A stretch of 15,273 bases of DNA. Origin: Thermoproteota archaeon. Lineage in GTDB: Archaea > Korarchaeota > Korarchaeia > Korarchaeales > Korarchaeaceae. Position numbers and translations under genes: made by a program. The notes below the pieces were generated by a model, which did not search any database, was not told the origin of the DNA, and saw nothing but the letters and a program-made list of their open reading frames with translations. Location of the stretch: NCBI GenBank assembly GCA_027491415.1, contig JAOZFH010000040.1:1-15273 (forward strand), written 5' to 3'. This document shows positions 1-15,273 of the stretch, piece by piece (within the stretch, counting starts at the first letter, position 1; each line of letters starts with the position of its first letter).

Positions 1-18
1 ATGGCTGAGGGTTGTCTG

Positions 19-955
19 GTGGAGTATAGAACGATCGGTAAGAGTGACCTAAGGGTCTCCGTGGTCGGGCTGGGGACCTGGCAGTTCGGCACGGAGGCGT
101 GGGCTTCGGCGCAGACTTCACCGAGGAGGACGCCAGGGGAGTATTAGAAAAGGCTCTCGAGCTCGGAATTAACCACATAGACACGGCGGAGGTCTACGGG
201 AAGGGCAAGTCAGAGGAGATAATTGGAGAAGTACTCGCTGACCGTCGAGACGAGGCCGTCATCACAACCAAAGTCTCAGGGGCTTACCTCAGGTACAGGG
301 ACGTGAAGAGAGCTGCTGAAAGAATCCTGCGCAGGTTGAGAACCAAGTACATAGATCTATACCTCGTCCACCGGCCCAACTACTACATTCCCCTAAGGGA
401 GACCACGAGGGCCCTAGAGGACTTGGTGGAGGAGGGCAAGGTCAGGTACGTCAGGGTCAGCAACTTCCCCGTGTGCATGATGGAGGGGGCGAGGTCCTAC
501 CTCAACAGGACAGACCTGGCGGCGAATCGGGTGAGATACAACTCCTCCAGAGGGAGATCGAGACCGAGATACTCCCGTACCTGAGGAGGGAAGGGCTGAC
601 TCTACTCGCTTACAGTCCCCTCGCCAGGGGGCTGCTCACAGGGAAGTACACCGTTGACAACATTCCAGCCGACGCAGTTTGAAGTGGGGACCCCCTGTTC
701 AGCAAGGAGGAAAACCTGAGGGCCGCCCTGAGGGTCGTGGACGTGCTGAGGTCCATAGGGGAGAGGTATGGAAAGACTCCGGCTCAGGCTGCGATCAACT
801 GGCTGCTGAGGGACCCGTCGGTCGTCGCCATTGTCGGGGCTAAGAGACCAGATCAGATCGTTCAGAACGCAGGCGCCGCAGGCTTCAAGCTCACAGAGGA
901 AGAGGCCCGGAGGATAGATGAGGTCACCTCGAACATCTGCTTGGACTACTTCTGA
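19..955 (+). pseudogene. Aldo/keto reductase pseudogene (two single-base frameshifts plus an in-frame TGA)
   Basis: Frame 1 from GTG 19 (GAGGG upstream; ATG at 1 is also in frame) reads MEYRTIGKSDLRVSVVGLGTWQFG. It shifts at ~100 into GINHIDTAEVYG..TTKV..IDLYLVH, shifts again at ~541 into LLQREIE..LAYSPLARGLLTGKY, hits TGA at 680-682, then continues in the same frame through TPAQAAINWLL..IVGAKRPDQI to the stop at 955. All are typical AKR motifs. Confidence 0.93.
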
Positions 956-993
956 GGTCCTCGAGGGCCCCTTCTTGACCCTTTTGATGGGCC

Positions 994-2235
994 TCATCCC
1001 AGGTAGGGGGGCATCCCGACATCCTCCTTTTTCTCCGCTTCTTCCTCCCTCATGCTGAGCTTCTTCCGTGCCACCGACAGGAGTCTAGAAGAGACCATGG
1101 CCGGAGAGATTGTTCCGGCCAGCACTATGACCTCCGGCCTAGACGATAGGCGCTCCAACACCTCTATCATCTCCGCGGTGAATGTGTCGAATGCTGACGC
1201 GAGGTCGGCGCTCATGGCCGACTTGATCAGCTCTGTGGGCAGCATGAACTCGACGCCCTCCAGGTAGACGACGGCTGGCCCCCTCAAGGAGTCGGCGAGC
1301 GCCTTAAGCTCCGTGACGACCCCCTCCATGTTCTCCCTCATGGCGTGCACGCTGACTAGCAGGAGCTTGGCCTGGGCCTCGGAGGCTATCAGCTTGGCGA
1401 GAGATCTGCCCTCCATTGGACTCTCGTCCGGAAGGTCAACAACCACTAGGTGGGGTCCCTCCGCGTGAATGAGCTCCTTCACCATCTCTGTGGCCCTCTG
1501 TGCAAGGGGCCCCACGGCCTCTCTATCCTCGGAGGTCAGCTCGGTACCCACCTCCTCGATCGGCGGCACGGGTACGGGTTCAATGACGTGCCTGAAGCCC
1601 TGATCCTCCAGCATTGCCCTAAGGAAGGATTCCATGAGCTCTAGCTTCCCCAGAAGCTTCTGGTCGCTCACCTTCGGCTTGATGAGCAGTATGGCTGTCT
1701 CTGCGACCTTGGCGGCCTCCACGCTCCTGATGAAGACGCTGTACAGCGTCATGCCCCCAAGAAGTTCGATTAGACACTCCAGTCTCTCTGACTTGTCGGC
1801 CTCCTCAGCGATCCTCAGCGGGTCCAGCTGAGTGTCCAAGATTACGTCTATCAGGTACTCGTCGAGCCGGGTAAACGCCAAGAGGGCCATCAGCTTGAAC
1901 GGACCTAGGGAGCTGACGGACTCGCGCCTGTTGAGGGGGATCCTGTACTCCCTCACGAACTCTATGCCACCTGCCGTCGTCTCCAGGCAGGTCATCCTGG
2001 TCATGTAGAAGCAGGGCTTCACGACTCCCTTGACCCTGAGTACGTCCCCCGGAAAGAAGTAGTACGGGGTCACCCTCACGACTACGGTCAGCCTGCCAGT
2101 CCCGTCTTCCAGAACCAGGCGCTCGTAGGTCTCCTCGCCAAGTTTTGCGGTTGGAAGAACCTCCACTATTTTTCCCTCGATCTGAACCTCTGCGCCCTTC
2201 TTTATCCTGCCTTCGAGGATCTCAGCCATCTTCAT
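994..2235 (-). CDS. OB-fold nucleic-acid-binding domain fused to a degenerate (probably inactive) AAA+ ATPase-like domain
   Basis: The N-terminus VQIEGKIVEV..RLVLEDGTGRLTVVV..PGDVLRVKGVV is an RPA/tRNA_anti-type OB-fold. The C-terminus LAKLIASEAQAKLLLVS..GPAVVYLEGVEFML..VIVLAGTISPAMVSSRLL follows the classical AAA layout but lacks GKT and DE. The ORF track starts at 2271; ATG 2235 with GGGAG upstream is the likelier start. Confidence 0.65.
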   Translation of the reverse strand: MKMAEILEGRIKKGAEVQIEGKIVEVLPTAKLGEETYERLVLEDGTGRLTVVVRVTPYYFFPGDVLRVKGVVKPCFYMTRMTCLETTAGGIEFVREYRIPLNRRESVSSLGPFKLMALLAFTRLDEYLIDVILDTQLDPLRIAEEADKSERLECLIELLGGMTLYSVFIRSVEAAKVAETAILLIKPKVSDQKLLGKLELMESFLRAMLEDQGFRHVIEPVPVPPIEEVGTELTSEDREAVGPLAQRATEMVKELIHAEGPHLVVVDLPDESPMEGRSLAKLIASEAQAKLLLVSVHAMRENMEGVVTELKALADSLRGPAVVYLEGVEFMLPTELIKSAMSADLASAFDTFTAEMIEVLERLSSRPEVIVLAGTISPAMVSSRLLSVARKKLSMREEEAEKKEDVGMPPYLG

Positions 2236-2275
2236 GCTCCCGCAAACCCCGGGGGGTGGATAACGTGTCACAGGA

Positions 2276-2980
2276 TTAAGTTTCGCCGCTGCCCCGGGGC
2301 TCGACTAGCGGCACTATCCGCTCCATCACGTACCTCACGAAGTTCTCTACCTCAGTGGCCGTGAACACCGTCACCACGCAGTTTCGCGTTACCCCCACCG
2401 TTAGGCCCCACTCTCTGTCCTCGAACACCACGTACCAGATCTTCCCGTGTTTGAGGTACTCTTGGTATAGGTTAGTGTCCGCCAAGGCCTCCCCGAACAG
2501 GGAGAGCTTCCTTATGTTGGGCAGGTCCACCTGGTCGAAGTACACCACCTTCGCGGCCTCCGGGTTGGATTCGTGGAGCTCCCTGAGGGTCTCGTGGGAT
2601 ATTTTGGCCTCCACTATCCCTCCCGAGCCCAGCAGAAGAGCGTTGGAGAGGAGAGACGCTGCGGCGTTTGCCTTGGGTCTCTTCGCCAAGATCAGCAGCA
2701 TGGGCCCGCTATCAGTCCAGAACATGATGAAAGGGATCACTCGGGCCGAGACCTCGTACCTGACCCCTTCCCTACCGAAGAGGGGTACCAGGTACTCCTC
2801 GTACAGCTCCCCCCAGACCTCCGCCTCCCTGACGGTCTTCACATCCACCTGAGTCCTGAGCGTGAACTCCTCACCCCCGTGGGCCACGGACCGCTCCACC
2901 CTCCACCCCCTGAGCTTCTCCGCCGCGAGCTCCGGCGCCATGTCGCCTTCGACCCTGAAGATCTTCCCCACGAGAACCAT
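2276..2980 (-). CDS. Uncharacterised alpha/beta protein (234 aa)
   Basis: ATG start, normal composition, 68 bp from the divergent SMC start and co-oriented with the OB-AAA gene. It has conserved-looking segments (VVYFDQVDLPNIRKLSLFG..LADTNLYQEYLKHGKIWYVVF), but I cannot name a family. Confidence 0.8.
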   Translation of the reverse strand: MVLVGKIFRVEGDMAPELAAEKLRGWRVERSVAHGGEEFTLRTQVDVKTVREAEVWGELYEEYLVPLFGREGVRYEVSARVIPFIMFWTDSGPMLLILAKRPKANAAASLLSNALLLGSGGIVEAKISHETLRELHESNPEAAKVVYFDQVDLPNIRKLSLFGEALADTNLYQEYLKHGKIWYVVFEDREWGLTVGVTRNCVVTVFTATEVENFVRYVMERIVPLVEPRGSGET

Positions 2981-2998
2981 GACCTCGTCAACGATGGT

Positions 2999-3014
2999 CG
3001 GGGCAAATTGAAAA
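2999..3014. promoter_or_regulatory. Putative BRE/TATA core promoter in the divergent intergenic region
   Basis: CGGGGCAAATTGAAAA is the only AT-rich tract between starts 2980 (-) and 3049 (+). A near-identical motif occurs at 11733. Confidence 0.5.
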
Positions 3015-3048
3015 GGCTGCCCTGAACAGTGTATGAGAGCGGGGTGCG

Positions 3049-4773
3049 GTGGAAAGACTGGAGCCAGGCGGGACCTACATTAAGGAGGTGGTGCTGGAGA
3101 ACTTCATGTCTCATGAGTACTCAAGGATCCCGTTCAGACCTGGACTGAACCTTATCGCGGGCCCGAACGGGGCCGGGAAGTCGTCCATCGTCTTGGCAAT
3201 AGCCGTGGCGCTGGGTCAGACGAGAACCGAGAGGTCCAAGAGGCTCAGGGACCTGATCAGGAGAGGTCGAGACCTCTCGAGGGTCACCGTGGTATTTGAC
3301 AACAGCCCCGTTGAGGGGAGGCGGCCGATCCCGTGGTTCAGGGAGGACGAGATAAGGGTCTCTCGGTACATCCGAGCGGACGGAACCTACTGGTTTGAGC
3401 TGAACTACAGGACGGTCGACAAGTACGAGCTGACCAGCAGGCTGGCCAAGATGGGAATAGACCCGGACAACATGCTCGTCATCATGCACCAGGGTACCAT
3501 GGCGGAGTTCATCTCGATGAGCCCCACCGAGAGGCTGGTCATGGTTGAGGAGGCGGCCGGGCTCCACGAGTACAGAGAGAGGGTACTCCGGGCCATGAGG
3601 AAGATGGCCGGAGTCGAAGAAGAAGTCTCGAAGACCCAAGATCTCCTCAGGAGAGCTGAGGAGACCCTTGGGATTTGGAAGGCCAGGTACGAGAGGCTCT
3701 TGGAGAGGAGGAGGCTCGAAGAGAGGGCCGCAGAGTTGAGGGCAGAACTCGCCTGGGCAAAGTATGAGAGGCAGAGGGAGTTCATGAATCAGCTGGAGGT
3801 CGAGCTGGAGTCGACCGAGTCGGAGGTTGGGGAGGTAGAGAGCCAGATTGCCCGGCTGAGCGAGGTCCTCGCAAGGCTGGAGGAGGACTTCCGTGCGGTG
3901 GGCTCCACGCCCTCCGCTGGGGAGTGGAGCGAGGTGTGGAAGAGGATCCTCGACCTGCACGAGCGGATAGTGGACTCGGCGGTTCGGCAGGCCATACTGG
4001 AGTACAGGCTCAGGGAGCTCAGAGCTGCCGCCTCGCGCCTCCGAAGTAAGCTTAAGAGGGCGAGATCTGAGCTGGAGAAGCTGGAGGCCGAGGCGAAGTC
4101 GGTTGAGCGGCCCGCGGATCGGCTGAGGGATCCGGACGAGATCCTGGAGGAATTCAGATTGGTCGGAGCCCGGCTGGCGTCGCTCGGAGACGTCTCCGAC
4201 GATGTCGAGAGGATGTACCACCGTTACCTCCAGACCTACAAAGAGATCCGGGAGAGGCTCAATCGGCTGGAGGAGAACAGAAGGGAAATACTGGAGGCCC
4301 TCCAGGAGAGGGCCGAGTTCTGGAGGCGCGCCGTGAGGAGGCTCGTGTCTGAGGTCGACGAGGAGTTTCGGGAGATCCTCGGCAGGCTGGGCGGGGTCGG
4401 GTACGTCCGGCTGGTCGACGGAGAGGAGGTTGAGTCTGCAGGCCTCGAGGTGGGCGCGGGGTTCAGGGGGATGGACCCCGTTCCGCTGGAGTCCAGAGCG
4501 CTGAGCGGCGGTGAGAGGGCCACCACCGTTGTGGCGTTCATGCTGAGCCTGCAGAGGCACGTCAAGTCTCCGATTAGGATCATCGACGAGTTCGACGTTC
4601 ACATGGATCCCGCGCGCAGGGAGGTGGCTCTCAGGGAGTTCGCCAGGGTCCTGTCCCAAGCCGGTGGGCAGAGCATCCTCGTCACGCCAGGACCTCCTCC
4701 GAGGGTCGAGGGTCCGGTTCACCTCGTGTTCGTCCAGAGAGTCGGGGAAGCCTCCAGGGTGGCTGGAGCATGA
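3049..4773 (+). CDS. Short hinge-less SMC-family ATPase, SMC5/6-related (coalescin/ASRP-like)
   Basis: Motifs: IKEVVLENFMSHE, Walker A GPNGAGKSS, Q-loop IMHQG, a long coiled coil, signature LSGGE, Walker B/D-loop SPIRIIDEFDVHMD and H-loop position QSILVTP. It is 574 aa, with no hinge domain and no cysteine. Confidence 0.95.
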   Translation: MERLEPGGTYIKEVVLENFMSHEYSRIPFRPGLNLIAGPNGAGKSSIVLAIAVALGQTRTERSKRLRDLIRRGRDLSRVTVVFDNSPVEGRRPIPWFREDEIRVSRYIRADGTYWFELNYRTVDKYELTSRLAKMGIDPDNMLVIMHQGTMAEFISMSPTERLVMVEEAAGLHEYRERVLRAMRKMAGVEEEVSKTQDLLRRAEETLGIWKARYERLLERRRLEERAAELRAELAWAKYERQREFMNQLEVELESTESEVGEVESQIARLSEVLARLEEDFRAVGSTPSAGEWSEVWKRILDLHERIVDSAVRQAILEYRLRELRAAASRLRSKLKRARSELEKLEAEAKSVERPADRLRDPDEILEEFRLVGARLASLGDVSDDVERMYHRYLQTYKEIRERLNRLEENRREILEALQERAEFWRRAVRRLVSEVDEEFREILGRLGGVGYVRLVDGEEVESAGLEVGAGFRGMDPVPLESRALSGGERATTVVAFMLSLQRHVKSPIRIIDEFDVHMDPARREVALREFARVLSQAGGQSILVTPGPPPRVEGPVHLVFVQRVGEASRVAGA

Positions 4774-5525
4774 GCAGGACCTCGAGGACCAGGAGGGAGC
4801 TATTCGAGAGGATTCTGGAGCTTGTGCGAGAGGTCTTCTCGGGCAGGGTGGATCCATTCGACGTGAACGTGGTTCAACTCGCCTCTAGGCTCAGGGAGGA
4901 ATTCCCACGCCTCAGAGGGTGGGACGAGATCAATCTCGACCTCGAGGCGATGATCGGACTGGCGGGAGTCGTCGAGAGGCAGGGGGAGTGGATCGAGCAC
5001 CGGGCCTCTCGACTCTTCGTAGACCCCCTCCTCGTCGCGCTGAAGGTCGAGGTCATGGACCTGAAAGAGCTGGCCAGGATGTTCCTCAGGGCGTGGAGAC
5101 CGATCGTAGAGGCCAGGGGCGTCACTCCCGCCTTCCTGGAGGCTGCCATCAGTTACTGGCTCGAACTCCCACCCGCCTCAGGGAGGGGGGAGGCGCTGCC
5201 GGAGCCCAGAGGGGAGCAGGACTTTGAGCCACTCTGGAAGGAGGAGGAATTCGAAAAGAGGCTGATGCTCGAGGCTAGACGCCTCCAAATGGCGCTCGAC
5301 GAAAGGGAGGGGGAGATCAGCTACTCAGACTATCTGAGAGGGAAAGATCCGTGGGATTCCGCAGAGCGAGCTTATTTGCTCAGCTTTCTGATCTCGGACG
5401 GCGTGGTGTCAGTCAGGCGGGACCCGGCTACCGGTGAGCTCTTCCTGGTTCGACCCCGCGGCTCAGGCGACTCCGCAGAGTCCGTCGTCACCTGGCTGGA
5501 CATCGGCGGTGAGGGTCATGGGTGA
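4770..5525 (+). CDS. Kleisin (ScpA/Nse4-like)
   Basis: ATGA overlap with the SMC stop. The N-terminal ILELVREVFSGRVDPFDVNVVQL resembles the ScpA 'g.iDpwdidi' motif. The C-terminal AYLLSFLISDGVVSVRRDPATGELFL resembles the kleisin C-terminal winged helix. A Pro/charged linker lies between them. Confidence 0.85.
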   Translation: MSRTSRTRRELFERILELVREVFSGRVDPFDVNVVQLASRLREEFPRLRGWDEINLDLEAMIGLAGVVERQGEWIEHRASRLFVDPLLVALKVEVMDLKELARMFLRAWRPIVEARGVTPAFLEAAISYWLELPPASGRGEALPEPRGEQDFEPLWKEEEFEKRLMLEARRLQMALDEREGEISYSDYLRGKDPWDSAERAYLLSFLISDGVVSVRRDPATGELFLVRPRGSGDSAESVVTWLDIGGEGHG

Positions 5526-6093
5526 GGCGGAGGGAGGGGGCTCGGAGGACCTCAGGCGGAAGGTCAGGAGGGCGGCCCACATGCTGCTCCTCAGGAGCCA
5601 CGCAAAGCCCGGGGTGAAAGGGTGGGAGCTCAAGAGGGCGCTGGGGAAGGACTACAAGGTGGCTCTCCGCTTGCTGAACGAGGAACTCGCCGACATCGGA
5701 TTTAGGATCGTCGCAAAGGCGCCGGACGGTCGGGACGCGAGTGAGGAAGAGTACGGAGAGGCCACCTTCTACGTGACGTTTAGGGAGCCCCCGGACTGGC
5801 CGGAGATAAGGGGGTCTGGGTGGAGGATAGATGAGCTGGCTGCGCTGGCGGCCTGCGTGGCCCTGATATCGGCGAAGGGAGGTCGAGCGAGTAGGGAGGA
5901 GCTGGAAGACCTGCTAAAGTCAAAGCTGCCGGAATGGAAGGTTCCCGGCATCCTGACTAGGCTGATCAGGGCCGGATATCTCTCCGAGACGGATGAGGGG
6001 GTCGAGGTCGGCTGGAGGACGCGCGTTGAGATAGATGTCGAGCACCTGCTTAGACTCCTCCTCGGGTCCCGCGGCGCCTCCGGCGAGCGATGA
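5518..6093 (+). CDS. Putative KITE subunit (tandem winged-helix, ScpB/Nse1/Nse3-like), 191 aa
   Basis: ATG 5518 has GGTGAGGG upstream and overlaps the kleisin end. Two WH-like units: GVKGWELKRALG..LRLLNEELADIGFRIV and LAALAACVALI..ASREELEDLL..ILTRLIRAGYL..VEVGWRTRVEI. Its place after SMC and kleisin supports the call. Confidence 0.72.
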   Translation: MGEAEGGGSEDLRRKVRRAAHMLLLRSHAKPGVKGWELKRALGKDYKVALRLLNEELADIGFRIVAKAPDGRDASEEEYGEATFYVTFREPPDWPEIRGSGWRIDELAALAACVALISAKGGRASREELEDLLKSKLPEWKVPGILTRLIRAGYLSETDEGVEVGWRTRVEIDVEHLLRLLLGSRGASGER

Positions 6094-8854
6094 AATCCAT
6101 TATAGCGTCGAGGAGGGAGATCTCGCTGCCCCCAGACTTTGCGAGGAGGTCCTCGGCGGCTCTGGGAGAGACGCCGGCCGCAAAGGCCAGGACGGCCAGC
6201 CTCCCGTGCGCTTCTACCAGGGCGGCCGTCTTCCTGAGTTCTAAGATTATCCTCCTCATCTTTCGTCGCGACCTAGACTTCAGGGCCTTCTCGGAGAGCG
6301 AGAGGGCCTGCTCCACAACGAGCTCTGGCTCGCGAGAGATGCCGAGGCGACGAGAACCGCACACTGGACACTCCGGCCGCGCGGGGAGTTCGTACGGCTC
6401 CACCTCTTCCACGTAACCCCCGCAGCTCAGGCAGGCCAGGGTGATCCTCTCCGTGAGGAGTCGGACCCTCAGTCTCTCCCTCCTGAGGAGCCTCCTCTTG
6501 TCGGGTGGGATCGACTCGAGCCTGAGCCTCATCCACCGCAGGGCGTCTCTGCAGACTGGGGTGGGCTCAGCCATTCTCCCCAGATTGACGAGTTCCCACT
6601 CTCCCGAGGTCAGGCGGTCGAGCACCTGCCTGGCCTTGGGGATAGACATGTCCCTCTCAAGAACATCCTTGACGGCCTGCCTGTAGACTGGGGTCCCCTC
6701 AAGACTTGCCATCAGCCTGTCCAGCACCGACGGGGTCACCTCGGCGTCCCTCGAGACGACCCCCATCTTCCTTGCGGCCTGAAGGAGCCTGAACCTGAAG
6801 TAGCCGCTCCTCTCTACGGCTGCTTTAAGAGTCTCCTCCACGTCGAGAGGCGGCGACTCGAGGGCCTCAGCCACAGAGTCGGGGGACACCAGGTGACCGG
6901 AGAGGTAGACCCTGTAGGGGTCCTCCGCTACTCCCACCGCCGCCCCCGTCTCCCGGGAGATCGCCTCCGCCAAGTACCTAGCGAGGGCTCTGTTGGCGAG
7001 CGTCCCGGCGTGGACGTGCACCACGACGGTCTCGCCCACGGCCTCGACCACGATCCTCCTGTGCGTGGGCACGGGCAGGACCCTCTCGGCGGTCTCGATA
7101 GTGGGCAGGAGCGCGGGGAAGACCGTTGACTCCGCTACCCCGTACTCCTCCGCGATCGCCCGAGTCACATCACCCCTGGAGCGACCGGAGGCTATCATCT
7201 CCTCAACCCTGGCCCTTATGAGCCCGACCTCCTGGGAGACGGACATGGGTACTGGTATCTCCTCTCCCAACCAGTGTGGGATGGCCCCCTCTGGGTCCGG
7301 GTCCCTGACCACGTAGACCCTATCCCTGAACACCTGAACTATTCTCCAGACCTCTCCAGCCATAATGAACTTGGATCCAGGCTCCCCCCTCTCGGCGACG
7401 AATGGCTCGTCCAAGGTCCCCACGGGCTCCTCGGTGTCCTGATCCACCACGAGGTAGGTCCTGACCTCAGGGATCATCGAGAGGTTCTCGAAGTAGTACG
7501 GATAGAGGGCCGCGAAACCTGGGCCTCTCCTGAAGGAGCCAGACTCTGAGGCGAGAACAGGGCTCCTAGGCAGACTCGCCAAGAACTTGACGAGATCCAT
7601 CAGCTCGCCGGGCTCCGTCCGCCTGTAGTTGTAGGCCCGCCTGATGACCCCAAGCGCCTCCTGGACCGCCCACTCCGGTTTCCACATTAGAAGGGCGACA
7701 AGCTCGTGGAGCAGGGCGTCATAGGGTTTCTCTGGAATCTTGACAGGCTCGAGCCTGTCCTGCAGGGCCCTGCTCCTAACGACCATGGACTCCAGAGCGT
7801 CGTCTGGAGTCATGACAATCACGACGCCCCTGCTGACCTCCCCAACCCTGTGGCCGCTCCTGCCCACCCTCTGTACAAGCCTCGTCGCCTGCCTGGGGCT
7901 CATGTACTGGACCACCAGGTCGACGTGGCCCACGTCTATGCCCAGCTCGAGGGAGCTCGTGGAGACCAGGGACCTCACCTGGCCTTCTCTGAGGGCCTGT
8001 TCGGCCGTTATCCTTGTCCTTGCGGTAAGAGACCCGTGGTGTACCCCCATGGCTAAGCTGGAGTCCCACATCCTCAGCCTGCTGCCGAGCACCTCGGCCA
8101 TCGACCTTGTGTTGGTGAAGATCAGCGTGGTCCTGGCCCCTTCTATGAGTTCTCTTATCCTTCTGAGCCTGGCCGCCACCTCTGGGGAGACGTAAAGCCT
8201 TCCCGCCAGCTTCTCGTCTCGAGGAGTGGGTTTTGGGTACTCGACGCTTACTTCTATGCGCTTCGCCGCAGAGACGTACGCGACGCGGGGGATTGGGGAC
8301 GAGCCCGCAAGGAAGCGGGCTACCTCCTTCGGCGACCCGACGGTCGCCGAAAGTCCCGCAATCTGGGGGTGTCCGCCCGCCAGCACCTTGAGCCGTTCTA
8401 GAGCCAGAGCTAGCTGAGCTCCCCTCTTGCTCTCCGCCAGTTCATGAACCTCATCCACGATCAGGTACTTCACCGAGGTCAGGTGCTGACGGAACTTCCT
8501 CGCCACCAACAGTATCTGGAGCGTCTCTGGCGTTGTAACTAGTATATCGGGCGGCCTGGCCAGCTGAGCCCTCCGCTCTATGTCCGGGGTGTCTCCGTGG
8601 CGAACTCCAACAGTTAAATCAAGGCGAGAGGCCCACCACGATATCCTGAGCATGAGGTCCCGATTCAGAGCCCTTAACGGGGTCACGTAGAGAAGCCGAA
8701 TGCCCCCTGCCCTTGGGTCGTCCATGAGCCTCGACAGCATAGGGAGCAGGGCTGCCTCGGTCTTGCCCGTCCCTGTAGGGGCTATTAGGAGGACGTTCTC
8801 CCCCCTCATGAGTATTGGGATCGCCCTCTCCTGTGGCTCCGTGGGCCTCAACAT
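6050..8854 (-). CDS. lhr: Lhr-family ATP-dependent DNA helicase (SF2) with C-terminal Zn finger
   Basis: Motifs APTGTGKT, PLRALNRD, TTPETL, DEVH, SAT, HHGSL, TSSLELGIDVG, QRVGRSGH, IPHWLGE and C-terminal CLSC..CPVC. Conserved N-terminal sequence probably extends to ~8913-8916 (see findings). The 3' end overlaps the KITE gene by 44 nt. Confidence 0.95.
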   Translation of the reverse strand: MLRPTEPQERAIPILMRGENVLLIAPTGTGKTEAALLPMLSRLMDDPRAGGIRLLYVTPLRALNRDLMLRISWWASRLDLTVGVRHGDTPDIERRAQLARPPDILVTTPETLQILLVARKFRQHLTSVKYLIVDEVHELAESKRGAQLALALERLKVLAGGHPQIAGLSATVGSPKEVARFLAGSSPIPRVAYVSAAKRIEVSVEYPKPTPRDEKLAGRLYVSPEVAARLRRIRELIEGARTTLIFTNTRSMAEVLGSRLRMWDSSLAMGVHHGSLTARTRITAEQALREGQVRSLVSTSSLELGIDVGHVDLVVQYMSPRQATRLVQRVGRSGHRVGEVSRGVVIVMTPDDALESMVVRSRALQDRLEPVKIPEKPYDALLHELVALLMWKPEWAVQEALGVIRRAYNYRRTEPGELMDLVKFLASLPRSPVLASESGSFRRGPGFAALYPYYFENLSMIPEVRTYLVVDQDTEEPVGTLDEPFVAERGEPGSKFIMAGEVWRIVQVFRDRVYVVRDPDPEGAIPHWLGEEIPVPMSVSQEVGLIRARVEEMIASGRSRGDVTRAIAEEYGVAESTVFPALLPTIETAERVLPVPTHRRIVVEAVGETVVVHVHAGTLANRALARYLAEAISRETGAAVGVAEDPYRVYLSGHLVSPDSVAEALESPPLDVEETLKAAVERSGYFRFRLLQAARKMGVVSRDAEVTPSVLDRLMASLEGTPVYRQAVKDVLERDMSIPKARQVLDRLTSGEWELVNLGRMAEPTPVCRDALRWMRLRLESIPPDKRRLLRRERLRVRLLTERITLACLSCGGYVEEVEPYELPARPECPVCGSRRLGISREPELVVEQALSLSEKALKSRSRRKMRRIILELRKTAALVEAHGRLAVLAFAAGVSPRAAEDLLAKSGGSEISLLDAIMDFIARRRRRGTRGGV

Positions 8855-8937
8855 GCCGCGCTCAACGAGGGCCTCCCTGAGGACCTGCGGCAGCTGCCGG
8901 AAGGCCCCCTCAACACCTCCGCCCCTCTGGGCCTTCC

Positions 8938-9756
8938 CTACAGCTTGCTCACCTCCTCGACCCTCGCGCCTAGCTTAATCAGGCCCGTCCTTAAGACCTC
9001 CGCGGCGCGCTCCACGATCCCCCGGGCCTCCTCAACGCTGTCCGCGGACGCCTGGATGTGTATCTTCAGCACGGGCATCGTCAGCTCCCCGCCAGCCGGG
9101 TGGCTCTTCACGTAAACCCTCGGGGAGACCTTCATGGCCCGGTCTATGACCGGCGCGGCCGAGGACTCCGGCACCCCCACGCTCCTGAGGAACTTCTCGG
9201 CGATGTGGATGTGAGGACCCCTCTCCCTCAGGATCGGCTCGACGTGATCCTCGAAGATGGCCTTCATCTCGGCGGGGACTCCTGGAAGCGCGATCGCCAG
9301 GATTCCCCGGTGCTCGAGGAGCATGCCGGGCGCGGTCCCCACCCTGTTTGGGAGTGGCCTGCTGCCTTCCGGTAGCATTGCCATCTTCACCCTGTGCTCT
9401 GTGAGTGGGAGGCCCTTGGCGGAGTACTTCTCCTCTATCATCCTGAGGGCCTCCTCGTTCTTGACCAGGGGGAGGCCGAATGCCCTGGCCATACAGGCCA
9501 CGGTCATGTCGTCAAAGGTGGGCCCCAACCCACCGGTCGATATCACAACGCCGCAATCAAGCTCAATGGCCGTTCTGAAAGCCCACTCGATGTCTCCACA
9601 GATGTCGCGCACCGTCAAGCCCACCTTAACCTCGTAACCTAGGATCGTCAAGCGCCTGGCTAGCCAACTGTGATTTGTGTTAACAGTCTTTCCGATGAGA
9701 AGCTCGTTTCCGACGGATATTAGGGCGACACGCCGGGAGCTGCGGTCTAGCATCAC
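8938..9756 (-). CDS. CinA N-terminal-like / COG1058 molybdopterin-binding-fold protein (probable nucleotide pyrophosphatase)
   Basis: Motifs ISVGNELLIGKTVNTN, TGGLGPTFDDMT, NRVGTAPG, LPGVPAEM and VYVKSHP. GGGGAGG RBS precedes GTG 9756/ATG 9753. There is no C-terminal PncC domain. Confidence 0.92.
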   Translation of the reverse strand: MMLDRSSRRVALISVGNELLIGKTVNTNHSWLARRLTILGYEVKVGLTVRDICGDIEWAFRTAIELDCGVVISTGGLGPTFDDMTVACMARAFGLPLVKNEEALRMIEEKYSAKGLPLTEHRVKMAMLPEGSRPLPNRVGTAPGMLLEHRGILAIALPGVPAEMKAIFEDHVEPILRERGPHIHIAEKFLRSVGVPESSAAPVIDRAMKVSPRVYVKSHPAGGELTMPVLKIHIQASADSVEEARGIVERAAEVLRTGLIKLGARVEEVSKL

Positions 9757-9832
9757 GCTTCCTCCCCTACAAACCCTAAAATTGTTGGAGTGCGCGCGCT
9801 CTGCTCGGCGGATTTGTCAAGAGGGGTAGCCA

Positions 9833-10429
9833 TTGCCGGGCCAGGCCTTGCTGCAGGGACTCATCGCGCTATTTGCCCCTGCGACGCTAGGCTGGCTCGG
9901 CATAATTCACAGGCAGTCTATCTGGGACGTTTCCCCGATACGCAAGACGCTCAAACAGAGGAGTTCTGTCCTCTTAGAGTTCGCCTTCGATCCCAACTAC
10001 GCGGCGCCGCTGCTCCAGCTCGCCGCGAGGATGGCGAGGGACGGCTCTGACGTGATCATGGTCTGCGACAGGAGGAGCATGCTTCTCGGGTCGATAAGAG
10101 AGGGGTGGGGGGACTTCGAGGTATTCACCCTCGGTAACTCGGGCGATGTGAGGCCCGTTGTTAGCGAGCATCGTCGCCTTGCGAGCGAACTCAACGGCAG
10201 GGGCTCCAGTCTACTGATCTACGACAGCGTAACAGCTCTTGTTCAAATGGTCGGTCACAAGGAGGCGTACCTACTGATAAGGACGCTTTTAGAGTCTCTT
10301 GAGGGGGAGAGCCGGGTGGTGTTTGTGGTATTCCCTTGGGCTCACGAGCACTGGGAGGTGGCTCGATTTCGGGCACTCGTCCCGGACGTTTTCGTAGCAG
10401 TCGCCGGCAAGATACTCAGGATTGAGTAA
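9833..10429 (+). CDS. Degenerate RecA/KaiC-fold protein (DUF835-like) with N-terminal hydrophobic segment
   Basis: TTG start after GAGGGG; hydrophobic LLQGLIALFAPATLGWLGII; Walker-B-like LLIYDSVTALVQMVG..AYLLIRTL; no Walker A. Confidence 0.6.
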   Translation: MPGQALLQGLIALFAPATLGWLGIIHRQSIWDVSPIRKTLKQRSSVLLEFAFDPNYAAPLLQLAARMARDGSDVIMVCDRRSMLLGSIREGWGDFEVFTLGNSGDVRPVVSEHRRLASELNGRGSSLLIYDSVTALVQMVGHKEAYLLIRTLLESLEGESRVVFVVFPWAHEHWEVARFRALVPDVFVAVAGKILRIE

Positions 10430-11699
10430 TGAGTCCTAGCAGCTTCAGGGCCCTAGGGAGCATCTCGTGCCCCCTCTCTATCACGCCAAGCCTGCCGCGG
10501 GAGCAGGATACTTCGTCAAACTTGGCCACCTCATCGGGCGGCACGCCCGGACCCGCGACGCATGTTGGAACGGGATCGTCCGTGTGCGCCTTCGCCCAAC
10601 ACGGCGTGGCGTGATCCGACGTGACCAGGACTGCTAGCTCCTCTCCCAGCCCATGATCCTCTATCATTGGCCTGACGAACATCTCGTCAATCACCTCGAT
10701 TGCTTCGACCTTGGCCCGCATGTTTCCATCGTGTCCCGGCTCATCCGGCCCCTTGAGGTGCACGTAAGCGACGTCTACGCTTCTGAGAAGCCGTATAGAC
10801 GCTTCTAGCCTCGTGGGAATGTCGCTTCTGAGGCTTCCCGAGGGCGGGGGGACCTCCTCGAGTCGCATGCCCAGGAGGCGCGCTATCCCGATCTCAACGG
10901 GCATCTCGGCAACGGCGCCAAATGATAGGCCGTACTTCTCTGAGATGGGTTCTACCGGCGGAAGACGCGCCCCTGCATCTCTGAGCAGAATGGCGTTGGC
11001 GGGCAGCTTGCCTTCCAGCCTCCTTCTCTCATTGACAGGGTGTCTATCCAAGAGCTCGACCGCCCTCTCGGTAAACTCGTTCACCAAGGAGGCCGTCAAT
11101 CTCGCCTCCGGCGAGGAGTCCATCGGATCGCATCGAGTCAACCTCATGTCTGGGTTGGACACGGCGACGCTTATGAGTCCCTTGCGTCGATAGGCCGGAT
11201 CTGTGTTGTCTACCATCTCAGAGAGCCGGCCCCCCTCCACCCCTATGACGACGACCGCTCTGTGGCCAACGGTGGCTTTGACTCTGACGTAGGAGCCCGG
11301 AACACTGAGACGCATTCCGTCCAGCGCCGAAGCCAGTTCACGAGATTCCTCCGTTGTTAAGCTCCTTCCCACCCTCCGATCAATTATCCTAAGAGTCTCG
11401 GGCTCGATCGTTGCGAAGTTTGCTCTGAACGCGACTTCACCCTCTCGAAGGATGATGCCGGCGCCCGCTGCCTCTATTGGGCCTCTGCCAGTGTAGTACC
11501 TGTGTGGATCGTAGCCCAAGATGGACAGGACCGCCGCGTCGCTCTCGGGCGCCACCCCTCTGGCAATCGTGTAGGTCATTCCACACGCGCCTATCTCGGC
11601 TATGTGATCCAGGCCCGGCTTATGGGCCGTTAGGAGGGCCGTATCTCTACCTGCCGTCCCAGCCGCGCCATCCAAGACTAGATAGAGGAGTTTTACCAA
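10416..11699 (-). CDS. apgM: 2,3-bisphosphoglycerate-independent phosphoglycerate mutase (archaeal type)
   Basis: Motifs LVLDG, PESDAAVLSILGYDP..YTGRGPIEAAG, AFRANFAT, DRRVGR, PANAILLRDAG, HLKGPDEPGHDG and TSDHATP..HTDDPVP. TTG 11699 has a GGGAGG RBS and is preferred over the ORF-track start at 11729. Confidence 0.95.
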   Translation of the reverse strand: MVKLLYLVLDGAAGTAGRDTALLTAHKPGLDHIAEIGACGMTYTIARGVAPESDAAVLSILGYDPHRYYTGRGPIEAAGAGIILREGEVAFRANFATIEPETLRIIDRRVGRSLTTEESRELASALDGMRLSVPGSYVRVKATVGHRAVVVIGVEGGRLSEMVDNTDPAYRRKGLISVAVSNPDMRLTRCDPMDSSPEARLTASLVNEFTERAVELLDRHPVNERRRLEGKLPANAILLRDAGARLPPVEPISEKYGLSFGAVAEMPVEIGIARLLGMRLEEVPPPSGSLRSDIPTRLEASIRLLRSVDVAYVHLKGPDEPGHDGNMRAKVEAIEVIDEMFVRPMIEDHGLGEELAVLVTSDHATPCWAKAHTDDPVPTCVAGPGVPPDEVAKFDEVSCSRGRLGVIERGHEMLPRALKLLGLITQS

Positions 11700-11732
11700 G
11701 GAATCAAAACCTCCCGCTGGCGAGCCCAAAAC

Positions 11733-11751
11733 CGGGGCAAGTTAAAATTAT
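11733..11751. promoter_or_regulatory. Putative bidirectional TATA/BRE element between apgM and the CdvA-like gene
   Basis: CGGGGCAAGTTAAAATTAT reads TTAAAA on + and ATTTTAAC on -. It is the only AT-rich tract in the divergent gap. Confidence 0.55.
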
Positions 11752-11781
11752 TCGGCGGTCAAAGGACGTGGCTGGTGAAGA

Positions 11782-12585
11782 ATGGAGGGTAGCGACCTCG
11801 ATGAGCAGCAGGTGAAAAAGGCCCTCCTGAAGCTCAGCGAAAAGTATCTGCTAGGCGACATTGAGAAGGACGAGTACGAGTCCCTGAAGGCTAAGCTTGA
11901 GTCGGCCCTCAGCCTGATCAGGCTGAGGGAAAATCTTGAGAGAGGAGAGATTGGGCTGGACGAGTATGAGGCCGTTGCGGCTGAGCTGGAGAAGAAGACT
12001 GAGGGGGTAGAGGATGTCGTGGCGGAGCTGCTGAGGGAGGAGACCGAGCAGCCTGCTCCAAAGCCCATTGCAGAGTCGCCGAGCGCCGAATCTCCCGCCC
12101 CCATTCCAGTCAGAGTTGACGTCCAGCCTAGGGGCATCGCGGCCCCGCCGGAGGCTCCGGGAAAGGGAGTCCCCGAAGAGGAGGTCAAGGGACTCCTGGA
12201 CGTGGTTCAGGATATGCTTTCACAGCTGGAGGATCTCGATTTCAAGAGGAAGAAGCTCAGAGACCTTCTAGTGAAGGGAGAAATATCGGATGACACGTTC
12301 GTCGACCTCTATCAAGACCTCAGAAGCCTTAGAGAGGAATTGATAAAGAGGCTGGAGGAGAAGAGGTCAGAGCTTGAAGAAGAGCTCGTGGAGTCCAAGA
12401 AGGCCATTAGAGAGATGGAGCGGGAGCTGGAGGTGCTCCGCGCCAAGGCGGCGCTGGGTCAAATATCAGACATTGAGTACGAAACAAGGAGAGAAAAGAT
12501 TGAGGAGAGTCTGACTCGACTTCGGGCGAATATGGAGACCGTTCAGAAGGCCCTCTCGATAATGGGGGTAGGAGAGGGAGAGTGA
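11782..12585 (+). CDS. CdvA-like coiled-coil protein with four SHOCT-like 'G-x-I-x-x-x-x-Y/F' helical hairpin motifs
   Basis: GGTGA RBS. Repeats: LLGDIEKDEY, ERGEIGLDEY, VKGEISDDTF and ALGQISDIEY. A Pro-rich linker (QPAPKP..PAPIPV..PPEAPG) separates the pairs. By my recollection the C-terminal ~110 aa match the pattern of the CdvA coiled-coil domain. No PRC barrel. Confidence 0.6.
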   Translation: MEGSDLDEQQVKKALLKLSEKYLLGDIEKDEYESLKAKLESALSLIRLRENLERGEIGLDEYEAVAAELEKKTEGVEDVVAELLREETEQPAPKPIAESPSAESPAPIPVRVDVQPRGIAAPPEAPGKGVPEEEVKGLLDVVQDMLSQLEDLDFKRKKLRDLLVKGEISDDTFVDLYQDLRSLREELIKRLEEKRSELEEELVESKKAIREMERELEVLRAKAALGQISDIEYETRREKIEESLTRLRANMETVQKALSIMGVGEGE

Positions 12586-12614
12586 CTCGATCACCGCGAT
12601 AGCTATGGTGGCCT

Positions 12615-12641
12615 GGAGAGAGAAGGGAAGAAAAAGAGGGG
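12615..12641 (-). terminator. Putative archaeal pyrimidine/oligo-T terminator of the histone gene
   Basis: An uninterrupted 27-nt pyrimidine tract on the - strand (CCCCTCTTTTTCTTCCCTTCTCTCTCC), starting 19 nt after the histone stop codon. Confidence 0.6.
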
Positions 12642-12659
12642 TAGAGGCTGCAGGCTCGC

Positions 12660-12887
12660 CTACTTCTTGGACTTCTTCCAAATGGCCTGGATGGCTAGGT
12701 CGATGTCATCGGCGGTTACAGTCTTCCTTCCAGCGTGTCGGGCGAGTTCAGCAGCCTGCTTGGCAACTTCAACGCCAAACTTCTCAAGATGGTAGACGAG
12801 CGTCTCCGTTGCAGACTCGCTAACCCTCTCGGCGCCAGCCTCCTTGATTATCCTCGCAACAGGCGCCTTAGGTAGGTACCTTGGCAT
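12660..12887 (-). CDS. Archaeal histone (HMf family), 75 aa
   Basis: MPRYLPKAPVARIIKEAGAERVSESA..AAELARHAGRKTVTADDIDLA is a classic archaeal histone fold. ATG 12887 has an AGGTGA RBS. The longer 114-aa ORF-track version is spurious. Confidence 0.97.
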   Translation of the reverse strand: MPRYLPKAPVARIIKEAGAERVSESATETLVYHLEKFGVEVAKQAAELARHAGRKTVTADDIDLAIQAIWKKSKK

Positions 12888-12920
12888 GCTTTCACCTGTC
12901 GGAATCTGGTCGTGTATAGG

Positions 12921-12935
12921 ATAAAAGTTTACCGG
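12921..12935 (-). promoter_or_regulatory. Putative BRE-TATA promoter of the histone gene
   Basis: The - strand reads CCGGTAAACTTTTAT, with the TATA-like element ending ~34 nt upstream of ATG 12887. This leaves room for a short RBS-containing leader. Confidence 0.6.
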
Positions 12936-13138
12936 TTCGTCGCCGAACTCCTCGGCAGAATGAGCCGCCGCAGAGCCCGATTCGCCTTGGTAGGAGCCTC
13001 TCAACGCATTAGAAGTCTGTTAAGAATACTTACGAAACAAAGCAATCTTGGGGTATTTTAAATTAGTTCACGTTAAGTTGGTGTATTGGAACAAACAGTT
13101 GATGCCGTATTCAGCACTTTTCCATTCGTCTGAATCAC

Positions 13139-13144
13139 TTTATA
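13139..13144 (+). promoter_or_regulatory. Possible TATA box of the RDD-SpoIIM gene
   Basis: TTTATA about 50 nt upstream of ATG 13195, at the edge of an AT-rich island. Confidence 0.45.
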
Positions 13145-13194
13145 CCCCTCCGGATCTCGGATCTGCCTGTAGCAGGGGGCGGGTGAATCCGCGC

Positions 13195-14757
13195 ATGGAC
13201 CATGCACCCTTTGTAGTCGATGAACTCGCCGCTGGGGCCGCCGCCAGGTTGATCGCCTTCCTGCTTGATCTGCTCGTTGTGGGGTTCCTCTTCGCTCCAC
13301 TCCTAGTACTGGCCATCGGAGGGAGCTTCATTCGTCTGTGGGCGATCGCCAGTCTGGAGTTCTTCGGCTACCTAGTGTACTTTTCCTACTTGGAGGGGAA
13401 GAGGGGCGCAACGCTGGGGAAGGAGCTGCTCGGCCTCAGGGTACTGGGAGAGCGCCTTACTCCCCCATCCTACTGGCAGGCATTCGTTAGGGGCCTGACG
13501 AGGGCAGCAGATCTGGCCCTCTTGGGCCTCCCCCTGATTCTGCGGGCCGATCGAAGGAGGTTGGGGGACATCCTTTCCGGCACCGTCGTCGTGGCCGAGA
13601 GCAAGGCTGCGCTCAAGATACCCACCCCGGGCAGGTATGCGTCCCTTAAGAGGATTGGTGGAAGGGCCTGGGAGAGAGATCGGGCCATCGTGGAGGGCCT
13701 CATTCTAGAGGTTAGGGAGAGACTCGGTGGAGGACAAGCCCAGCTGGCCGACGAGATCCTCCACAGAGTCTCAGAAAGGGAGGGGGTCGGCGATGGGGAG
13801 GTTAGGGAGAGGGTGACTCGACTCTTTGGACTCGATGACAGCGACTGGAGAGTGGCCGTGGTGACGTATGGTCTGATGAGTGGGCTCGTCACCTTCAAGA
13901 GGGAGAGTCTGCTGAGGAGGTCCGCATCCATCCTCAGGAGGGCCGCCGAATTGGCTTCGCGGCTCGAGGACAGGATGGAGTTCGAGGCGAAGGCTCGTGT
14001 TCTGGAGTCTCTCGATGAAATGAGATCGAAGAGGCGGAGGCCGAACGTCCGATCTGGTATTGCCTCCGCCCTCGCCGCGGCCCCCGTCGAGTTTAGGTCG
14101 AGCCTGCCCTACTTCGCCGTCGCCCTGCTGGTACTGCTCTTGGGCGTGGGTATGGGAGTGATGGTGGGTTCAGAGTTCGCTCAAGAACTCAGTAAGATAT
14201 TCGGGCCTCCCGGGGACATCAGGGCTGAAAGACCAGCCCTGCTCGCGGCGGCCATCGCCATGAACAACGTGCGAGTTGACCTGGGCGTTCTACTCGGAGC
14301 CGGACCTGCAGTTTACCCGCTCATACTGATGCTCCTCACGAACGGGGCCGTGGTTGGGGCCCTGGCCGCGCATTCAATGGCTTCGGCCAGCATCATGAGG
14401 TTCCTAGCCCTGATAGCCCCACACGGAGTGGGAGAACTCTCCCTCTTCCTTGTGGCCGCCGCCGGGGGCTTCAAGATCGCGTGGAAGATGATGTTCCCAA
14501 GGGGAGGCAGGGAGGCCGCGCTTCGAAGCGCCAGGAGGGCGATCGTCCTGCCGGTCTTCGCCGCGCTGCTCTTGCCGGTCTACGCGATAATTGAGGCATT
14601 CGTGACACCCAAGCTCGCCAACAGCCCCAAGGCAGCCCTCTTAGTGGGGATTGCCTCGGCGGCCCCCGTCTACATGTGGCTCCTCTTGGGCAGAGGAAGC
14701 GTCGGTAGAGATGCTGGGGAGGACGCCCGGTCCGCATCCGGAGGGGAGACGCCTTGA
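13195..14757 (+). CDS. RDD-family domain fused via a soluble helical region to a SpoIIM/DUF95 membrane domain (520 aa)
   Basis: RDD: RLIAFLLD..GATLGKELLGLRV..AFVRGLTR..RRRLGDILSGTVVV. SpoIIM/DUF95: IAMNNVRV..LTNGAVVG..IAPHGVGEL..YAIIEAFVTP. ATG 13195 has a GGGTGA RBS; the ORF-track start at 13048 lies in AT-rich intergenic DNA. Confidence 0.88.
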   Translation: MDHAPFVVDELAAGAAARLIAFLLDLLVVGFLFAPLLVLAIGGSFIRLWAIASLEFFGYLVYFSYLEGKRGATLGKELLGLRVLGERLTPPSYWQAFVRGLTRAADLALLGLPLILRADRRRLGDILSGTVVVAESKAALKIPTPGRYASLKRIGGRAWERDRAIVEGLILEVRERLGGGQAQLADEILHRVSEREGVGDGEVRERVTRLFGLDDSDWRVAVVTYGLMSGLVTFKRESLLRRSASILRRAAELASRLEDRMEFEAKARVLESLDEMRSKRRRPNVRSGIASALAAAPVEFRSSLPYFAVALLVLLLGVGMGVMVGSEFAQELSKIFGPPGDIRAERPALLAAAIAMNNVRVDLGVLLGAGPAVYPLILMLLTNGAVVGALAAHSMASASIMRFLALIAPHGVGELSLFLVAAAGGFKIAWKMMFPRGGREAALRSARRAIVLPVFAALLLPVYAIIEAFVTPKLANSPKAALLVGIASAAPVYMWLLLGRGSVGRDAGEDARSASGGETP

Positions 14758-15273
14758 GGGTGATGGGAGAGTCAGAGGATCGGCTCAGTCGGGCCTTGCG
14801 CGAGGGCGAGCTGACCGTCGCCGTCTACGGCCTGGGACACGTGGGAGTCCCCCTGCTGGCCGCCTGGCTGTCGGCCGGCGCCAGGGGCATCGGGGTAGAT
14901 GTGGATGAAACCAAGGCTGCGGCGGTGGCCTCAGGTAGCAGTCCCGTCGAGGAGCCTGGGGTAGAAGAGATCCTGAGGTCGGCCCTCTTGAGCGGCAGGC
15001 TGAAGTCAACGACCAACGGAGTCCTCGCGTCCAGGGAATCCGACGTGAAGCTGATAGCCGTTCCGACGAAGCTCAAATCCTCCCCCGCATCCATGGGAGC
15101 GGAAGCGGATCTATCTGCCCTGAAGTCGGCCGCTAGGGCTATCGGGAAGGGACTCAAGGAGGGAGACTTGGTCGTCCTCGAGAGCAGCGTCCCGCCCGGA
15201 ACGACGAGGAGGGTGCTGAGACCCATACTCGAGGGAGTCAGCGGCCTCACCGCAGAGAGGGACTTCGGCCTGG
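14754..15273 (+). CDS. Nucleotide-sugar dehydrogenase (UDP-glucose/GDP-mannose dehydrogenase family, WecC/WbpA-like), truncated by the window edge
   Basis: Absent from the ORF track because there is no stop in the window. My translation gives VAVYGLGHVGVPL (Rossmann), GVDVDETK, EEPG, LIAVPT and LVVLESSVPPGTTRRVLRPILE..SGL. In-frame starts are TTG 14754 (TTGA overlap, GGAGGGG RBS), GTG 14760 and ATG 14763. Confidence 0.92.
   Translation, partial: MRVMGESEDRLSRALREGELTVAVYGLGHVGVPLLAAWLSAGARGIGVDVDETKAAAVASGSSPVEEPGVEEILRSALLSGRLKSTTNGVLASRESDVKLIAVPTKLKSSPASMGAEADLSALKSAARAIGKGLKEGDLVVLESSVPPGTTRRVLRPILEGVSGLTAERDFGL

What the first reader, a model, noticed from the sequence alone, without database searches (positions are those of the whole stretch)
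3049..6093. Complete minimal SMC5/6-like complex (SMC + kleisin + KITE) encoded as one archaeal operon
Seen: three overlapping co-oriented genes. The SMC head has motifs characteristic of eukaryotic Smc5/Smc6 rather than prokaryotic condensin Smc or Rad50: ENFMSHE, SPIRIIDEFDVHMD (Smc6-like SPFR.LDEFDV.MD) and Pro in place of the H-loop His (ILVTP, like Smc5/6 'ITP'). Established: SMC-kleisin-KITE is the Smc5/6, Smc-ScpAB, MukBEF and Wadjet architecture, and short archaeal SMC-like proteins (coalescin ClsN, Arcadin-4, Sph) are known. Inference: this is a self-contained, possibly homodimeric proto-Smc5/6 complex with a single KITE. It could act in chromosome organisation, in repair or in restricting extrachromosomal DNA. 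No JetD-type nuclease is visible here. The family type may already be described bioinformatically, but I know of little functional work on such a three-part complex.
Basis: partly seen in the sequence, partly recalled or inferred. Interest (0 to 1): 0.88.

Follow-up and report, generated by a model that had tools for sequence, protein, structure and literature searches.

The report
Archaeal short SMC5/6-like three-gene operon
Three overlapping archaeal genes encode a half-length relative of the eukaryotic Smc5/6 DNA-repair complex (ATPase, kleisin bridge and one winged-helix partner); this kind of operon has already been described by comparative genomics but never tested at the bench.

Summary
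Window 3049-6093 carries three co-oriented, overlapping genes: a 574-aa SMC-type ATPase, a 251-aa protein and a 191-aa protein.

The interpretation also holds.
- A profile of the 251-aa family hits Nse4 first in the PDB. Its model matches kleisins.
- The 191-aa model is a tandem winged helix closest to Nse3 and Nse1.
- A profile of the ATPase family ranks Smc5 and Smc6 above every other solved SMC.
- A head tree puts the family with Smc5/6 at moderate support (92/91). An AU test does not reject the alternative.

The gene order is kept in 56 of 57 wide loci from two archaeal phyla.

The kind is in print: "SMC5/6-related aSMC" (Yoshinaga and Inagaki 2021) and three-gene SMC5/6-related operons in TACK and Asgard archaea (van Hooff et al., bioRxiv 2025). 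This is a new member of a known kind.

Points I did not see in the text I read:
- The family is uniformly short (about 540-770 aa), with no hinge hit and no zinc hook.
- An aLhr1-type helicase lies convergently next to it in many lineages.
- A conserved 234-aa unknown protein often lies divergently upstream.

Function is untested.

The parts
3049..4773 (+). SMC5/6-related SMC-type ABC ATPase, 574 aa. The N-head is about residues 8-205 and the C-head about 425-570. About 220 residues of coiled coil lie between them, with no hinge hit and no Cys.
   Evidence: Pfam SMC_N scores 104 bits. NCBIfam SMC_prok_A scores 230 bits against a cut-off of 729; ASRP scores 89 against 300. With the family profile, the top ten PDB hits are Smc5 or Smc6 at 178-207 bits. 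Motif tally. Middle region.
4770..5525 (+). Kleisin of Nse4 type, 251 aa: N-terminal helical domain, central KITE-binding stretch (about residues 82-136) and C-terminal winged helix (about 160-230).
   Evidence: The family profile hits Nse4 at E 4.8e-4, EID3 at 6.4e-4 and ScpA at 0.029-0.11. Pfam Nse4_C matches 31/45 family members at E<=1, but not the window's own copy. AF2 gives pLDDT 75. Foldseek's top hit is Nse4 7tve_G at E 2e-3. VIA-align gives ScpA C-WHD Z 9.1 and Nse4 Z 8.6 over 150 residues.
5518..6093 (+). KITE subunit, 191 aa: tandem winged helix of Nse3/Nse1 (MAGE) type.
   Evidence: AF2 gives pLDDT 89.5 and pTM 0.78. Foldseek gives Nse3 7dg2_C at E 6.5e-6 and Nse1 7dg2_A at 1.7e-4. 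VIA-align gives Nse3 Z 13.3 over 172 residues, ScpB Z 8.7 and JetB Z 8.4. The family profile hits a MAGE/Nse3 chain at E 1.8e-3.
2981..3048 (.). 68-bp divergent intergenic region, the presumed promoter region. It holds an A/T-rich stretch AAATTGAAAA at about 3006-3015.
   Evidence: Read directly. Promoter function is inferred and was not tested.
2276..2980 (-). Conserved 234-aa protein of unknown fold, divergently transcribed. It is a frequent neighbour, not a proven component.
   Evidence: A homologue lies within the locus in 36/57 wide loci, and directly upstream and divergent in 22. It has no Pfam, PDB or PADLOC hit. It is present in 33/43 genomes of the phylum, including 14 without the SMC.
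6050..8854 (-). aLhr1-type Lhr helicase, 934 aa, convergent. Its 3' end overlaps the KITE gene by 44 bases. It is a frequent neighbour and a possible functional partner.
   Evidence: Pfam finds DEAD, Helicase_C, WH_Lhr and DEAD_assoc. An Lhr homologue lies in 28/57 wide loci, and directly downstream and convergent in 20. A C-terminal CxxC...CxxC motif is present in 22/23 full-length neighbours.

Best explanation
What it is. The three genes encode one copy of the archaeal 'SMC5/6-related' SMC-kleisin-KITE complex.

Shown here:
- The ATPase has a full set of ABC/SMC nucleotide motifs: Walker A GPNGAGKS, Q-loop, signature LSGGE and Walker B IIDE.
- It shares derived head motifs with Smc5/6.
- The second protein has the kleisin layout, with Nse4 as nearest relative.
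- The third is a tandem winged helix nearest to Nse3 and Nse1.
- A complex model places two KITE copies on kleisin residues 82-136.

Inferred from solved Smc5/6-Nse1/3/4 and Smc-ScpAB structures:
- Two ATPase heads engage around two ATP.
- The kleisin N-domain binds the neck of one SMC, and its C-terminal winged helix binds the cap of the other.
- A KITE homodimer on the kleisin middle helps clamp DNA on the engaged heads.
- Hydrolysis resets the clamp.

My own inference. Only about 220 residues separate the head halves, and there is no hinge hit or zinc hook. I therefore think the complex acts as a short-range DNA clamp or entrapment device in repair or replication-fork processing, not as a long-range loop extruder. 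The frequent adjacency of an aLhr1 helicase fits that reading.
For: Gene structure.

ATPase.
- Pfam SMC_N.
- With the family profile, the ten best PDB chains are all Smc5 or Smc6 (178-207 bits). Below them come Pyrococcus Smc 173, Smc2 155, Smc3 134 and Rad50 54.
- Motif tally.
- Careful ML head tree of 55 rows: family + two Smc5 + P0240 against all canonical SMCs, 92/91.

Kleisin. The N-terminal 73 residues align to the Nse4 N-domain (8i13_H, Z 6.7, rmsd 2.7).

KITE.

Binding model (two KITE + kleisin).
- Score 0.71, best of 3 controls 0.00.
- That mark was reached by 58 of 80 solved complexes and 2 of 110 mismatched pairs.
- The runs agree in at least 68% of contacts, and the partner's pLDDT is at least 62.
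- Like complexes are solved, so this shows likeness and may come from memory.

Synteny and range.
- Synteny holds in 17/17 loci, 27/30 loci and 56/57 wide loci (these partly re-fetch the places).
- The family occurs in 19/43 genomes of its own phylum.
- It occurs in 201/401 sampled genomes of the phylum of L010.

Second operon. The same genome holds a divergent operon with a hinge-bearing SMC and a ScpB. The published two-complex picture predicts this.

Literature. I read sections 8 and 14 of bioRxiv 10.1101/2024.01.07.573240, passages of 10.1101/2021.05.15.444277 and section 8 of PMC9389158.
Against: - With the single sequence, the best PDB hit is Pyrococcus Smc (124 bits) ahead of Smc5 (105). 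NCBIfam's best model is SMC_prok_A.
- The N-head scores higher against some canonical long SMCs (up to 118 bits) than against Smc5 (44-54).
- The AU test does not reject family + canonical SMCs as one group (p = 0.362).
- Only three Smc5/6-type rows were available, and all sit on long branches.
- The window's own kleisin has no Pfam hit.
- Kleisin fold matches are all above E 0.001. Generic winged helices score nearly as well.
- No structure of the ATPase was predicted, so dimer formation without a hinge is unsupported.
- Nothing here bears on activity or on expression.
Confidence: 0.85

Rival explanations
1. It is a divergent, shortened paralogue of the ordinary prokaryotic Smc-ScpAB condensin. 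On this reading it has no special kinship to Smc5/6, and the likeness to Nse proteins is convergence or shared ancestral character.
For: - The single-sequence best hits are Pyrococcus Smc and SMC_prok_A.
- The N-head scores well against canonical SMCs.
- The AU test does not reject grouping with canonical SMCs.
- ScpA and ScpB also appear among the weaker hits.
Against: - With the family profile, all ten best PDB chains are Smc5/6.
- Nse4 outranks ScpA, and Nse3/Nse1 outrank ScpB.
- Pfam ScpA and ScpB models do not hit these proteins, while a true ScpB lies elsewhere in the genome.
- hhalign between the two operons' small proteins gives a probability of about 1%.
- The TP and DEF motifs are shared only with Smc5/6-type rows.
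- Two published phylogenies agree.
Confidence: 0.07
2. It is chiefly an immunity system against plasmids or viruses, of the Wadjet or Lamassu kind. A short SMC-like sensor would work with the neighbouring Lhr (BrxHI-like) helicase.
For: - The ATPase hits the PADLOC models mad3 (126 bits), LmuB (87) and JetC (48). The helicase hits BrxHI at 330 bits.
- The family is patchy inside its own phylum: 19/43 genomes, and 4/21 in one genus.
- From general knowledge, eukaryotic Smc5/6 restricts extrachromosomal DNA.
Against: - The kleisin, the KITE and the 234-aa protein hit no defence model.
- No nuclease or effector lies in the window, and the neighbours are housekeeping genes.
- The family is in 201/401 sampled genomes of a whole phylum, with stable gene order. 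That is more like a core function than a defence island.
- The PADLOC hits to the ATPase are generic head matches, weaker than SMC_prok_A at 230 bits.
Confidence: 0.06
3. It belongs to one of the known short archaeal SMC-like families: ASRP (coalescin ClsN, Sph), Arcadin-4 or Rad50.
For: The size is similar (574 aa). There are weak NCBIfam hits: ASRP 89 bits, Rad50_Sulf 103 bits, Arcadin-4 49 bits.
Against: - All three scores are far below their cut-offs of 300, 1000 and 860.
- There is no Cys at all, so no zinc hook; 0/29 family members have CxxC in the middle region.
- The Rad50-like protein of this genome is the outgroup in the tree.
- In section 8 of PMC9389158, ASRPs form a clade separate from the SMC clade that holds the 'SMC5/6-related' archaeal SMCs.
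Confidence: 0.01

Closest known systems
Archaeal 'SMC5/6-related' SMC-kleisin-kite operons (Yoshinaga and Inagaki 2021, 10.1101/2021.05.15.444277; van Hooff, Raas, Tromer and Eme, bioRxiv 10.1101/2024.01.07.573240)
   Same: - One SMC gene, an Nse4-related kleisin and an Nse1/3-like kite sit in one operon.
- The lineage is of TACK type. Yoshinaga and Inagaki included a Korarchaeota sequence.
- It coexists with a second, ScpB-bearing operon in the same genome.
- A homodimeric SMC is proposed.
   Different: Nothing contradicts membership. In the sections and passages I read, I did not see three points: the half length and missing hinge, the adjacency of an aLhr1 helicase, or the 234-aa neighbour.
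Eukaryotic Smc5/6-Nse1-Nse3-Nse4 core (for example PDB 7tve, 7qcd, 7dg2)
   Same: - Head motifs: TP at the H-loop position, DEFDV as in the Smc6-like row, NFMS near the N-terminus.
- Best profile hits for all three subunits.
- Kleisin layout.
- Tandem winged-helix KITE bound to the kleisin middle.
   Different: - One SMC gene instead of Smc5 + Smc6.
- One KITE instead of Nse1 + Nse3.
- No RING on the KITE.
- Arms about a quarter as long.
- No hinge hit.
- No Nse2, Nse5 or Nse6 identified.
Prokaryotic Smc-ScpAB
   Same: Presumed homodimeric SMC, one kleisin and presumably a KITE homodimer, encoded together.
   Different: - The ScpA and ScpB Pfam models do not match.
- The SMC equivalog cut-offs are not reached.
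- No SMC_hinge hit.
- A genuine hinge-bearing SMC + ScpB operon lies elsewhere in this genome (contig C41).
RecN and Lamassu LmuB (short-armed SMC-like ATPases; comparison from general knowledge)
   Same: About 550-600 aa, with short coiled coils and no canonical hinge.
   Different: From general knowledge, those are not known to pair with an Nse4-type kleisin and an Nse3-type KITE. LmuB models score 87 bits or less here, against 230 for SMC_prok_A.

Membership tests
Archaeal SMC5/6-related SMC complex | The SMC head groups with Smc5/Smc6 rather than with canonical Smc | tested here: inconclusive
   The tree gives the grouping at 92/91, and the profile ranks Smc5/6 first. AU p = 0.362 for the alternative, and only 3 Smc5/6-type rows were available.
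Archaeal SMC5/6-related SMC complex | Kleisin related to Nse4 | tested here: met
   The family profile hits Nse4 at E 4.8e-4, ahead of ScpA. Pfam Nse4_C matches 31/45 members. The fold matches Nse4 over both ends.
Archaeal SMC5/6-related SMC complex | Kite of Nse1/3 type, not ScpB or MukE type | tested here: met
   Foldseek gives Nse3 at 6.5e-6 and Nse1 at 1.7e-4. VIA-align gives Nse3 Z 13.3 against ScpB 8.7 and JetB 8.4.
Archaeal SMC5/6-related SMC complex | All three subunits in one operon, separate from a condensin-type operon | tested here: met
   Overlapping genes. Synteny in 56/57 wide loci. A second operon lies on C41.
Eukaryotic Smc5/6 holo-complex | Smc5-Smc6 heterodimer | tested here: not met
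   One family member in the genome. The other SMC_N genes are a hinge-bearing SMC and a Rad50-like protein.
Eukaryotic Smc5/6 holo-complex | Two KITEs (Nse1 with RING, Nse3) | tested here: not met
   A single KITE gene in a genome that is 96% complete. The protein is 191 aa with no RING hit in Pfam.
Eukaryotic Smc5/6 holo-complex | Long arms with a hinge; Nse2 on the Smc5 arm; Nse5/6 | tested here: inconclusive
   The middle region is 205-304 aa in 29 members, and none of the 120 listed homologues has Pfam SMC_hinge. The Smc5/6-type rows also lack that Pfam hit. Nse2, Nse5 and Nse6 were not searched for.
Smc-ScpAB | SMC equivalog score, SMC hinge, ScpA and ScpB families | tested here: not met
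   SMC_prok_A scores 230 against 729, and SMC_prok_B 179 against 567. There are no ScpA or ScpB hits on these proteins.
ASRP (ClsN/Sph) | NCBIfam ASRP cut-off; zinc hook at the coiled-coil apex | tested here: not met
   The score is 89 bits against a cut-off of 300. The protein has no Cys, and 0/29 members have CxxC in the middle region.
Wadjet (JetABCD) | JetA, JetB and JetC models plus a JetD nuclease | tested here: not met
   JetC scores only 48 bits. There are no JetA or JetB hits on the small proteins. No nuclease is seen in the window by Pfam or PADLOC. The KITE fold does resemble JetB at Z 8.4.
Rad50/Mre11 | Rad50 equivalog score, zinc hook | tested here: not met
   The best Rad50 model scores 103 bits against 1000. 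There is no Cys. A separate Rad50-like gene lies on C36.

The most novel reading that the evidence does not exclude
The family is a hinge-less, quarter-arm-length Smc5/6-type machine. It closes around DNA without a hinge, through heads, kleisin and KITE only, or through an unrecognised apex contact. In many archaea it works as one conserved module with an aLhr1 helicase, and perhaps with the 234-aa unknown protein, at stalled forks or recombination intermediates. That would be an archaeal counterpart of the eukaryotic partnership between Smc5/6 and fork-remodelling helicases.
Probability: 0.25. Interest if true: 0.7.

Novelty: new member of a known kind. Interest (0 to 1): 0.45.

Why it matters
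Smc5/6 is the least understood eukaryotic SMC complex, and its origin is debated. A thermophile-style three-subunit version with a 574-aa ATPase would be a small, tractable object for structure and biochemistry. It poses three concrete questions:
- How does a complex with no detectable hinge hold DNA?
- Is the Smc5/6-type DNA clamp ancestral?
- Does the recurrent helicase neighbour point to a fork-repair role that predates eukaryotes?

The class itself is already in print, so the value lies in these details and in the lack of any experiment. My two literature searches for experimental work listed none.

Tried and rejected
- Related loci. The related-loci scan of genome contigs was swamped by the P-loop pattern. 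Only 2 of 80 loci were family members. I used the genome search instead.
- Kleisin homologues. The single-sequence search found only 5.
- The 234-aa neighbour. It has no Pfam, NCBIfam, PDB-profile or PADLOC hit. The atlas gave only unnamed clusters, plus weak CENP-L (0.83) and RdgC (0.79) leads. hhalign against E. coli RdgC gave probability 0.1, so that lead was dropped.
- Strict partnership of the 234-aa protein. I rejected this: 14 of the 24 genomes of the phylum without the SMC still have it.
- The 425-aa upstream gene. It is kept only within the genus, in 4 loci, and is not part of the system.
- Expression.
- Kleisin fold search. Foldseek gave no match at E <= 0.001.
- A length gap. Homologues of 1005-1162 aa were searched by neither protein search. 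Most Smc5/6 proteins fall in that gap.
- Other neighbours. All-against-all clustering of neighbour ORFs found no recurrent neighbour beyond the 234-aa family and Lhr, apart from shadow ORFs and one 8-locus cluster.
Full report
THE OBSERVATION

The window is contig C58 of a 1.78-Mb assembly that is 96% complete. On the + strand it has ORFs at 3049-4773 (574 aa, GTG), 4770-5525 (251 aa, ATG) and 5518-6093 (191 aa from ATG). The first junction is an ATGA overlap and the second an 8-base overlap. A GTG at 5434 would give 219 aa for the third ORF. The family profile only matches from 5542 on, so I keep the ATG.

THE ATPASE

Family scans.
- Pfam gives SMC_N at 104 bits.
- No NCBIfam equivalog cut-off is reached: SMC_prok_A 230 against 729, ASRP 89 against 300, Rad50_Sulf 103 against 1000, Arcadin-4 49 against 860.

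PDB searches.
- The single sequence hits Pyrococcus Smc best (124 bits), then Smc5 (105) and Smc6 (96).
- A profile of 29 family members (A1) reverses that order. The ten best PDB chains are all Smc5 or Smc6 (178-207 bits).
- Below them come Pyrococcus Smc 173 (a truncated construct), Smc2 155, Smc3 134 and Rad50 54.

Homologues.
- More than 1500 homologues exist. The 120 listed are 543-663 aa and none carries Pfam SMC_hinge.
- Source names include Hadarchaeales, Bathyarchaeia, Methanodesulfokora, Methanomethyliaceae, MSBL1 and Hodarchaeaceae.
- Among longer proteins (1162 aa or more), the best hits are ordinary hinge-bearing SMCs. All but four of the 120 listed have the hinge domain.
- The four exceptions include a named Smc5 (P0295), a second fungal protein that groups with it (P0324) and an unnamed 1296-aa protein, P0240. 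I call P0240 Smc6-like from its motifs and tree position. That label is my inference.

Motif tally.
- TP at the H-loop position: 29/29 family rows, both Smc5 rows and P0240; 0/22 canonical rows.
- DEF after Walker B: 28/29 family rows and P0240; 0/22 canonical rows.
- NFMS[HY] near the N-terminus: 27/29 family rows; P0240 has DNFMSH.

Head tree.
- I built a careful ML tree of concatenated head halves: 55 rows, 354 columns, LG+C20+F+G4, with a Rad50-like outgroup from the same genome.
- It puts family + Smc5 + P0240 on one side and all canonical SMCs on the other, at 92/91.
- This is not decisive. The Smc5/6-type rows are few and sit on long branches.
- An AU test does not reject holding the family with the canonical SMCs (p = 0.362).
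- The N-head alone scores better against some canonical SMCs than against Smc5, while the C-head scores better against Smc5.

THE TWO SMALL PROTEINS

Neither has a Pfam, NCBIfam or PDB hit as a single sequence. I collected syntenic homologues from genomes and from the representative library. I aligned them as A2 (45 rows) and A3 (72 rows).

The 251-aa protein.
- The A2 profile hits yeast Nse4 (E 4.8e-4) and human EID3 (6.4e-4), then ScpA (0.029-0.11).
- Pfam Nse4_C matches 31 of 45 members at E <= 1 (best 6.3e-5), though not the window's own copy.
- The AlphaFold model has pLDDT 75 and pTM 0.37. It shows an N-terminal helical domain, a poorly ordered middle and a C-terminal winged helix.
- Foldseek's best rows are kleisins: Nse4 at 2e-3, then Brn1, the ScpA C-domain and Scc1/RAD21 C-domains. 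None is below 0.001.
- VIA-align gives ScpA-C Z 9.1 (rmsd 2.8, 70 aligned), Nse4 Z 8.6 (150 aligned, spanning residues 1-240) and the Nse4 N-domain Z 6.7 over residues 1-73.
- Generic winged helices reach Z 7-8 as well.

The 191-aa protein.
- The A3 profile hits a MAGE/Nse3 chain (1.8e-3), MAGE-G1, NSE3 and NSE1 (0.08-0.47). A better-scoring designed repeat protein is a repeat artefact with no stretch passing.
- Pfam SMC_Nse1 matches 8/72 members and MAGE 6/72.
- The model is confident (pLDDT 89.5, pTM 0.78) and is a tandem winged helix.
- Foldseek gives Nse3 at 6.5e-6 (TM 0.56) and Nse1 at 1.7e-4 (TM 0.60), then MAGE proteins, ScpB, MukE and JetB.
- VIA-align gives Nse3 Z 13.3 (172 aligned), other Nse3/Nse1 chains Z about 10, ScpB 8.7 and JetB 8.4.

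Complex model.
- Two KITE copies plus the kleisin passed: score 0.71, best of 3 controls 0.00.
- That mark was reached by 58 of 80 solved complexes and 2 of 110 mismatched pairs.
- The runs agree in at least 68% of contacts, and the partner's pLDDT is at least 62.
- Kleisin residues 82-136 touch both KITE copies.
- Like complexes are solved, so this shows likeness rather than proof of binding.

CONSERVATION AND RANGE

- The order SMC, kleisin, KITE is kept in 17/17 wide loci.
- It is kept in 27/30 narrowly flanked loci. Two of the misses are at contig ends, and L165 is unexplained.
- Among 57 wide loci, 57 have the kleisin and 56 the KITE; L188 has none.
- Those 57 are 17 earlier loci plus 40 regions that I picked from the hit list. 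Twenty were the best-scoring places and partly re-fetch the loci. Twenty were lower-scoring places on long contigs.
- The family is in 19/43 genomes of its own phylum.
- It is in 201/401 sampled genomes of the phylum that holds the Thermofilales locus L010. The listed open frames there are 290-774 aa and never exceed 1000; the shortest sit at contig ends.
- Each small gene is single-copy in this genome.

A SECOND OPERON IN THE SAME GENOME

Contig C41 carries an SMC (open frame 793 aa, with Pfam SMC_hinge at 57 bits), an overlapping 220-aa ORF and a ScpB at 81 bits. Profile comparison of the two operons' small proteins gives probabilities of about 1%. They are old paralogues at most. This is the two-complex state described in the literature.

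WHAT IS ALREADY KNOWN

- Yoshinaga and Inagaki (10.1101/2021.05.15.444277; passages read) found archaeal SMCs that group with Smc5/6 and named them 'SMC5/6-related aSMC'.
  - These made up 80 of 512 archaeal SMCs, mostly from TACK lineages, including one Korarchaeota sequence.
  - 44 of the 80 genomes also had a canonical SMC.
  - The authors proposed separate homodimeric complexes.
- Their 2022 paper (PMC9389158; section 8 read) recovers that sub-clade at 100%/0.99. It separates the zinc-hook ASRP family (ClsN, Sph) from it.
- Van Hooff et al. (10.1101/2024.01.07.573240; sections 8 and 14 read) add an Nse4-related archaeal kleisin clade and an Nse1/3-like kite. They show that each paralogous set sits in its own three-gene operon.
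- They too could not reject monophyly of all eukaryotic SMCs (p-AU 0.317).
- Two searches for experimental work listed none.

DETAILS I DID NOT SEE IN THE TEXT I READ

Supplements were closed and may hold these points.

1. Short arms and no hinge.
 - The family is uniformly about half the length of other SMCs.
 - Between the head halves lie 205-304 residues in 29 members (220 in the window).
 - The apex is gappy and unconserved, and 0/29 members have CxxC there. The window protein has no Cys at all.
 - In van Hooff's main text, 'shorter' occurs 0 times, and 'hinge' occurs only in general descriptions.
2. An Lhr helicase neighbour.
 - An Lhr helicase lies in 28/57 wide loci. It is directly downstream and convergent in 20, as in the window, where the 3' ends overlap by 44 bases.
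 - It is absent from all 20 loci of the best-scoring Thermoproteota group.
 - 22 of 23 full-length neighbours carry the C-terminal CxxC...CxxC that marks aLhr1 in Hajj et al. (PMC8301817).
 - The main text of that paper never mentions SMC and reports no conserved context (passages read).
 - A five-term search on Lhr, archaea, SMC, helicase and kleisin (papers holding at least four) listed 15 of its 57 matching papers, and Lhr did not occur in any of the 15.
3. A 234-aa neighbour.
 - A 234-aa protein of unknown family (window 2276-2980, - strand) lies in 36/57 loci, and directly upstream and divergent in 22.
 - It is found in 33/43 genomes of the phylum. That includes all 19 with the SMC and 14 of the 24 without.
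 - It is therefore a frequent neighbour, not an obligate partner.

MECHANISM

Shown: intact ATPase motifs, the kleisin layout, the KITE fold, and a predicted contact between the KITE pair and the kleisin middle.

Inferred from solved relatives: ATP-driven head engagement; a kleisin bridge from the neck of one SMC to the cap of the other; DNA clamped on the heads by kleisin and KITE.

My inference from the short, hinge-less arms and the helicase neighbour: a local DNA clamp acting in repair or at replication forks, rather than a long-range loop extruder.

A defence role is a minor rival. The ATPase and helicase hit generic PADLOC models, but the small proteins do not. No effector nuclease is present, and the surrounding genes are housekeeping.

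LIMITS

- Only three Smc5/6-type sequences were at hand.
- Proteins of 1005-1162 aa were never searched.
- No expression data were found (see Tried and rejected).

Noticed in passing
own genome, contig C41:64631-68013 (locus L209): A second SMC-kleisin-ScpB operon. Its SMC has a Pfam hinge but only a 793-aa open frame, so its arms are also short. No ATG, GTG or TTG lies upstream of the conserved N-terminal strand: the first is at 64736, while the Pfam match starts at 64670. That suggests an unusual start codon or an assembly error.
   Followed up: partly
window 2276-2980 (-): A 234-aa protein of an unnamed archaeal family. It is a frequent divergent neighbour of the SMC gene (36/57 loci) and is present in 33/43 genomes of the phylum. 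It matches no known domain; the weak CENP-L and RdgC leads were not supported by hhalign.
   Followed up: partly
window 6050-8854 (-): An aLhr1-type helicase, convergent and overlapping the KITE gene by 44 bases. This adjacency recurs in 20 of 57 loci over two phyla. It is absent from one large Thermoproteota group (0/20).
   Followed up: partly
window 99-584 (+): An aldo/keto reductase ORF that covers only profile positions 15-167 of 291 and ends in an Arg/Ser-rich tail. It is probably truncated or frameshifted.
   Followed up: no
window 3121-4857 (-): A 578-aa antisense ORF lying over the SMC gene. It is Pro/Arg/Leu-rich and looks like a shadow ORF of a GC-rich gene.
   Followed up: no
loci L124-L126 and L010: A gap of about 470-720 bases between the SMC and kleisin genes, where the window has an overlap. 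Its content was not examined.
   Followed up: no
loci L187, L189-L192 and relatives: A conserved ORF of about 513 aa (8 loci) sits between the 234-aa gene and the SMC gene in one Thermoproteota group. Its identity was not examined.
   Followed up: no
window 994-2271 (-): A 425-aa protein with a weak AAA hit (E 0.0017) and an OB-like N-terminus. It is kept next to the 234-aa gene only within the genus (4 loci).
   Followed up: partly

What the first reader, a model, noticed from the sequence alone, without database searches (positions are those of the whole stretch)
3540..4400. SMC arm with no hinge and no zinc hook: a short Gly/Ser/Pro-Trp turn at the exact midpoint
Seen: the protein is about half the length of a canonical SMC and has no cysteine, so a Rad50-type CxxC hook is impossible. 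The coiled coil breaks at GSTPSAGEWSEVW, starting at residue 285 of 574 (nt ~3901), where the antiparallel arm should fold back. A second break (ERPADRLRDPDE..LGDVSDD) may be a joint or elbow. Inference: apex dimerisation uses an undescribed interface, perhaps the two Trp residues, or the ring is closed only by heads and kleisin. Either would bear on whether a hinge is needed for SMC function.
Basis: partly seen in the sequence, partly recalled or inferred. Interest (0 to 1): 0.72.

Follow-up and report, generated by a model that had tools for sequence, protein, structure and literature searches.

The report
Naturally hinge-less archaeal SMC5/6-like ATPase
This archaeal gene encodes a half-length relative of the chromosome-handling SMC5/6 ATPase whose short arm ends in a plain hairpin with no hinge and no zinc hook, so the family offers a natural test of whether such machines need a hinge.

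Summary
ORF 3049-4773 encodes a 574-aa, cysteine-free SMC-type ATPase. Its coiled coil turns at residues 285-292, the midpoint. The second break (351-384) is the conserved SMC "joint". The short form is not an assembly error. An independent 91%-identical contig spans the gene without gaps, and all 120 listed relatives are 543-666 aa. The gene is the first of three coupled genes, followed by an Nse4-like kleisin and an Nse1/3-like kite. This matches the archaeal "SMC5/6-related" operon already published by van Hooff et al. and by Yoshinaga & Inagaki. The main texts of those papers, as far as I could search them, do not mention the missing hinge. This scan has reported the same hinge-less operon on at least 20 other genomes. 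New here: a head-domain tree indicates one hinge loss, because a hinge-bearing sister clade exists. A sub-branch nested among the short forms has a ~416-residue extension at the tip, with a CxxC hook at the protein's midpoint. A dimer model of the arm passes its controls (0.62 against 0.32). It pairs the two arms in parallel through residues 281-320, which include both Trp. WxxxW occurs in only 3 of 121 relatives. Dimerisation through the arm tips is inferred, not shown.

The parts
3049..4773 (+). Hinge-less, hook-less SMC-superfamily ATPase, 574 aa (P0001)
   Evidence: Pfam SMC_N 104 bits against cut-off 40. NCBIfam SMC_prok_A 230 bits, below cut-off 729. PDB sequence hits: Pyrococcus Smc heads 8e-35, yeast Smc5/Smc6 1e-28.
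3049..3564 (+). N-terminal half of the ATPase head (residues 1-172), with Walker A GPNGAGKS at 38-45 (nt 3160-3183) and Q-loop Q148
   Evidence: (G38 to S45 and Q148 are invariant in 121 sequences).
3565..3900 (+). Ascending arm helix, residues 173-284
   Evidence: AF2 secondary structure.
3901..3924 (+). Apex loop GSTPSAGE, residues 285-292, where a hinge or hook would sit
   Evidence: The apex varies in sequence and length across relatives.
3889..4008 (+). Predicted parallel arm-arm dimer seam, residues 281-320 (W293, W297, I300, L301, H304, I307, V308, A311, V312, A315, I316, Y319, R320)
   Evidence: complex prediction ipSAE 0.62 against best control 0.32; self-contacts 304-304, 308-308 and 312-312. 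Within 300-320 the contact residues are more conserved than the rest (0.53 against 0.34, p 0.012).
3925..4098 (+). Descending arm helix, distal part, residues 293-350
4099..4200 (+). SMC joint: break 351-361, short helix 362-379, break 380-384
   Evidence: Best fold match is 5xei, head + coiled coil + joint. Residues are near-invariant.
4201..4386 (+). Descending arm helix, head-proximal part (neck), residues 385-446
4387..4770 (+). C-terminal half of the head (447-574): signature LSGGE 485-489, Walker B D513 E514, H-loop H518
   Evidence: S486, G487, E489, D513, E514 and H518 invariant.
4770..5525 (+). Nse4-like kleisin, 251 aa (P0002). Its ATG overlaps the SMC stop codon (ATGA).
   Evidence: Profile A2 hits EID3 and Nse4 C-terminal WHD at E 2e-4 and ScpA N-terminus at 0.036. 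AF2 shows an N-terminal helical domain plus a C-terminal winged helix. Nine of the ten best Foldseek rows are kleisin chains, E 1.6e-3 to 2.8e-2. A homologue lies downstream in 74 of 78 loci. Overlap seen.
5518..6093 (+). Nse1/3-like kite, 191 aa. Its ATG lies 8 nt inside the kleisin gene.
   Evidence: Profile A3 hits the MAGE-domain protein 7dg2_C at E 9e-4 and Nse1 at 0.08-0.11. Pfam MAGE E 0.1. Present in 72 of 78 loci. Overlap seen.
2276..2980 (-). Conserved divergent neighbour of unknown function, 234 aa (P0004); a possible fourth component
   Evidence: Immediately upstream and divergent in 21 of 78 loci from several lineages. No Pfam, NCBIfam, PADLOC or PDB-profile hit.
6050..8854 (-). 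Lhr-type helicase, 934 aa, convergent with the operon
   Evidence: Pfam DEAD, Helicase_C, WH_Lhr and DEAD_assoc. Same position and strand in 39 of 78 loci.

Best explanation
ORF 3049-4773 is the SMC subunit of the archaeal 'SMC5/6-related' SMC-kleisin-kite complex. It is encoded with its Nse4-like kleisin (4770-5525) and its Nse1/3-like kite (5518-6093) in one translationally coupled operon. The ATPase head carries every catalytic motif. The arm is about 110 residues per strand, which I calculate as roughly 16 nm. It keeps the conserved SMC joint but ends in an 8-residue loop, with no hinge and no zinc hook. The hinge was lost once in the ancestor of this clade, because the sister clade and eukaryotic SMC5/SMC6 keep one. 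Inferred mechanism: two copies form a short rod or small ring held by three contacts. The first is ATP-driven head engagement. The second is the kleisin bridging the neck of one SMC and the cap of the other, with kites bound. The third is a parallel side-by-side packing of the distal arms (residues 281-320) that stands in for the hinge. Shown here: family identity, operon, natural hinge loss and motif integrity. Inferred: stoichiometry, the arm-arm contact and DNA entrapment. A role in DNA repair or maintenance is suggested only by kinship to SMC5/6 and by the conserved Lhr helicase neighbour.
For: Identity: SMC_N passes its cut-off. The head is closest to Pyrococcus Smc and yeast Smc5/6. Family: all 120 relatives listed in the 315-1005 aa search are 543-666 aa, and none has CxxC. 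Among proteins of 1006 aa or more, one (P0125) scores 432 bits and the rest score 133 bits or less. Operon: kleisin downstream in 74 of 78 loci and kite in 72 of 78. The 4 loci without a kleisin hit end within 230 nt of the SMC match. Subunit identities. Tree (81 head-only rows, LG+C20+F+G4 PMSF; ultrafast bootstrap/SH-aLRT): the short plus Zn-long clade has 46 tips (100/95). Adding the hinge-bearing P0298 clade gives 51 tips (97/89). Adding eukaryotic SMC5/SMC6 and P0307 gives 62 tips (99/95). The quick trees agree. All 4 relatives of P0298 pass the Pfam SMC_hinge cut-off with 23.9-26.3 bits. Dimer: the arm (residues 170-450, two copies) scored ipSAE 0.62 in 3 of 3 runs, with best control 0.32, at least 87% contact agreement and partner pLDDT at least 81. 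That mark was reached by 20 of 30 proteins solved as pairs of one chain and by 1 of 23 solved as single chains. Contacts are two-fold symmetric (304-304, 308-308, 312-312). Within 300-320 they fall on the more conserved positions (0.53 against 0.34, p 0.012). Precedent: side-by-side arm contacts contribute to dimerisation of hinge-less Smc in B. subtilis (PMC5526789, passage). The genome also has a hinge-bearing Smc with ScpB, matching the published two-complex pattern (10.1101/2024.01.07.573240, passages).
Against: No experiment exists on any member. The dimer model used an arm cut from its heads, and rod-state SMC structures are solved, so the pass may reflect learned likeness. The tool states that the model supports binding but does not show it. 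Over the whole arm, the contact residues are no more conserved than the others (0.52 against 0.53, p 0.42). Conserved positions in 300-320 could equally be the intramolecular coiled-coil core. The apex sequence and length vary widely, and WxxxW occurs in 3 of 121 sequences. The kite assignment rests on weak scores (E 9e-4, 0.08, 0.1). No kleisin Foldseek match reaches E 1e-3. Engineered hinge-less yeast Smc5 and Smc6 sub-complexes did not detectably interact without ATP (PMC8327961, passage). An engineered short-armed 'Mini-Smc' of B. subtilis is non-functional (PMC5526789, legend).
Confidence: 0.7

Rival explanations
1. The arm tips do not touch. The two SMC copies are joined only by ATP-engaged heads and by the kleisin-kite module. 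The complex would then be an open clamp whose only closed compartment is the head-kleisin one, and the predicted arm-arm contact is a modelling artefact.
For: The apex is unconserved in sequence and length. Contact residues are not enriched for conservation over the whole arm (p 0.42). Hinge-less yeast Smc5 and Smc6 sub-complexes associate only with ATP (PMC8327961, passage). The model tool warns that chains are often laid side by side whether or not they bind.
Against: The dimer score exceeds all 3 controls by at least 0.30 and is reproducible. The stretch 304-320 is aligned without gaps, and its contact positions are the conserved ones. Arm contacts help dimerise hinge-less Smc in B. subtilis (PMC5526789).
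Confidence: 0.27
2. The short form is an assembly deletion, a truncated gene or a decaying pseudogene that has lost its hinge locally.
For: None found. The length is about half that of a canonical SMC.
Against: An independent contig at 91% identity spans the gene with 0 gaps. Orthologues at 97%, 93% and 79% identity are also 574 aa. All 120 listed relatives are 543-666 aa. All ATPase motifs are invariant. The operon partners are conserved.
Confidence: 0.01
3. It belongs to a kleisin-independent SMC-like family, such as ASRP/ClsN, Rad50, RecN or the Lamassu protein LmuB, and acts as a stand-alone DNA bridge or a defence sensor.
For: Its size and short arms resemble RecN (recalled) and LmuB, which is about 650 aa with arms of about 20 nm (PMC10586767, passage). 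There are PADLOC hits to LmuB (86.6 bits) and mad3 (125.7 bits) and an NCBIfam hit to ASRP (89 bits).
Against: All these scores are lower than SMC_prok_A (230 bits), and the NCBIfam ones are far below their cut-offs (ASRP 300, recN 408). The vast majority of ASRPs carry a zinc hook (PMC9389158), and this protein has no Cys. The neighbours are a kleisin and a kite, not Mre11 or LmuA/LmuC, and they have no PADLOC hit. The head tree places the protein with SMC5/6.
Confidence: 0.02

Closest known systems
Archaeal 'SMC5/6-related' SMC-kleisin-kite complexes (van Hooff et al., bioRxiv 10.1101/2024.01.07.573240; 'SMC5/6-related aSMC' of Yoshinaga & Inagaki 2021, 10.1101/2021.05.15.444277 / PMC8665677)
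   Same: A three-gene operon of an SMC, an Nse4-related kleisin and an Nse1/3-like kite. It occurs in TACK-type archaea that also hold a condensin-type Smc-ScpAB set. The head groups with eukaryotic SMC5/6.
   Different: Nothing differs in kind; this is a member. The searchable main texts use 'hinge' only for canonical SMC or in reference lists and do not mention short arms. Their supplements could not be read.
Eukaryotic Smc5/Smc6-Nse4-Nse1/Nse3
   Same: The head sequence is related (E about 1e-28), the kleisin and kite are of the same types, and the tree shows sister-group placement.
   Different: Eukaryotic Smc5/6 is a heterodimer of proteins of about 1,100 aa. From recall, it has long arms and hinges and carries Nse2 and Nse5/6. 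Here there is one SMC gene of 574 aa and no hinge. No Nse2, Nse5 or Nse6 was looked for.
Engineered head-joint and hinge-less Smc constructs (Pyrococcus yayanosii 5xei; B. subtilis hinge-less Smc and 'Mini-Smc', PMC5526789)
   Same: The natural protein superposes best on the engineered head + coiled coil + joint construct. Side-by-side arm contacts contribute to dimerising hinge-less Smc.
   Different: Those are laboratory truncations, and the Mini-Smc is non-functional. This is a natural form conserved across several archaeal lineages.
'Hinge-less' SMC homologues of marine Actinobacteria (PMC12153180)
   Same: SMC-type heads, an antiparallel coiled coil, no hinge and no CxxC (passages).
   Different: They are bacterial and were found as environmental sequences. 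The passages I read name no partner genes and suggest no SMC5/6 affinity. No sequence comparison was made here.
Rad50 and ASRP/ClsN zinc-hook proteins; RecN
   Same: Coiled-coil ABC ATPases without a hinge. A sub-branch of this very clade (P0125, P0260, P0271, P0288) carries a CxxC at the protein's midpoint.
   Different: This protein has no Cys, and its partners are a kleisin and a kite. Scores are far below the family cut-offs.

Membership tests
SMC superfamily (coiled-coil ABC ATPases) | Split ABC head: Walker A and Q-loop at the N-terminus; signature, Walker B, D-loop and H-loop at the C-terminus; an antiparallel coiled coil between them | tested here: met
   GPNGAGKS 38-45, Q148, LSGGE 485-489, D513 E514 and H518 are all invariant in 121 sequences. 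SMC_N 104 bits against cut-off 40. The AF2 model shows a head plus a hairpin arm.
Canonical SMC (TIGR02169/TIGR02168; Smc-ScpAB) | Central hinge dimerisation domain (Pfam SMC_hinge) | tested here: not met
   No SMC_hinge hit. There is an 8-residue loop at the apex. TIGR02169 scores 230 bits against cut-off 729. The genome's other Smc (L087:3737-6013) does have SMC_hinge, E 2.4e-15.
Canonical SMC (TIGR02169/TIGR02168; Smc-ScpAB) | Coiled-coil joint near the head | tested here: met
   Breaks at 351-361 and 380-384. Best fold match is the 5xei head-joint construct. Joint residues are at least 90% conserved.
Archaeal SMC5/6-related complex | The SMC head groups with eukaryotic SMC5/SMC6 rather than with condensin-type SMC | tested here: met
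   The clade of 62 tips that holds this family, the P0298 clade, P0307 and eukaryotic SMC5/6 has support 99/95. Canonical SMC, including the genome's own, lies outside.
Archaeal SMC5/6-related complex | Operon partner is an Nse4-related kleisin | tested here: met
   Profile A2 against PDB: EID3 2.2e-4, Nse4 2.8e-4. AF2 shows an N-terminal helical domain and a C-terminal WHD. Nine of the ten best Foldseek rows are kleisin chains, though none reaches E 1e-3. Present in 74 of 78 loci.
Archaeal SMC5/6-related complex | Operon partner is an Nse1/3-like (MAGE-type) kite | tested here: inconclusive
   Profile A3 against PDB: MAGE protein 7dg2_C 9.1e-4, Nse1 0.083-0.11. Pfam MAGE E 0.1. No structure was predicted. 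Present in 72 of 78 loci.
Rad50 / ASRP (ClsN, Sph) | CxxC zinc hook at the coiled-coil apex | tested here: not met
   0 Cys. ASRP 89 bits against cut-off 300, and Rad50 models at most 103 bits against cut-offs of 700-1087.
RecN | Match to the RecN family models | tested here: not met
   TIGR00634 scores 27 bits against cut-off 408. RecN's own architecture is recalled and was not tested.
Lamassu (LmuB) / Wadjet (JetC) defence systems | SMC-like sensor encoded with the system's own partners (LmuA/LmuC, or JetA/B/D) | tested here: not met
   P0001 gives only generic head hits (LmuB 86.6 bits, JetC 48 bits). The 4 neighbouring proteins tested have no PADLOC hit.
Eukaryotic SMC5/6 holo-complex | Smc5-Smc6 heterodimer joined by hinges, with Nse2 on the Smc5 arm and Nse5/6 | not tested
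   The operon has one SMC gene and no hinge. Nse2, Nse5 and Nse6 were not searched for in the genome.

The most novel reading that the evidence does not exclude
In the lineage sister to eukaryotic SMC5/6, the apex of an SMC-kleisin-kite machine is a replaceable module. The hinge was lost once and replaced by a minimal parallel four-helix packing of the distal arms (residues 281-320 here). In one nested sub-branch, a ~416-residue coiled-coil extension bearing a Rad50-like CxxC hook was later inserted exactly at the tip. If the hinge-less complex still entraps or translocates on DNA, then the hinge is dispensable for core SMC function, and a 16-nm arm is enough.
Probability: 0.35. Interest if true: 0.8.

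Novelty: new variant of a known kind. Interest (0 to 1): 0.58.

Why it matters
The hinge is treated as a defining part of SMC complexes, both for dimerisation and as a DNA-binding or gate element. Here a whole clade of archaeal SMC-kleisin-kite complexes lacks it and has arms one third of normal length. The clade is spread over Korarchaeia-like, Hadarchaeota, Caldarchaeales, Nitrososphaeria and Bathyarchaeia genomes and is sister to eukaryotic SMC5/6. That makes 'is a hinge needed?' directly testable with a small, thermostable and, in this organism, cysteine-free protein that suits site-specific cross-linking. The hinge-bearing sister clade and the nested zinc-hook forms provide natural comparison points. 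The conserved Lhr helicase neighbour points to a DNA-repair setting.

Tried and rejected
- Assembly deletion: rejected.
- RNA evidence: no RNA holder listed. Only two DNA contig runs from one study held a small share of the words.
- ASRP, Rad50, RecN, LmuB and JetC membership: scores are far below cut-offs or generic, and the partners are absent.
- WxxxW as a family motif: present in 3 of 121 sequences.
- Test that predicted contact residues are more conserved over the whole arm: not significant (0.52 against 0.53, p 0.42).
- P0004 (234 aa, divergent neighbour): no hit with Pfam, NCBIfam, PADLOC or the PDB profile. The Atlas gave only unnamed clusters and sub-0.85 leads (CENP-L, RdgC), which I do not trust.
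- Partners of the zinc-hook long form: the one full locus found (L088) has gamma-glutamyltranspeptidase, aminotransferase and other unrelated genes beside it. Profiles A2 and A3 found nothing there. With n = 1, I draw no conclusion.
- The middle of P0298 against PDB by sequence: no meaningful hit. Its own Pfam SMC_hinge score is below cut-off (17.6 bits, E 0.005), so the hinge call rests on its 4 relatives.
- The 220-aa ORF between the genome's canonical Smc and ScpB has no Pfam hit. It is presumed to be ScpA, untested.
- Literature: searches for 'hingeless'/'hinge-less' with SMC, for 'Nse4' with archaeal, hinge domain and Asgard, and for archaea, Smc5, kleisin, kite and short coiled found no paper describing hinge loss in this archaeal family. 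The bioRxiv supplements, including the van Hooff Supplementary Text, are closed and may bear on this.
Full report
**Observation**

The window holds an ORF at 3049-4773 (+) of 574 aa. A script confirmed 0 Cys and 7 Trp. GSTPSAGEWSEVW starts at residue 285 (nt 3901), ERPADRLRDPDE at 353 and LGDVSDD at 379. Walker A lies at 38-45, the signature LSGGE at 485 and Walker B at 511-516.

Pfam gives SMC_N (104 bits, cut-off 40) and no SMC_hinge. NCBIfam's best model is archaeal SMC (TIGR02169, 230 bits), far below its cut-off of 729. ASRP (89 bits), Rad50, arcadin-4 and RecN score lower and are all below cut-off. PDB sequence hits are led by Pyrococcus Smc heads (8e-35) and yeast Smc5/Smc6 (about 1e-28).

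**Structure**

AlphaFold2 with a 121-row alignment gave mean pLDDT 88.4. The model has a head, helix 173-284, a loop at 285-292, helix 293-350, a break at 351-361, helix 362-379, a break at 380-384, helix 385-446, then the rest of the head.

The best Foldseek match is 5xei, the engineered Pyrococcus 'Smc head domain with a coiled coil and joint' (E 2.8e-23, TMq 0.62, TMt 0.68). Its residues are at least 90% conserved in the family. The arm is about 110 residues per strand. At about 0.15 nm per residue, I calculate roughly 16 nm.

**Not an artefact**

- All 120 relatives listed in the 315-1005 aa search are 543-666 aa.
- Orthologues at 97%, 93% and 79% identity are also 574 aa.
- A contig from an independent public run (91% identical) covers 3049-4773 with 0 gaps.
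- Among proteins of 1006 aa or more, only P0125 scores high (432 bits). All others are at 133 bits or less.

**Apex**

In the alignment, the region around the turn varies from 40 to 142 residues and has no conserved motif. WxxxW occurs in 3 of 121 sequences: the query and its two nearest relatives. In total, 23 of 121 sequences are Cys-free. No CxxC occurs in any of the 124 proteins held.

**Context**

- The SMC stop codon overlaps the ATG of a 251-aa ORF (ATGA). That ORF's end overlaps the ATG of a 191-aa ORF by 8 nt.
- In 78 related loci from named archaeal MAGs (Korarchaeia-like Thermoproteota, Methanodesulfokora, Hadarchaeota, Caldarchaeales/Aigarchaeota, Nitrososphaeria, Geothermarchaeota), tblastn finds the 251-aa protein downstream in 74 loci and the 191-aa protein in 72.
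- The four loci without the first protein end within 230 nt of the SMC match. Of the six without the second, five have little DNA left, and one (L085) has about 900 nt and no hit.
- A profile of 57 kleisin-position proteins hits human EID3 (2.2e-4) and yeast Nse4 (2.8e-4) at the C-terminal winged helix, and ScpA's N-terminus (0.036).
- The AF2 model of this protein (pLDDT 74) has an N-terminal helical domain and a C-terminal winged helix. Nine of the ten best Foldseek rows are kleisin chains (Brn1, RAD21, Nse4, ScpA-C, Scc1-C). None reaches E 1e-3.
- A profile of 54 kite-position proteins hits a MAGE-domain protein (7dg2_C, 9.1e-4) and Nse1 (0.083-0.11). Pfam MAGE scores E 0.1.
- The same genome holds a second set on another contig: an Smc with SMC_hinge (E 2.4e-15), a 220-aa ORF and ScpB (9.2e-23).

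**Literature**

Van Hooff et al. (bioRxiv 10.1101/2024.01.07.573240; passages read) describe many TACK and Asgard archaea with two operons. One is condensin/cohesin-related. The other is SMC5/6-related, with an Nse4-related kleisin and an Nse1/3-like kite. Yoshinaga & Inagaki (10.1101/2021.05.15.444277; passages) named 'SMC5/6-related aSMC'.

In the main text of each paper, 'hinge' occurs only for canonical SMC or in reference lists. I found no remark on short arms.

Other relevant passages:

- The vast majority of ASRP/ClsN proteins carry a zinc hook (PMC9389158).
- 'Hinge-less' SMC homologues have been reported from marine Actinobacteria (PMC12153180).
- Engineered hinge-less yeast Smc5 and Smc6 sub-complexes associate only with ATP (PMC8327961).

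The exhaustive representative search showed a few long members inside the family.

- P0260 (1047 aa), P0271 (1028), P0288 (1016) and P0125 (1040), plus the partial P0304, have a C-x-x-C-G-S motif at the midpoint of the protein.
- P0260 aligns to the short P0256 over residues 1-301 (55% identity) and 718-1033 (48%). About 416 residues are therefore inserted exactly at the short form's tip.
- P0298 (982 aa) and P0307 (928 aa) have a globular middle. The middle of P0298 gives SMC_hinge as its top Pfam hit but below cut-off (17.6 bits).
- The four relatives of P0298 (54-58% identical there) all pass the cut-off (23.9-26.3 bits).

I built a head-only tree of 81 rows. These were chosen from 129 rows: the 125 that passed motif anchoring plus the 4 relatives of P0298. 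The selection kept representatives of each group, with Rad50 of this genome as outgroup. The model was LG+C20+F+G4 PMSF, and the careful search finished. Support is ultrafast bootstrap/SH-aLRT.

| Clade | Tips | Support |
|---|---|---|
| Short + zinc-hook forms | 46 | 100/95 |
| Above + P0298 hinge clade | 51 | 97/89 |
| Above + eukaryotic SMC5/SMC6 + P0307 | 62 | 99/95 |
| Zinc-hook forms with short P0255/P0256/P0261 | 6 | 99/90 |

The short forms were never one clade in 200 bootstrap trees. The quick trees on 125 and 81 rows agree. Long branches (Rad50, P0229, P0307, P0362) are flagged as unsure.

My reading is one hinge loss followed by a later gain of a hooked extension. The root and the direction of change rest on the outgroup and on the hinge being present in all outer groups.

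**Dimer test**

The arm (residues 170-450 with the family alignment, two copies) scored ipSAE 0.62 in three of three runs. The controls scored 0.32, 0.00 and 0.00. Runs shared at least 87% of contacts, and partner pLDDT was at least 81. The mark was reached by 20 of 30 proteins solved as pairs of one chain and by 1 of 23 solved as single chains. The tool says the model supports binding but does not show it.

The confident contacts are symmetric and parallel: 300-300, 304-304, 308-308, 312-312, 315-315, 316-316 and 319-319. They also include 281, 284-285, 288-289, W293 and W297, with weak contacts at 367 and 370. This is a distal four-helix packing next to the turn, not a tip-to-tip contact.

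Within 300-320, the contact positions are the more conserved ones (0.53 against 0.34 top-residue fraction in 49 rows under 80% identity; one-sided p 0.012). They map onto the family's 'YV..RV..AVL.FR' stretch. Over the whole arm there is no enrichment (p 0.42). The arm was cut from its heads, and rod-state SMC structures exist, so a pass from learned likeness cannot be excluded.

**Verdict**

The gene is a member of a published operon family whose hinge-less, short-armed build is, as far as I could search, not described in print. This scan had already reported the same build on at least 20 other genomes.

How the complex dimerises is open. I favour head engagement, a kleisin bridge and a parallel distal arm contact at about 0.5 for the last element. 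Heads and kleisin only is the main rival.

Noticed in passing
window 6050-8854 (-): An Lhr-type helicase (DEAD, Helicase_C, WH_Lhr, DEAD_assoc) lies convergent to the operon. A homologue (31-93% identity, mostly 40-48%) sits at the same place and strand in 39 of 78 related loci from several archaeal lineages. Many loci are cut short, so this is a lower bound.
   Followed up: partly
window 2276-2980 (-): A 234-aa protein of unknown function lies divergent from the SMC gene across a 68-nt spacer. It is conserved in the same position in 21 of 78 loci (34-95% identity) and has 28 invariant residues in a 21-row alignment. No family or solved relative was found. It may be a fourth component.
   Followed up: partly
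G000:C41 (L087:3737-7014): The genome's second SMC set has an Smc of only 758-793 aa with a true SMC_hinge, a 220-aa ORF without a Pfam hit and ScpB. This is a short-armed but hinge-bearing condensin-type complex. Similar proteins of about 830 aa with SMC_hinge appear among the representatives (P0315, P0330).
   Followed up: partly
P0260, P0271, P0288, P0125, P0304; locus L088:3417-6641: These are long members nested in the hinge-less clade, with about 416 extra residues at the tip and a CxxC-G-S motif at the midpoint. In the one full locus recovered, the neighbours are a split gamma-glutamyltranspeptidase and an aminotransferase, not a kleisin or kite.
   Followed up: partly
P0314 (633 aa), P0320 (628 aa): A second pair of short SMC-like proteins without a Pfam hinge hit branches outside the main hinge-less clade, near the base of the SMC5/6-side group. 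Hinge loss may therefore have happened more than once.
   Followed up: no
window 994-2271 (-) and 602-997 (-): A 425-aa protein with a weak AAA match (E 0.0017) and a 131-aa ORF follow P0004 on the minus strand. The 425-aa protein is found in only 4 of 78 loci, all close relatives, so it is probably not part of the module.
   Followed up: partly
window 11782-12585 (+): A 267-aa ORF has a sub-threshold GvpG (gas vesicle protein G) match (28.5 bits against cut-off 30.6) and a SHOCT-like stretch.
   Followed up: no
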